This document shows positions 1-64,000 of a stretch of 64,000 nucleotides of DNA, in pieces. Location of the stretch: assembly GCA_964543795.1 (NCBI GenBank), contig CAZIZN010000004.1:189176-253175 (forward strand). Reading direction: 5' to 3'. Every line of letters starts with the position of its first letter. Position 1 is the first letter of the stretch. The notes beneath the pieces were generated by a model. It searched no databases and was not told the origin of the DNA. It was given only the letters and a program-made list of their open reading frames with translations. A program made the position numbers and the translations under genes. Source of the DNA: an uncultured candidatus Brocadiaceae bacterium. GTDB lineage: Bacteria; Planctomycetota; UBA1135; UBA2386.

Positions 1-507
1 GTGGCGCGCCCGGTCGCGGTGAAACTGTCGCCCTTCTACACGTCGTTGCCGAACCTCGCACTGCGGCTGCAGACCGCCGGTGCTGCGGGTCTCGTGCTGT
101 TCAACCGCTTCTTCGAGCCGGACGTCGACCCCGAAGCACTCGAGGTGCGGCCGCACATGGAGCTCTCGACGTCCCACGAACTGCTGCTCCGGCTGCGCTG
201 GCTGGCGATCCTCTCGGGTCACCTCCGCTGCAGCCTCGCGGTCTCGGGCGGCGTACACCGGCCGCTCGACGCGGTGAAGGCGGTCATGTGCGGAGCCCAC
301 GCGGTGCAACTCGTCGCCGCACTGATCCGGGGCGGGCCCGACGCGCTCGCCGACCTGCGAGCGGGCACGGCGCAATGGCTCGAAGGGCACGGCTACGACT
401 CGCTGGCGCAGATGCGCGGCAGCATGGACGTGAGCCGCACGCCCGATCCGAGCGCGTTCGAGCGCAGCAACTACATGCGCATCCTGCGCACCTACCGGCT
501 CGACTGA
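1..507 (+). CDS. Dihydroorotate dehydrogenase-like flavoprotein, 5'-truncated by window edge
   Basis: VAVKLSPFY, GLVLFNRF, SGGVH and GAHAVQL motifs of the DHOD-like TIM-barrel family; typical FERxNYM C-terminus. Confidence 0.8.
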   Translation: MARPVAVKLSPFYTSLPNLALRLQTAGAAGLVLFNRFFEPDVDPEALEVRPHMELSTSHELLLRLRWLAILSGHLRCSLAVSGGVHRPLDAVKAVMCGAHAVQLVAALIRGGPDALADLRAGTAQWLEGHGYDSLAQMRGSMDVSRTPDPSAFERSNYMRILRTYRLD

Positions 508-532
508 GGTCGCGCGGAGCGGGGCCTGCCGA

Positions 533-718
533 CTAGTCGCGTCCCGGCAGATCGCGCAGGATCGCGCGTTTCGTCTCGTCGTCCATCGTCCACCACTGCG
601 CGATCTCGGCCAGCGTGCGCCGGCAGCCCTCACAGCGGTCGGACGCGGGGTCGATCCGGCAGATGCGCACGCACGGCGACACCGGCGGCGGTTGCGATGC
701 ACGGGCGGGCTCGCTCAT
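533..718 (-). CDS. DUF1289 family small protein (61 aa)
   Basis: SPCVRICRID...CEGCRRTLAEIAQW Cys pattern; ATG at 718 overlaps the stop of the upstream gene. Confidence 0.85.
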   Translation of the reverse strand: MSEPARASQPPPVSPCVRICRIDPASDRCEGCRRTLAEIAQWWTMDDETKRAILRDLPGRD

Positions 719-1395
719 CGCAGGCTCGCCCGCGCCGCGTCCGTGCGCGGATGCACGCCTTCCTTCTGCAGCAAGGCGACGAGCATCTCCTGGCTCGTCT
801 GCCGCGCGAACTCGACTTCGGCGTCGGTCGCGCCGACGAGGTGGAAGAAGTCGACGCGGCCCGCCGGCAGATCGAAGGCCGAGGGATAGTGCTTGGGTTG
901 CTCGACGAGCAGCCAGCGGATCGCGCTGTCGAAGGCGGGCGTGATCGAAGCCTGCAGCGGGATGCGGTTGCCGTACTCGAAGAGCTCGGCGCCGGGATAG
1001 GTGCCGACCGCGACGAGCAGTTCGTAGGCCATCAGGTTGTGCAGCAACGGCACCGCCCAGTCGGCCTGCGCACCGGCTTCGACGACGAGTTCGAACCCGA
1101 GCCCCGAGAACCCGGTCGGATCCTTGCCCGGCCGCTCGAGATTCCACGGGTTGCTGAGGCCCGAGGTGACGTAGAGCCAGCTGTCGCGCTCGGGATTGGG
1201 CGGGCAGACGAACACGCCGTGGTTGCGCCAGCCCGGGTGCGCCTGCTTGCCGAAGCGCCGGTAGGGTTCGTCGCCGGCGAGGTGCACACCGCCGCCCAGG
1301 TCGCCGAAGATCGCGCGGTAGACGCGTTCCTCTCGCTCGGTCCAGAGCTGCTCGAACCATTCGGCGAAGGCGGGGCGCGGCGCGTCGTCGGTCAT
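715..1395 (-). CDS. Suppressor-of-fused (SuFu) domain protein
   Basis: WLYVTSGLSN, GFELV, WAVPLLHNL and VDFFHLVGATDAE motifs; start chosen at ATG 1395. Confidence 0.8.
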   Translation of the reverse strand: MTDDAPRPAFAEWFEQLWTEREERVYRAIFGDLGGGVHLAGDEPYRRFGKQAHPGWRNHGVFVCPPNPERDSWLYVTSGLSNPWNLERPGKDPTGFSGLGFELVVEAGAQADWAVPLLHNLMAYELLVAVGTYPGAELFEYGNRIPLQASITPAFDSAIRWLLVEQPKHYPSAFDLPAGRVDFFHLVGATDAEVEFARQTSQEMLVALLQKEGVHPRTDAARASLR

Positions 1396-1576
1396 CGGGG
1401 CGGAGCAGGGTAGCGCCGGACCTCGGCGGCTGACAACCGCCGGCAGGAATGCGGCGTGCGGGAGCGCGGGAGTTCGGCATTGCGGGGCGCCGGCGCCACC
1501 CCGCGCCGCCGCGCCCACCGCCGGGAGCACGACGGATTCCTGTCACCACCGGCGCGGCCGCGACGCCTGTGCCCAC

Positions 1577-3850
1577 ATGCTCCGCATCGCTTTCGTCGTG
1601 GTCGCTTCGTGCGTCGCCATCCTGCCGGCCCAAGAGCCGCGCGCGCTCGCCCTGCCGGACCTCGTGCCGATCCACACCGCACCGACGGACCCCGACGGCG
1701 GTCCGTACGGCATCTGGGCCGCCGGCCGAGCCTTCAAGGCCTCGTTCCACGACGGCTTCGTGTTCCACGCGCTGGTCGGCGCGCCCGGCGACGAGCCGGC
1801 GCGCGTCGCCTTCCGCCTGCTCGGCACTAGCCGCGGCGAACAGCCGCTCTCGCCCGCGGCCCAGCGGCCCGCGCCGCGTTGGACGGCGACGCGCTGTCAG
1901 TACGACCACGGCACCGTCGTGGAGGCCTACGACGTGCGCGCCGAGGGGATCGAACAGACGTTCGTGTTCCGCGAGCCGCCCAGCGGCAGCGGCGACCTGC
2001 GCATCGTCGGCGAATTCGACTGCGGCGACCTCTCCATCCGCCGCACCGCGGCGGCCGCGGACGGCCGCGCCGGGCTGCAGTTCGCCGACGCCAGCGGCGC
2101 CGTGCGGCTCGACTACGGCGCGGCGATCGCCTTCGACGCCACGGGGGACAGTTGTCCCGTGCGCACGGAGGTCGACGGCCGGCGCGTCGTGCTCACGGTG
2201 GATGCCGGCTGGCTGGCGAACGCCCGCTGGCCGGTACTCGTCGACCCGCTGCTGCGGCCGAACACCGCGCTGGGCGTGACGCAGCGCGTGGTCGGGGTCG
2301 ACGTGTTCCGCGACGACGAGGAGGAGGCGGACAACCTCTGGGTCGCCATGCGCATCGAGAACGGCGGCGACACCGACCTGCTGCTGCGCCGGCTCGACGA
2401 CACGTTCGCCGGCGGCCCGCAGGTGTTCGCCGACATCACGACGTCGTGGAAGATCGACGGCGCGCGGCTCGCCGGCATCGGCGGCGTGAGCAAGGTCGTG
2501 ACCTTCTTCACGCGCGACTTCGGCAGCTCTCGCGGCGCGCGCTGGCACCTGCACGGCAAGGCCGACGCGGCGCTGCGTACGAACGTCGGATCCGTGCCGA
2601 GGCCCTCAGGGACCCACGACTGGCAGGTGGACGTCGGTGGTTCGCGCGCCTTCGTGATCGGCAGGCGCGCGCTGCTGGTCTGGCAGCGCGACACCGCTCC
2701 GACCTTCGCGGACACGTCGTCCTCCCGCGTGCATGGCGCCCTGCTCGACGCCTCGCTCGGCACCGACGGAACGCTGGGCAGCGCCTTCCGACTCGACGCC
2801 CGCGACACGCTGGATCAGGAGGATCCGAGCGTCAACGCCGAGGCTGAGGGCGGGGCGGCCTTCTCGTGGGTCGTGGCCTGGCGCGGCCGCGACACGGCCA
2901 ATCCGTTCCGGCCGTTCCGCGTCGCGGCGCGGCGCGTCGACAACACGAGCCTCGTCGGCAATCGCTACGACGCGCCGCTCGGCCTGATCGTCGAGAGCCA
3001 GGGCGCGCCGCAGATCGCCGGCAGCGGCGGTCGCTACCTGCTCGCCTACGGCACCAACCCGCGCACCCAGGGCTTCGGCGAACTGCTCGCGGTGCGCCTG
3101 GACTGGCCGCACGGCGCGGCGGACGCCGTGCAGCGCGGCAACGCGATCTCGCTCGAGGCGGGGTTCACGGTCGACGCGCAGATCGACGGTGTCGCCTTCG
3201 ACACGACCACGCGCTCGCACTGGGCCGTGGTGCGACGCGACGTGCAGCAGAACACGCTGCGGGTGACGCGCACCGGCAGCAGCGGCCGCGTCGTCGAACA
3301 CCAGTTCGTCGCGCTGTCGCCGGGCTTCGACGTCACCTCGAGCGCGGTGGCGTTCGACGACGACGCCCAGCGGTTCCCGATCGCCGCAGGGCTGTCGCAT
3401 CCGACCGCCAGCCAGGCCGGCCAGGTCCTGTTCGACGCGCTCGTGCACGATGCGCTGCAGCAGCCGACGGAGTACGGCACGGGCTGCACGAGCGGCCGCG
3501 TGCGCTGGCTGGGCTCGCAGTTCGTCGGCGACGAGTTCCCCGTGCTCGACGTCGTCGGGGCCGCGCCGGCCCGGCTGTCGATGTTCGCGCTGGCGCTCCT
3601 GCCCGCCGCGACCTCGTTGCAGCCGTTCGGCATGCCCGGCTGCACGCTGCTCGTCGACGCGACCGGCGCGGCGAGTCTCGGCGTGGTCACCGGCTTCACC
3701 GACGCCGGTGGGCGTCTGGCGCTGCCGATGCCGCTGCCGGAGCACCTGCCGCCGTTGGTCCTGCACGCGCAGGCGTTCCAGTTCGATCCCGCCGCCAACG
3801 CCGCCGGCATAGTCGCGACGCGCGCGCTGGCGATCGCCGTCGGCCGGTGA
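1577..3850 (+). CDS. Large secreted protein (757 aa), paralog of 48893-51202, with shared Cys-containing C-terminal domain
   Basis: Signal peptide MLRIAFVVVASCVAILPAQ; N-domain YDHGTVVEAYDV...GIEQTF...WPVLVDP; C-terminus YGTGC...GMPGC...LHAQ. Confidence 0.8.
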   Translation: MLRIAFVVVASCVAILPAQEPRALALPDLVPIHTAPTDPDGGPYGIWAAGRAFKASFHDGFVFHALVGAPGDEPARVAFRLLGTSRGEQPLSPAAQRPAPRWTATRCQYDHGTVVEAYDVRAEGIEQTFVFREPPSGSGDLRIVGEFDCGDLSIRRTAAAADGRAGLQFADASGAVRLDYGAAIAFDATGDSCPVRTEVDGRRVVLTVDAGWLANARWPVLVDPLLRPNTALGVTQRVVGVDVFRDDEEEADNLWVAMRIENGGDTDLLLRRLDDTFAGGPQVFADITTSWKIDGARLAGIGGVSKVVTFFTRDFGSSRGARWHLHGKADAALRTNVGSVPRPSGTHDWQVDVGGSRAFVIGRRALLVWQRDTAPTFADTSSSRVHGALLDASLGTDGTLGSAFRLDARDTLDQEDPSVNAEAEGGAAFSWVVAWRGRDTANPFRPFRVAARRVDNTSLVGNRYDAPLGLIVESQGAPQIAGSGGRYLLAYGTNPRTQGFGELLAVRLDWPHGAADAVQRGNAISLEAGFTVDAQIDGVAFDTTTRSHWAVVRRDVQQNTLRVTRTGSSGRVVEHQFVALSPGFDVTSSAVAFDDDAQRFPIAAGLSHPTASQAGQVLFDALVHDALQQPTEYGTGCTSGRVRWLGSQFVGDEFPVLDVVGAAPARLSMFALALLPAATSLQPFGMPGCTLLVDATGAASLGVVTGFTDAGGRLALPMPLPEHLPPLVLHAQAFQFDPAANAAGIVATRALAIAVGR

Positions 3851-3852
3851 CA

Positions 3853-3907
3853 CGCGGGGCGAACCCCCGGCGCCCGCATGGGTGCAGGCGCGGGGCGAAC
3901 CCCCTAC
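3853..3907 (-). repeat. REP-like element: two copies of CGCGGGGCGAACCCCC; minus strand begins GTAG
   Basis: 16-bp direct repeat at 3853-3868 and 3889-3904, each a GGGG-CGAA-CCCC hairpin, flanking an imperfect palindrome; intergenic. Confidence 0.6.
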
Positions 3908-3919
3908 GCTGCCGCACCG

Positions 3920-4585
3920 ATGAAGCGGCAGGACAAGGCCGAACGCATCGCCGAGGTGCTCGATGCGCACTTCCCGGCGCCACCGATTCCGCTCTCGCAC
4001 GACGATCCGTTCACGCTGCTCGTCGCAGTGCTGCTGTCGGCGCAGTGCACCGACGCGCGCGTCAATCGGGTCACGCCGACCCTGTTCGCGCGGGCCCGCA
4101 CGCCCGCCGCCATGGCCGCGCTGTCGGTGCCCACGATCCGGGCGCTGATCCGTCCGTGCGGGCTGTCGCCGCAGAAGGCCAACGCGATCGCCGGGCTGTC
4201 GCGGATCCTGATCGACGAACACGGCGGCGAGGTGCCGCGGGACCTCGCGGCGCTCGAGCGGCTGCCGGGCGTGGGTCACAAGACGGCGAGCGTCGTGTTG
4301 GCGCAGGCCTTCGGCGAGCCGGCGTTCCCGGTCGACACCCACATCCACCGCCTCGCGTGGCGCTGGGGCCTGAGTGCCGGCACGACCGTCGAGCGCACCG
4401 AACGGGACCTCGTGCGCACCTTCCCGCGCGAGCGGTGGAACAAGCTGCACCTGCAGTTCATCCACTTCGGTCGCGCCTTCTGCCCGGCGATCGGCCACAC
4501 GCCCGCGGCGTGTCCGATCTGCAGCTGGGCGATGAGCAAGGCGCGCATCGACGCGGAACGGCGGCGGCGGGCGCGCCGCCGTTAG
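3920..4585 (+). CDS. nth: Endonuclease III
   Basis: LLSAQCTD, HhH motif LPGVGHKTA, VDTHIHR, C-terminal Cys cluster (FCPAIGH...CPIC). Confidence 0.95.
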   Translation: MKRQDKAERIAEVLDAHFPAPPIPLSHDDPFTLLVAVLLSAQCTDARVNRVTPTLFARARTPAAMAALSVPTIRALIRPCGLSPQKANAIAGLSRILIDEHGGEVPRDLAALERLPGVGHKTASVVLAQAFGEPAFPVDTHIHRLAWRWGLSAGTTVERTERDLVRTFPRERWNKLHLQFIHFGRAFCPAIGHTPAACPICSWAMSKARIDAERRRRARRR

Positions 4586-4604
4586 GACGCGTGCGCCGCC
4601 GGGC

Positions 4605-6068
4605 TCACCGGCCGGCCGCGTCGGCCTTGGCGAGCGGCGACTCGCCGTTCGCCCACTGCCGCCATTCGGCTTCGACGTCGGCCGCGCTGCGGCCCAGTTC
4701 GCGCACGAACACGGCGTCGACGTCCTCGGGCAGGCGGTTCGTCGCGTTGTCGAGCGCCGTGAACAGCCGCTGCCAGCGGTCCGGGTGGCGCGCGACGAGC
4801 CACAGCACGAACGACCACGCCTTGACCCGCACGTTCTCGCGGTAGCTCGAGAGGCGTTCGCGCGGCACCTGCACGAGCGGCCAGTCCTGGCCGGCGCGGA
4901 TCTCGGCGCGCAAGCGATCGCTCCAGGCCTGCCGGTCGCGCGCGAGTGCGGCGCCGCGGCCGGCGCTGGTCTTGGGCTCGGCGCCGAACCACGTGTGCGT
5001 CGTGCCGACGAGCAGCGAGGTCATCGCGTGCACGAGGCCCTGCCCCAGCCCTTCGTTGTGCGCCGTCGCGAAGCCCCACATCGCCACGTGCGCGATCAGC
5101 CGGTCGGCGTCGAGCGGCTCGGGGCCGAGCATCAGCTGCGCGGTGCCCGTGCTCGAACGGAACCGGAACGACACGCCGCCCGGCGCTGCGGTGAGCTTCT
5201 CGCGCTCGAGCACTTCGGGATTGGCGGCGAAGAACGCCTGCCACTCGGCCTCGCTGCGTACGAGCACGAGCCAGTTGACGGGCCGCGCGCCGACCCGCGC
5301 CAGGCGTCGCTCGGGACCACCGGGCAGCAGGAACTCGAGCAGATCCTGCGCGCGACTCGCCCACGACGCCGCGTCGGCGGCGACCTGCACGCTCGCCGAG
5401 GTGGTCCACACCTTCCACCCGCGGGCCTTGGCACCGACGACCGCCCAGCCCGCCCGGCGCAGTTCCTCGGGCACCTCGTCGGGCTGCAGCGCGACCGCTC
5501 CGCAATCGAGCGCGACGAGTTCCTTCGCCTTGGCTTCGATCGCGGCGCGGCGGCGCAGGAACGCGATCTCGTCGGCCGTGCCGTGGAAGCCCGCGAAGCT
5601 CTCGTGGCCGAGCGCTCCGTGCGCGACGGCGTCGGCCGGATCGAAGGAGAGGCAACGTTCGAAGTGGTGCGCGGCGCGCGCCGGCTCGTCCGCCGCCGCG
5701 AACGCCTGCGCCAGGTCGCGATGTCCGGTCGCCAGCTTCGTCGCGACGATGGCCCAGGCCTGTTCGACCGTGCGCCGCTGCGCGGCGTTCGCCTGGTCGC
5801 GCGGCGCCTCTCGCTGCGCATCGACGGCGCTGCGCGCGGCGCGGTGCTGGGGGTCGTACCAGGTCAGCACGAGCTGTTGCGCGGCCAGCGCCCGCGACGG
5901 CATCTTCTGGCTCTCGGCGGTGCGGGCGAACGCCAGCAGGCTCTTCGCGGCGGCCGCGTGCAGCGCCGCCTCGCGCGCGGCGAGGTCCGTCGGCGCCTGG
6001 GCCGTGGCACGGACACCGGCACCGGCCAGGGCGACGACGAGGCACGCAGGAAGATGGAGAGGCCGCAT
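4605..6068 (-). CDS. Secreted hypothetical protein, paralog of the N-terminal two-thirds of 27132-29399
   Basis: Signal peptide; colinear similarity to 27132 (LLAFARTA/LNAFAKKA, YDP, KAWSF, EW..W); start is 6068 or 6077. Confidence 0.75.
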   Translation of the reverse strand: MRPLHLPACLVVALAGAGVRATAQAPTDLAAREAALHAAAAKSLLAFARTAESQKMPSRALAAQQLVLTWYDPQHRAARSAVDAQREAPRDQANAAQRRTVEQAWAIVATKLATGHRDLAQAFAAADEPARAAHHFERCLSFDPADAVAHGALGHESFAGFHGTADEIAFLRRRAAIEAKAKELVALDCGAVALQPDEVPEELRRAGWAVVGAKARGWKVWTTSASVQVAADAASWASRAQDLLEFLLPGGPERRLARVGARPVNWLVLVRSEAEWQAFFAANPEVLEREKLTAAPGGVSFRFRSSTGTAQLMLGPEPLDADRLIAHVAMWGFATAHNEGLGQGLVHAMTSLLVGTTHTWFGAEPKTSAGRGAALARDRQAWSDRLRAEIRAGQDWPLVQVPRERLSSYRENVRVKAWSFVLWLVARHPDRWQRLFTALDNATNRLPEDVDAVFVRELGRSAADVEAEWRQWANGESPLAKADAAGR

Positions 6069-6149
6069 TGCCCGCACAGGGTAGCGAACCGGTGGGGCCG
6101 CGGGGAACGGCGGGAAATCGCGGTGGAACGAACCTGGTTCGGTACGCAG

Positions 6150-8615
<2,466 letters not shown>

Positions 8616-8663
8616 GGCCCGGTTGTAGGGTCCGCACGGGGCGAACGAAAGCCGCACATGGGC

Positions 8664-10118
8664 TCATGCCCAGTGGCGCGCGCGCGGCACCGCGCGACCC
8701 CAACGCAGCCGCAGCTCGGCCACCGCCGCGGCCATGGTCCGCGGCGAGTAGCCGGTCGCCTCGCCCGGCAGCGCCGGCAGGTCGGCGAGGCTGCAGGCGC
8801 CTGCCCCGAGCATCGCCATGCGGAAGGCGCCGAACGCCGTCGCCTCGAGCAGCGCCGGTCGCACCACGGGCGCGCCGAGCAACGCCGCCTGCAGTTCGAG
8901 CAGGAGACCGTTGGCGGCGGCGCCGCCGTCCACGTGCAGCGGCGCTGTGGGACCGCGCTCGCCTCGCATCGCCGTGAGCACGTCGTCGACCTGCAGCGCC
9001 ATCGCCTCGATCGCCGCGCGCACCAGGTGCGCCGCCGATGTGCCGCGCGTCAGCCCGACGATGAGCCCGCGTGCGGTCGGGTCCCAATGCGGCGTGCCGA
9101 GACCGGCGAAGGCGGGCACGAACACGATCCCGCCGCTGTCCGGCACCGAGCGCGCCACGGCCTCGGCGGAGCGCGCGTCGGCCAGGACGCCGAGCTGATC
9201 GCGCAGCCACTGGATCGCCGCCCCGCAGACCATCACGCTGCCTTCGAGCGCGTAGGTCGTGGTCGCACCGATGCGCCAGCCGACCGTCGCGAGCACGCCC
9301 TCGGGCGGAGCCGGCACGACCGTGCCGTGGTTGCGCAGCACGAACGCGCCGGTGCCGTAGGTGCACTTCTGTTCGCCGGGCAGCAGGCAGCCGTGGCCGA
9401 ACAGCGCCGACTGCTGGTCGCCGAGCACGGCGCGGATCGGCCAGCCGCGCGCCGCGATGGCGCCGAAGTCGCCGGCCGACGGCCGGATCTCGGGCAGGCA
9501 GGCGCGCGGCACCCCGAACAGCGCGCAGAGGTCGTCGCTCCAGTCGCCGGCCTCGAGATCGAACAGACACGTGCGCGAGGCGTTGCTCGGCTCGGTGGCG
9601 AACACGGCTCCGCCGGTGAGCCGGTGCACGAGCCAGCTGTCCACCGTGCCGGCGAGGAGTTCGCCGCGCTCGGCGGCCGCGCGCGCGCCGGGCACCGCGT
9701 CGAGGATCCACGCGATCTTCGCGGCGCTGAAGTAGGGATCGAGCGACAGCCCGGTGCGCTGCCGCACGAGCCGTTCGCCGCCGCGCTCCCGCAACGCCGC
9801 GAGGACGTCTGCGGTGCGGCGGTCCTGCCAGACCAGGGCGCGGTGCACGGGCCGCCCGCTGCGGCGCTCCCACACGACGACCGTCTCGCGCTGGTTGGTG
9901 ATGCCGACGGCGGCGATCGCAGGCTCGCCCGCGGCGCGCCAGGCCGTGTCGACCGCGCGCAGTTGCGCGGCGAGGATCTCCTCGGCGTCGTGCTCGACGC
10001 AGCCGGGGGCGGGGAAGTGCTGCCCGAACTCGTACTGACCCGCGCCGCGGACGCTGCCGTCCGCGGCGAAGACGAGGGCACGACTGCTCGTCGTGCCCTG
10101 ATCGAGGGCGAGGAACAT
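8664..10118 (-). CDS. glpK: Glycerol kinase
   Basis: ALDQGTTSSR, GITNQRET, WQDRRT, PYFSA, GDQQSALFG, KCTYGTG, VDGGAAAN motifs. Confidence 0.95.
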   Translation of the reverse strand: MFLALDQGTTSSRALVFAADGSVRGAGQYEFGQHFPAPGCVEHDAEEILAAQLRAVDTAWRAAGEPAIAAVGITNQRETVVVWERRSGRPVHRALVWQDRRTADVLAALRERGGERLVRQRTGLSLDPYFSAAKIAWILDAVPGARAAAERGELLAGTVDSWLVHRLTGGAVFATEPSNASRTCLFDLEAGDWSDDLCALFGVPRACLPEIRPSAGDFGAIAARGWPIRAVLGDQQSALFGHGCLLPGEQKCTYGTGAFVLRNHGTVVPAPPEGVLATVGWRIGATTTYALEGSVMVCGAAIQWLRDQLGVLADARSAEAVARSVPDSGGIVFVPAFAGLGTPHWDPTARGLIVGLTRGTSAAHLVRAAIEAMALQVDDVLTAMRGERGPTAPLHVDGGAAANGLLLELQAALLGAPVVRPALLEATAFGAFRMAMLGAGACSLADLPALPGEATGYSPRTMAAAVAELRLRWGRAVPRARHWA

Positions 10119-10167
10119 GCACCGATTCTCGCGCCGCGCGCCGCGGCGGAGAACAGCGGACGGGTCC

Positions 10168-10421
10168 CCGGAAGAAGAACAGGGCGCATGGCCCCCACGC
10201 GACTCCGCGTGGAACCGAATCCGGCGTTCCTTTGCCTGCCCCAAGTTGGAGGAACGTCGGCGCGGTCCTGTAGGCCATGCGCCCGGAAGAAGGGTCGAGT
10301 GCACGGGCCGCGCAACACACGCGGCAACCGCTTCGGCGTCTCCCTTGCCTGCCCCAAGTACGGGAGGCGCCGCAGCGACCATTTCCGTGCACTCGTCGCG
10401 ACGCCGTGGCTCTCGCCACGG
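10168..10421. ncRNA. Candidate novel tandem structured RNA (two ~114-nt multi-stem units); strand unresolved, minus slightly favoured
   Basis: Perfect outer stems 10182-10193/10273-10284 and 10296-10306/10385-10395; identical TTGCCTGCCCCAAGT at 10232-10246 and 10345-10359; CCGGAAGAAG at 10168 and 10283. Confidence 0.65.
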
Positions 10422-10515
10422 TGACGCGGGATGCGATCACCGACGCGCAGCGCGCGCGCCGGACGGGAACGAGTTGTGCAAAGAACGACGAACGGGGACG
10501 CGAAGACGGAAACGT

Positions 10516-12162
10516 TCAGCGCGCCGACAACACACGGAGGCGCAGCACGGATCCGCCTTCGCGGGCGTCCAGGTCGAGGTAGCCGATGTGCCGTTGCGGA
10601 ATGCGCGACGCGTCGAACTCGGCACCGCCGAGTTGCGCACCGATGCGTTCGAACAACGGCCCGAGATCGAGATCGAAGAGTCCGGTCACGCGATCGCCGC
10701 CGATCGACGCGACCGCGGCCGCCACCGCGGCATCGCGCTTGCCGCGGGCGCGTCCGGCGCGGCGATGCTCTTCCTGCACGAGCCACAACGTCTCGGGCTC
10801 GAAGCCGACCAGCACGGAGTCCTCGTGCACGGTGATGCAGGCGTCGATGCCGCCGCGCGGGCTGCGCAACTCGAGCACGTCGGGGGCGCCGCGCACCGCC
10901 GGCTCGACGATGCGGCCCATGCCGTGCAGTTCCGTGGCGCGCCGCAGGTCCTGGAACAGGTCCGACGCTGCCTTGCGGCTCTTCGCCCGCAACGAGTAGA
11001 CCGAGACGACCTCGGGAACTCCTTCGGCGCGACGGAACAGCAACTGGACCGTGCCGCCCGTGCCGAGCCGGCCCATGACGTTGCGATCGAAGTCCAGGCC
11101 GAGGTCGCGCAGCGCGTGCGCGATCGCGTGCAGCATGCGGCCGCCGCGCGGCGAACGCTGCGCGATCGAGGCGAGGTCCACCGACACGACGAGCCCGCCG
11201 AGCCCGCCGGCGGGCAGCGTCGGCAGCAGCGACCGCGCCGGCACGGCCTGCGTCGCCGCGAACCAGCCGTCGATCATCGGGCCGTCGCCCATGCGGTCGC
11301 CGGGGTGGCGTTCGACGGCATGCCCGCGCCCGCCGGCCGCATCGAAATCCAGCAGCACCGTGGCCGCGAAGCCCTGGCCCTCGGCCGCGAGCGACGCCAT
11401 GACGGCGCGCGCCCCACCGAGGCCCGACCACGACAGCACGAACTGCGGCACGCCGTCGCCGAGCGCCTCGACGCGGTGCGCCAGCCGCTGCCAGTCGCCG
11501 TAGACGAGCAGCGCGCCCGGGCCGGCCGCGAGGCGCTTCCTGAGTCCGACGAAACGCTCGTCGGCGGACAGCACCCGGCGCGGGGCCGCCGACGTGGCTG
11601 CCGGGGCCGGTGCGAGCAGTTCCTCGAGGGCGGTGCCGTCGTTGGCGACCAGCAGGTCGCGACCGACGACGGCGAGTTCGACCCGTCGTCCCGGAGCCGC
11701 CGCGGCGGCCGCCTCGCGCAGCGCGAAGGTCTGGTGCGCACCGAGCCGACGCTGCGGCACGGCGAGTTCCGGCCCCGCCAGCAAGGCACCGAGGCGGCCG
11801 GCCTCGTCCGGCTGGAGACGCGCACGCAGCACGAGCAGCGGCTGCCCGTCGGCGGGCAACACGGAGGTCAGCGCGAGTTCGACCTCGCCGGCGCTGCGCG
11901 CGAGCACACCCCGCACCAGGGCGAGGGCTCGCCCACCGGCATCGCCGCCGGCGGTCGGTTCGCCGCGGCCGAGCAGCACGTCGAACGCCGGGTCGGCGAG
12001 CAATCGATGCACGGCCCCCGAACCCCCGCTCCTCGCCCCCGCCGACTCGCCGTCGAGTGCGACGTAGACCATCGGCGCCTCGATCCGATCGACGAGCCGG
12101 AGCTCCTGCGCCGACACGGCGGCGACGAGCAGCAGGCCCGCGAAAGGGAGGCGCGCGATCAC
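10516..12162 (-). CDS. Secreted hypothetical protein, DUF3352-like
   Basis: Signal peptide ending AVSAQ; modules such as LSADERFVGLRKRL...LLVYGD resemble DUF3352-like planctomycete proteins (family assignment tentative). Confidence 0.7.
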   Translation of the reverse strand: MIARLPFAGLLLVAAVSAQELRLVDRIEAPMVYVALDGESAGARSGGSGAVHRLLADPAFDVLLGRGEPTAGGDAGGRALALVRGVLARSAGEVELALTSVLPADGQPLLVLRARLQPDEAGRLGALLAGPELAVPQRRLGAHQTFALREAAAAAAPGRRVELAVVGRDLLVANDGTALEELLAPAPAATSAAPRRVLSADERFVGLRKRLAAGPGALLVYGDWQRLAHRVEALGDGVPQFVLSWSGLGGARAVMASLAAEGQGFAATVLLDFDAAGGRGHAVERHPGDRMGDGPMIDGWFAATQAVPARSLLPTLPAGGLGGLVVSVDLASIAQRSPRGGRMLHAIAHALRDLGLDFDRNVMGRLGTGGTVQLLFRRAEGVPEVVSVYSLRAKSRKAASDLFQDLRRATELHGMGRIVEPAVRGAPDVLELRSPRGGIDACITVHEDSVLVGFEPETLWLVQEEHRRAGRARGKRDAAVAAAVASIGGDRVTGLFDLDLGPLFERIGAQLGGAEFDASRIPQRHIGYLDLDAREGGSVLRLRVLSAR

Positions 12163-12174
12163 GGCGCGGCCAGG

Positions 12175-12189
12175 GCAACTGGGGTGCCG
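12175..12189 (-). promoter_or_regulatory. Sigma54 -24/-12 promoter
   Basis: Minus strand CGGCAC-CCCAG-TTGC versus consensus TGGCAC-N5-TTGC; GG-N10-GC spacing exact; directly downstream of a sigma54 activator gene. Confidence 0.7.
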
Positions 12190-12224
12190 CCGCGCGAGCG
12201 ACCGCGCTCCTTGTCACACAAAGG

Positions 12225-12253
12225 GTTGCGACCGGTTTCCCGCGGTCCGCAAC
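12225..12253 (-). terminator. Possible hairpin/terminator after the sigma54 activator gene
   Basis: GTTGCG-ACCG...CGGT-C-CGCAAC stem with only a weak U-rich tail on the minus strand. Confidence 0.3.
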
Positions 12254-12271
12254 GTCGGTCGTGCGCACAGG

Positions 12272-12288
12272 TGTGCAGTTTCTGCACA
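12272..12288. promoter_or_regulatory. Palindromic upstream activator sequence candidate
   Basis: Perfect TGTGCAG-N3-CTGCACA about 110-125 bp upstream of the predicted sigma54 start site. Confidence 0.6.
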
Positions 12289-12310
12289 GCCGTCCCGGCA
12301 ACCGCCGAGA

Positions 12311-13903
12311 TCAGCCCGACGGGCGATCGCCGAGCTTGCCGTAGAGCGTGCCGCGGCTGATGCCGAGCAGGCGCGCCGCCTCGGCCTTGTTGCCCCGCGC
12401 CGCGTCGAGCGCCCGCGCGATCGCCCAGCGCTCGACGCTCGCGAGGTCGAGCGCGGGCAGCGGCCCACCGTCGTCGCGCGGCAGCGCTTCCTCCGCCGAC
12501 AGCTGCGACGGGTCGAGTTCGCCGTCGCCGGCCAGCGCCACGAGCCGCTGCAGTTCGTTCTCGAACTGCCGCAGGTTGCCGGGCCAGTTGCGCCGCCGCA
12601 GCGCGTCGAGCAGCGCCGGGCTCGCGCGCCGCGGCGCGGCCGCGCCGGCGGCCGAGGCACGCGCGAGGAAGTGGTCGACGAGCCGCGGGATGTCTTCGCG
12701 ACGTTCGCGCAGCGGCGGCAGCCGCACGACGACGACCGCGAGCCGGAAGTAGAGGTCCTCGCGCAACCGCCCCTCGGCGATCGCACGCAGCGGGTCGCGG
12801 TTGGTCGCCGCGAGCACGCGGACGTCGAGCGGGAACTCGCGGTCACCGCCGACGGGACGCACCGACCGCTCTTCGAGCGCACGCAGCAGGCGCGCCTGCA
12901 CGTCGATGTCCATCTCGGTGATCTCGTCCAGGAACAGCGTGCCGCCCGCCGCCTGGCGCAACAGCCCGACCCGGTCGCGATCGGCGCCGGTGAACGCGCC
13001 CTTCTGGTGACCGAACAGCTCGCTCTCGAACAGGCTCCTGCTGATCGCCGCGACGTTGACCGCGACGAAGTCGCCGCGCGCCCGCGCGCTGGCGAGGTGC
13101 AGCGCGCGGGCCGCCAGGCCCTTGCCGGTGCCGCTCTCGCCCGTGAGCAGCACGGGCAGGTCGCCGCGCGCGACGCGGTCGAGCACCCGCAGCGCGCGCA
13201 GGAACGCCGGCGCCTCGCCGACCATCGTCGGGAACGGGTGTTCGAGATCGGCGCGCGACAGCCGCTCTTCGGGCGCGGCGAGCACGGCGGCCTGGGTCTC
13301 GACGGTCGCGTGCAGCTCGCGGTTCTGCGCGGCGAGCGCCTCGGCCTGGCTGCGGTTCAGGGCGAGCAGCCGGTGCAGGTGCAACACGATCGCCCCCTGA
13401 TCGGCGAACGCGAGCAGCCAGGGCACGTCCCGCTCGGTGAACGCGCCGGCCTGGAAACGATGATCGAGGTACAGGCAGCCGAGCACGGCGTCGCCGACGC
13501 GCAGCGGTGCAGCGAGCACGGAACGCAGCCGCAGGTCGGCGACGCTCTGTGCGGCGCCCAGTTCGCCGTCCTGCGCATCCTCGCTGAAGACACCCTCGCC
13601 GCCGAACGCCCGCTCGAGGATCGTCGTCGACAGCTTGCGCTCGGGGTTCGCGACGGCTTCCCGATCGACGCTGCGCGCCACCTCCACGGTCCAGCGCCGC
13701 GCTCCTTCGCCGCGCGTAACCAGGAAGCCGCGCTCGGCGCCGAACAGACGGACCGCTTCGTCGACGAGCACCGTCAGCACCTGCTTCTGCCCCTCCGCCG
13801 CCGCCAGCTGACGATTGAGCCCGAGGATCGCCAGCCAGCGCGCGCGCTCGGCGTCGCCGCCGTCGCCGCGCAGCCGCTGCAGGAAGTCGGCCCAACGAGC
13901 CAC
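12311..13903 (-). CDS. Sigma54-dependent Fis-family enhancer-binding protein (GAF-AAA+-HTH)
   Basis: GAF domain, [63 protein letters not shown]; GTG start at 13903. Confidence 0.93.
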
Positions 13904-13904
13904 G

Positions 13905-14258
13905 TCAGTTCGCCCCCGCCGCCGCGAGCAGCGCACGCAGGACGATCGCCTCGGCGTGCCGTTCGTGGCGATCGAGGCCGCCGTGCGCGGCGATCGCCGC
14001 ACGCAGCCGCGCGCCAATCTCGCCGACCGGCGCACCGGGCAACACCGCCGCGGCCAGCGCCGCCACGGCCGTCGCGGCCGGGCAGGCCGCCGCCTGCCAG
14101 CGCACCTCGGTGAGAGCACCCGCCGCGACACGCACGTGCATCACGACCTCGTCGCCGCACACGGGGTGCTCGGCGCGGCCGGTGCCGACGCCTTCGCCGG
14201 CGAGTTCGCCGGCGCCCTCGCCGCGCAGCAACAAGAGGCGCAGTGGTCCGGCGACCAT
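13905..14258 (-). CDS. IscU/SufU/NifU-N-like small scaffold protein
   Basis: HPVCGDEV and [10 protein letters not shown] resemble the NPxCGD and GCA motifs; no third Cys evident. Confidence 0.7.
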
Positions 14259-14262
14259 GTCG

Positions 14263-14412
14263 TCAGGGCCGTTCGTCGAGCCCGGGGCACGGTGCGTCGG
14301 GCGGTCGCACCGGGGCGGGCGCCGCGCGGTCGAGGTAGGTGAACTCGTCGAGCAGGAAGTTGCAGCCGCCCGCGGCGAGGCAGACGACCAACATCGCCAG
14401 CGCGCGCGCCAT
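14263..14412 (-). CDS. Small putative lipoprotein (49 aa)
   Basis: MARALAMLVVCLAAGG-C lipobox-like start; fills the gap between lysA and the IscU-like gene on the same strand. Confidence 0.55.
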   Translation of the reverse strand: MARALAMLVVCLAAGGCNFLLDEFTYLDRAAPAPVRPPDAPCPGLDERP

Positions 14413-14435
14413 GCGCCCGGCGCGGCGACTCCGGC

Positions 14436-15731
14436 TCACAGGTCCACCTCGTCGGCCAGCAGTCGGGCGAAGGTCTCGCGGCACCGCACCAGCTGCACCC
14501 CGGCGCCGTCGACGAGCACCTCCGCCGGTCGCCGCCGGGTGTTGTAGTTCGAGGCCATGCTCGCACCGTACGCGCCGGCACCCAGGACCGCCAGCAGGTC
14601 GCCGCGCTCGCAGGGCGGCAGCGGCCACGCCCGTGCGAGGAAGTCGCCGGTCTCGCAGACCGGCCCGACGACGTCGACGGGCCGGGGCTCGCCGGCGCGC
14701 GCGGCGACCGGCACGATCGGATGGGCCGCGCCGTAGAGCGCGGGCCGCAGCAGGTCGTTCATCGCCGCGTCGACGAGCAGGAAGCGCGTGCCGCCCTGCG
14801 GCTTCTCGCCGATGACGCTGGTGATCAGCGCGCCGGCGTCACCGACGAGGTAGCGACCCGGCTCGACGACCGGCAGCCAGCCGCGCTCGCGCAGGCGCGG
14901 CAGCAGGGCCGCGGCGACCGTGCCGACGTCGAGCGCGTCGCCCTGGCCGTAACCGATGCCGAAGCCGCCGCCGAGGTCGTAGTGCGTGACGCCGGCCGAG
15001 CGCTCCGCGGCACCGTCGACGAACGCCGCCACCTTCGTGAAGGCGGCGAGGTACGGTGCGACGCTGCGCAGCTGGCTGCCGAGGTGCACGTGATAGCCGC
15101 GCAACACGAGGTTCGGGTCGTTCACGATCGCCGAGACGACCTCGCCGGCGCGGTCGATCGCGATACCGAACTTGTTGTCCCTCTTCGCGGTGCTGATGTA
15201 GGCGTGGGTCCCGGCGTCGACGTCGGGGTTGATTCGCAGCGCCACCGGCACCCGCGCGCCGGCCCGGCGCCCGGCCGCGGCCAGCAGCGGCAGTTCGTGC
15301 GCCGACTCGACGTTGAAGAAGAGCAGACCCGCGCCAACCCCCGCCTCGATCTCCCACGACTCCTTGGCGACGCCGGCGAACACCACGCGGTCGGTCGGCA
15401 ACCCCGCTGCGACCAGCCGCTCCAGCTCCCCACCGCTGACCACGTCGAAGCCGACGCCGAGCGCGTGCATGCGGCGCAGCAGCGTCAGGTTGGAGTTCGC
15501 CTTCACGGCGTAGCAGATCTGCGCCGACGGCCCGAACGCGCGCTGCACCGAGCGCACGCGGTCGTCGATCGCGGCACCGCTGTAGACGTAGAGCGGCGTA
15601 CCGAAGCGGGCGGCCAGGTCGCGCACCGGCACGTCCTCGCACCAGAGTTCGCCCCGGCGCAGGTGGAACGCGGCGTGGCCGGCGCCGGGCGCGGGCGATG
15701 GGCGGTGAGCAGCGGGGTCGGGATCGGACAT
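14436..15731 (-). CDS. lysA: Diaminopimelate decarboxylase
   Basis: YAVKAN PLP lysine, KFGI, HVHLGSQ, DLGGGFGI, EPGR, GPVCETGD, GAYGASMASNYN. Confidence 0.96.
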   Translation of the reverse strand: MSDPDPAAHRPSPAPGAGHAAFHLRRGELWCEDVPVRDLAARFGTPLYVYSGAAIDDRVRSVQRAFGPSAQICYAVKANSNLTLLRRMHALGVGFDVVSGGELERLVAAGLPTDRVVFAGVAKESWEIEAGVGAGLLFFNVESAHELPLLAAAGRRAGARVPVALRINPDVDAGTHAYISTAKRDNKFGIAIDRAGEVVSAIVNDPNLVLRGYHVHLGSQLRSVAPYLAAFTKVAAFVDGAAERSAGVTHYDLGGGFGIGYGQGDALDVGTVAAALLPRLRERGWLPVVEPGRYLVGDAGALITSVIGEKPQGGTRFLLVDAAMNDLLRPALYGAAHPIVPVAARAGEPRPVDVVGPVCETGDFLARAWPLPPCERGDLLAVLGAGAYGASMASNYNTRRRPAEVLVDGAGVQLVRCRETFARLLADEVDL

Positions 15732-15841
15732 CGCCGCGCATGCTGCAGGCCGGCACTCGTCGGCGCCAGACCCCTGGGCGTTCCCTGCCCGGCCGACCGC
15801 CCTCGCGACGAGCCCGCCTCCGACGGCGGCCGCCGGCGCGC

Positions 15842-16834
15842 TCAGGCGGGATCCGCCGCGGCCGCGAACTGCGCCTTGAGGCGGTCCAGCACGCGGCCGT
15901 GGATCTGGCAGATGCGCGCCGCGGACAGGCGCAGCCGACGCGCGACCTGCTTGCCCGTCATGCCCTCGAGGTAGTGCAGCTGCAGCACCTTCCACTCCAT
16001 CGGCTCGAGGTTCGCGCGCACCATGTCGAGCAGCTCCTGGCGGTTGATCACCTCGATCGGCGACTCACCGGCCTCGTCGGCGAGCAGTTCGACCTCGTCG
16101 AGTTCCTCGCCGCGGTCGAGGCCCCGGGCGGCCCGCACGAGGCAGGGCTCGAACCGGCGCACGAGCGCGGCCTCGGAGATGCCGAGATCGGCCGCGAGTT
16201 CGCTCGTCGTGGGCTCCCGTTCGAGCAGCATGCGCAGGCGCTGCAGGGCCGCCTCGCGTTCGCGCAGCCGACGCCGGTAGAGGCGCGGCAGGAAGTCCAT
16301 GTGTCGCAGCTCGTCGAGCATCGCGCCGCGCACCCGGATGCGCAGGAACGCCGTGAACTGGTCGCAGCGTTCGGGCCGGTAGCTGTCGATCGCCTGCATG
16401 AGTCCCCAGATCCCGGCGTGCACGAGGTCCTGCGTGTCGACGCTCGGCGGCAGGCGCTGCGCGAGCGTCTGCGCCATCGACTCCACGAGCGCCCGATGTC
16501 GCTCGATCAACTCGTTGCGCAGCGCGAGCTTGGTCCGCAGGACGCCGGGGCGCAGCCGGTAGCGGCGCAGTAGTTCGTCGGTGGCGACGCTGTCGTGCGG
16601 CCGCTGCCTCGCGCTCGCCGCGCCCACTGTGCTCGCCGCGCCCACTGTGCTCGCCGCGCCCACTGTGAGAGGGCCTGGGCTGGGGTCGTCGCTCGCCTCG
16701 TCGCCTTCGGCCGAAACGCCACCTCCGGCGCGACGCGCCGTGCGCGCGGTCTTCTCGAAGCAGGACTGCTCGAGGATCGGCGTCTTCCGGCCGCGCAACC
16801 GGCTGGCGACGCCATGCACGTTGTTGCTCACCAT
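15842..16834 (-). CDS. FliA/WhiG-family (sigma28-like) RNA polymerase sigma factor; start uncertain
   Basis: DLVHAGIWGLMQAIDSY, RVRGAMLDELR, region 3 EREPTTSELA, region 4 LSAARICQIH; true start may lie downstream of 16834. Confidence 0.85.
   Translation of the reverse strand: MVSNNVHGVASRLRGRKTPILEQSCFEKTARTARRAGGGVSAEGDEASDDPSPGPLTVGAASTVGAASTVGAASARQRPHDSVATDELLRRYRLRPGVLRTKLALRNELIERHRALVESMAQTLAQRLPPSVDTQDLVHAGIWGLMQAIDSYRPERCDQFTAFLRIRVRGAMLDELRHMDFLPRLYRRRLREREAALQRLRMLLEREPTTSELAADLGISEAALVRRFEPCLVRAARGLDRGEELDEVELLADEAGESPIEVINRQELLDMVRANLEPMEWKVLQLHYLEGMTGKQVARRLRLSAARICQIHGRVLDRLKAQFAAAADPA
16613..16667. repeat. 18-bp tandem repeat, 3 copies (GCTCGCCGCGCCCACTGT)
   Basis: Exact copies at 16613, 16631 and 16649; reads TVGAAS in the sigma-factor frame. 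Confidence 0.95.
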
Positions 16835-16969
16835 GTGCCACCCAACCACATCGGAGATCACCGCGCCGTCGTCGCGCGCTGCGATCTGCGTCGCAGTGCG
16901 TCTGCGTCGACCATCGACGACCGCGACGACTCGTACGCCGATGCGCGTCACGTGTCGTCGATGCGCAAG

Positions 16970-17494
16970 CTAGCCGCGTGTGCGTCGCGGCGCAACCGGC
17001 TTCTTCGCACTTCCGCGTGCGACACGACGCGCGTCGTCGGCATCGACGGCGTGCACGAAGAGACGCAGCGACTGCATCACTTCGCGCTCGGCCGCGCGCA
17101 TGCGTCGTCGATCCGCGGCGCGAACGTCGTCGAAGCCGCAGCAGTGCAGGATGCCGTGCACGACGTAGAGAGCGAGTTCCGCGCGCATCGTGTGGCCGTG
17201 CTCGCGCGCGGCGCGCGCCGCCGTCTCCACGCTGACGACGAGTTCAGCGGCGTCGCCGAGGTCGAACGAGATGACATCGGTCGGCGTCGGGTCGTCGAGG
17301 TGCTCGCCGTGGATGCGCGCGATCTCCGCGTCGTCGGTGAGCAGCAGCGAGACCTCGAGATCCCTTCGCCCGGCGTGATCGAGCGCGGCCCGGACCACGC
17401 GGCGCAGGAAGGTCCGATCGGTGCGCGGACGCGCCCGGTCGACGACGGCGAGGCGGAGTCGCGGCCGCGCCGGGCGCCGCCGCGAGGCGCTCAT
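16970..17494 (-). CDS. ybeY: rRNA maturation RNase YbeY
   Basis: PTDVISF and HGILHCCGFDD motifs; coupled to phoH. Confidence 0.9.
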   Translation of the reverse strand: MSASRRRPARPRLRLAVVDRARPRTDRTFLRRVVRAALDHAGRRDLEVSLLLTDDAEIARIHGEHLDDPTPTDVISFDLGDAAELVVSVETAARAAREHGHTMRAELALYVVHGILHCCGFDDVRAADRRRMRAAEREVMQSLRLFVHAVDADDARRVARGSAKKPVAPRRTRG

Positions 17495-18462
17495 CGCGCC
17501 CTCGCGCTGCCGGCGTCGCCGTAGGCATCGACGATGCGGCTCACGATCGGGTGCCGCACCACGTCGTCGGTGCCGAGCCGCACGATGGCGATGCCGTCGA
17601 CGGCGCCCAGCTTGCCGAGCGCGTCCGCGAGGCCCGAGCGCACGTTGCCCGGCAGGTCGATCTGCGACGGATCGCCCGTCACCACCATGCGCGAGCCTTC
17701 GCCGAGCCGGGTCAGGAACATCAGCATCTGCGGAATCGTCGTGTTCTGCGCCTCGTCGAGGATCACGAACGCGCGGTTCAGCGTGCGGCCGCGCATGTAG
17801 GCGAGCGGGCACACCTCCACCACCTCGCTCTCGAGCCAACGCGTGCGCGTGCGGGCGTCGACGAGGTCCTGCAGGGCGTCGTACATGGGCCGCAGGTAGG
17901 GATCGATCTTGGCCTGGAAGTCGCCGGGCAGGAAACCGAGCTTCTCGCCCGCCTCGACGGCGGGGCGCACGAGCACGATCCGGCGCACCGTGCCGCGCTT
18001 CATCGCCTCGATCGCCTTGGCGACGGCGAGGTAGGTCTTGCCCGTCCCGGCCGGCCCCGAGCCGAACACCACCTCGTGCTCGTCCATGGCCTGGAGGTAG
18101 CGCTCCTGACCCGGCGTGCGCGGGCGCACCGCGACGCTGCTCACGATCGGCGCCCGCAGGCCTCGCTCGGCGGCGGACCCCGGTTCACCGGGATCGGCGT
18201 GCAGCGTGGCGCGCAGCCGCTGCCCGACTTCCTGGGTCGACAGACGCCTGCCGGCGCGGATCGCCGCGAGACACTCCTCGAACACCTGCTGCACCACCTG
18301 CACGTGCCCCGCGTCGCCGAGCAACCGCAGGCTGCCGTCGCGCGCCAGCACGCTGATCCCGTGCAGTTCGCGCACCAGACGCGCATTGCTGTCGAGCGGT
18401 CCGAGCAGCGTCCTCGCCTCGTCGACCGACTGCACCGGGATGTGGACGTCCGCGTCGCTCAT
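17491..18462 (-). CDS. phoH: PhoH family ATPase
   Basis: GPAGTGKT, RPAVEAGEKLGFLPG, AYMRGRT, DEAQN, VRHPIV. Confidence 0.95.
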   Translation of the reverse strand: MSDADVHIPVQSVDEARTLLGPLDSNARLVRELHGISVLARDGSLRLLGDAGHVQVVQQVFEECLAAIRAGRRLSTQEVGQRLRATLHADPGEPGSAAERGLRAPIVSSVAVRPRTPGQERYLQAMDEHEVVFGSGPAGTGKTYLAVAKAIEAMKRGTVRRIVLVRPAVEAGEKLGFLPGDFQAKIDPYLRPMYDALQDLVDARTRTRWLESEVVEVCPLAYMRGRTLNRAFVILDEAQNTTIPQMLMFLTRLGEGSRMVVTGDPSQIDLPGNVRSGLADALGKLGAVDGIAIVRLGTDDVVRHPIVSRIVDAYGDAGSARAR

Positions 18463-18550
18463 GCGCTCGGAACTCTAGCGGTGACGCGGTGCGGTTCCTC
18501 GCACGGAAACCCGGCGGCGGGGTCCGGCCGCCCTCCGGCGGCGGCGCGAT

Positions 18551-19405
18551 TCACGCGATCCACACCAGGACCATGAACCAGGCGCAGAACGAGAACAGCA
18601 GACTGTCGACCAGATCGAGCACGCCGCCGTGGGCGGGCAGGAGGTGCGAGCTGTCCTTGGCGTTGCAGCGCCGCTTGAGCAGCGATTCGATCAGATCGCC
18701 CGTCTGGGTGGTGAAGTTCAGCACCAGCCCGACGAGCAGCACGCCCCACGTCGGCAGGTGCAGGCCGGCGGGCACCAGGAGCCAGACGTCGAGCGCGAGC
18801 GCGAGCGCGACCGACGCGGCGACGCTGCCGAGCGCGCCCTCGACGGTCTTGCCGGGGCTGATGTGCGGGATCAACTTGTGCCGGCCCAGCAACCGGCCGA
18901 CGCAGTATCCGCCGATGTCGCCGCCCTTGCAGACCAGCACGACGAACAGCACCGAGGGCAGCGAGCGGAAGCAGGTGCCGATCGCGAGATAGACCGGCCA
19001 GGCGATGAAGATGAAGCCGAGCAGCGTCGCGCCCTGCGTCTCGAGGCCCCGGCGCATGTCCTCGCGGCCGAGCGAGAGCACGGCGAGCGGGAACAGCAGC
19101 ACGAGCGTGCCCAGGACCAGCGGATAGAACTCGCGGTCGACCTCGTGCCAACCGAAGGAGAAGCCGCTCACCAGCAGCAGCGCGGTGGCGAGGAGCAGCA
19201 GCCGCGGCGCGACCGCGAAGCCGGCGTTGCGGAGCAGGTGGGTGTACTCCCAGACGCCGCCGAGACCGAGCAGCCCGAGCAATCCCGCCGACAGCGCGCC
19301 CTGGCGCAGGCCGAGGACCTCGTGCAGGTCGAGCCAGTAGACGAACGCGATCAGCGCGAGCATCGTCGGCGCCAGCACGGCGCGCATCCGCAGTTCGCTG
19401 GCCAT
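18551..19405 (-). CDS. cdsA: Phosphatidate cytidylyltransferase
   Basis: Multi-pass membrane protein; SPGKTVEG, GDLIESLLKR, KDS...PAHGGVLDLVDS. Confidence 0.93.
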   Translation of the reverse strand: MASELRMRAVLAPTMLALIAFVYWLDLHEVLGLRQGALSAGLLGLLGLGGVWEYTHLLRNAGFAVAPRLLLLATALLLVSGFSFGWHEVDREFYPLVLGTLVLLFPLAVLSLGREDMRRGLETQGATLLGFIFIAWPVYLAIGTCFRSLPSVLFVVLVCKGGDIGGYCVGRLLGRHKLIPHISPGKTVEGALGSVAASVALALALDVWLLVPAGLHLPTWGVLLVGLVLNFTTQTGDLIESLLKRRCNAKDSSHLLPAHGGVLDLVDSLLFSFCAWFMVLVWIA

Positions 19406-19407
19406 GG

Positions 19408-20145
19408 TCAATCGGGCCCGACGACGCGGCCGAACTTGCGCACGCGCCGCCCGTAGTCACGGAAGGCGGCGTGCAGATGGTCCCTGCCGAAATCGGGCCA
19501 GCACGCCTCGCAGACGTGGATCTCGGCGTAGCTGACCTGCCAGAGGAGGAAGTTGCTGATGCGGATCTCTCCCGCGGTGCGGATCAGCAGGTCGGGGTCC
19601 GGCAGTTCGGGCTGGTAGAGCCGCCGGCGGATGGCCTCCTCGTCGACGGCGTCGGCGGCGAGTGCGCCGGCGGCGACCTCGCGCGCGATCCGGCGGACCG
19701 CGTCGGTGATCTCCTGGCGCCCGCCGTAGCTGATCGCCAGGCACAGGCGCATGCCGTCGTTGGTCGCGGTCCGCGCCACCGTCTGGTCGAGCAGGGCGGC
19801 GATCTTCTGCGGCAGGCGCGCGCGGCGGCCCGCGTGCAGCAGGCGCACGCGGTTGTCCATCAACGTCGGCAGCTCGGCGACGAGGAAGCGCTCGAGCAGG
19901 CCGAACAGGAGGTCGATCTCGCGCTGCGGCCGCTGCCAGTTCTCCTCGGAGAACGCGTAGAGCGTCAGCGCCTCGACGCCGAGCCGCGCGCACTCGGTGA
20001 CCGTCGTGCGCACCGCATCGACGCCGCGCTCGTGACCGCGGATGCGCTCGAAGCCGGCGCGGCGGGCCCAGCGACCGTTGCCGTCCATGATCACCGCGAC
20101 GCTGCGCGGCACGACCAGGTCGTCGCTGGACGCACCGCGTGTCAC
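19408..20145 (-). CDS. uppS: Undecaprenyl diphosphate synthase
   Basis: IMDGNGRWA, YAFSEENWQRP, YGGRQEI, IRTAGEIRISNFLLWQ. Confidence 0.95.
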   Translation of the reverse strand: MTRGASSDDLVVPRSVAVIMDGNGRWARRAGFERIRGHERGVDAVRTTVTECARLGVEALTLYAFSEENWQRPQREIDLLFGLLERFLVAELPTLMDNRVRLLHAGRRARLPQKIAALLDQTVARTATNDGMRLCLAISYGGRQEITDAVRRIAREVAAGALAADAVDEEAIRRRLYQPELPDPDLLIRTAGEIRISNFLLWQVSYAEIHVCEACWPDFGRDHLHAAFRDYGRRVRKFGRVVGPD

Positions 20146-21413
20146 CGCAGGATCACCTGCTGCCGCTCCGGACCGACGGAGATGGTCTTGACCGGCAGAC
20201 CCGTGTGCGCCTCGATCGCGGCGACGTAGTCGCGGGCCGCCGCCGGCAGCGCCGCGTAGCTGCGGACGTCCCGCAGGTCCTCGGGGAAGCCCGGCAGTTC
20301 GGCGAACACCGGCTCGGCGCGGTCCAGCCCGAACGCCGGGAACTCCGTCGTGGTCGAGCCGTCCGGCAGGCGATAGGCGACGACGATGCGCAAGGGGTCG
20401 AACCCCCGCAGCACGTCGAGGTTGGTCAGCACGAGTTCGTCGGCGCCGGACAACTCGCCCGAGTAGCGGACCGCGACACAGTCGAACCAGCCGCAGCGGC
20501 GCGGACGACCGGTGGTCGATCCGAACTCGTTGCCGGCGAGGCGCAGCCGGTCGCCGAGCTCGTTGCGCAGTTCGCTCGGGAACGGTCCTTCGCCGACGCG
20601 CGTCGCATACGCCTTGACGATGCCGACCACTCGCAGGTCGTGCGGCGGCAGGCCCGTGCCGCTGAACGCGCCGCCGGTGCTGGCGTGCGAGCTGGTCACG
20701 TACGGGTAGGTGCCGTGCTCGAGGTCCAGCAGACAGCCCTGCGCGCCTTCGAGCAGGATGCGCCTGCCGTCCTTGCGTGCGGTGCGCAACACGGCGCCGG
20801 CGTCGACGATGCCCGGACGCAGGCGGTCGCCGGCGGCGAGCAGCGTCTGCTGCAGCGCCGCGACGTCGAGCCGCGGCAGGCCGGCCGGACCGAACCAGGC
20901 GTTCTTCTGCTCGACCAGGCTGGTCAGCGCCCGCTCGAGCCGGGCGGGATCGACGAGGTCGCCGAGCCGCACGCCGATGCGCGAGCAGCGGTCGGCGTAG
21001 GCCGGACCGATGCCGCGGCCCGTCGTGCCGATGCGGCTGCCGCTGCGCAGGCCCTCGGCCCAGGCGTCCTGCTGCTTGTGCGCGTCGACGATGACGTGGC
21101 ACCGTTCGCTGAGCAGCAGGTTGCGACCGAGCTCGACCGACAGGCCGCGTTCGGTCAGGCGGTCGATCTCGCTGCACAGGTGCACGGGGTCGACGACCAC
21201 GCCGTTGCCGATCACGTTGATCGTGTGCGGGTGCACGATGCCCGACGGCACGAGATGCAGCACCAACTTCCCGGTCGGCAGGATCAGCGTGTGGCCGGCG
21301 TTGTGCCCGCCGCCGAAACGGACGACGAAATCGGCATCGGCGGCGAGGTAGTCGATGACCTTGCCCTTGCCTTCGTCACCCCAGAGGATGCCTACGACAC
21401 ACGTGGACGGCAT
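20142..21413 (-). CDS. purA: Adenylosuccinate synthetase
   Basis: WGDEGKGK, GGHNAGHT, IGTTGRGIGPAY, EGAQG, TTGRPRRCGW. Confidence 0.97.
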   Translation of the reverse strand: MPSTCVVGILWGDEGKGKVIDYLAADADFVVRFGGGHNAGHTLILPTGKLVLHLVPSGIVHPHTINVIGNGVVVDPVHLCSEIDRLTERGLSVELGRNLLLSERCHVIVDAHKQQDAWAEGLRSGSRIGTTGRGIGPAYADRCSRIGVRLGDLVDPARLERALTSLVEQKNAWFGPAGLPRLDVAALQQTLLAAGDRLRPGIVDAGAVLRTARKDGRRILLEGAQGCLLDLEHGTYPYVTSSHASTGGAFSGTGLPPHDLRVVGIVKAYATRVGEGPFPSELRNELGDRLRLAGNEFGSTTGRPRRCGWFDCVAVRYSGELSGADELVLTNLDVLRGFDPLRIVVAYRLPDGSTTTEFPAFGLDRAEPVFAELPGFPEDLRDVRSYAALPAAARDYVAAIEAHTGLPVKTISVGPERQQVILR

Positions 21414-21551
21414 GAAGCGTCGCGGAAAAAGGGCGGCAGCATAGCTGATGCGCACGCGCGGTTCACCTGCGAGCCTCGCCGGGTTTGCCCCCGGTGCGCC
21501 TCTACTCACGTGCGGCCGGCGCGGATCGTCCCGCCCGCCGCACCCGCGGAG

Positions 21552-22883
21552 ATGCCCATGACCACCACCCCCGGCGCGAGCGCCGAAGCAGCCCTCGCCC
21601 TGCTGCAGCCGTTCACCACCCGTCACCTGGCCGGCACGCTGCGGCGGATCGCCTCCTGGAAGGGCGTCCCGCTCAAGTTCCTGCGCGGCCTCGAGGAGGA
21701 CCTGCGCCAGGAGCTGGTGCTCGACGCCATCGAAGCACCCCAACGCATCTGCTCGCTCGACGAGACCGAGCGACACCTGCACTGGATGCGCGTCGTCGAG
21801 CGGTGGATCTACCGCTTCCACGGCGCAGCGTGGCGACGACGCGCGGCGGCTGCCGACCTCGAGGATCTCCCGGCACCCGGCGCAGGCGTCGAGACGCTGC
21901 CGTCCGAACTGCCCCTCGGCCTCGGGGTGTCGCTGCGCAACGGTCGCCTCAACGTCAGTCGGTCGGCACGCGCACGCGCCGTGTCCGTGGCGGCGATGCG
22001 CCGCAGCATCGACGCGGTCGCCGTCCGGCTGGGCCGCGACGACGCCTACCGGACCTTCTGGCGCAACCGGCTCGGCGAGGCGTTGACCGGCCTCGCAGCC
22101 GACCTGCTGCGGCTGCGCGGCGGCCTGCACCTCGTGCCGCGCGCGCGCCACCTGCCGGACACGGGCGCCCGCATCGCCCGACTGCGGCGCCTGCGACCGC
22201 GTTTCCGCGCGTGGCGCCGGGCGATCGAGCTGCGGCGCGCCACGGCACGGTGGCTCGCGGCGCGCGAGTTCGACGACCACGCGCCGCGCCGCCTGCTCAC
22301 CGACGCCGCCGCACTCTGCCCGCATGCGAGCGCGACGTGGCTCTGGCTGTTCGAAGCATGCACAGCCGAAGGAGACCTGCTCGCCGCGGCCCACGCCTTG
22401 CGCGGCGCACGCAGCACCGGCACGGCGAGTCCGACGGCGCTGGTGCTGGCGCGCGCCCGACTCGCCGAGGCGCGCGGCCGCTGGCGAGCGGTCGTCGCCG
22501 TGCTCGCGCGAGGGTGTCGGCGCTGGCCCAGGGACGCCGTGCTGCAGCGAACGCTGCACGGCCTGGCGGACGGCTCAGTCCCGACGGATCACGGTCCGAC
22601 GGGTCACGGTCCGACGGGTCACGGTCCGACGGGTCACGGAGCCACGAGTGCTTCGCGCAGCGCAGTGGCGAGTTCCCGCTCGGCGACGGCATCGCCGCGC
22701 ACCTCGCTCCAGTCCGGCACGCCGAGCAACGGCTCGCGCAACCAGCGCACTTCGACGACGACGGCCAGCCCGCCGCCGTCCGCGAACACCGAAGCGCGCC
22801 GTTCGCACCCGACCTCGGCGTCCTCGGCCCAGGCCGTCTGCAGGCGCAGCGGCTCCGCTTCGGCGACCTGCACGGCGCCGTAG
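21552..22883 (+). CDS. Hypothetical protein: possible degenerate sigma-like N-terminus plus TPR-like helices; 3' end uncertain
   Basis: Long ORF divergent from purA; EEDLRQELVL...W resembles sigma region 2; runs through a 15-bp repeat and about 250 bp into the convergent gene. Confidence 0.55.
   Translation: MPMTTTPGASAEAALALLQPFTTRHLAGTLRRIASWKGVPLKFLRGLEEDLRQELVLDAIEAPQRICSLDETERHLHWMRVVERWIYRFHGAAWRRRAAAADLEDLPAPGAGVETLPSELPLGLGVSLRNGRLNVSRSARARAVSVAAMRRSIDAVAVRLGRDDAYRTFWRNRLGEALTGLAADLLRLRGGLHLVPRARHLPDTGARIARLRRLRPRFRAWRRAIELRRATARWLAAREFDDHAPRRLLTDAAALCPHASATWLWLFEACTAEGDLLAAAHALRGARSTGTASPTALVLARARLAEARGRWRAVVAVLARGCRRWPRDAVLQRTLHGLADGSVPTDHGPTGHGPTGHGPTGHGATSASRSAVASSRSATASPRTSLQSGTPSNGSRNQRTSTTTASPPPSANTEARRSHPTSASSAQAVCRRSGSASATCTAP
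22578..22639. repeat. 15-bp tandem repeat, 4 copies (CCGACGGGTCACGGT)
   Basis: Units at 22581, 22596, 22611 and 22626; reads PTGHG on the plus strand. Confidence 0.95.
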
Positions 22884-23017
22884 CGCGCGACCAGCACGTC
22901 GCGGCAGCGTCCGAACGCGTCCTCCGGCAAGCTCGCCACATCGACGGGACACGGCCGGTAGGCGACGGCGCACCCGGCCAGCAGCGACAGGAGGGCGCCC
23001 CACCGACGATCAGGCAC
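22634..23017 (-). CDS. Putative lipoprotein
   Basis: GTG start with GGAGG upstream; LLSLLAG-C lipobox; overlaps the stop of the oxoprolinase gene. Confidence 0.65.
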   Translation of the reverse strand: MPDRRWGALLSLLAGCAVAYRPCPVDVASLPEDAFGRCRDVLVARYGAVQVAEAEPLRLQTAWAEDAEVGCERRASVFADGGGLAVVVEVRWLREPLLGVPDWSEVRGDAVAERELATALREALVAP

Positions 23018-24584
23018 GGCCGTGACCTCCGCCGCCCGGCGTCTCGACGGCGACCCACTCGCCGGCATCGAGGCGGAACGTGGTCTTCGCCGGCAGCAGC
23101 CGACGCTGTCGGCCGCGCCCGCGTTCGAGGCGTCCGGGTGCGCCGGCACCCCCGCCGGCAGCGCCGGGCGGGCCTTCGCGATGCCGTTCGGCGAGGAAGG
23201 AGACCGTCAGCGGCGCGCGCGCTTCGATCACCTTGCGCAGCCCCTCGCCGCCGCGGCGCGCGCCGCGACCGCCGCTGCCGCGGCGCACCGACAGCTCGCG
23301 GACGAGCAACGGATACCGATGTTCGAGCTCCTCGATCGGCGTGTTGCGCGTGTTCGTCATGTGCGTCTGGACGGCGGCCTGACCGGCGTGGGTCGCCGTC
23401 GCCCCCGCGCCGCCGGGAAGGGTCTCGTAGCTGGCGAAGCCACGACCGTCGCCGGCGAGCCCGCCGAACGACAGGTTGCTCATGGTGCCGGCCGAGGCCG
23501 CGGGCGCCAGGTCCGGCACAGCGCCCGCGAGCGCCGCGAATGCGACATCGACGAGCCGCTGGCTGGTTTCGACGTTGCCGCCCGCGACCGGCGCGGGATC
23601 GATCGGGTCGACGAGCGTGCCGCGGCTCGTGCGCAACTTCACGAGCCGGTAGAGGCCGTCGTTGGTCGGCATGCGGCCGGGACAGAGGCAGCGCAGCACG
23701 TAGACGGCGGCGGCCATGGCGATGCCGGGGTTGCAGTTGACGCCGCCGCGGGCCTGCGCGCAGGTGCCGGTCCAGTCGAACAGCATGCCGCCGCGACCGA
23801 TCGTCAGCGCCAGCGCGATGCGCAGGGGACCGCTGCCGAGCCCGTCGTCCTCGAGGTGGTCGACGCTGCGGAACGTACCGCGCGGCAGGCCGCGCACCAC
23901 GGCCCGTGCAGCGCGTTCGGTGTAGTCGAGCAGGTCGTCGATCGTGCGGCGTACGTCGGCGAGCGTGGTGGTCGACAGGAACGTACGCAACCTCCGCTCG
24001 AACTGCGCGAGGCTCGCCTCCTGCGCGGCGAGGTCGAGCAACCGTTCGTCGGCGCCGCGCACGTTGCGCCCCAGGAGGCGCAGCAGGTCCTGCTGCAGTT
24101 CGCCGCGCCGCCGCAGCCGCACCGGCGGCAGCACGAGCCCCTCGGCCAGCAGATCGCCGACGATCGCCATCGAACCCGGCACCGCGCCGCCGATGTCGGC
24201 GTGGTGTGCGCGGTTGACGAGGAACCACTCGGGCGCGTCGCCGCCGGCCACGAACACCGGGCGCACCATGGTCACGTCGGGCAGGTGGGTGCCGCCGGCG
24301 TAGGGGTCGTTGAGCACGACGACGTCGCCCGGTTCGAGGTCGGGCACCGCTTCCTGCACGGCCACCACGGCCGCTCGCGCACTGCCGAGGTGCACGGGAA
24401 TGTGCGCCGCCTGCGCGACGAGGCGCGCGCGGCCGTCGAACATCGCCACCGAACAGTCGCGCCGCTCGCGGATGTTCGGGCTCGCCGCGCTGCGCAGCAG
24501 GCGCGCTCCGGCTTCCTCGCAGAAGGCGCCGATCAGGTGATGGAACACCTCGAGGCGCACCGGATCGGGGGCAGGTCGCGGCAT
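23010..24584 (-). CDS. Hydantoinase B / 5-oxoprolinase B-subunit family protein
   Basis: SPNIRERRDCS, HIPVHLG, NDPYAGGTHLPD, HHADIGG, GNVETSQR, HMTNTRNTP. Confidence 0.93.
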   Translation of the reverse strand: MPRPAPDPVRLEVFHHLIGAFCEEAGARLLRSAASPNIRERRDCSVAMFDGRARLVAQAAHIPVHLGSARAAVVAVQEAVPDLEPGDVVVLNDPYAGGTHLPDVTMVRPVFVAGGDAPEWFLVNRAHHADIGGAVPGSMAIVGDLLAEGLVLPPVRLRRRGELQQDLLRLLGRNVRGADERLLDLAAQEASLAQFERRLRTFLSTTTLADVRRTIDDLLDYTERAARAVVRGLPRGTFRSVDHLEDDGLGSGPLRIALALTIGRGGMLFDWTGTCAQARGGVNCNPGIAMAAAVYVLRCLCPGRMPTNDGLYRLVKLRTSRGTLVDPIDPAPVAGGNVETSQRLVDVAFAALAGAVPDLAPAASAGTMSNLSFGGLAGDGRGFASYETLPGGAGATATHAGQAAVQTHMTNTRNTPIEELEHRYPLLVRELSVRRGSGGRGARRGGEGLRKVIEARAPLTVSFLAERHREGPPGAAGGGAGAPGRLERGRGRQRRLLPAKTTFRLDAGEWVAVETPGGGGHGRA

Positions 24585-24717
24585 CGACGCGCAGTGTCGC
24601 GGCCCCGGCAGGCGGCGCAAGGCCATGCACCCGGCCCGGCAAGCGAACCGGCCGGGATCACCCGGCCGGTTCCTTCATCGACGACCCGGCTGCGTCACCA
24701 GCCGGACGAATCGCGGA

Positions 24718-25524
24718 TCAGTTGCCGCCCCCGCCGCCACGGCGGGGGAACGAGGCGCGGATCGCGTCGAGCGCCTTCTGGGCGTCCTCGAGCTTGCCCG
24801 CTTCGAGGTTCTTCTTCAGCGACTCGAGGTTGGCGTCGAGCTTCTTGACCTGCTCTTCGTCCATGCGCTCCTTCATGCGGTCCATCATCGGCGCCATGCG
24901 CTCGAGGCCGTCCTTGAACTGCGTCATCTCCTCGTCGTTCATCTCGGCGAGCGGCTTGCCGGCACCGAAGGGGCCGCCGCGCATGCCGCGGCCCTGGCCG
25001 CCTTGCCCACCCTGACCGCCTGCGCGCCCGCCGCCTGCGGCCATCTGCTTGGTGCGCTCGATCTGCTGCGCGATGCGCTTCTGCGCCTCTTCGTCCCCTT
25101 CCTCCTTGGCCTTGGCGAGTTGCTTCTCGAGGTCGGCCAGGCGCGCCGCCGGATCCATGCGGCCGGCGCCGGCCGGGCGCTCGCCGGCGGGACGGTCGGC
25201 ATCCGCCGGGCGCTCGCCGCGCGGGGCCGGCTGCACGTTGCCGAGCAGCTTGGCGTGCTTCTCGCGGAACGCGTCGCGCTCCTTGCTCTTGCCGAGGCGG
25301 TCGAGCAGCGCGAACTGCTGCGTCGCGGCTTCCTTGGCCAGCTTGTGCTCGGGCGCCTTGGCGAGGAACTCGTCGTAGAGGGCCATGGCCGCGGCGAAGT
25401 CGCGCGGTCCCTTCTCGAGGTAGAAGGCCTTGTAGAAGATGGCTTCGGTCTCGGCCGAGACGGGGGCCTGCGCGCACAGGGGCAGCGCGAGGGCGAACAG
25501 GGCAGCGGCAAATCGGGTCTTCAT
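24718..25524 (-). CDS. Secreted helical/low-complexity hypothetical protein
   Basis: Signal peptide MKTRFAAALFALALPLCAQA; TPR-like AMALYDEFL; GGQ and ERPA low-complexity segments; coding-like codon use. Confidence 0.8.
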   Translation of the reverse strand: MKTRFAAALFALALPLCAQAPVSAETEAIFYKAFYLEKGPRDFAAAMALYDEFLAKAPEHKLAKEAATQQFALLDRLGKSKERDAFREKHAKLLGNVQPAPRGERPADADRPAGERPAGAGRMDPAARLADLEKQLAKAKEEGDEEAQKRIAQQIERTKQMAAGGGRAGGQGGQGGQGRGMRGGPFGAGKPLAEMNDEEMTQFKDGLERMAPMMDRMKERMDEEQVKKLDANLESLKKNLEAGKLEDAQKALDAIRASFPRRGGGGGN

Positions 25525-25919
25525 CGGTTTCCTCGGAGAATGCGGTCGTGGTCGCCCGGAAGGGCGGGTCGAAGGATAGGCGCCAGCAACGCACCGCCGA
25601 CCGCCTTCCCCACGTAACGGTCTTGTCGCTCGGGCACGCCGCCGCCGCGGCTGCCCCCGCCCCCCCACTAGAGGATGGAACACTCCGAACCCTCGATGCG
25701 CGACCGCCCCGATGCACGACCTTCCCCGCCCCGCCGGGGTTCCAGGCCCCTGAGAGGGCCGAGCCCTGGAGGCCAGCCCGAGCGGCCCGGGACGCCGCCG
25801 GCAGCACAGCGGGTGCGCGAGAAGCCCACCGAGCCGCCGTTGCCCAAGCACCCCTGGCGAGTGCCGACCGATCCGCCGCCGGTCTGACCGCAGCGGCGGC
25901 CGGGCGGCCGCGACCCGGC

Positions 25920-27008
25920 TCAGCGCGAGCGCGCGCGCTCGAGCAGCGCGTCGTGCACCATCGTGCCCAGTTCGGAGCACTTGTGCTCGCCGGCCTTGAG
26001 GCTGCGGATGCGGCCGGTCTGGATCAATCCGGCGACCGTCGCTTCGAGGTCCTTCGCGGCCTGCGGCTCGCCGAGGTGGTCGAGCATCAGGCCCATCGCC
26101 AGGATCGTCGCCAGCGGGCTGGCCTTGTCGGTGCCCTTGTACTTCGGTGCCGAACCGTGGATGCCCTCGAACATGGACACCTTGCCCGGGTGGATGTTGC
26201 CCGACGCGGCGATGCCCATGCCGCCGATCAGCATCGCGCCGAGGTCGGTGATGATGTCGCCGAACAGGTTGGTCGTGACCGCGACGTCGAACCACTCCGG
26301 GTTCTTGATCATCCACATGCACGCCGCGTCGATGTAGGCGTGGTCCGTGGCCACGTCCGGGTACTCCTTGGCGACCTTGGCGAAGATGCGGGTCCAGATG
26401 TCCTGGGCGCGCACCGCGTTCGCCTTGTCGATCAGCGTCACCTGCGGCTTGTCGCGGCCGGGCTTCGGTCCGCGCTTCCTCGCCAGCTCGAACGCGTGGC
26501 GGATGATGCGTTCGGTGCCGCGCGCGGTGTAGACCATCTGCTGCAGCGAGATCTCGAAGTCGGTGTCCTTCTTGGTGGTGCCGTGGATGCCGGCGTAGGC
26601 GTCCTCGGTGTTCTCGCGCAGGAACAGGATGTCGATGTCCTTGGGGGTCTTGCCCTTGAGCGGGCAGAGCGACTCGTGGTAGAGCTTGACCGGGCGCAGG
26701 TTGACGTAGAGGTCGAGCTTGTGCCGCATGCCGGCGATGATCGCGAACTCGAGCTTGCCGACCTCGATGCGCGGGTCGCCGATGGCGCCGAACAGCACCG
26801 CGTGCATCTGCCGGATGCGGTCGAACGCGGCGTCGGGCATCGTCTCGCCCGTGGCGAGGAAGTGCTCGGCGCCGTAGGGCATGGGCTCGCGGCGGGTCTG
26901 AAAGCCGTAGACCGACTGCACTGCGTCGAGCACCTTGAGAGCCTCGCGCACGACTTCTTCGCCGATGCCGTCGCCAGGGAGAACGCCGATGTCGTAGACC
27001 TTGCTCAT
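25920..27008 (-). CDS. leuB: 3-isopropylmalate dehydrogenase (isocitrate/isopropylmalate dehydrogenase family)
   Basis: LPGDGIGEEV, LYVNLRP, RENTE, NLFGDIITD, EGIHGSAP; substrate not certain because no other leu genes are adjacent. Confidence 0.75.
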   Translation of the reverse strand: MSKVYDIGVLPGDGIGEEVVREALKVLDAVQSVYGFQTRREPMPYGAEHFLATGETMPDAAFDRIRQMHAVLFGAIGDPRIEVGKLEFAIIAGMRHKLDLYVNLRPVKLYHESLCPLKGKTPKDIDILFLRENTEDAYAGIHGTTKKDTDFEISLQQMVYTARGTERIIRHAFELARKRGPKPGRDKPQVTLIDKANAVRAQDIWTRIFAKVAKEYPDVATDHAYIDAACMWMIKNPEWFDVAVTTNLFGDIITDLGAMLIGGMGIAASGNIHPGKVSMFEGIHGSAPKYKGTDKASPLATILAMGLMLDHLGEPQAAKDLEATVAGLIQTGRIRSLKAGEHKCSELGTMVHDALLERARSR

Positions 27009-27131
27009 CCGTGATCTTGGGGCGAACAGTATGGCGGGCCCGCGGCGAACTTCCACCGCGCACCGGGATCGCGGGCCCCGCGCCACCCCGCTACACTGCG
27101 CGGCCGCGAATCCCGCCTCCGACGACCGCCC

Positions 27132-29399
27132 ATGAACCTGCGACCGATCCTCCCCGTCCTGTGCGCCCTCGCCGCCGCCGCCCCGGGCCTCGCCCAGAAC
27201 GACGACGCCGACTTCAACCAACGCCAGGCCAAGGCGCTCAACGCATTCGCCAAGAAGGCGTTCGAGAAGGGCTTCCCGCGCATCGCGAAGGTCGTCTGGA
27301 TGCAGACGATCAAGCTCTACGACCCCGACAACGCCGACGCCTGGACCTCGCTCGGCTACGTCAAGATCGGCACGAGCTGGAACCCCGACCCCAAACGCCC
27401 CTATCCGACGCAGGACACCGGCAGCGGCGCCGAGGGCCAGCCGCTGCAACGGTCCTACGAGGCGCTGAAGAAGGACCTCGCCAACCAGCATCGCCAGCAG
27501 GCCCAGCGGTGGGGCAAGGCCGGCCGCACCGACCGCGCCAACCAGCACTGGCGGTTGGTCCTGCGCTGGGTCGACAACGACCCCGAGGCACAGAAGGCGC
27601 TCGCGCACGTCGAGGTCGGCGAACTCAGCGGCTCCGACCTCGAGAAGACGCTCTTCGAACGCAGCAAGACCATCGAGCGGGCGGTCGAGGAACAGTCGAA
27701 GACCGACTACGACGTCAAGAAGGTCGAAGGCATCGAGTGCCCGCCCGTCGACCGCGCGCAGATCCCCTACATCACCGTGCAGTCCGAGCACTTCACGCTC
27801 CACGGCGACCCCGCCGAGGAGGAGAACCTGCTCGAGGCGCTGCAGTGGGCCGAACGCACGCTGCGCGTCTGCAGGGTCGCGTTCCCTTGGCAGTTCGAGG
27901 CCGAGAAGTGGCCCAGCCAGTGGGCGTTCTTCACGGCCAAGGAGACCTACCAGCAGATCCTGCGCGCCAACCAGGTGCCGGACCTCGAATGGAAGCTCGA
28001 GCACACGAGCACCTCGGGCATCGGCAACGTCGTCGTCGCGTCGACGAGCGGCAAGCAGGTGCTGCTCGACGCCTGCGTGCGCAACGTCGCGCGGCCCTAC
28101 GCCGGCTTCGGCGCCGACGCCTTCAGCGAGGGCATCGGCCACACGTTCGTCGGCATGATCTTCAACAACAACCGCCTCTTCTCGGTCGACCTCAAGAAGC
28201 AGCAGGGCACCGCCGCGAGCGAGGAGGACCGCGAGTTCGCCTCGCCCGACTTCGACATCTGGAAGAACCTCAGCCTCGAGATGGCGTGGCGCAGCACCGG
28301 CGGTGTACCCGCCAACAAGCTGCCGTTCGCCGACACGGCGTCGTTCACGAACGAGGAACGCATCAAGGCCTGGTCGTTCTGCGACTACATGATGCGCCGC
28401 GACCCGGAGATGCTGCGCACGATGGACCAGATCGCGCAGGACATGAAGAAGCGGCGCAGCAAGCAGCCTGCCGAGTTCGAGCAGGCGTTCGTCGAGAAGC
28501 ACCAGGTGACCATCGCCGAGCTCGACAAGGAGTGGGAGGACTTCTGGACGGGCGCCTCGCCGGTGTTGAAGGCGATCCAGAACAACACGCCGCCGCTGGG
28601 CGCCATCAGCAAGGGCGTCGACAAGTGGCTCGAGGCGTTCAACGAGGTGCGCAAGGCCTACGGCGCGACGCCGGTGCGTTGGTCGGCGAACCTGTCGACG
28701 CGTTGCCGCGACCACGCCGAGTACCTCAAGAAGAACAAGGACCTGCGCGACCCCGCGGCGATGCACACGCAGTCGGTCGAACTCGGCGGCACCTACGTCG
28801 GCAGCATGTTCGCGGAGATGGCGCTGGTCGAAGCGAAGGCCAACCTCGGCAACGCCAAGAAGGTGTTCGAGAAGTGGGTCTACCTGCCCGGCTACCGCGA
28901 CGCGCTGCTCAACAACACGATCCTGACGGTCGGCATGTTCCTCGAGGGCGACATCCTCGTGATCAACGCCGTGAGCGGCATCGGCACGCCGAAGGAAGCG
29001 GACAAGGGTGTGCGCACCTATCCGCCGGCGAACGACACGGGCCTGATCTTCGACGGCGAGGTCGCCGTCGCCGAACTCGGCCCGGACGTGCAGAAGCAGC
29101 TCGCGAAGCACGGTCGCGACGGCCAGAAGACGATCGGCTTCCCGCTGACGCTGCACTTCGGCGGGCCGGGCGGCATCTCGGTGAACCGGCAGTCGATCGT
29201 CTGCGCCGTGCGGAACAGCAAGGGCGAACGCGTCGACGGCTTCTACACCTACGACGACGGCAACCTGCGTACGAGCAGCGCGCCGGGCATGGCCGTGTTC
29301 TGGCCGTTCGAGCCCCTCAAGGGCAGGGTCCAGTTCCAGTGGAGCTGGGGCGACGGCGGCACGTCGCAGTCGTCGGTCGGCGCGTTCCAGGCGAAGTGA
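27132..29399 (+). CDS. Secreted protein: peptidase-MA-like (degenerate) N-region plus CAP/SCP-like domain
   Basis: Signal peptide; FNEVRKAYGATPVRWSANLSTRCRDHAEYL and WVYLPGYRDALL resemble a CAP domain; paralog of 4605-6068. Confidence 0.8.
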   Translation: MNLRPILPVLCALAAAAPGLAQNDDADFNQRQAKALNAFAKKAFEKGFPRIAKVVWMQTIKLYDPDNADAWTSLGYVKIGTSWNPDPKRPYPTQDTGSGAEGQPLQRSYEALKKDLANQHRQQAQRWGKAGRTDRANQHWRLVLRWVDNDPEAQKALAHVEVGELSGSDLEKTLFERSKTIERAVEEQSKTDYDVKKVEGIECPPVDRAQIPYITVQSEHFTLHGDPAEEENLLEALQWAERTLRVCRVAFPWQFEAEKWPSQWAFFTAKETYQQILRANQVPDLEWKLEHTSTSGIGNVVVASTSGKQVLLDACVRNVARPYAGFGADAFSEGIGHTFVGMIFNNNRLFSVDLKKQQGTAASEEDREFASPDFDIWKNLSLEMAWRSTGGVPANKLPFADTASFTNEERIKAWSFCDYMMRRDPEMLRTMDQIAQDMKKRRSKQPAEFEQAFVEKHQVTIAELDKEWEDFWTGASPVLKAIQNNTPPLGAISKGVDKWLEAFNEVRKAYGATPVRWSANLSTRCRDHAEYLKKNKDLRDPAAMHTQSVELGGTYVGSMFAEMALVEAKANLGNAKKVFEKWVYLPGYRDALLNNTILTVGMFLEGDILVINAVSGIGTPKEADKGVRTYPPANDTGLIFDGEVAVAELGPDVQKQLAKHGRDGQKTIGFPLTLHFGGPGGISVNRQSIVCAVRNSKGERVDGFYTYDDGNLRTSSAPGMAVFWPFEPLKGRVQFQWSWGDGGTSQSSVGAFQAK

Positions 29400-29456
29400 C
29401 GGCGCGGCCGGCGGTCGCGGCCGGCCGGAGCGCCGGGCTCACCGGCGCACGGCCAC

Positions 29457-32321
29457 TCACCAGAACAGGCGCTTGGCAGTGATGTCCACCGCCTGCAAGT
29501 TCTCCCCGCGCGCGATCCAGCAGCGCCAGGCCTGGCCGTCGTAGCTGCCGAGTTCGCGGTCGTTCCAGAGGTCGCGCAGCTGCTCGAGCCGGTCGACGGC
29601 CACGAACACCGGGTTGCCCGCCTCGTTGCGCAGTTCGACGGCGAGCACGAGATCGCCGGCCTCGACCGGGATCGGCGGCTGGCCCGGCGCGGCGAACGTG
29701 CGTTCGACGAGTACCGCCGACTGCGGGATCACGTTCGGCTCGGCTTTCGGATCGTCGGTGATGCGGCGGTGCAGCGCGATCGCCGCGTTGCGCAGGCGGT
29801 CGGGCGCCTCGGCATAACCGAACGTGCGGCACTGCAGGTTCGCCATGCGCACCACCGCCCAGACCGCGGCCGGCACCGGCGCGAGCCGGAACGACTTCGT
29901 CTCGCCCTTGCGCTCGACCTTCAGATCGACCTCGACGCCGGCCTCCTGCTGCAGCAGGACCCGCGCGAAGCCCGGGCTCCACGTGATCGCCGTGCCGGCC
30001 AGTTCGACGATGCGGTCGCCGGCGCGCACGCCGGCCTTCGCCGCCGGGCCGCGTTCGTCGACGTCCATGACGACGACCTTGCCGTCCTCGTCGAGCACGC
30101 GCATGCCGAGGTCGGGGCTGCGCAGCTTGTAGGGCTGCAGCAGGAGGCCGAGCAGCTGCCGCCGCACGTGGTCGACCGCGATCGCGTAGCCCTTGTTGTT
30201 GAAGGTGCCGCCGCCGGCGCTGTTGATGCCGACGAGGCGGCCTTGCATGTCGAGCAGGGCGCCGCCGCTGTTGCCGCCGTTGATCGCGGCATCGGTCTCG
30301 ATCAGGTGGTCGAGCTTCGCCCAGCGACCCTTGACGCGGATGCTCTGGTCCTTGGCCGACACGACGCCGAACGTGATCGTGTTGGCGCGACCGTGCGGAT
30401 TGCCGATCGCCGCGACCGGTTCGCCGATGGCCAAGGCGTCGGAGTTGCCGAGTTCGACCGCCTGCACCTCTTCGCCCGGCTCGAGTTCGAGCTGCAGCAA
30501 GGACAAGTCGTCTTCGCGCGAGATGCTGAGCACGCGCACCTTGTAGGTCTTGCCGCCGAACACGCTGGCGGTGACGACGTGGTCGTTGCGCATCGACCCG
30601 TCGGGGTTCGTGGCCGCGTCGACGACGTGCCAGTTGCTGAGTGCCAGCCCCGAACGGTCGACGATGACGCCCGAACCCAGCCCGAGACCGACGAGCTTCG
30701 GCTCCGTCATCTCGGCGAACGGGTCGTCCTCGTCCTTCACGGCGACGTTGCGCGCGATGTAGATGTTGAGCATCGCGCCGCTCGCCTTCTCGACCATCGC
30801 GGTCAGGGGCCCTGTGCGCGCGCCGCGGTCGGTGGCGACCGGCGAAGCTGCTCCGGCCAGCTCCGCCGCAAACGCCCGCCGCACCGCGCCGATGCCGACG
30901 AACGTCGACAGGTTCGTCTCGGTCGTGATGCGGTCGCCGCGCGTGGCGAACGCGACCTCCAGCGGATCGACGGCCCCGCCGTCGCCGACACCGACCAGGG
31001 CACCGGTGAGGTCAACGATCGCGCCGCCGGCGTTCGGGTTGCCGAGGTTCGCGTCCGCCTGGATGCGACCGCCCTCGCGCCCGCGCCGCGCCGACACGAC
31101 GCCGCCGCTGACGACCACGTCGCCGGGGCCCGGCGCCCCGACCGCGAGCACGGTCTCGCCGAGGATCGTGTCGTCGTCCGCAGCGCACGGTGCGGCGGTC
31201 AGTGCCACCCCCGCGGGCAGTTCCACCTGCAGCAAGGCGAGGTTCGTCGAGCCGTGGCGCTTCTGCACCTTCGCCGGCAGCACCCGACCGTCCTGCGTGC
31301 GGATGCGCGGCTGTCCACCGGCGACGATGTGGGCATTGGTCACGACGAGGCCGCTGGCCGCGAGCACCACGCCCGAACCGACGCCGGACCGCCGTTGCAC
31401 CGCGCCCGGATCGTCGCCGCTGATCGCGGGCCAGTCGCCCTCGCCCGCGAACACCCCCACCACCGCCGGCGCGACGCGTGCCACCGCGGCCGCGCTCGCC
31501 GACGGTGCGGCGACGGGCGCCGTGCGCAGCGTCGCGCTCGACGCACCGGCGAACTCCGCGGCGAACGCGCGACGAACGACGCCGGCGGCGACCACGATGC
31601 CGAAGCTCGGCCGCCGCAGGTCTTCGAGCGTCGGTTCGCTCGTGTCGCGCTGCACCCGTTCGCTGCCGTAGAGGCCGAGCAGCCGGCCTTCGGCGTCGAC
31701 GACGGGGGCGCCGTCGCAGCGTTCGTCGTTGCGCGTGTCGCAGAGGAACACGTCGCTGGTCGCCAGGGCCGCACCGCGGTGCGTGACGGCCGCGAGCGAC
31801 GGGCTCGCGACGCCCGCGAACGCGAGCATGTCCTTGCCTTCGGGCCGCGCGAGCACGACGACCTGCTCACCGGCGCGAGGCCGATCAGGCCCGAGTTCGA
31901 GCGCGCCCAGCCCGTCGGCAGGCGGCTGTACGCGCAGCAGAGCCAGTCCGGTCGCCTCGTCGAGCCGCACGATCGCCGCGAGGAGGCGCGTGTTCGTCGC
32001 GTCGTCCAGTTGCACGAACAACTGCTTGTCGGTCGCCCCGACGGCCTCGACGACGAGGTGCTTCCAGGTCAACACGAGACCGCCCCGGTCGACGATCACG
32101 CCCGAGCTGGCGCGCTCGATATCGAACTTGCCGCGCGGTCCCTCGACCTCGACGAACACGTGCACGACCGCGCTGCGCACCTTCGCCACGACGGCAGCGG
32201 GACCCGCGGGCGCCGCCGCGCCGGGCGGCGCCGTGAGCAGGGAAGGTTGGACCACGCCCTGCGCGGGCAGCAAGGAAATGCCCCAGATCACCGGGGCCAG
32301 CACGGACGTCGCACGCACCAT
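29457..32321 (-). CDS. DegP/HtrA-like protease with three tandem trypsin domains plus PDZ
   Basis: Three GSGV/SSGV...H modules; the third has an intact triad (NWHVV, DDLSLL, GNSGG); PDZ GPAAKAGVRAGD. Confidence 0.88.
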   Translation of the reverse strand: MVRATSVLAPVIWGISLLPAQGVVQPSLLTAPPGAAAPAGPAAVVAKVRSAVVHVFVEVEGPRGKFDIERASSGVIVDRGGLVLTWKHLVVEAVGATDKQLFVQLDDATNTRLLAAIVRLDEATGLALLRVQPPADGLGALELGPDRPRAGEQVVVLARPEGKDMLAFAGVASPSLAAVTHRGAALATSDVFLCDTRNDERCDGAPVVDAEGRLLGLYGSERVQRDTSEPTLEDLRRPSFGIVVAAGVVRRAFAAEFAGASSATLRTAPVAAPSASAAAVARVAPAVVGVFAGEGDWPAISGDDPGAVQRRSGVGSGVVLAASGLVVTNAHIVAGGQPRIRTQDGRVLPAKVQKRHGSTNLALLQVELPAGVALTAAPCAADDDTILGETVLAVGAPGPGDVVVSGGVVSARRGREGGRIQADANLGNPNAGGAIVDLTGALVGVGDGGAVDPLEVAFATRGDRITTETNLSTFVGIGAVRRAFAAELAGAASPVATDRGARTGPLTAMVEKASGAMLNIYIARNVAVKDEDDPFAEMTEPKLVGLGLGSGVIVDRSGLALSNWHVVDAATNPDGSMRNDHVVTASVFGGKTYKVRVLSISREDDLSLLQLELEPGEEVQAVELGNSDALAIGEPVAAIGNPHGRANTITFGVVSAKDQSIRVKGRWAKLDHLIETDAAINGGNSGGALLDMQGRLVGINSAGGGTFNNKGYAIAVDHVRRQLLGLLLQPYKLRSPDLGMRVLDEDGKVVVMDVDERGPAAKAGVRAGDRIVELAGTAITWSPGFARVLLQQEAGVEVDLKVERKGETKSFRLAPVPAAVWAVVRMANLQCRTFGYAEAPDRLRNAAIALHRRITDDPKAEPNVIPQSAVLVERTFAAPGQPPIPVEAGDLVLAVELRNEAGNPVFVAVDRLEQLRDLWNDRELGSYDGQAWRCWIARGENLQAVDITAKRLFW

Positions 32322-32360
32322 GCCCCGCAGCCTAGCGGCGCGCGCCGACCGGTGCTCCGG

Positions 32361-33248
32361 TCACTTGTCCTTGTTCTCGGCGGCGAGCTTCTCGTTCGCC
32401 TCGGCGCGCTTCTGCGCGAGCTCGAGCATGCGCCGCTGGTGCTTGACGTAGTACTCGACGTTGCTGCGGATGCGGCCCATCGAGTCCACCTCGCGCTGCG
32501 CCTGGCCCTGGAAGTTCGCCCCGGGGTAGGTGCGCTTCATGACTTCGTCGAGCGCCTTCGGCACGCGCTTGAGGGCCGGGTAGAGCGGGCCCGTCGACTG
32601 GATGATCTCGGCCAGCGCCTTCGACTCCTTGCGCGAGTTCTTCGCCGTCGGCGCGAAGGCCGCGAGGTCGGCGAGCAGCTTGTCCGTGCTTTCCATGGCC
32701 TTCTTGAGCGCTGCGGCGTTGGCGTCGCGCAAAGACGGCTTGAGCGCGGCCACCTCGACGAGCCGCTTGCCGGCGCACACGTTGCACACGACCGCGCCTT
32801 CGCCGCGACAGCCGGGGCAAGCACTCCATCGCTTGTCGTCGCCGACCTTGAGGATGCCGCTGCCGGGGCAGCAGCCGCAGAGCAGGTACCCCGCGCCGCG
32901 GCAGCCCGGGCAGAGCGCCTTCTCGAGCGGATCGGGGAAGGTGCCGGTGCCCGCGCACGCATGGCAGGGAGCCTTCTTGTCCTCCGCGCGCTTGCAGTCC
33001 GGGCACTTCTTGGCTTCGTCGGGATAACGCGCGCAGGTCGAGCACTTCATCTGCCCGGTGCCCGAGCACGTCGGGCACTTCAGCTGGGCATGGTCTGCCC
33101 ACTGCACCATGCCGGCCTCGTCGGTCTTGGTCGCGCGCTCGAACTTCTCGGGGTGGAAGTAACGGATACCGTCGTCCTGGGCGACGGCGGTCGCCAGCGC
33201 AGCGACGAGGGCGAACAGGAAGCAGACGAACGGTCGTGCGTGGGCCAA
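32361..33248 (-). CDS. Secreted protein with DnaJ-type CxxCxGxG zinc-finger repeats
   Basis: TTG start with GGAGG SD, signal peptide ending AVAQ; eight CxxC pairs, five of them full CxxCxGxG. Confidence 0.8.
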   Translation of the reverse strand: MAHARPFVCFLFALVAALATAVAQDDGIRYFHPEKFERATKTDEAGMVQWADHAQLKCPTCSGTGQMKCSTCARYPDEAKKCPDCKRAEDKKAPCHACAGTGTFPDPLEKALCPGCRGAGYLLCGCCPGSGILKVGDDKRWSACPGCRGEGAVVCNVCAGKRLVEVAALKPSLRDANAAALKKAMESTDKLLADLAAFAPTAKNSRKESKALAEIIQSTGPLYPALKRVPKALDEVMKRTYPGANFQGQAQREVDSMGRIRSNVEYYVKHQRRMLELAQKRAEANEKLAAENKDK

Positions 33249-33388
33249 GGGTTCCTCCGGAGTGGCGGATCAGGATAGGTAGGGAACGACGCCACCGCAA
33301 ACCGCCCCTGCCGCACGCGCCACCACGCGTTCCGGTCCGCACCGCGAACACCCTGCAGCCGAGGCGGGCCGCCCGCCGCACGCCCAGT

Positions 33389-33640
33389 TCAGGGCGCCGC
33401 GTCCGCGTCGTCGGCGCCTGCGCCGTCCGCCGCTTCCTCCTCGGCGATGCCCGCGCCCTGCAGGCGCAACCGCAGCCGTCGATTCTGCCGGCGCAGCCGG
33501 TCGTTGCCCTGCTGCAAGCGACCGCACTCGTCGAGCAGCCAGAGCAGATCCTCTTTCGCGACCTGGATGTCGCCGCTCCGGTCCTGCACGCGCGCGCGCA
33601 GCTGTTTCCGGCGGGCCAGGGAGTTCTTGTCGAGAGTCAT
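33389..33640 (-). CDS. Small coiled-coil hypothetical protein
   Basis: 83-aa ORF with heptad-like LQQGNDRLRRQNRRLRLRL and an acidic tail. Confidence 0.6.
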   Translation of the reverse strand: MTLDKNSLARRKQLRARVQDRSGDIQVAKEDLLWLLDECGRLQQGNDRLRRQNRRLRLRLQGAGIAEEEAADGAGADDADAAP

Positions 33641-33784
33641 GCCGGCACGGCTATCCGCCGTCGTGCGCGACGGCAAGCTCCGGCGCGCGGTGCCGTGGGC
33701 GGTTGCCGGACCGCCAAAGGCCCGGCGACGGTCGCGGCCGATGACGCGGGGTCATCCCGCAGACCGCTGCGCACAGGAGCGCAC

Positions 33785-34714
33785 ATGAGCCACGACGACA
33801 GACAGAAGGTCCGGCAGGCCCGCGCGACGGCGCGGCTGCTCGAGAAGCTGTGCCGCAAGATGGAGAAGCTCTGCGTGCCGATGCAGGACGTGCTGATGCG
33901 CGTCGCGGCCGGCCACGCCGACGACGTCGCCCGCCAGCGCGTCGAGCAGTTCCAGGAGAAGCTCGGCATCGTCACCGGGGCTCTCTACGTGCTGAACGAC
34001 CGCAAGTACTCCCCCGGCGGCGGCGTGAGCCAGCGGCTGGCGGCGCGAGCGATCCAGCGGCTGAAGGACGGCCCCGCGGTCGCTCCGGCACCGCAGTCGA
34101 CGCCGACCACGGCCCCACCGAGCCTGCAGGGCACCTGTGCGTTCCTGCCGCTCGCGACCCTGCTGCGCCTCTTGGCGCGCCAGAAGCGCAGCGGCACGGT
34201 GGTGTTGAACCTCGGCGAGGAGACGATCACGCTGGCGATCTCGGGCGGCGACGTCGTGCACGTCGCCGCGCAGCCGCCGCGCCGCGGGGAACGCCTCGGT
34301 GAACTGCTCATCGAGGCCGGCGACGTCGTGCGCGAACACCTCATGAGCTTCACCGACCGCCGCAGCCCGAGCCGGCACTACGGCATCGCGCTCGTCGAGA
34401 ACGGCATCGTCTCGCCCGATGCGCTGACGCGCGCCCTGACGCGGCAGGCGCAGCTGCGGCTCGATCGCGCCTTCGCCTGCACGACCTGCACCTTCGCGTT
34501 CCACGAAGGCGAGGTGGCGGCAGCCACGGGCCTCATGGTCGACGTCGGCGAGTTCCTCGACGGCACCGGCCGCGGCGCGGCGCAGACCAGGACTCCCGAA
34601 CTGGCCCCGGCGCTCGGTGCCGCGCCGGCAGCCGCCGGCCAGGCGGTCGCGAAGCCGGCCGGGACCTGGAACGACGCTCCGGGAGCGGACTGGCGCTGGC
34701 GCGAAGACAAGTGA
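33785..34714 (+). CDS. DUF4388 domain protein
   Basis: LQGTCAFLPLATLLRLLARQKRSG, RLGELLIEAG and GIALVENGIV match the DUF4388/GSPII-N-like pattern. Confidence 0.8.
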   Translation: MSHDDRQKVRQARATARLLEKLCRKMEKLCVPMQDVLMRVAAGHADDVARQRVEQFQEKLGIVTGALYVLNDRKYSPGGGVSQRLAARAIQRLKDGPAVAPAPQSTPTTAPPSLQGTCAFLPLATLLRLLARQKRSGTVVLNLGEETITLAISGGDVVHVAAQPPRRGERLGELLIEAGDVVREHLMSFTDRRSPSRHYGIALVENGIVSPDALTRALTRQAQLRLDRAFACTTCTFAFHEGEVAAATGLMVDVGEFLDGTGRGAAQTRTPELAPALGAAPAAAGQAVAKPAGTWNDAPGADWRWREDK

Positions 34715-34725
34715 GGTGACCAGCG

Positions 34726-35838
34726 ATGTCCGAGACGGTACTCCCGCCCACGCAGATCCCGACGGTCGACGACCTGCTCGGGCACATGGTCAAGATCGGC
34801 GCCTCCGACCTGCACCTCGGCGTCGGCTCGCCCGCGGTCGTGCGCATCGACGGCAGCATGCGCCGCATCACGGGCCTGCCGGCGCTGGCCGAGGAGCACA
34901 CGCGCTTCTACGCGGACAGCCTGATGACTCCCGAGCAGGCCGAGCGCTTCGCCAGGAAACGCGACATCGACTTCGCCTACTCGATGGCGGGCGTCGGCCG
35001 CTTCCGCGTCAACGCGATGGTGCGCCGAGGCAGCGTGGCGTTGGTCGCGCGCCACATCCCGCACGAGATCCCGTCGGGCGGCAAGCTCGGCCTGCCCGGT
35101 GTGTGCCAGTACCTGGCGAACCGGCCGCGCGGCCTCGTGCTCGTCACCGGTCCCACGGGCAGCGGCAAGACGACGTCGTTGGCGGCGATCATCGACTACG
35201 TCAACGCCACCAGGGACGGCCACGTGCTGACGCTCGAGGATCCGATCGAGTTCCTGCACCGCGCCAAACGCTGCGTCGTCACGCAGCGCCAGATCGGCGA
35301 CGACACCGACAGCTTCGCCGACGGCCTGCGCGCGGGCCTGCGCCAGGATCCCGACGTCATCATGATCGGCGAGATGCGCGACCTCGAGACGATCCAGCTC
35401 GCGATCACGGCCGCCGAGACGGGACACCTCGTGTTCGGCACGCTGCACACGACGAGCGCGATCGCGACCGTCGACCGGATCATCGACGTGTTCCCGACCG
35501 AGCGTCAGCAGCAGGTGCGCCAGCAGCTCGCGAACTCGCTGCAGGGCATCGTCTCGCAGTGCCTCGTGCCGCGCGTCGGCGGCGGCCGGATCGCCGCCCA
35601 CGAGGTGCTCGTGGCGACCGACGCGGTGCGCGCCCAGATCCGCGAAGGCAAGACCGCGCAGATCCTGAACACGATGCAGACCAGCCGCGGCTCGGGCATG
35701 CGCACGCTCGAAGAGGCGCTGCTCGAACTCGCGCAAGCCGGCCAGATCGACCCCGGCGAGGCGATGCGCGTCGCCAACCGCCCCGAGGAGATCGCGCGCG
35801 CCTTCCCGGCCTGCGGCGCGCGACCCGACGAGGCGTAG
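34726..35838 (+). CDS. pilT: Type IV pilus retraction ATPase PilT
   Basis: SDLHL, GPTGSGKTT, TLEDPIE, LRQDPD, GEMRD, TLHT, AVRAQIRE (AIRNLIRE-like). Confidence 0.9.
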   Translation: MSETVLPPTQIPTVDDLLGHMVKIGASDLHLGVGSPAVVRIDGSMRRITGLPALAEEHTRFYADSLMTPEQAERFARKRDIDFAYSMAGVGRFRVNAMVRRGSVALVARHIPHEIPSGGKLGLPGVCQYLANRPRGLVLVTGPTGSGKTTSLAAIIDYVNATRDGHVLTLEDPIEFLHRAKRCVVTQRQIGDDTDSFADGLRAGLRQDPDVIMIGEMRDLETIQLAITAAETGHLVFGTLHTTSAIATVDRIIDVFPTERQQQVRQQLANSLQGIVSQCLVPRVGGGRIAAHEVLVATDAVRAQIREGKTAQILNTMQTSRGSGMRTLEEALLELAQAGQIDPGEAMRVANRPEEIARAFPACGARPDEA

Positions 35839-35935
35839 GCGCGACCGGGCCGCCGAGCGCGTCGCCGGCCCGCAACGCGCCGAACCGCCGCGACGCGAGG
35901 GCGAGCCGCGACGCCCGCGGCGGCATGCGGCCCGA

Positions 35936-37195
35936 TCAGTGGCCGATCGTCGTGACGAGCCGATTGCTCAGCCGCGCCTGCCCCGTGGTGGCGCCGAACG
36001 CGTTGAAGACCTGCGAGTGCAGGGTGATGCCGACCAGCGCCGCATCGTTCGGCACGGCGAGGTCGACGACGGCCAACGGATCGTGCCCGAGCGTCGGGAC
36101 CGCGTACAGCCCCAGCGACAGGATCGCGCTCGGATCCAGTTCGAGCACGCCGAACGGCGGCACGGCGAGCACCCCTGTCCCAGGACTCCAGTAGTAGCCC
36201 AGCAGGTCGCCGGGAGGAGCAGCGCCGCGGACGCGATAGGTGCGGCCGATGCGGGCAGGTTCGAGGTCGCAGAGGTACGGCAGCGGCGCGACGAAGGGAG
36301 TCGGGCGGATGGTCGCGCCGGCCAGGTCGGGCGGTCCGTAGGCCGAGTAGCTGTCGATGCGCACGAAGCCGTCGCCGCCGCCGGGCTGCGGTGGAGCGCC
36401 GATCAGACGCAACTCGCCGCCCGAGGCGTCGAGCGTGCCCGAAACCCGGACACCCTGCAGCGACCGCAGCAGGATCGCGCCACCCGAGCCGAGTCCCCCG
36501 CGGCCCACGGGCAGGTTCCAGAGGAACTCGGGGCCGAACACGAGGTCGCCGCCGCGCACGCGGATCGTGCCCGAGACGGTGATCGCGCCGCCGGCCAGGA
36601 GTGCGATCGTGCCCCCGCCGCCGCTCGGGGGTGGTCCGTGTGCACTCTGGTTGTGCGTGCCCGGGTCGCCGCCGCCGCTGCCGCCGCGCAGGTCGAACGG
36701 CAGGGCTGCGCCGTAGGTCGGCGCCAGCGGCACGAACGGGTTGGTCACGGATCCGGCGGTCGCGTGCGCGGCCGATCCACCCATGACGATCGGATAGATG
36801 CCGATGCCGATGCCGCCGCCGCCGGGACCGTTGTGCGGCGGCACGCCGCCGGGGTAGCCGCCGGGGCCACCGTGCACGGACTCGGATCGGGTGTTGCCGA
36901 CCCAGCGCGAGCCGCCGCCGTCGCCGTCGATCACGCCGGCGATCGACGCCGGGCCGAGGCACCGCAGCAGGGCCGGATTCGGCCCCACGAGGCGAACGGT
37001 GACGCCCGCGGGGATCTGGATCTGCGTGAACTGGAAGATGCCGCTGTTCGCCGTGGTGTCGAGCGTGACGTCGGCGGTGGGCGCCAACACGCCGTCGCGG
37101 CCGTCGCCGTAGCCCTGGGCACGGGCCGGGACCGTCGCCGCGAACAGGAGCCACAGAGCCGCGAGAGGACCCAGGAGTGCGGCGAAGCGTTGCAT
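35936..37195 (-). CDS. Secreted Gly-rich protein with divergent shared C-terminal domain
   Basis: Signal peptide ending ARAQ; GDGRDG N-motif, GGGGG/GGSGG repeats; ends VPND..LVG..LHSQ...SNRLVTTIGH. Confidence 0.75.
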   Translation of the reverse strand: MQRFAALLGPLAALWLLFAATVPARAQGYGDGRDGVLAPTADVTLDTTANSGIFQFTQIQIPAGVTVRLVGPNPALLRCLGPASIAGVIDGDGGGSRWVGNTRSESVHGGPGGYPGGVPPHNGPGGGGIGIGIYPIVMGGSAAHATAGSVTNPFVPLAPTYGAALPFDLRGGSGGGDPGTHNQSAHGPPPSGGGGTIALLAGGAITVSGTIRVRGGDLVFGPEFLWNLPVGRGGLGSGGAILLRSLQGVRVSGTLDASGGELRLIGAPPQPGGGDGFVRIDSYSAYGPPDLAGATIRPTPFVAPLPYLCDLEPARIGRTYRVRGAAPPGDLLGYYWSPGTGVLAVPPFGVLELDPSAILSLGLYAVPTLGHDPLAVVDLAVPNDAALVGITLHSQVFNAFGATTGQARLSNRLVTTIGH

Positions 37196-37404
37196 GGGCC
37201 CCATCGTATCCGGAAGGGTCTGCGCCTACCGGCCGCGGGAGGCGGGGGCGGCCGTTCCCGCCGCCGGTCGCCGCCGAGCCGCGGGCCGCGGCGGGCGCGA
37301 GCACCCCTCCGGGTGTCCCAAGCCCCGCGACCGCCGCCGCATCCGTAGCCCCCCATCCGTGAGCACCCGGTCCCCGCGGCATGAACAGCCCTGCGACCCG
37401 GTCC

Positions 37405-37580
37405 GTCGCCGTTGAGCCGCGGCCGCTGCGGCCGTCGGCTCCTACGTGGGCGGGCGAGTCCCGTTCCCCTCCCGTTCCCGAGTAGTTCTCATCGGCCTGG
37501 GGCCCTCCCCGAGGCATGAACGTGGGTGCGGTTCGGCTTGTCGCCGTTGAGCCGCGGCCGCTGCGGCCGTCGGCTCCAAC
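37405..37580 (-). repeat. Pair of REP-like palindromes (38-bp exact direct repeat)
   Basis: GTCGCCGTTGAGCCGCGGCCGCTGCGGCCGTCGGCTCC at 37405-37442 and 37540-37577; minus strand starts GTAG (copy 1) or GTTG (copy 2). Confidence 0.8.
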
Positions 37581-37613
37581 TCAGGCGGGCGTCGCCGGTG
37601 GTCCGTGCGGTTC

Positions 37614-39394
37614 CTAGTAGATCTTGGCTCCGGCGCGCGCCAGCACCTCGTCGGCGAGCGTCGCGGCACCGGCGAGCAGGGCGCCGATCGTCACGAGGCC
37701 GCGGTGCTGCTGCGTGAAGCCGCGTTCGTCGACGAATTGGGCGAACGTGCTGCAGCCGAGTGCTTCGGCGACGGTCTCGGCATCGGGCAGCGCCTCGCTG
37801 CCGAAGCCGATCGTCTCGCGGTGCGCGTCGATCTGCGGGTAACCGAGCGTCTCGACCGTGCGCCAGCCGAGCTCGGCGAGCCGGAAAGCGCGCAGGTGCA
37901 GCACGCCGTTCGCGCCCGCGAAGTGCTTCGTCATCGCCTGGAAGTCCTCGCGTGCCGCGAGGCTCTCGTCGGGCGACTCGGCCTGCCGCAGTGCGCGGTT
38001 GAGGCCGAGCACGTCGGAGCCGAGCAGCAGCGCGTCGTCGGTCAGCACGTAGCACGGCGAGAGCTGCAGCTGGTCCTCGAGCGGCAGGGAGAAGTACCGC
38101 ACCTCGCGCCCGTCGACCCGTCGCGTCTTCCACTCGAAGCCCGCTTCGACGACGAGCTGCTCCACCTGCCGCAGCAGCGCGGCGACGATCTCGCGATCGC
38201 GCACCGCGACGCGCACCAGCAGCTCGGGCTTGGGGATCGCGCCCTTCTCGAGGCTCAGTGCGAACCCGACCTGGTCGCCGAAGGCGCGCACGATCCGATC
38301 GACCTCCGCGGGCGTGGTGCCGGCCTGGCGCAGCTCGCGCGCGAGCTCGCGGCCGACCTCGCGCTGGAATTCCTGGCGGGCCGGACCGGGCAACAGCGCG
38401 ACGAAGCGGTGCGCGGCGTCGATCACCGCCGGCAGGTCGAGCGAACGGGCGCCGAAGAGCACCGTGTTGTCGGAGCAGTAGTGCGCGAGGTCGAAGGTTG
38501 CCGGCTTGTGGGCCGCCGCCTTGAACAACCCGTCGGCCCCCCCGGTGAACCCGACGTGCACGAGGTCGACGCCGCCATCCTTCGTGCGCCGAAGCCGGCG
38601 AACAGCGCATCCAGCGATCCCAGGCCCAACGCATCGGCCCAGTCGCCCGCCTCGTAGGGCAACACGGGTTCGAGCATCTGGGTCACGACGCTCGTGTTCG
38701 CGTAGGCAGCGAGCACCGGATCGCCGCCGAGCCGCGCCCGGAGTTCGCCGAGCGCCGCGAGTCCTCTTGCGTTGCCGCCATGCACGGCGGCCATCTCGCC
38801 GAGCATGCCGCGGCTGTTGGTCAACACGCGATGGCCGGCGAACCGCGCCAGGAACACCGGCGGACCCGACGGGACCTCGATGACCCGGGAGGGCAGGCCG
38901 GCGACCGTCTCGTCGCGCAGCGTGGCGCCGCGCTGCGTCAGGACCGACCCGGCGTGGTCCAGCAACCGGTCGATCGTCTCCCCACTCTCCCCTTCTTCGA
39001 TCAGCAGCGCGACCGAGGGCCCCATGCCTTCGATCGTGGGGCGCCCCACCGCGAGCGTCATCGGGCAGCGCAGCAACCGGCGCACCTCCTCGGGCGAGAC
39101 CCTGACGCGCTCCAGCGCGCGCCGGACCTGCTGCGCGGCGCGATCGAGCCCCTCGTCGAGATGCTGCTGCCGCACCTCGTCCGGCAGGTTGCCGACGAAG
39201 GTGCCGAGCATCTCGGCGATCGGCCACTCGCGGGCGTTGGCAACACAGCGATCGAGCCCGCCGAAGTGCACCACCCCGTAGGTGCTGGGCGGCAGCAGGT
39301 CGCTCGCAGAACGCGGCAGGGACTTGGGCGCCTGGCCCGGGACGACCGCTGCCACGAGGGCGGCGGCGAGAAACTGGAGGGAGCGAGAGTGCAT
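37614..39394 (-). pseudogene. Secreted DUF3352-like protein interrupted by a 1-bp deletion (pseudogene or sequence error)
   Basis: N-half is in the frame of ORF 38423-39976 and C-half in the frame of ORF 37614-39434; span 1781 bp = 3n-1; break at 38585/38586. Confidence 0.75.
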
Positions 39395-39440
39395 GGTGGG
39401 TGATTCCGTGAAGGGATGCGGCAACGGCGGCCACCGTGGA

Positions 39441-40247
39441 CTATTCCGCCGTCGATCCGTCGGCGGCGAGCAACCCGGGATCGACGCCCGCGGGCGAGAG
39501 GTCGTCCGCGTAGAGCACGCGCAGCAGGTAGAGCCCCGACGGCGGCGAGGTCGGGCCGGCTCGTCGCCGATCGCGCGAGGCCAGCACCTCGGCGATCCAC
39601 TCCGGCGGCCGGTTGCCGGTGCCGACCTCGAGCAGCGAGCCGACGAGCGTGCGCACCATGTTGTAGAGGAACCCGCTGCCCTGCACCGCGAAGTCGAACC
39701 CGTGCGGCCGGGCGAACAGGTGCACGCGGTGCAGCGTGCGCACGGTGCCCCGCTTGCGCAGGTAGCCCGGATTGGTCGCGAACGCCGCGAAGTCGTGCTG
39801 GCCGACGAGGCACTGCGCGGCGCGGCGCATCGCCGACAGGTCGACGGGCCGCCGCACCCAGTGGTAGTAGGACCGCCCGATCGCCGGCCGCACCCGGGAG
39901 ACGACGCAGCGATAGACGTATCGCTTGCCGCGGGCGAAGAACCGGGCGTGGAACCCGTCCGGGGCCGGGCGCACACGCTGTATCGCGATGTCGTCGGGCA
40001 GGTTGGCGTTGAGCGCCAGCAGCAGGTTGTCGGGCGGGAACGGGCGCGGGATCACCACGTGCGCGCACTGTCCGACGGCGTGCACGCCGGCGTCCGTGCG
40101 GCTGGCTCCTTCCACGTGCACGCCCGGGCAATCGATGGCCGCGAGGGCGCGCCGCAGCTCGTCCTGCACCGTCGGCGCGTTGTTCTGCGCCTGCCAGCCG
40201 CCGTAGCGGCTGCCGTCGTAGGCGATGGTGAGGAGATAGGTCGGCAA
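39441..40247 (-). CDS. truA: tRNA pseudouridine(38-40) synthase
   Basis: AYDGSRYGGWQ, GASRTDAGVHA, GQHDFAAF, GSGFLYNMVR; TTG start. Confidence 0.95.
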   Translation of the reverse strand: MPTYLLTIAYDGSRYGGWQAQNNAPTVQDELRRALAAIDCPGVHVEGASRTDAGVHAVGQCAHVVIPRPFPPDNLLLALNANLPDDIAIQRVRPAPDGFHARFFARGKRYVYRCVVSRVRPAIGRSYYHWVRRPVDLSAMRRAAQCLVGQHDFAAFATNPGYLRKRGTVRTLHRVHLFARPHGFDFAVQGSGFLYNMVRTLVGSLLEVGTGNRPPEWIAEVLASRDRRRAGPTSPPSGLYLLRVLYADDLSPAGVDPGLLAADGSTAE

Positions 40248-40318
40248 GCCGGGCGAACGCGAAGGACCGCGGCATCTTGCCAGGACGGAGCACCGCGCGC
40301 CCGTCCCGGCACCGCAAG

Positions 40319-40894
40319 TCAGCGGCGCAGCAGCACGCGGCAGAAGGCCGCGGCGACCAACGAGCCCGCACCGACGATGCCGGCCATGACCATGTTCTCC
40401 TGCAGCGTCGCGAGCCAGGCCGCGACCGTGCCGCCCACGGCCGCCACGCCGAGCGAGACGACCAGGGCCGTGGTCCCCCCGCCGGTGCGCAGGTCCGCGG
40501 GCAGGTGCCGCACGGCCGGCACGAGCTTCTCGCGCGGCCGGGCGGCGGCCACCGGGGCGGCGGGCGCCACGGGCCGCGGGCGCGCGGCCGGAGCCGAGCG
40601 TGGCGGCGCGGCCGGAGCCGCGGCGCGGGCGCGCGGCGGCGCCGCCGGGCCAGCCTCGCCGAGCACCTCGCTGGCGAAGTCCATCGTGGACTGCGACGGC
40701 TGGCCGCCGGGCAGCAGCCCCTGCGGGTCGCCTTCGAGCAGTTCCCAGTTCGGGTCGGCACCGGGCGAGCTGGATCGCGCGGGCCCCGGCCCCGCGTCGG
40801 CGAACAGGATGTCGTCGGGATTGCCCTCGGGCGCCTTGCTGCCCGCGCTGCCCAGGCGGACCTGTCCGTACGAGAAGGGATCGTAGCCAGTCAT
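40319..40894 (-). CDS. Hypothetical membrane protein
   Basis: Pro/Ala-rich linker and two C-terminal hydrophobic helices; overlaps the rpoN stop. Confidence 0.7.
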   Translation of the reverse strand: MTGYDPFSYGQVRLGSAGSKAPEGNPDDILFADAGPGPARSSSPGADPNWELLEGDPQGLLPGGQPSQSTMDFASEVLGEAGPAAPPRARAAAPAAPPRSAPAARPRPVAPAAPVAAARPREKLVPAVRHLPADLRTGGGTTALVVSLGVAAVGGTVAAWLATLQENMVMAGIVGAGSLVAAAFCRVLLRR

Positions 40895-42261
40895 GCGTCT
40901 CCTCCAAACCTCCGGCGCTGGTAGCTCGACGGGATGCCGAGTTCCTTGCGGTACTTCGTCACGGTGCGGCGCGCGACCTGAACGCCGCGCCCCTGCAGCG
41001 CGGCGACGAGTTCGTCGTCCGACAGCGGGGCGTCCTTGTCTTCGCCGGCGACCAGTTCCTCGATCTGCTGGGCCACGGCCATGCGGCCCTGGCCGGCGGT
41101 CGCCGGGCCGTCGATGCGACCACCGTCGAAGAAGTCGCGCAGACGGAACAGTCCACGCTCGGTCTGCACGTGCTTGCCGGCGATCGCCCGGCTGATCGTC
41201 GAGGTGTGAACGGAGAGCCGCTCGGCGACCTCGCTCATGCGCAGCGGTTTGATCGCCCCCCTGCCGCGCGCGAGGAACGCGGCCTGTTCCTGCATCACGG
41301 CTTCGACGACCGCACGCAGCGTCGCCTGGCGGTGCTGTACCGCTTCGATCAGATCGCGCGCCGCGCGCAGCTTGGGCCGCAGGTACTCACGCACCTCGCG
41401 CGCGGTGCCGCGGTCGCCGGCCAGGGCGGCGTACTCGGCGTTCACGGACAGATCGGGGACCCACCGGTCGTCGAGCGCCACGAAGGTCTCGCCGTCGCGC
41501 ACCGTGACGTAGGCATCGGGCACGATCGGCGTCGCCGTGCGCGCGTGGAACGCGGCCGCGGGCCGCGGGTCGAGTTCCCGCATGCGCGACAGCAGGTCCT
41601 GCAGTTCGTCGAGCGACAGCGCCAGGTCGCGCGCCACCTCCGGCAGCTTGTTCCTGCCCAGCGCCGGCAGGTGTTCGCGCAGGATGCGCTCGATGTGCGG
41701 CAGGTCCGGGTCGCCGGCAGCCTGCACGAGCATGGCCTCGATCGGGTCGAACGCGCCGATGCCGCGCGGCTCGAGCGTCAGCAGGACGGCGCGCGCCGCC
41801 TCGAGCAGATCGACGGGCACGTCGAGTTCCGCCGCAACGTCGGCGAGCGCGAACGGCAGCAGCCCCCGCTCGTCGAGACGTTCGGCGAGCTTGCCGACGG
41901 CGTCGGCGAGCAGGGCCGGCACGCCGCGGAATGCGAGCTGCTGCCGCACGAAGTCGAGCAGGCCGTCGGCCTCGGCGGGCTGGTTGGCGAGCCACTGGTG
42001 CTTGCCGTCCTCGCCATCGCCCGTCGGCCCGCGCCGCCACTCCTGCCAGCCGGAGTCGTCGGGCTCCGGACCCGGTGCCGGCAGCTCCGTCTCACCCGCC
42101 GGTGCCCGCAGCTCGAGCGCCTCGTTCTTCTGCACCTCGGCTTCGACGTACTGGAGCAGGTCCTCGGTCGCGAGCTGCAGCACCTCGATGGACTGCAGCA
42201 TCTGCGGCAACAGCGCGAGGCGCTGCTCCTGCCGCTGGCCGAGGCGTACTTCGAGGCTCAT
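40891..42261 (-). CDS. rpoN: RNA polymerase sigma-54 factor
   Basis: Q/L-rich region I, LEPRGIGA, HTSTISRA HTH, RpoN box ARRTVTKYR. Confidence 0.96.
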   Translation of the reverse strand: MSLEVRLGQRQEQRLALLPQMLQSIEVLQLATEDLLQYVEAEVQKNEALELRAPAGETELPAPGPEPDDSGWQEWRRGPTGDGEDGKHQWLANQPAEADGLLDFVRQQLAFRGVPALLADAVGKLAERLDERGLLPFALADVAAELDVPVDLLEAARAVLLTLEPRGIGAFDPIEAMLVQAAGDPDLPHIERILREHLPALGRNKLPEVARDLALSLDELQDLLSRMRELDPRPAAAFHARTATPIVPDAYVTVRDGETFVALDDRWVPDLSVNAEYAALAGDRGTAREVREYLRPKLRAARDLIEAVQHRQATLRAVVEAVMQEQAAFLARGRGAIKPLRMSEVAERLSVHTSTISRAIAGKHVQTERGLFRLRDFFDGGRIDGPATAGQGRMAVAQQIEELVAGEDKDAPLSDDELVAALQGRGVQVARRTVTKYRKELGIPSSYQRRRFGGDA

Positions 42262-42371
42262 GGATGCAAGGCTCGTTGACGACGGGCCTTTCGGCACACG
42301 GCGGCGAGATCTTGAGCGCTCGGCGCCGGACTGTCCTGGAATTGGTCAACCGGCGGTCGGGAACCGGCGAC

Positions 42372-44870
42372 TCACTCGCGCCGCCGCCGCTGCGGCCGCG
42401 CCTCGGGCCGCGCGGCCAGCGGGTCCTCGGGCCAGCTGTGCCGCGGATAGCGCCGGCTCAGCTCGCGGCGCACCTCGGGGTAGACGTTCTTCCAGAAGCT
42501 CGGCAGGTCGGTCGTGACCTGCACGGGCTGGTGATTGGGTGCCAGCAGTTCGAGCACGACGGGCACGCGGCCGCCAGCGAGCGCCCCCACCGCCGGCAGG
42601 CCGAAGAACTCCTGCAGCCGCGCCGAGATCGTCGGCCCGGCCGGCGCGCCGTAGTCGACGACCGCGGCGCGACCCGACGGCAGCTCCACGCGGTCGGGAG
42701 CGAACTGCGCGAGCGCACGGCGCTGCTCGTGGGTCCACCCCGAGAGCAGCAGCACCGCGACGTCGGCGTCCTGCAGCACCCGCAGGTCGGTGCGCTCGCC
42801 GAGCAGGGGTGCGGCCGCTGCCGCCACCGCGGCGTCGTCGCTGGCGGGCAACCCGAGCTCGGGCATGCGTTCGCGCAACCAGGCGATGCGCGCGAGCAGG
42901 CGCCGCAGCTCCTTCTGCTCGCCGAGCCAGCGCCAGGGCTCGGCGGCGAGCAGCGGCAGCAACCGCTCCGCCGCCGCACCCGGCGGCAGCTCGCCCCCGC
43001 ACGCCGAACTGAGCGGCAGGTCGAGGTAACGCAGTTCGCGCCGCGCGAACACGCGACCCTGCGCCGCGTCGAGCTCGGCGACGACGATCGTCTCGAGCCG
43101 GCCCATCGCCTCGAGGTCGGCGCGCTCGATCGCGGCCGTGAGCGTGGCGCGCGAACGGTTCTGCCGGCCCGTCTCGAGCAGGCGCAGCGCCAGCACGAGG
43201 TCGTGACCGTCGACGGCCGCCGGCAACACGATCCCGCGACCGCCGACCATCGTCGCGCTGCGCGCCTCGCCGCCGCCGCGCACGGCGACGCGGTCGGGGA
43301 ACCCGGCGAGCAGCGCGCGCGGCAGCGAGCTCGTGTCGCGCCCGCCGTCGCCGCGATCGCGCCGCTGCGGCAACAGCCGGTCGCGCGCCGCTCGGAGCTG
43401 CCGCGCCTGCCCCGACCAGCTGCCGAACTCGCGGCACAGCGCGTCGGGGAAGCCGCGCTCCTCGGCGAGCAGGAACGCGTCGGTCGCAAGGAGCAGATCG
43501 GCACCGTCGCCCTGGCCGAGCCGGTCGACGTCGCTGAGCAGCGTCGCCGCGGTCGCCGCCGCCACAGCACAGCCGAGTTCGCGGCCCGCGAGCACGACGG
43601 CCCCCAGACGCGGGTGCAGCGGCAGGTCGAGCAGCGCGCGGCCGCGCGGCGTCAGCGCCTGCGTCCTGCCGTCGAGCGCCCCGAGCAGCACGAGCAGTTC
43701 GTCGGCGGCGTGCAGCGCGGCCGGCGGCGGCGCCTCGTACCAGCCGAACTGCCGCGGATCGCGGCCCGCGAACGCGCGCACGAGCAGGGCCGGGCCGCAG
43801 AGGTCGATGCGCTGCACGTCGGGCCGCGCGCGCGGCGCCATGCCGCGCTCCTCGGCGAGCGTCCAGAGCCGGTAGCAGCGGCCGGGCCCGGTGCGGCCGG
43901 CGCGGCCCGCGCGCTGCGTCGCCGAGGCGACGGCGATGCGTTCGAGCAGCAGCACGTCGACACCGCGGCCGCGGTCGAAGCGCAGTTCGCGCGCGAGCCC
44001 CGAGTCGACGACCGCCGTGACCCCCGGGATCGTCAGCGAACTCTCGGCGACGTTCGTCGACAGCACGACCTTGCGGCGGTCCGCCGGCCGGATGGCGCGG
44101 TCCTGTTCGGCGGGCTCGAGGCGGCCGTGCAACGGCAGCACGAGCACGGCGCGCCGCCGCGCGAGATTCTCGAGCGCCGTCTCGCAGCGCGCGATCTCGC
44201 CCGTGCCGGGCAGGAACACGAGCACGTCGCCGCTCGTCTCGTCGAGCGCGCGATCGACCGTGTTGCGCACCTGCACCTCGAGCGGGTCGTCGCTGCGCCG
44301 CTCCTGGTGCACGATCTCGACCGGGAACAGCCGACCGTCGGCTTCGATCGTCGCCGCGCCCGGCAGGAACGCGCGCAGCGGCGCCGGGTCGAGCGTCGCC
44401 GACATCACGCACAGCTTGAGATCGGGCCGCACCGTGGCCCGCGCTTCGGCGAGCATCGCCAGCGCGAGGTCGCCTTCGAGGTGGCGTTCGTGGAACTCGT
44501 CGAGGCAGACCGCGCCGGTGCCGTCGAGGAACGGGTCCTGCACGAGGCGGCGCACGAGCACGCCCTCGGTGACGAAGCGGATGCGCGTCGTGCGCCCGAT
44601 CCGCTGGTCGCCGCGCACCTGGTAGCCGACGAGTCCGCCGAGTTCGCAGCCGAGTTCCTGGGCGACGCGCGCGGCCGCCGCGCGCGCGGCGAGCCGGCGC
44701 GGTTCGAGCACGACGACCTCCTGGTCCTGGGCCAGGAGCGGCAGCAGCGCCGGCGGCACGCGCGTGGTCTTGCCCGAGCCCGGCGGCGCCATCAGCAACA
44801 GCGCGCTGTGGTGCTGCAGCGCCTGCTGCACCGCCGGCAGCACGTCGTCGATCGGCAGCGGCTCGTTCAC
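42372..44870 (-). CDS. hrpB: ATP-dependent helicase HrpB
   Basis: GSGKTT, DEFHER, MSAT, TNVAESSLT, QRAGRAGR, C-terminal RLQEFFG and FWKNVYPEVR. Confidence 0.95.
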   Translation of the reverse strand: MNEPLPIDDVLPAVQQALQHHSALLLMAPPGSGKTTRVPPALLPLLAQDQEVVVLEPRRLAARAAAARVAQELGCELGGLVGYQVRGDQRIGRTTRIRFVTEGVLVRRLVQDPFLDGTGAVCLDEFHERHLEGDLALAMLAEARATVRPDLKLCVMSATLDPAPLRAFLPGAATIEADGRLFPVEIVHQERRSDDPLEVQVRNTVDRALDETSGDVLVFLPGTGEIARCETALENLARRRAVLVLPLHGRLEPAEQDRAIRPADRRKVVLSTNVAESSLTIPGVTAVVDSGLARELRFDRGRGVDVLLLERIAVASATQRAGRAGRTGPGRCYRLWTLAEERGMAPRARPDVQRIDLCGPALLVRAFAGRDPRQFGWYEAPPPAALHAADELLVLLGALDGRTQALTPRGRALLDLPLHPRLGAVVLAGRELGCAVAAATAATLLSDVDRLGQGDGADLLLATDAFLLAEERGFPDALCREFGSWSGQARQLRAARDRLLPQRRDRGDGGRDTSSLPRALLAGFPDRVAVRGGGEARSATMVGGRGIVLPAAVDGHDLVLALRLLETGRQNRSRATLTAAIERADLEAMGRLETIVVAELDAAQGRVFARRELRYLDLPLSSACGGELPPGAAAERLLPLLAAEPWRWLGEQKELRRLLARIAWLRERMPELGLPASDDAAVAAAAAPLLGERTDLRVLQDADVAVLLLSGWTHEQRRALAQFAPDRVELPSGRAAVVDYGAPAGPTISARLQEFFGLPAVGALAGGRVPVVLELLAPNHQPVQVTTDLPSFWKNVYPEVRRELSRRYPRHSWPEDPLAARPEARPQRRRRE

Positions 44871-44895
44871 GGCGCGGGGCTCGCGGCTGCTGGGT

Positions 44896-45495
44896 TCACG
44901 GCAGCGGCCGACGGCCCTCGATCGCATCGGCGAGGATCGACTTGCTGACCTGCGCGATCGACGCGCCGGCCGGCAAGCCGCGCGCGAGGCGCGTGACCTT
45001 CGCACCGAGCGGCGCCAGTCGTTCGGCGAGCAGGCGCGCGGTGCTCTCGCCCTCGAGGTCGGGGTTGGTGGCGAGGCAGACCTCGGCGGGACGTTCGCGC
45101 TGCACGCGTGCCAGCAGCACGTCGGTGGTCAGGTCCTCGGGGCGCACCCCCTCGAACTGCGACAGTCGGCCCTGCAACACGTGGTAGAGCCCGCGGTAGC
45201 CGACCTCTTCGAACCGCGCGACCTCGCGCGAGTCCTCGACGACGAGCAGCATCGACGGATCGCGCGCGGCGTCGGCGCAGATCGAACAGGGATCGGTGGC
45301 GTCGAGGTTGCAGCAGCGCGAGCAGGCGCGCACGGCAGCACGCACGTCCTCGATCGCACGCGCGAGCTGCAGCGCCTCCTGCTTCTCGACGCGCAGCAGG
45401 AAGAACGCGATGCGTTCCGCACTCTTGGGCCCGATGCCGGGCAAGCGGGCGAGCGCCTCGATGAGGCGCTCGATCGACGGGTGCCGGCTGGCCAT
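44896..45495 (-). CDS. recR: Recombination mediator RecR
   Basis: LPGIGPKSAER HhH, C4 zinc finger, Toprim ATNPDLEGE. Confidence 0.96.
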   Translation of the reverse strand: MASRHPSIERLIEALARLPGIGPKSAERIAFFLLRVEKQEALQLARAIEDVRAAVRACSRCCNLDATDPCSICADAARDPSMLLVVEDSREVARFEEVGYRGLYHVLQGRLSQFEGVRPEDLTTDVLLARVQRERPAEVCLATNPDLEGESTARLLAERLAPLGAKVTRLARGLPAGASIAQVSKSILADAIEGRRPLP

Positions 45496-45513
45496 CGGCG
45501 CCGTGGTCGCTTG

Positions 45514-45840
45514 TCAGAATCCCATGCCGGGCAGGTTCATGCCGCCCGTGACCTTCGCCATCTCGCGCTCGCGCAGCGCCTTCGCCGCAGCGAGGGCCTG
45601 CCGCACCGCGGCGGTGACGAGGTCCTCCAGCGCTTCGACGTCGGCGGGATCGACGGCGGCCTTGTCGATCTTGATCGCCTGCAGGTCCTGGTTGCCGTTG
45701 ACGAAGACCTTGACGGCGCCGCCGCCGGCCGAGCCTTCGAGGATGCGCTCTTCGAGCGAACGCTGCGTCTCCTGCACGCGTCGCTGCATCTCCTGGGCCT
45801 GTTTGAGCAGGCTGCTCATGTCGCCGAAGCCGGTAGCCAT
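45514..45840 (-). CDS. ybaB: YbaB/EbfC nucleoid-associated protein
   Basis: LLKQAQEMQ, GSAGGGAVKV, LEDLVTAA; directly upstream of recR. Confidence 0.93.
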   Translation of the reverse strand: MATGFGDMSSLLKQAQEMQRRVQETQRSLEERILEGSAGGGAVKVFVNGNQDLQAIKIDKAAVDPADVEALEDLVTAAVRQALAAAKALREREMAKVTGGMNLPGMGF

Positions 45841-46268
45841 GACGGGATCATGCCGGGTCCGGGCCGCCGCGGCCATGGGCGACCGGCCGCGCGGCGCGCG
45901 CGGCGCGGCCCGATCCGCGCGCCACGAGTTCGTTCCAGAACGCGGTCGCTTCGGGCAGGCCGTGGCGCTGCGCCTTCCCGGAACCCGTCCCTCTGCCACC
46001 CAGAGATCGTCTTGCGATGTGCAGCGCACATGCCTTGCCAACCCACGACACTTGGCGACCCGTCGGTCGCACATCGGGTCCTGCTCGTGTTCGGCCAGGA
46101 AGCGGACTCCGAGTTCGTGGCGGTAGTGCGCCGTCTGCCCTGGACCAGGGGGCTCCCAAACATGCGCGCCATGCTGGCGACCCTGCCCACGTCGCCCTTG
46201 CAGGCGTCAACCCAGCCCCTGGGATTCCGGAGCTGCCCGCCGACACCGTGCGCAACCCCTCGCCCGCA

Positions 46269-47579
46269 TCACAGCTGCGTCCAGACCTGGTTGCCGCCCA
46301 CCAGTGCCGGCGCCGTCGTCAGCCCGAGCGCGTGCATGACGAGCCGCGTGCCCGGAGGCAGCACGAGCCCCTGCAGGTTCAGCACCCAGTAGCCCGGCGC
46401 CGCGCCGCTGAGCCAGCTCGGGATGAACGTCGCCGGATCGACGAGGATCGGCCCCTGGCCGGGCACCGTCGCCAGCCCGTCGTCGAAGCTGAACAGCACG
46501 AAGGTGAACATGCCCTGCCACGCCGACGCAGTCTGGATCGTCAGCAGCGCCGTCGCCGGATCGAACACCGCCGTCAACGCGAGCGGCGTGCGCTCGTGGC
46601 AGCCGATGTCCGGGCGCAGGGAACCGTCCTGGTCGTGGTCGACGATGCGCGACACCCCGTCGAGATCGGCGCGCGCGAACACCGCGGCGGTGCCCGCATC
46701 GAGGCACGGACTCGTCGCCTGCAGCCGGAAGTCGCCGGTCGCGGCGCCGACGAACTGCGGGTCCGTGCCGACGATGTTCGTCGGCGGCAGTCCCGCGGCG
46801 AGCCCGACGCCCTGGCCGACCGTCGTCGTCTGGTGCACCCAGTTGTGCTCGTAGCGGGCGACGTTGTTCGCGGCGTTGTTGTTCTCGAACGCGATGTTGT
46901 AGCCGACGATCAGGTTGTTGCGGCAGCGCGACGTCGCCGAGTCGCTGATGTAGGCCTTCCACGCGCCGGTCACGAACGTGTTGTTGTCGATCGAGTTGTC
47001 GCCCGCGTACTCGAGGATCGCGTCGTTGCTGCAGTTCCAGAACAGGTTGTCGTGGATGCGCCAGCCCTGCACGTTGTCGGCGGTCCAGAGCACGATCGCG
47101 CGGTTGCAGCCGACGAAACGGCAGCGGTCGATCTCGACGTCGCGCGCGGCGTTGCCCGAGTTGACCGCGGAGCCGCTGCTGATGACCCGCGTCCACCAGC
47201 CGCTCTGGTCGCTGTTGAGGAAGGTCAGGTTCGTGAGGCGCAGCCGGTCGGCACCGTTGACGAGCCGGAACACCGTCGACGCCGAACCGGCGAGGTCGAA
47301 CACCGCGCCGCCGAGACCGCGGATCACGAGGTCCTGTTGCGCCGTGTTGCCGACCGTGATCGGCAGCACCTCGCCGTTGTGGGACGGTCCGTAGAGCCCG
47401 GCGAGCAGATGGATGCGGTCGCCGGGGCCCGCGAAGACGCACGCGGTCGACAGCGTGCGCAGCGGCAAGGCGTGGGTGCCGGGATTGCTGTCCGAGCCGA
47501 CGGCGGGTTCCACCCACCACTCCCGCTGGGCGGACACGGACGCGGCGAGCACGACGAACACGGCGAGCGACAGACGCAT
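46269..47579 (-). CDS. Secreted right-handed beta-helix protein (DUF1565-like N-terminus)
   Basis: Signal peptide; GSDSNPGT...PLRTL...GD.I.L..G.Y; NN-rich helix turns; DFRLQATSPCLDAG and PDIGCHE. Confidence 0.8.
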   Translation of the reverse strand: MRLSLAVFVVLAASVSAQREWWVEPAVGSDSNPGTHALPLRTLSTACVFAGPGDRIHLLAGLYGPSHNGEVLPITVGNTAQQDLVIRGLGGAVFDLAGSASTVFRLVNGADRLRLTNLTFLNSDQSGWWTRVISSGSAVNSGNAARDVEIDRCRFVGCNRAIVLWTADNVQGWRIHDNLFWNCSNDAILEYAGDNSIDNNTFVTGAWKAYISDSATSRCRNNLIVGYNIAFENNNAANNVARYEHNWVHQTTTVGQGVGLAAGLPPTNIVGTDPQFVGAATGDFRLQATSPCLDAGTAAVFARADLDGVSRIVDHDQDGSLRPDIGCHERTPLALTAVFDPATALLTIQTASAWQGMFTFVLFSFDDGLATVPGQGPILVDPATFIPSWLSGAAPGYWVLNLQGLVLPPGTRLVMHALGLTTAPALVGGNQVWTQL

Positions 47580-47781
47580 GGTTCCTCCGGGGTCGGTGAC
47601 GACGAGACGGCAAGGTATCCGCGGCCGCCCCGGACGGGGTCTGTCGGCCGCCTCCCCGAGTGGTAGCATCGCCCGGGCGTTCCTCCCGACGCTGGCCGCG
47701 GATCGAGATGTCGCGGCCCGGCGGCGCTGGATGGACGCACGTTCCCTCTCGTCCCCAACCCAGCAGATCCCAGCCCCAACC

Positions 47782-48888
47782 ATGCGCATCCTGCCCCTGC
47801 TCGTGGCGCTCGGCGCCGTTTCGACACCCGTACTGGCCCAGGCGGGCTGCACCGCCGGCGCCGGTCCGACCACCACGCTCGCGACGATGAACCCGTTCGC
47901 GGGCACGAGCCTCTACGGCCACCCCAACTTCCCGAACAGCCCCGGCCCGGGCTACCCCGGCTTCAGCTTCCTGATCGACATGCAGCCGATCGTCGACATC
48001 GCGATCAGCCGCATCGACCTCGACCTCTACGACGACGGCAACCTCGTGCAGGTCAACTCGACGACGACCGTCACGAGCCCCAACCAGGTCGGTGCCACGA
48101 CGACGGTGACGTTCTATCTCTTCCCGGGCCCCTCCTGGGTGGGCAACGAGTTGAACCAGGCAGCCTGGGGGCCGCTCGGCACGGGCACGCTGACCGTCGC
48201 CCCGCACCACACCGATTCGCAGATCCTGTTCAACCCGCCGGTGCTGCTGCCGGCCGGGTCGTGGGGCATCGCGATCCAGGTGCCGCCGACGACGACCGGC
48301 CCCAACCCGGGACCGCTGCACCCGATGCTGATCAACCCGACGACGCCGACCTTGCCGCTGCCCTACACCGACGGCGTGTTGACGATGACCAACGTGCAGT
48401 TCCAGCGCGAGAGCTGGACGCAGGCCCCCGTCTCCGCCGCGCACCAGCAGAGCATCGAGATCCACTACGCGCCGCAGACCGGCTACGCGAACTGGACGAG
48501 CTTCGGCATCGGCTGCGGCTCGCCGGTCGCGCCCCAGCTGCAGCTCGGCGCGCGCCCCCGCATCGGCACGACGATCGACTTCCGTACCGTCGGCATCGCG
48601 CCGAACATGCCGATCGCGTTCTACGCGCTCGGCTTCACGCCCGATCCGTTCGGCTTCCCGCTCGGCCAGTTCGGGCTGCCCGGCTGCCACCTCTACCTGC
48701 AGTTCGGGAGCCCGCTCGTGACCAGCATCGCGCTCGTGAACGGCGGCCTCGCCACGCTGCCGCTGCCGGTGCCGAACGACGTGAGCTTCTCCGGGCTCGT
48801 GCTCTACGCGCAGGCCGCGCCGTCGACCGGGCCGAGCGCCGTCTTCGCGCTGACCAACGCCGTCTGCGTGGCGATCGGCCAGCTGTAG
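47782..48888 (+). CDS. Secreted protein with shared Cys-containing C-terminal domain
   Basis: Signal peptide ending VLAQ; ends FGIGC...GLPGC...VPND...LYAQ...TNAVCVAIG. Confidence 0.75.
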   Translation: MRILPLLVALGAVSTPVLAQAGCTAGAGPTTTLATMNPFAGTSLYGHPNFPNSPGPGYPGFSFLIDMQPIVDIAISRIDLDLYDDGNLVQVNSTTTVTSPNQVGATTTVTFYLFPGPSWVGNELNQAAWGPLGTGTLTVAPHHTDSQILFNPPVLLPAGSWGIAIQVPPTTTGPNPGPLHPMLINPTTPTLPLPYTDGVLTMTNVQFQRESWTQAPVSAAHQQSIEIHYAPQTGYANWTSFGIGCGSPVAPQLQLGARPRIGTTIDFRTVGIAPNMPIAFYALGFTPDPFGFPLGQFGLPGCHLYLQFGSPLVTSIALVNGGLATLPLPVPNDVSFSGLVLYAQAAPSTGPSAVFALTNAVCVAIGQL

Positions 48889-48892
48889 GCTG

Positions 48893-51202
48893 CTAGCGCA
48901 CCGCGACGTGGATGCCCGACGTGGTCGCGAGGCCCGCGGGCCGCGACGCGTCGAGCAACGCCCACTGCGCGTAGAGGTCCATGCCGGCGGCCGCCGCCGG
49001 CAGATCGAAGGTGTGGACCGCCGTGCCGAAGGCGTCGGTCGGCAGCAGCAGGGCGCCGAGCCACGTGTTCGCCGCCGGATCGACGAGCAGCCGGCAGCCA
49101 GGCAGCCCGTAGGGGTCGAGCGGCACGTCGGTGTCGTCGAGCGACAGCAGCAGGAACGCGAACTGGCTGGGCGGGCCCTGCAGCAGTTGCAGCCAGCAGC
49201 CTTGCTGCCCGGCGTGGCTGCGATTCGACGCGAACAGCAAGCCGGGATGGCAGCCCGTGCCGTATGCGTCGGGCAGCGGCAGGCTCGGGTAGGTCCACAG
49301 CCGGCCCATCACCCGGGAATCGCCGGCGAGCACGTCGTCGCGGTAGCTGGTCGCGAAGCGGTCGTTGTCGTCGTCGTAGACGACCGCGGCCGGACCGTCG
49401 ATGGTCGTGCCGAGCACGTCGAACGTGCGGCGCTGGCCGTCGTGACCCAGCACCACCATCGAGATCGCCCGGCCGAGCAACGTCTGCGAACCGTAGGTGA
49501 ACAGCCAGAACGAGGCGCGGTTCGCGTCGAAGGCGAGGCCGAGGGGGCGATGGATCGCCGCGCTCGACTGGACGAGCGCGACCGAGGCTCGCGCGTCGGT
49601 GGCCGCAGCTCCGCTCTCGCTCCAGTCGAACCGCTGCGCGCGCAGACCGCTGCAGACGACGTCGGCCGGCGCCGGCTGGTTCGCCACCACCGGCTCGGTG
49701 CCGAACGTGACGAGGTAACGGCCGCCGCGACCGTCGACGCGCGGCGCGAGGCAGTGCTCGACGCCGTTGCGGTCGACGCCGAACGCCGTGCCCGCGAGCC
49801 CGCCGTTGCCGTCGATGCGCCGCACGAACACCGACCAGCGCGGCGCGATCAGGCCGCCGATGTGTTGTGCAGCGATCACCCAACTGCCGCCGTGCGCGTC
49901 CTTGCTCACCGAAGGACGCTGCGCACTCGCCGCACTCGAGCCGCTGCCGCCGCCGAGCACGTGCACGGTGGCCATCGCCTGTCGGAGCACGGGATCGTAG
50001 ACCGTCGCCCAGATCTGCGTCGGATCGGTGCCGCCCCAGGTGGTGTGGCACTCGCGCACGATGATCCCACGCTGACCCGCCGCCGCCGTGCGAACGCCGC
50101 CGACCGCCGGGCGGCGCTGCAGTCCGCCGAGCGGCGAAGGCAGCGGCGCGAAGGTCGAGGACAGCGTGCTGCTGCCACCGGTGTGCACGTGCACCTCGAT
50201 GTCCGACGTGCCGGCCGTGACCTCGTAGGCGACGATCCACCGGTTCGCACCGTTCACGTAGGCGAGGCTCGGCGCCCGGGTGTCCTCACCGCCGATGCGG
50301 CTGAACACCGTGACCGGTGCGCCGAACGAGTCGGTGGCCAGCCGGAAGTAGACGTCGTGGTCGCTGTTGCTCCAGATGCGCGCGAACGCGACGCCGAGCT
50401 GGTTGTTGCGATCGTCGCGATCGAGATCGATCGCGGTCACGAGATCGCTCAGCGTGTGCACGACCACGGGCGTCAGCAGCGGATCGACGACGACCGGGAA
50501 GCGCGCGTCCGCCAGCCAGGCGCCGGGCACGCGCAGGGTGATGCGTTCACCGTCGCTCGCGCTGTCGAGCGCCAACCGGCGCCCGTCGGCGTCGATCGCC
50601 GTGGCGGCGCCGTAGACGACGCCCGGACCGCCGCAGGGGCTGACGAACTGCAGCGGCGCATGGGCGCCGACGCGCGGTTCGCACCGCAGCGGCGAGTCGA
50701 CGCGCCCGACGATCTCGACGTCACCGGGGCCGGGCGACGACGGCAGCACGAAGGTCTGCTCGACCCCCTCGGGCCCTACGTCATAGGCCTCGACGACGGC
50801 GCCCAGGTCGTACTCGCAGCGCCGCTCGTGCACGCGACGCGGCGCGCTCGATGCGAGCAGCACCCGTGCACCGCCCGCGCTCACGTGTTCCGTGCGCCAC
50901 CGCCACGGGGCGTCGGCGTGTTCACCGCCGGGGCGCGGCAGGAAGACGAAGCCGTCGTGGAAGGCCGCCTTCCATTCGTCTCCGCCGGCCCAGAGCCGGT
51001 CGCGTCCAGTCGCCGCGCAACGCTCCTCGTGCAGCGGCACGAACAGATCGCGGGCCAGGTGCGCGGTCCGATCGACGGACGTGCCGGCGGGCCGGTCGAT
51101 GGGCTGGAGGGACGGCAGGCCGGCGTCGGCCTGGGCCGACGCCGATGCGATGGACAGCGCCGCGGCGAGCACCGCGGCGAACGAGGGACGGAGTGGGTTC
51201 AT
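48893..51202 (-). CDS. Large secreted protein, paralog of 1577-3850
   Basis: Signal peptide; KAAFHDGFVF, YDLGAVVEAYDV..EGVEQTF, FPVVVDPLL; C-terminus YGTGC...GLPGC...LYAQW. Confidence 0.8.
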   Translation of the reverse strand: MNPLRPSFAAVLAAALSIASASAQADAGLPSLQPIDRPAGTSVDRTAHLARDLFVPLHEERCAATGRDRLWAGGDEWKAAFHDGFVFLPRPGGEHADAPWRWRTEHVSAGGARVLLASSAPRRVHERRCEYDLGAVVEAYDVGPEGVEQTFVLPSSPGPGDVEIVGRVDSPLRCEPRVGAHAPLQFVSPCGGPGVVYGAATAIDADGRRLALDSASDGERITLRVPGAWLADARFPVVVDPLLTPVVVHTLSDLVTAIDLDRDDRNNQLGVAFARIWSNSDHDVYFRLATDSFGAPVTVFSRIGGEDTRAPSLAYVNGANRWIVAYEVTAGTSDIEVHVHTGGSSTLSSTFAPLPSPLGGLQRRPAVGGVRTAAAGQRGIIVRECHTTWGGTDPTQIWATVYDPVLRQAMATVHVLGGGSGSSAASAQRPSVSKDAHGGSWVIAAQHIGGLIAPRWSVFVRRIDGNGGLAGTAFGVDRNGVEHCLAPRVDGRGGRYLVTFGTEPVVANQPAPADVVCSGLRAQRFDWSESGAAATDARASVALVQSSAAIHRPLGLAFDANRASFWLFTYGSQTLLGRAISMVVLGHDGQRRTFDVLGTTIDGPAAVVYDDDNDRFATSYRDDVLAGDSRVMGRLWTYPSLPLPDAYGTGCHPGLLFASNRSHAGQQGCWLQLLQGPPSQFAFLLLSLDDTDVPLDPYGLPGCRLLVDPAANTWLGALLLPTDAFGTAVHTFDLPAAAAGMDLYAQWALLDASRPAGLATTSGIHVAVR

Positions 51203-51248
51203 GGTGGTCTCGCCCACCAGGAAGACCGCACGCGCCGTTTCGTGACGG

Positions 51249-52409
51249 TCACGATCGGCGGTAGACCGCGCGGCCGATGTGCAGCGCGACGACGTCGCCG
51301 CCGCGGCGCTCGATCCGGCCTTCGACGACTTCGTCGCCGCAGCGCATCGTGACCCGATCGCCGCGCATCACGTAGGTGCCGGGCGTCTGGCTGTCGCTGC
51401 CGCCCAGCGGCGACGAGAACATCGTGCGCCGCTGCATCCTGCCGCCAGCACCGAAGCGGTAGACGGTGGTCAGCGAGGCGTCGCTGCCGAACGAGCTGTC
51501 GCCGAACTCGAGCCCGTCGAGTCCGTCGCTCCCGGTCGCGGCGTCGGCGGTTTCGTCGGGCGCCTCGAACCGGGTCGTGAACAGCACGTGCCGCGCGCCG
51601 GGCAGGAACTTCGCGACCTTGCCGCGCAACATGACCGCGATCACGGCCGACCAGTGCGAGGGACCCCGCGTGGCGCCGATCCATACGGTCACCGGACGCT
51701 CGCCGGCGGCCGTCCCGGGCAGTTCGACCTCGGCGCCGTCCCCGCCGGGCAAGCGCACCGGCCGCACGACCGCGCGGGCCGCGTCGACGTCGATGCCCTG
51801 ACCCGCGAGGTCGGCGAGCACCGCCCGGAGTTCCTGTTGCAGCAGATCGACGACCGGCCGCCGCCGCGTTCCCGCCGCGAGTTCTCCGCCCGTGACCAGC
51901 ACCAGCGCGTCGAGCGTGTCCGTCGGCCGGAATCCGGGATCGAGCAGCACCGTATCGCCGTCGCGGCGCGCCACGCGCCAGCCCGCCGGGAGCACGAACG
52001 TCGCGTGGCCGGCACGCTCGCGCGGCGCCGGGTCGCCAGCGGCCGTCTCGACGCGGCGGTAGCGCTCGCGGCGCGACGATCCGTCGGCGAGTTCCAGCGT
52101 GATCGTCAGGGTGCCGGCGTCGACCTCGACGTTGCCCTGCAGCGCCTGGCCGGGCGCGAGGATGGTCAGGCGCTGGCCGCGCACGCGGTAACGCAGACTC
52201 GCGCCGTCGACCCGCAGCGTGCCGTCGGCGCGGAACTCGAGGCGTTCCTGGTCCTCGCCGGTGGCGACCCAGCTGCCGAGCAGGGTCGCTTCGGTGCCGC
52301 GGGCCACGGTCGCAGCGGGCCCCGCGGGCTCGTCGCCGAAACCAGGCTCCTGGGCGGCGGCGAACAGGGGTAGGAGCAGCAGGGAAAGGAGATGCAGGGT
52401 CGGGTTCAT
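51249..52409 (-). CDS. Secreted hypothetical protein with two short beta-barrel-like modules
   Basis: Signal peptide; LLGSW...LEFRADG and YRFGAGG...GTY modules flanking a middle domain. Confidence 0.7.
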   Translation of the reverse strand: MNPTLHLLSLLLLPLFAAAQEPGFGDEPAGPAATVARGTEATLLGSWVATGEDQERLEFRADGTLRVDGASLRYRVRGQRLTILAPGQALQGNVEVDAGTLTITLELADGSSRRERYRRVETAAGDPAPRERAGHATFVLPAGWRVARRDGDTVLLDPGFRPTDTLDALVLVTGGELAAGTRRRPVVDLLQQELRAVLADLAGQGIDVDAARAVVRPVRLPGGDGAEVELPGTAAGERPVTVWIGATRGPSHWSAVIAVMLRGKVAKFLPGARHVLFTTRFEAPDETADAATGSDGLDGLEFGDSSFGSDASLTTVYRFGAGGRMQRRTMFSSPLGGSDSQTPGTYVMRGDRVTMRCGDEVVEGRIERRGGDVVALHIGRAVYRRS

Positions 52410-52543
52410 GGTCGGTTCCTCATGGAGACCGGGGACCGATGGCGCGCCGCCCCCTGCGCGTGACGCGGCAGTCCGAGAATCCCGCCGCGGCCGGGCCGGC
52501 CTGCCTCGTCCCGCACAGACATCCCTCTGCCGGCCTCCCTGTG

Positions 52544-52600
52544 CCGACCGGCTTCGGTCCGACTGGCTTCGGTCCGACCGGCTTCGGTCCGACTGGCATC
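52544..52600. repeat. 15-bp tandem repeat, ~3.8 copies (CCGACYGGCTTCGGT)
   Basis: Units at 52544, 52559, 52574 and 52589 (partial), alternating C/T at position 6; intergenic between divergent genes. Confidence 0.95.
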
Positions 52601-52838
52601 CTCGGCGGAACGGCGCCAGGCCCCGCACGGCGGCTCCGTGGAGATCGCCGCGACCGCGCCTCGAGCCCACGAAGCGCCGTCCCGCGCCCGGACCGCACCC
52701 TGCCCGCGTGCCGACAACCCCGCGGGGAAAGGAGCACGGCACCCTCCGCCGGTTTTTCGCGGCCACCGCGTCACGCGCGCCGACCGCCGCGCCATCAGCC
52801 CCGCAACTCCGAACCGGAACCACCCAAAGGAAGTTGCC

Positions 52839-54554
52839 ATGATCCACGTCCCTTCTTTCTCCCTGTCCCGCCGCAGCAACGCCGTCCTCCTGCTGGCCCT
52901 CGCCGCCGTCGCCGCGACGAACGCCCCGCTGCCCGCCCAGGGCGGCGACGCCGCCCCCGCTCCGGCGCCGGCCAACCCGAGCGCCGGGCTCGACCCGATC
53001 GCCGCGGACGGTTTCCGCGCCTTCATGCAGCTCATGGAGCAGATCGCCAAGGAGCAGATCCAGAAGCTGCCGAGCGCCGACAAGAGCCCGCGCGAGAACG
53101 CCTACGGCAAGCTCGCGGCGATCCAGCTCGCCGGCGCCAGCAGCGCCCTGGCCCTGCCGGCGGCCGGCGTCGCACTCGGCGGCGGCATCGGCCTGTGCGT
53201 CGACGTGTGCACGGCCGGCGCCGACGCTGGTGCGGGCACGGTGATCGGCAGCAGCATCGGGCTCGGCAGCGGCGTGGTCGTCGGCCTCGGCGTGTTCGTG
53301 ACGTCGCTGCTGGCGACGCTGCCGATGGTCGACGAGATCGAAGCGCGGTACCCGCCCGAGAACGGCACCGCTGGCGCGGCCGGCGCCGCCGGCGGCACCT
53401 TCATGCTGCACGGCGACCGCCTCGAGCTGCCCGCCGCAGGCATGTTCGAGTCGTTCTACGTCAACCTCGTGGCCACGCTGCCCGACCAGTTCTGCACGCT
53501 GATCGAACAGTGGGACCGCACGCCCGGCATCGGTGCCGCCGAGAAGGCGTGGCTGCGCAGCGTGCAGTTCGCGCGGCCGCACCTCGCGCGCCTGGCCTGG
53601 ATCAAGCGCAACCTGCGGGTGTCGCCCGGCGCGGCGCCGGCCAACGACCTGTTCCTCGACGTCGGCCGCGTGCTCAGCGGCGACGCCGCGGCGATGGAAC
53701 GCGCCTGGCTCGCCGCCCTCGGGCTGGGCTCCACCGGCCTCGCGCTGAAGAACGACAAACTCTCGCTCGACGTGCCCCCGCCGCTGCAGGCGCTGGGTCT
53801 GCCGGCAAAGCTGCAGGCGAACGTGCCCGACCTGAAGGTCAAGGTCGGCGGCAACGGCGGCGCCTTCGATCCCTACCTGCGCCTCTCCCTCGAGGCCGGT
53901 CCCTTCGACGTCGACTGGGGCACCGTGAGCGTCGTGGATTCGGGCGCCAACCGCGATCTCGTGGCGATCAAGTACTCGATCGCGAAGGGCTCGCGGCTGG
54001 GCTCGGCGCGGCTTTCCTTCAAGGCCGGCGGCGACGAGACCAAGGTCGTCGACCTGCGGCCGTCGCTCGACCGCACGCTCGAAGGCACGCTGTTCTTCCG
54101 CCTGCGCGGCATGTCGCTCGAGTTCCAGAAGGCCCAGCTCGGCGACGTCGAACTGCGCTTCGGGGTGCCGCAGGAGATCCGCAACCTGCCGATCGTCAAG
54201 GATCTGCTGAGCGGCCTGCTCGCGGACTTCGAGCGCGACGTGCGCAACTTCCTGCGCGACACCGTGCCGTTCGCCAAGGTGTTCGACGGCTTCGGCCAGA
54301 CCGCGGTGCGGTCGCTCGCGGCGAGCGTGCGGCGCGACGCCGGCAGCCACGGCTTCGCCCGCATCGACAAGGTCACCAAGGTCGAGGTCGAGAACGGCAA
54401 GGTCCAGGTCACGGTGCGCGGCCGCCAGCTGAACCACCCCAAGCTGCCGGTCGATGCCGCCGAAGCGAGCAGCGCCTGGGCGCGGTTCCAGCCGCAGAAG
54501 GGCCGGATCGACCGCGGCACCGCGACGCGCCGCACGATCCGCGGCGGCCGCTGA
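52839..54554 (+). CDS. Secreted hypothetical protein with long glycine-zipper hydrophobic hairpin
   Basis: Signal peptide; about 60-aa Gly/Ala hydrophobic stretch with GxxxG repeats followed by a beta-rich region. Confidence 0.75.
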   Translation: MIHVPSFSLSRRSNAVLLLALAAVAATNAPLPAQGGDAAPAPAPANPSAGLDPIAADGFRAFMQLMEQIAKEQIQKLPSADKSPRENAYGKLAAIQLAGASSALALPAAGVALGGGIGLCVDVCTAGADAGAGTVIGSSIGLGSGVVVGLGVFVTSLLATLPMVDEIEARYPPENGTAGAAGAAGGTFMLHGDRLELPAAGMFESFYVNLVATLPDQFCTLIEQWDRTPGIGAAEKAWLRSVQFARPHLARLAWIKRNLRVSPGAAPANDLFLDVGRVLSGDAAAMERAWLAALGLGSTGLALKNDKLSLDVPPPLQALGLPAKLQANVPDLKVKVGGNGGAFDPYLRLSLEAGPFDVDWGTVSVVDSGANRDLVAIKYSIAKGSRLGSARLSFKAGGDETKVVDLRPSLDRTLEGTLFFRLRGMSLEFQKAQLGDVELRFGVPQEIRNLPIVKDLLSGLLADFERDVRNFLRDTVPFAKVFDGFGQTAVRSLAASVRRDAGSHGFARIDKVTKVEVENGKVQVTVRGRQLNHPKLPVDAAEASSAWARFQPQKGRIDRGTATRRTIRGGR

Positions 54555-54607
54555 ACGCCGCCGCGCGGGCTTGCGCGGGGCCGCCCGCCGCGCCTAGCCT
54601 GCCGGGC

Positions 54608-55198
54608 GTGAGCGCGCCGCACGACCCCACGCCGCCCGCGGGGCGGCCGATCGAGAGGCTGCTCGAGGAACACCTCGGCAGCCTTCGTGCGTTCCTGCGG
54701 CTGCGCGCCGGCGCGGCCATCCGCGCGCGGCTCGGCCACAGCGACCTCGTGCAGTCGGTGTGCCGCGAGGTTCTCGAAGGCCGGGACCGGTTCGAGTTCC
54801 AGGGCGAGGCGGCGTTCCGCAACTGGCTCTACACCGCGGCGCTGCGCAAGCTCGTCGAACACGACCGCCGCATGCACGCCGGCGTGCGCGACGTGCGCCG
54901 CGAGGTCGCGGTCGACGCCGACGGCGGCGCGGACGCCGCGGTGCTGCAGGGCTACGCGACGGCGACGACGCCGAGCATGCTGGCGATGGGTCGCGAGGGA
55001 GCGGCGAAGCTCGAGGAGGCGTTCGACGAACTCAGCGAAGAACACCGCGAGATCATCACGCTGTCGCGTCTCGTGGGTCTGTCGCACGCCGAGATCGCCG
55101 CTCAGACGGGCCGCAGCGAAGAGAGCTGCCGCCAGCTGCTGCGGCGCGCGCTGCTGAAGCTGTCGCTCGCGCTCGAGAAGCGCGGCATCACCCTGTAG
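54608..55198 (+). CDS. ECF sigma factor (planctomycete kinase-associated type)
   Basis: SDLVQSV, FRNWLYTAALRKL, region 4 GLSHAEIA...LLRRALLKL; no anti-sigma gene, kinase directly downstream. Confidence 0.88.
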   Translation: MSAPHDPTPPAGRPIERLLEEHLGSLRAFLRLRAGAAIRARLGHSDLVQSVCREVLEGRDRFEFQGEAAFRNWLYTAALRKLVEHDRRMHAGVRDVRREVAVDADGGADAAVLQGYATATTPSMLAMGREGAAKLEEAFDELSEEHREIITLSRLVGLSHAEIAAQTGRSEESCRQLLRRALLKLSLALEKRGITL

Positions 55199-55214
55199 AC
55201 GCCGCCGGGCGCGC

Positions 55215-57296
<2,082 letters not shown>

Positions 57297-57414
57297 GCCG
57301 GCCGCTGCGAGCGTTCGCGCCGGGCGGCCTCGCCGCCAGCCGACGCCGCAGCGGACCAGAGGGCTCCTGTTCGCACCGACGAGCAACCCGCGTTGCGGCG
57401 GCGGCCAGGGGTCG

Positions 57415-57449
57415 TGAGCGGGACCGGCCGCTGCGGTCGGTCCCGCTCA
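57415..57449. terminator. Long hairpin between convergent genes (terminator or REP-like)
   Basis: TGAGCGGGACCG/CGGTCCCGCTCA 12-bp perfect stem around GCCGCTGCGGT; overlaps the stop of the minus-strand gene. Confidence 0.6.
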
Positions 57450-58244
57450 AAAGGACCAGCCGACGCTCGCCGTCACCCAGACGACCTCGGGGTCGACGCG
57501 GGTGTCGAACCAGTCGCGCAGGTCGTCGTCGACGATCGTGCTGCCCGACACCACGAGCCGCGCCGTCGTCACCGCATCGCAATCCCAGCGCAGCCCGGCG
57601 CTGGCCCCCACGTCGGCGAACGCATCGGTCGCGGTGCGGTAGAGCCACAGCGAATGGTCGGCGTCGGACCAGCCGCCCCAGACCCGCAGTTCGAGATGCA
57701 GCTCCCCACCGAGGCCGATCGTGTGTCCGGCTTCGGCGCGCATGTAGAGCGAGTGCACCTCGTCGACGTCCCAGTGCGCCGTGAGCGCCGTGTCGAGGCC
57801 GAGCAGCACGCCGCCGACGCGGCCGAACACCTCGGTCGTCGACGGGAACGGCGCGAAGCGGAACGACTCGCCGTTCGGCCAGTCGTAGTAGCGCAGGCCG
57901 GCGGCGACGTCGACGCCGCCGAAGCTGCGCCCGTAGCCGGCGACGAGGTCGATCTGAGTGAACTCGCCGCTCGCGTCGGGCGACGCCCACGCCGCGCCGA
58001 TGTCGTCGGTCAGATCGAGGTTGCCGAAGGCGCCGAACGTGCCGGTGCCGCCGTCCTTCGTCGGCAGCTGCAGCTGCGCGTCGAACTGCGCCACGGGCTC
58101 CTCGGTGAACGTCTGGCCGCGGAACACGTAGGAACTCGCCGCCGCGACGTTGACGTCGACGAGGGGGCGGCGTTCGCTGTCGAAGACACAGGCGGAGGCC
58201 ACCAGCATGACGAGGCAGCACGAACGGGTCGGCACGGTGCGCAT
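57447..58244 (-). CDS. TorF-like putative outer-membrane beta-barrel protein; start 58244 or 58208
   Basis: ASSYVFRG motif, alternating beta-strand pattern, C-terminal aromatic GWSF. Confidence 0.7.
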   Translation of the reverse strand: MRTVPTRSCCLVMLVASACVFDSERRPLVDVNVAAASSYVFRGQTFTEEPVAQFDAQLQLPTKDGGTGTFGAFGNLDLTDDIGAAWASPDASGEFTQIDLVAGYGRSFGGVDVAAGLRYYDWPNGESFRFAPFPSTTEVFGRVGGVLLGLDTALTAHWDVDEVHSLYMRAEAGHTIGLGGELHLELRVWGGWSDADHSLWLYRTATDAFADVGASAGLRWDCDAVTTARLVVSGSTIVDDDLRDWFDTRVDPEVVWVTASVGWSF

Positions 58245-58257
58245 GGCGAGGGCCGGC

Positions 58258-59901
58258 ATGGTAACCGCGGCGGTGGCGGCGATCGCGGCGTGCGCCGGGG
58301 CCCCGGCGACGGGCGAGGTCCGGCACGCCAACGGCGCCGTCGCCCAGGCCGGTCCGCTCGTCGATGGACTGCAGGAAGGCGAGTGGACGTTCTGGTACCC
58401 GAACGGCGTGTGCAAGGCGCGCGGCAGCTATGCGAAGGACGAACGTACGGGACTCTGGACCCACTGGCACGAGGACGGCAGCCTGCAGATGCGCGGCGAG
58501 TACCGCGACGAACGCCAGCAGGGTCTCTGGGAGTACTGGTACCCCGGCGGCCGGCCGCTCTGCCGCGGCGCCTTCCGCGACGGACGGGAGCACGGCGAAT
58601 GGCAGTTCTGGCACGAGAACGGCGCCCTAGCACAGCGCGGCTGCTTCGCATCCGGCAAGCGGCAGCTCGAGTGGTGCGAATGGGCGGCCGACAGCACCGT
58701 CGTTTCCCTCGGCAGCTATCTCGACGACGTTCCCGCCGGACGCTGGTCGCGCGTCGGCCCCGACGGCGCCTCGCGCGAGGTCGACTACCCGCTGCCGAGC
58801 GGCGTGGAGTTCGTGCGCGAGACCTGGGACGGCATCCGCGTGCGGCGCGAGGGCTGGCTGCGCGGCGGCGTGCGCGACGGCCTCTGGATCAGCCGCCACC
58901 GCAGCGGCGCGGTGCGCGCAAGCCTCGTTTTCGAGCGCGGCGCACCGAGCGGCCCGCTCGAGATCCACTGCGCGGACGGCACGATCCTCGGTCGCGGCGA
59001 CGTCGCCGACGGCCGGACCTGCGGCACGTGGTCGGTGCGCGGTGCCGACGGTGCCTGGACTGCAGCCGCCGCGGATCTGCCGCGCGCACCGTGGGACCGC
59101 ACGTGGAGCGACGACGCGATGCCGGAGAAGGAACCGCCGCTCGCCACCGCCCAGCGCTGGCTCGACGAGTTGTGCGCCCCGCGCGACGTCGCGCCGGTGC
59201 CGGTCGCGGCGCCCGCCGCGGCCGGGCCCGCCGCCGCTCCGCCGCGCCTCGAGGCGCCGACCGACCCCGGCGAGTGGACCGTGCGCGAACGCGCCGAACT
59301 CGAACTGTTCCGCCGCTACTTCCGCGATGGCTGGCTGCCGCGACGGCAATCGGCGGGAGCGCGCTACGGCGCGCCGTCGGGCAGCGTGCGGCTCGGCGAC
59401 GGCGATGCCGGGCTCGCGGCAACGATCGTCGGCAAGCCGCTGCCGCGCACGCGCTTCCCGACCAGCACCGGCGACGTGCTCGACCTCGCGTCGCTGCGCG
59501 GCAAACGCGTGCTGCTCGTCGTGCTGCGCGGCTTCACGTCGCAGGTCTGCGTCTACTGCTTCGCGCAGACCGCCGAACTGGCGCCGCTGGCGCCGCGCTG
59601 GGCCGAGCTCGACTGCGAGGTCGTCGTGTTGTTCCCCGGCAGCAGGAGCCGACTCGAGGCCTTCGCAGCCGCCTGCAGATCGGAGTTCGGCGACGCAAAG
59701 CCGCCCTACCGCATGGTCTACGACCCCGACCTCGATCTCGCGAAGGCGCTCGGTCTCGAGGGCAACCTCGCGCGACCTGCCGCCTTCGTGCTCGGCCGCG
59801 ACGGCGTGGTGCAGCACGCCTATGTCGCCGAGGACGTCGTGAACGTCGCCGATCGCCCCGCCGCGACGGAACTGCTGCGCTGGGTCGGCGCGACTCCCTG
59901 A
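58258..59901 (+). CDS. Lipoprotein with YwqK/MORN-variant repeats fused to a redoxin (AhpC/TSA-like) domain
   Basis: AIAA-C lipobox; repeats of G.W..W..NG type; C-terminal VLRGFTSQVCVYC...YDPDLDLAKALG...PAAFVLGRDG; start 58243 or 58258. Confidence 0.8.
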   Translation: MVTAAVAAIAACAGAPATGEVRHANGAVAQAGPLVDGLQEGEWTFWYPNGVCKARGSYAKDERTGLWTHWHEDGSLQMRGEYRDERQQGLWEYWYPGGRPLCRGAFRDGREHGEWQFWHENGALAQRGCFASGKRQLEWCEWAADSTVVSLGSYLDDVPAGRWSRVGPDGASREVDYPLPSGVEFVRETWDGIRVRREGWLRGGVRDGLWISRHRSGAVRASLVFERGAPSGPLEIHCADGTILGRGDVADGRTCGTWSVRGADGAWTAAAADLPRAPWDRTWSDDAMPEKEPPLATAQRWLDELCAPRDVAPVPVAAPAAAGPAAAPPRLEAPTDPGEWTVRERAELELFRRYFRDGWLPRRQSAGARYGAPSGSVRLGDGDAGLAATIVGKPLPRTRFPTSTGDVLDLASLRGKRVLLVVLRGFTSQVCVYCFAQTAELAPLAPRWAELDCEVVVLFPGSRSRLEAFAAACRSEFGDAKPPYRMVYDPDLDLAKALGLEGNLARPAAFVLGRDGVVQHAYVAEDVVNVADRPAATELLRWVGATP

Positions 59902-59947
59902 CATCGCGGGACGGCGCGCCGCGGGGCCGGGCCGCCGCCGGCGCGGG

Positions 59948-61711
59948 TCACTCCTCGGGATGAGGTGGCGTCTCGTCGTTCGGCGGACTGCCTTCGTCGT
60001 CGCCCGGCACCGAGCCGCGCGCCACGCGGTCCTCGGGGTTCACCTGCACCACACGGCCGCGGAACTTGTCGAGCACGCGCCTCGTCGCAGCCCCGGGTTG
60101 CGCGTCCTTGGCGAGCGTCGCGACGGCCGGCGGCGCCGCCGCGGCGGCGTCCGGAAAGCGGAACTCGACGCGCACGGGACGACCGACGCACCCCTGGATC
60201 AGGCCCGCCAGTTCCTGCTGCACCGGCGGCGATGCGAGCCGGTCGCGGTAGATCTTCTTCTCCGTCTGCACGTGCAGGACGACGCGATCCTCGTGGTCGG
60301 GCCCGACGAAGCGGCACGCCTCGAGGGCCGTGTGCAGCATCGGCTTGTCGCGGCAGGCGGCGAGCACGCGCGTCCGCAGGTCGCTGCCGGCCGGCGCGGC
60401 GGCCGGCGGTGCCGTCGGCGCCGCGGCGGCCGGCGCGACGGCGGCCGGTCCGGCCGCGGGCGGCCGCCCGAACGCGGGCCGCGCGGCGCCCGGTCGCGCC
60501 GTCGCCGGCGCTGGCGCGCCCGCGACCGCACCGAGCGGAAGGCTGCGCACCTCCGCGACGAGGTCGGCGAGGCTCGGCAAGGCCCCGGCCTGGGCCATGC
60601 GCACGAGGGCGAGTTCGAGCACGACGCCGCGGTCTTCGAGCCGGCGCAGCCGTTCGCGTCCGAGGATGCCCGCGGCGATCATCGCATCGAGCTGGTGCAG
60701 TTCCGCACCGGTCGCCAGGCCGGCGAGGCGCTCGCGCAGCACACCGGTCGCGGCGACGAGACCGCTGTCGCGACCGTCGACCTTGAGCAGCATCACCGAC
60801 CGCAAGGTCTCCACGACCTCGCCGAGCGCCTCCCGCTCGTCGACGCCCTGCTGCTGCAGGTCGCGCGCGAACCGCAGCGCCGCCCCCGCATCGCCGGCCA
60901 GCAGCGCGGCGGCGACCTCGAGGCTGGCCTCGGTGCCGACGCGCGCGACCATCGACCGGTAGGCGGCGAGGTCGAAGCGCTCGCCGAGTTCGCGCGCCAG
61001 CGGCAAGACGCGTTCGAGCGCCGTCTCGGCGTCGCGCACGCCGCCGCGCACCGAGCCGGCGATCTCGAGCAGCACGTCGTCCGGCAGGACCACGCCTTCC
61101 TTGTCGGCGATCATGCGCAGCCGCCGCAGCAGGTCGTCCTCGCCCACACGACGGAACAACAGCACCTGGCAGCGCGAACGGATCGTCTCGGGCACCTTGT
61201 GCAGTTCGGTCGTCGCCAGCACGAACACCACGCCCGGCGGCGGCTCCTCGAGCGTCTTCAGCAGCGCGTTGAAGGCGCCCTTCGACAGCATGTGCACCTC
61301 GTCGAGGATGAACACGCGGTAGCGCGAGCGCATCGACGCGAACGCCGAGTGCTCGCGCAGGGCGCGCACGTCGTCGACGCTGTTGTTCGACGCGGCGTCG
61401 ATCTCGACGATGTCGGGATTGCTGCCGTCGAGGATCGACCGGCACAGGTCGCAGGTGCCGCAGGGTTCGGGAGTCGGTCCCTTCTCGCAGTTGAGGCAGC
61501 GCGCCAGGATGCGCGCCGAGGTGGTCTTGCCGACGCCGCGGCTGCCCGAGAAGAGGAACGCATGGGGGATCCGCTTCTGCGCCAACGCCACCCGCAGGGA
61601 CTGCAGGACCTCGTCCTGCCCCACCATCTCGCCGAAGGTGCGCGGCCGGAACCGCCGCGCGACCACCAGATAGGGGGCGTCCGATCCGTCCTTGCCAGGG
61701 CCCTGAGCCAT
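59948..61711 (-). CDS. dnaX: DNA polymerase III subunit gamma/tau
   Basis: ARRFRP, GSRGVGKTT, C4 motif, DEVHML, LKTLEEPP, TIRSRCQ. Confidence 0.97.
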   Translation of the reverse strand: MAQGPGKDGSDAPYLVVARRFRPRTFGEMVGQDEVLQSLRVALAQKRIPHAFLFSGSRGVGKTTSARILARCLNCEKGPTPEPCGTCDLCRSILDGSNPDIVEIDAASNNSVDDVRALREHSAFASMRSRYRVFILDEVHMLSKGAFNALLKTLEEPPPGVVFVLATTELHKVPETIRSRCQVLLFRRVGEDDLLRRLRMIADKEGVVLPDDVLLEIAGSVRGGVRDAETALERVLPLARELGERFDLAAYRSMVARVGTEASLEVAAALLAGDAGAALRFARDLQQQGVDEREALGEVVETLRSVMLLKVDGRDSGLVAATGVLRERLAGLATGAELHQLDAMIAAGILGRERLRRLEDRGVVLELALVRMAQAGALPSLADLVAEVRSLPLGAVAGAPAPATARPGAARPAFGRPPAAGPAAVAPAAAAPTAPPAAAPAGSDLRTRVLAACRDKPMLHTALEACRFVGPDHEDRVVLHVQTEKKIYRDRLASPPVQQELAGLIQGCVGRPVRVEFRFPDAAAAAPPAVATLAKDAQPGAATRRVLDKFRGRVVQVNPEDRVARGSVPGDDEGSPPNDETPPHPEE

Positions 61712-61832
61712 GCCCGCAGCATCGCCCATCGGCAGGCACGGCGGAAGAGGGCGTTGCGCCGGCGCGCGGCGGCGGCTACAAGGCTCGTCCCCGATCTCGG
61801 CCCAGGCGCCTTCCGGCGAGCAAGCTGAGCAC

Positions 61833-61923
61833 GGAGAGGTGACCGAGCGGCTTAAGGAGCTCGCTTGGAAAGCGAGTGCAGCCCAAAAGGTTGCCGGGGG
61901 TTCGAATCCCCCCCTCTCCGCCA
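61833..61923 (+). tRNA. tRNA-Ser(GGA)
   Basis: GGAGAGG/CCTCTCC acceptor stem, anticodon arm CTCGC-TTGGAAA-GCGAG, long variable arm, TTCGAAT loop, encoded CCA. Confidence 0.95.
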
Positions 61924-61939
61924 GTGTTCGCGAACGGCT

Positions 61940-62064
61940 CGCGAAGGTGGGGTCCGCCGGGTCCCGAGCAAGGGGACGGCGTGAACCTGGTCAGGTCCGG
62001 AAGGAAGCAGCCATAAGCGTGCGGTTCCTTGTGCCCGGGGTGCCTGGTGGGTTCCACCTTCGCG
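61940..62064 (+). ncRNA. ffs: Signal recognition particle RNA (small bacterial SRP); ends approximate
   Basis: Helix 8 signature GTCAGGTCCGGAAGGAAGCAGC within a long stem closed by 61940-61950/62054-62064. Confidence 0.93.
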
Positions 62065-62092
62065 GGCCGTTGGCTTTTCCGCCGCGGCCGCC

Positions 62093-62800
62093 CTACGGCG
62101 CGACCGCCAACGGCTGCAGTTCGATCCGGCGGAACTCGCAGCGCGCGCCCTCGGCCTGGATCGCGATCCGCCCGCGGTCCGCGGTGCACTCGGTGCCGTG
62201 GTTGACGAGGTCGCCGTTGACCCAGATCCGGATCTCGCGGCCGCGGCACTCGACGACCATCTCGTTCCACTCGCCGTTCGGCCTCTCGCTGCCGTCGGTG
62301 AGGTTCTGGATGCGCCGCCGCTTGTTGCCGTCGACGCCCCAGGTCTCGCGCGGACCGCGGCGCTGCTCCATGTCGGGCACGACGATGTCCTCGCCGATGC
62401 ACCAGAAGTCACCGGCGTTGCCGGCGTGCAGCTGGCACTCGATCGACTGCGGGAACATGCCGTAGAGGCGGCGCGGCGTCGAGCTGTGCACCAGCACGCC
62501 GCAGTTGCCGGGCTCGCCGGGCCAGCGCCATTCGAGCGTGAGCCGGTAGTTCGCGAACGACGCGTCGGTGATGAGGTGCCCCGGCGGATTGCCGCGCGAG
62601 ACGAGCACACCCTCTTCGACCGCGAACGACGGCTCGACGGTCGCACCGCCGTCGGCGGCCGGCACGTCGGTGTGCCAGCCCGAGAGGTCGCGGCCGTTCC
62701 AGAGCGGGATCGCCGCCGGAGTCGAAGGGGCCGACGGCGCGCCGGCGCACGCCGCGAGGAAGAGACACGGGAACGGACTGCAGCGGAAGCGACGGACCAT
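62093..62800 (-). CDS. DUF1080 (3-keto-disaccharide hydrolase family) lipoprotein
   Basis: LAA-C lipobox; LWNGRDLSGW, NYRLTLEW, GNCGV, GEWNEM, IWVNG, GRIAIQAEG. Confidence 0.9.
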   Translation of the reverse strand: MVRRFRCSPFPCLFLAACAGAPSAPSTPAAIPLWNGRDLSGWHTDVPAADGGATVEPSFAVEEGVLVSRGNPPGHLITDASFANYRLTLEWRWPGEPGNCGVLVHSSTPRRLYGMFPQSIECQLHAGNAGDFWCIGEDIVVPDMEQRRGPRETWGVDGNKRRRIQNLTDGSERPNGEWNEMVVECRGREIRIWVNGDLVNHGTECTADRGRIAIQAEGARCEFRRIELQPLAVAP

Positions 62801-62885
62801 GGCCGCAGAGGTTAGCGCGTGCACGCGAGTCGGCCATCGTGAGTCGGCGGTCGTGCACCCCGCGGCCCCGCCGCGGCGGCCGGTG

Positions 62886-64000
62886 TCAGCGCACCGCGAT
62901 CGCGACCGCGTCGCTGACCACGAGGCCCAGCGGATTGGCGGCGCTGAACACCGCCCACTGCGCGAAGAACCGCACGCCGGCGATCGGCGGCGTGGTGACC
63001 GTGCGGCTCGCCGCGCCGTTCTGGATCGTCGACAGCAGGCTCACCTCCAGCGACACGAGTTCGTCGCAACCGGGTGCGCCGAGGAAACCCAGATCCGTGG
63101 GCAGCGGGCCGAACGGACCCGCGGCGTCGGACAGGCCGAGCACGAGGAAGGCGACGCCGGGCACGTCGTCGGCATCGCGCAGCGACAGGTCGAAGGTCTG
63201 GGTCTGCAGCGGCATGCCCGACCAGCCCATGCGCGGCTCGAGGCCGTTGGTGCCCGGGCAGCCGCGGCCGTAGAGCAGGAACGGTTCTTCGTGCGCCGCC
63301 GCGACGCCGCTCGGCACCGACGTGTCGAGCGAGAGCTGCGTCGGCCAGGTGTTGCTCGCGACGTCGTAGAGGCCGAAGGCGCGCGCGCTCGTGCCGAAGC
63401 CGGGCACGTTGCCGACGACGTTCGACCACGGGTTGATCGCGGTGCCGTTGCAGTTCGACTGCGGCGCGGTGGCACCGACGTTGATCTGCGCGGAGGTCTG
63501 GTTGGGCACCCGGGGATCGACGAGATGCAGCCGGCCGCTGATGCGGCCGACGAGCACCATGCCGTCGCGCGCGAGGTCCATGGCGAACGCACTGCCGCCG
63601 AGGAACGCCAGCGGCGTCAGCGTCGGCGCTGCGCTCTCGGCGTCGAGCGACCAGACGTTCGCGGGATCGGGCGTGGATGCGGTGTGCGACGTGCCGACGA
63701 AGATCTCGCGGCCGTTCGTCGCGATCGACTGGCCGAGGCCCAGCACACCCTGCGCGGCGAGATTGAGCACGATCGTCGGCGCGCCGCCCGCGACGGGGAT
63801 CCAGCCGACGTTGCCGGCGTCGGTCACGAACCAGATCTGGTCGCGACGCAGCGTCAGCGCGCTGACCGAACCGGTGTCGATCGGACCCGTCGTGAGCGCC
63901 GTCTCGAGCACGACGGCGCCGCCTGCGATCACGACGCGGAAGATCTCGCAGGGATTGGGCACCGGCACCGAGGCGCTGCGGAACGTGCCGTAGTAGACGA
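62886..64000 (-). CDS. Beta-propeller-like protein with shared Cys-containing C-terminal domain, 5'-truncated by window edge
   Basis: Frame open to the window end; ends YGRGC...GAPGC...FFAQW...GLVVSDAVAIAVR. Confidence 0.75.
   Translation of the reverse strand, partial: VYYGTFRSASVPVPNPCEIFRVVIAGGAVVLETALTTGPIDTGSVSALTLRRDQIWFVTDAGNVGWIPVAGGAPTIVLNLAAQGVLGLGQSIATNGREIFVGTSHTASTPDPANVWSLDAESAAPTLTPLAFLGGSAFAMDLARDGMVLVGRISGRLHLVDPRVPNQTSAQINVGATAPQSNCNGTAINPWSNVVGNVPGFGTSARAFGLYDVASNTWPTQLSLDTSVPSGVAAAHEEPFLLYGRGCPGTNGLEPRMGWSGMPLQTQTFDLSLRDADDVPGVAFLVLGLSDAAGPFGPLPTDLGFLGAPGCDELVSLEVSLLSTIQNGAASRTVTTPPIAGVRFFAQWAVFSAANPLGLVVSDAVAIAVR

Follow-up and report, generated by a model that had tools for sequence, protein, structure and literature searches.

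A probable new family of structured RNA modules with an invariant apical loop upstream of glpK and lon in uncultured Planctomycetota

An intergenic region of 396 nt (positions 10119-10515) from an uncultured planctomycete with ~70% GC raises the questions of whether it encodes a structured RNA, from which strand such an RNA would be read, and what the RNA might do beside a glycerol kinase gene and a protease gene. The region lies in a stretch of 64,000 nucleotides that was analyzed as a whole and is called the window here. A preliminary description of the window had proposed that the region holds a tandem pair of RNA-like units sharing one loop. Every flanking gene is encoded by the minus strand. 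The first gene 3′ of the RNA, recognized from its ORF and translation, is glpK (8664..10118, minus strand; glycerol kinase, 484 aa), whose ATG is at 10118 and whose translation begins MFLALDQGTTSS. Its homologs, which are 57 to 75% identical and annotated as glycerol kinase, contain the domains PF00370 and PF02782; the best of them, at no more than 75% identity, come from sources labeled as Planctomycetota MAGs. The gene 3′ of glpK is lon (6150..8615, minus strand; ATP-dependent protease La, 821 aa, with Pfam Lon_C, LON_substr_bdg, and AAA), and its true start is the ATG at 8615, as judged from the start itself and conserved upstream elements. On the other side, the upstream neighbor encodes a 548-aa protein (protein X; 10516..12162, minus strand) that matches no Pfam family and has a hydrophobic, signal-like segment at its N terminus; this neighbor is syntenic with the RNA in most of the homologous loci. 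Two genes 5′ of the element, a GAF/sigma-54-activator/HTH protein is encoded (12311-14131, minus strand). This enhancer-binding protein hints at a sigma-54 promoter, but no TGGCAC-N5-TTGC sequence is present in the leader.

The element spans positions 10168-10428 and is composed of a 5′ hairpin (P0) and two units of ~113 nt that share one architecture. The two tandem units were recovered where the preliminary description had placed them, with direct repeats spaced by 113 and 115 nt and with perfect outer stems of 12 bp (10182-10193 with 10273-10284) and 11 bp (10296-10306 with 10385-10395). The loop said to be identical in both units, the 15-mer TTGCCTGCCCCAAGT, occurs exactly twice in the 64-kb window (10232-10246 and 10345-10359), and chance would yield 0.07 matches even if two mismatches were allowed. 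Compared with shuffled sequences, the 396-nt region gives folding z values of -6.5 (plus strand) and -3.3 (minus strand). The element extends beyond the two units first described, because the conserved P0 also belongs to it. This hairpin had been noticed as an extra structure at 10404-10421 whose loop reads GAGA on the minus strand. Both hairpin and loop are present, but the structure is larger: an inverted repeat with arms at 10397-10410 and 10415-10428 forms a 14-bp stem capped by a GAGA tetraloop (10397..10428, minus strand), ending 1 nt before the first helix of unit 1.

The predicted RNA strand is the minus strand, which is the sense strand of glpK and lon, and it is the homologous loci that settle this point. 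The G-U evidence had been described as mixed with respect to strand. Among 39 distinct units, 36 are more stable as the sense strand, with a mean difference of -6.4 kcal/mol, and the two units of the window are among the only three that fold slightly better as antisense. These two units are therefore exceptions in the energy test, which accounts for the mixed evidence seen at first. The helices of the 39 units, read on the sense strand, contain 167 G-U pairs versus 18 A-C 1x1 mismatches. A covariance model built from the homologs scored the window units at 71.1 bits (unit 2, E value 1e-16) and 51.7 bits (unit 1, E value 4e-14) on the minus strand versus 17.7 and 7.4 bits on the plus strand. 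Moreover, many of the P0 hairpins carry stable tetraloops when read on the sense strand (GCAA three times, GAGA, GCGA, UUCG twice, and UCCG twice). A plus-strand RNA was rejected on four grounds: energies, tetraloops, model scores, and the counts of G-U and A-C. Read on the minus strand, the conserved motifs are CUUCUUCCGG, CGGUU, and ACUUGGGGCAGGCAA, and the first of these, previously regarded as a 5′ element of each unit, is instead a terminator-like U/C tail located 3′ of the helix.

On this strand, each unit is predicted to form a three-way junction, as indicated by constrained MFE folds and the covariance model and, for unit 1, also by pair counts. Unit 1 is the 5′ module (10285..10395). 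Its P1 helix pairs 10395-10385 with 10306-10296, J12 spans 10384-10379, P2 pairs 10378-10362 with 10344-10328 below a loop at 10361-10345, P3 (10325-10307) has the sequence GCCGCGU-GUGUU-GCGCGGC, and the tail ACCCUUCUUCC occupies 10295-10285. Unit 2 is the 3′ module (10170..10284), with P1 at 10284-10272 and 10194-10182, J12 at 10271-10268, P2 at 10267-10250 and 10231-10213 with its loop at 10249-10232, and P3 at 10212-10195. Its tail UGUUCUUCUUCC (10181-10170) was flagged as U-rich by a terminator-pattern scan of the minus strand. The apical loop of P2 contains the sequence UGGGGCAGGC in both unit 1 (10347..10356) and unit 2 (10234..10243), and this sequence is identical in 39 of 39 aligned units. 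Between unit 2 and the glpK start, a GC-rich hairpin was found by folding (10120..10158, minus strand).

Another conserved feature, the box GUUCUUUGCACAAC (YUCUUUC..ACAAY; 10473..10486, minus strand), lies just 3′ of the stop codon of the upstream gene and 45 to 100 nt 5′ of unit 1. A similar box is located at the equivalent place in most of 25 loci, and three loci (L155, L166, and L184) have its U/C-rich part and lack ACAAC. The box may serve as a -10-like promoter element for the RNA.

The preliminary description had called for a covariance-model search for homologs with covarying stems and for a tabulation of downstream genes. Homologs were recovered at ~27 independent loci in an uncultured clade of Planctomycetota, each with one to three modules. 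In all of them the element precedes either glpK-lon or just one of the two genes, lon or glpK, and has the same orientation as these genes. As determined by tblastn, 13 loci have the element directly upstream of lon without glpK, ~13 have glpK-lon, and 1 has glpK without lon. Contigs that encode the closest GlpK proteins have an intergenic region of 260 to 600 nt 5′ of glpK, and in all of these the motif is present in the glpK sense. A metagenome scan for the loop together with the conserved P3 of unit 1 returned 67 stretches, ~24 of which are real instances that each adjoin lon or glpK where the flank is available; the remaining stretches are without the closing helix and received no score from the model. 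A scan of genome contigs for two bare loops 95 to 125 nt apart proved too unspecific, such that most of the matches listed are chance occurrences, with L021, L087, and L105 real among them. Covariance model R1 matched only these loci among 193 loci totaling 1.36 Mb. Real units score 51 to 70 bits as full matches, and the best chance match in the 1.36 Mb scores 22 bits; values of 35 to 47 bits come from overlap-clipped first units (L006 and L144) and a divergent unit (L196). Note that model R1 includes flanks that overlap between tandem units, and cmsearch therefore reports one unit per locus unless sub-ranges are searched.

Several loci reveal which parts of the element are kept. The locus with the most similar Lon (L105, 87% identical) has lon only, and the P1 sequence of its unit 1 is the same as that in the window. 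Hairpin versions of the module occur in L196 and L130. The edges of the family are marked by more distantly related glpK loci. Upstream of glpK in L196 are one three-way junction and a simple hairpin with a degenerate loop, and upstream of glpK in L198, which has no lon downstream, are three plain hairpins, each capped by CAAUGGGGCAGGCR and followed directly by a CU-rich tail. Conversely, unit 2 of L133 has lost the invariant loop and has kept P1, P3, and a U6 tract. What is always kept is therefore a stable helix joined to a U/C tract and topped by the invariant loop. In most loci, including L196 and L198, the upstream neighbor is protein X; a decarboxylase-NifU cluster takes its place in L001, L002, L087, and L133, where the element is retained. 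The RNA is retained where glpK was lost, and in L198 it is present without an adjacent lon. Two others of the more distant loci (L197 and L008) have glpK and lon in this order and no element, and the glpK-lon adjacency is consequently older than the RNA. No conservation is seen in the spacer that separates the last module from the start codon, whose length ranges from ~55 to 250 nt.

The consensus order on the minus strand is the box, ~10 to 60 nt, P0, unit 1, a pyrimidine linker of ~10 nt, and unit 2. P0 is a two-part hairpin of ~32 nt and variable sequence that ends 0 to 2 nt before P1, and a hairpin of differing sequence is predicted at this position in nearly all of the 25 loci surveyed, for one of which (L158) the automatic fold was offset. 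P1 is a GC-rich closing helix of 10 to 18 bp with the core GG[AG][UC]GCA[UC]GG, followed by J12 (0-9 nt, variable in sequence and length). P2 is formed by 15 to 17 bp with bulges, and its sequence is wholly different between lineages. Its apical loop of 13 to 21 nt has an A/C/U-rich spacer and then the invariant UGGGGCAGGC, with an A next in nearly all units. After J23 (0-3 nt, variable sequence), P3 (5-8 bp) stacks directly on the 3′ strand of P1, with 1 intervening nt in one unit; its loop reads GYGUU in unit 1, and in unit 2 it is either GANGUA or similar to GUGU. Immediately 3′ of P1 in each unit is a U/C-rich tract.

Selection on RNA structure had been suggested because the stems diverge and remain paired while the loops do not change, and the homologs bear this out. 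In an alignment of 39 units and 162 columns, pairing holds for 94% of cells, and compensatory changes, in which both sides changed, occur in 43 of 48 pairs. Compensatory cells number 388, compared with 124 in shuffled alignments, and none of 500 shuffles reached the observed values. In slid controls, pairing fell to 33 to 46%. This alignment was assembled segment by segment from the constrained fold of each unit, in place of a plain MAFFT alignment that failed to align the hypervariable P2, and it is thus fitted to the structure. Because of this dependence on each unit's own predicted fold, an alignment-free test was added in which strands were swapped between units. Cognate strands pair at -24.9 kcal/mol versus -15.6 kcal/mol for non-cognate strands in P1, and at -23.2 versus -12.8 kcal/mol in P2; the fraction of swaps that reach the stability of the cognate pair has a median of 0.03 in P1 and 0.00 in P2. 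These comparisons indicate that the element is almost certainly a real, new, and lineage-specific family of structured RNAs encoded on the minus strand.

The earlier statement that no known family is represented agrees with the results of searches against Rfam 15. For the whole window at gathering thresholds, only SRP RNA and tRNA were matched, both elsewhere; for positions 10000-10650 at E<=10, only sub-threshold chance matches were obtained (15-24 bits, with cut-offs of 40-112); and nine homologous loci gave 0 matches. A literature search for glpK, lon, and Planctomycetes motifs found no description of the element. T-box leaders are marked by a specifier loop, a conserved T-box sequence, and an antiterminator bulge. 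This class was rejected because no Rfam T-box match appeared even at E<=10 and the architecture differs. Targets of ANTAR proteins consist of two adjacent short hairpins whose hexaloops have A1 and G4, with the second overlapping a terminator. Here, the P3 loop of unit 1 is the 5-nt GUGUU, and only some P3 loops of unit 2 are hexaloops (GANGUA), which do not have the A1/G4 pattern. We regard the element as a new family within the known kinds of terminator-embedded regulatory RNA or multi-loop noncoding RNA.

Judged from its sequence, each module looks like an intrinsic terminator with an embedded recognition loop. A stable GC-rich helix is followed immediately by a U-rich tract on the transcribed strand, and the 10 nt 3′ of P1 are 51% U, 32% C, and 5% G, compared with 21% U for the units overall. 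The terminal three-way-junction modules have 6.3 to 6.7 U residues per 12 nt and U runs of ~4 (U8 at the longest), versus 4.1 U residues per 12 nt and runs of 2.2 for internal modules. The tails of internal modules and those of the window's own units (CUUCUUCC) are weaker as U tracts. No conserved alternative pairing that could act as an antiterminator was found. One candidate, the 3′ strand of P1 from unit 1 with the 5′ strand of P1 from unit 2, forms 9 of 10 pairs and always has an A-C mismatch; this cross-pairing is trivial, because a GCAUG core is common to both helices, and lends no independent support. A pseudoknot between the loop and the CU tail is likewise not supported, since any pyrimidine 4-mer pairs with GGGG and the tails are not conserved in register; covariation is impossible for such a pseudoknot because the loop is invariant. 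A GCCUGCC sequence 5′ of unit 1 that is complementary to the loop exists only in the L001/L002 clade and was treated as chance or clade specific.

Promoter-like signals are located near both protein-coding genes. In the window, lon is preceded by CUUUCG-N18-TACAAC (hexamer at 8627-8622)-N6-ATG, and the corresponding arrangement (CUUUCG-like-N17-18-TACAAC-N6-8-ATG) is conserved in the 17 loci where the pattern search matched. For glpK, the 11 listed loci that bear the motif have a NANNAT-like hexamer 6 to 7 nt 5′ of the ATG (one of these hexamers ends in C), and in the window this hexamer is the GAGAAU within the hairpin at 10120..10158, 6 nt 5′ of the ATG. At the same distance (6-7 nt) before the glpK ATG, L196 and L198 have CTACAAG instead. 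Because CTACAAG, with TTGCGC 17 nt upstream, also precedes a tRNA gene at 61833, it is better read as a promoter than as a translation signal. Only eight TANAAY hexamers are present in the 64-kb window, which is too few to gauge how general such hexamers are before genes. By their geometry, the glpK and lon hexamers may be promoters of leaderless mRNAs, and the RNA may be outside these mRNAs. If this reading is right, glpK and lon would need no upstream RNA leader, and the RNA may form a transcript of its own, ending at the last module.

As the best explanation, we tentatively favor the modules being conditional terminators that gate read-through into glpK and lon, with the loop read by a trans-acting factor. 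Transcription would start shortly upstream of P0 and run into the modules, where the P1 helix, once formed beside the U tract, would cause termination, and a factor reading the invariant G-rich loop would set termination efficiency. Such a factor is more likely to be a protein than a metabolite, because conservation falls on a loop and not on a pocket, some versions of the module are hairpins only, and the downstream genes share no pathway. The conserved position argues for action in cis, given that the RNA never leaves its site just upstream of glpK or lon although the upstream neighbor changes. Counting against the conditional terminators are the lack of an antiterminator pairing, the poor internal U tracts, and the unconserved spacer, and they are further disfavored because lon and glpK carry their own promoter-like elements, which would possibly leave the RNA outside the mRNAs. 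Known leaders that depend on a protein for attenuation include the glpFK and glpD leaders bound by GlpP of Bacillus, as well as those controlled by PyrR, by LicT/SacY through the RAT sequence, and by ANTAR proteins. Common to these systems and our preferred reading is a leader terminator set by a protein that reads a hairpin or loop, and GlpP also regulates glpK. However, the element resembles neither RAT, the PyrR box, nor the dual hexaloops of ANTAR targets in sequence or structure, it has no linked gene for a cognate regulator, and its recognition loop is part of the terminator itself and not of an antiterminator that competes with it. Its persistence in loci without glpK also argues against a glp leader of the Bacillus type controlled by GlpP.

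The conserved hexamers just upstream of lon and glpK, at leaderless distance, are among the evidence for a close rival, only slightly less likely, which corresponds to the multi-loop sRNA named as an alternative in the preliminary description: P0 and the modules would constitute a stand-alone, trans-acting noncoding RNA of ~150 to 300 nt, for which the box would serve as promoter and the last P1 with its U tract as terminator. Its one to three identical G-rich loops, and perhaps its pyrimidine-rich linkers, would titrate a protein or seed pairing on target RNAs, and adjacency to lon would reflect co-regulation or partnership with Lon, not control in cis. This possibility is also consistent with CTACAAG preceding a tRNA gene in the window, as expected of a promoter signal, with the box being conserved just 3′ of the upstream stop codon, and with the persistence of the RNA whether the next gene is glpK or lon. 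Furthermore, it is the last three-way-junction module that has the best U tracts, as would the 3′ end of a discrete RNA, and the number of identical loops varies from 1 to 3, as in sponge RNAs. CsrB and RsmZ titrate a protein with repeated GGA loops, and Y RNA is encoded next to rsr. The present element resembles these RNAs in having several copies of one short single-stranded loop motif, with copy number varying by lineage, and, as for Y RNA, in adjoining the gene for a candidate protein partner. However, a sponge of the Csr/Rsm type would have multiple hairpin loops with GGA, whereas the loop here is UGGGGCAGGC(A) and only the logic of a repeated loop is in common; the motif is UGGGGCAGGCA, there are only one to three copies, and the modules are also terminator-like. 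Against a stand-alone RNA is its fixed position immediately upstream of, and co-oriented with, glpK or lon in all of the ~27 loci, despite changes of the upstream neighbor, which is the usual signature of a cis element. In addition, neither a partner gene nor a target sequence complementary to the RNA was identified, the box is no more than a putative promoter, and the internal modules are terminator-like as well.

The preliminary description had inferred a tandem aptamer that controls glpK-lon. The element is indeed upstream of glpK-lon, but an aptamer for glycerol or glycerol-3-phosphate is unlikely, because 13 of the ~27 loci have no glpK and keep the motif intact before a protease gene, the junctions J12 and J23 vary in length and sequence, the sole invariant block is the apical loop of P2, and L198 presents the same loop on a plain hairpin, with hairpin versions present in L196 and L130 as well. 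A tandem small-molecule riboswitch, sensing glycerol, glycerol-3-phosphate, or a stress metabolite through junction aptamers with a terminator within P1, is improbable for the same reasons; pocket-like conserved internal loops are absent, and the downstream genes (13 lon, ~13 glpK-lon, and 1 glpK) do not consistently belong to one pathway. The covarying three-way junctions nevertheless form a structured domain on the sense strand 5′ of a gene, which is metabolic in half of the loci. Like tandem TPP and glycine riboswitches and the HMP-PP riboswitch ('thiS motif'), the element has complete units in series with covarying stems, each unit with a terminator-like helix. A further likeness is that the sensing structure would be located within the helix from which, together with the U tract, the terminator is built; an aptamer placed inside a terminator in this way is described for the HMP-PP riboswitch (PMC6478431). 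Tandem riboswitches differ in having their conserved bases in a junction or pocket rather than an apical loop; simple-hairpin versions and the lack of an Rfam match set the element further apart, and a protease with or without glycerol kinase indicates no single metabolite. Less probable again is a constitutive array of terminators or insulators that stops transcription from gene X and shields the glpK and lon promoters, with the loop as a folding or stability feature. The terminator-like anatomy, the location between co-directional genes, and the promoter-like elements just downstream would suit such an array. Yet the invariant loop of 10 to 11 nt, which is not needed for termination, has been kept across lineages in which every stem turned over, an insulator would hardly call for P0, a three-way junction, and P3 loops that are conserved (GUGUU and GANGUA), and the element persists in loci with another upstream gene (L001, L002, L087, and L133). 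Finally, inverted repeats with partly palindromic cores (GUGCAC and AUGCAU) in tandem copies could be a DNA-level or mobile element, such as a repeat of the REP, MITE, or BIME type, a recombination site, or inverted repeats bound by a protein, but we consider this highly improbable. A dispersed repeat had been named as the finding that would overturn an RNA, and the data are otherwise: the window has two adjacent copies at one locus and no dispersed ones, the homologs in the contigs scanned all share one syntenic position, and viral contigs gave no match. The strong strand asymmetry in G-U versus A-C counts, energies, and tetraloops, as well as stems that covary freely with no binding sequence kept, also speak against an element acting as DNA.

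If the modules are conditional terminators read by a protein, the most economical candidate for the loop-binding partner is Lon itself, although this proposal is speculative and is unlikely to be correct. Lon binds G-rich single strands, and protein substrate modulates this binding, as PMC2275097 describes or cites. Two likenesses are apparent, in that a G-rich single-stranded element (GGGG...GG) is here physically linked to lon and substrate-modulated binding would give a simple feedback loop. However, the evidence concerns mitochondrial and other Lon proteins and DNA or G-quartets, not the Lon of Planctomycetota, and the invariant loop alone cannot form an intramolecular quadruplex. Binding of Lon to the loop would couple lon transcription to proteolytic load. 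In a broader form that we likewise rate as a long shot, Lon or another proteostasis factor would bind the loops of the RNA upstream of its own gene, be released by substrate, and thereby set termination or titration and, in turn, the expression of lon. A strictly cis autoregulation by Lon is weakened by L198, which has the modules and no lon downstream. If true, the feedback between Lon and the loop would be an RNA-based sensor of proteolytic load, for which we know of no described counterpart in bacteria.

To our knowledge, almost no regulatory RNAs have been described in Planctomycetota, and we are aware of little on the regulation of Lon outside Proteobacteria and Firmicutes. If functional, the element would add to this phylum an orphan family of structured RNAs with unusually clean covariation, and would link RNA structure to the control of Lon, a central quality-control protease. 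Its design is distinctive, with a terminator helix built around a three-way junction, only the apical loop invariant, and the module used one to three times. This design offers a tractable model for terminators that are read by a factor, and the invariant loop provides a handle for pull-down of its partner. Separately from the RNA, the TACAAC-type hexamers at leaderless distance suggest promoter-like signals for this uncultured lineage.

In the window, the lon gene, which lies on the minus strand, starts at the ATG codon at position 8615 and encodes 821 amino acids, rather than starting at the GTG at 8657 that is listed as the ORF start. By using a pattern search of the minus-strand region spanning this start (8612-8660) and its equivalents among the homologous planctomycete loci L001 to L184, we identified a conserved bipartite element, CUUUCG-like-N17-18-(CC)CTACAAC-N6-8-ATG, immediately before lon in 17 loci. 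This element resembles a promoter of the kind that would drive a leaderless mRNA, with a "CCC-TA" -10 region that is vaguely reminiscent of the sigma-32 type. A TACAA-type hexamer also occurs within TTGCGC-N17-TACAAG (61760-61833), about 50 nucleotides upstream of a tRNA gene (61833-61920) that is followed by the SRP RNA (61955-62052). Because this type of hexamer precedes both the tRNA gene and lon, its recurrence suggests that it may represent the -10 consensus of this lineage.

The glpK start was assessed in the window (10119-10135, minus strand) and in 12 other loci. Each of these motif-bearing loci carries a hexamer 6 to 7 nucleotides upstream of the glpK ATG, and no Shine-Dalgarno sequence is evident before this codon in any of them. 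The hexamers are NANNAT-like (GAGAAT, CATGAT, GACAAT, and CACCAT, with TAGAAC in one locus), and CTACAAG takes their place in L196 and L198.

The P1 helices of the window RNA (10296-10306/10385-10395 in unit 1 and 10182-10193/10273-10284 in unit 2) have partly palindromic cores (GUGCAC, GCAUGC), and therefore the 3′ strand of unit 1 P1 can alternatively base-pair with the 5′ P1 strand belonging to unit 2. This predicted pairing, which forms nine of ten pairs and always includes one A-C mismatch, can create a possible alternative hairpin.

Several homologous loci carry degenerate second modules. In L133 (~10232-10372), the invariant loop is replaced, and P1, P3, and the U tract are retained. 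In L196 (2418-2485) and L130 (~9680-9740), the second module consists of a simple hairpin whose loop narrowly misses the invariant sequence (CUGGGCAGGU, UCGGGCAGGC), and a U-rich tract lies behind each hairpin. L198, which is without lon, carries three plain hairpins in tandem upstream of glpK (2205-2405). Each of them has CAAUGGGGCAGGCR as its loop, together with a CU-rich tail, and represents the module in its minimal form.

The RNA is preceded on the minus strand by genes for a GAF/sigma-54 enhancer-binding protein and then protein X (10516-14131), and this order is conserved in the window and in L004, L006, L007, L105, L130, L151, L159, L166, L178, L180, L196, and L198. Protein X (~490-650 amino acids) yields no Pfam match, ends in ...RIRVLSxR, and shares 29 to 39% identity among distant members; the window copy begins with a hydrophobic, signal-like segment. 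Among loci with lon but without glpK (L151, L156, L180, L166, L178, and L087), the 5′ coding region of lon specifies long N-terminal extensions of low complexity that are rich in Asp, Gly, and Ser, contain GDSG/GGSG repeats, and differ widely in length. The N-terminal extension of the window Lon is short.
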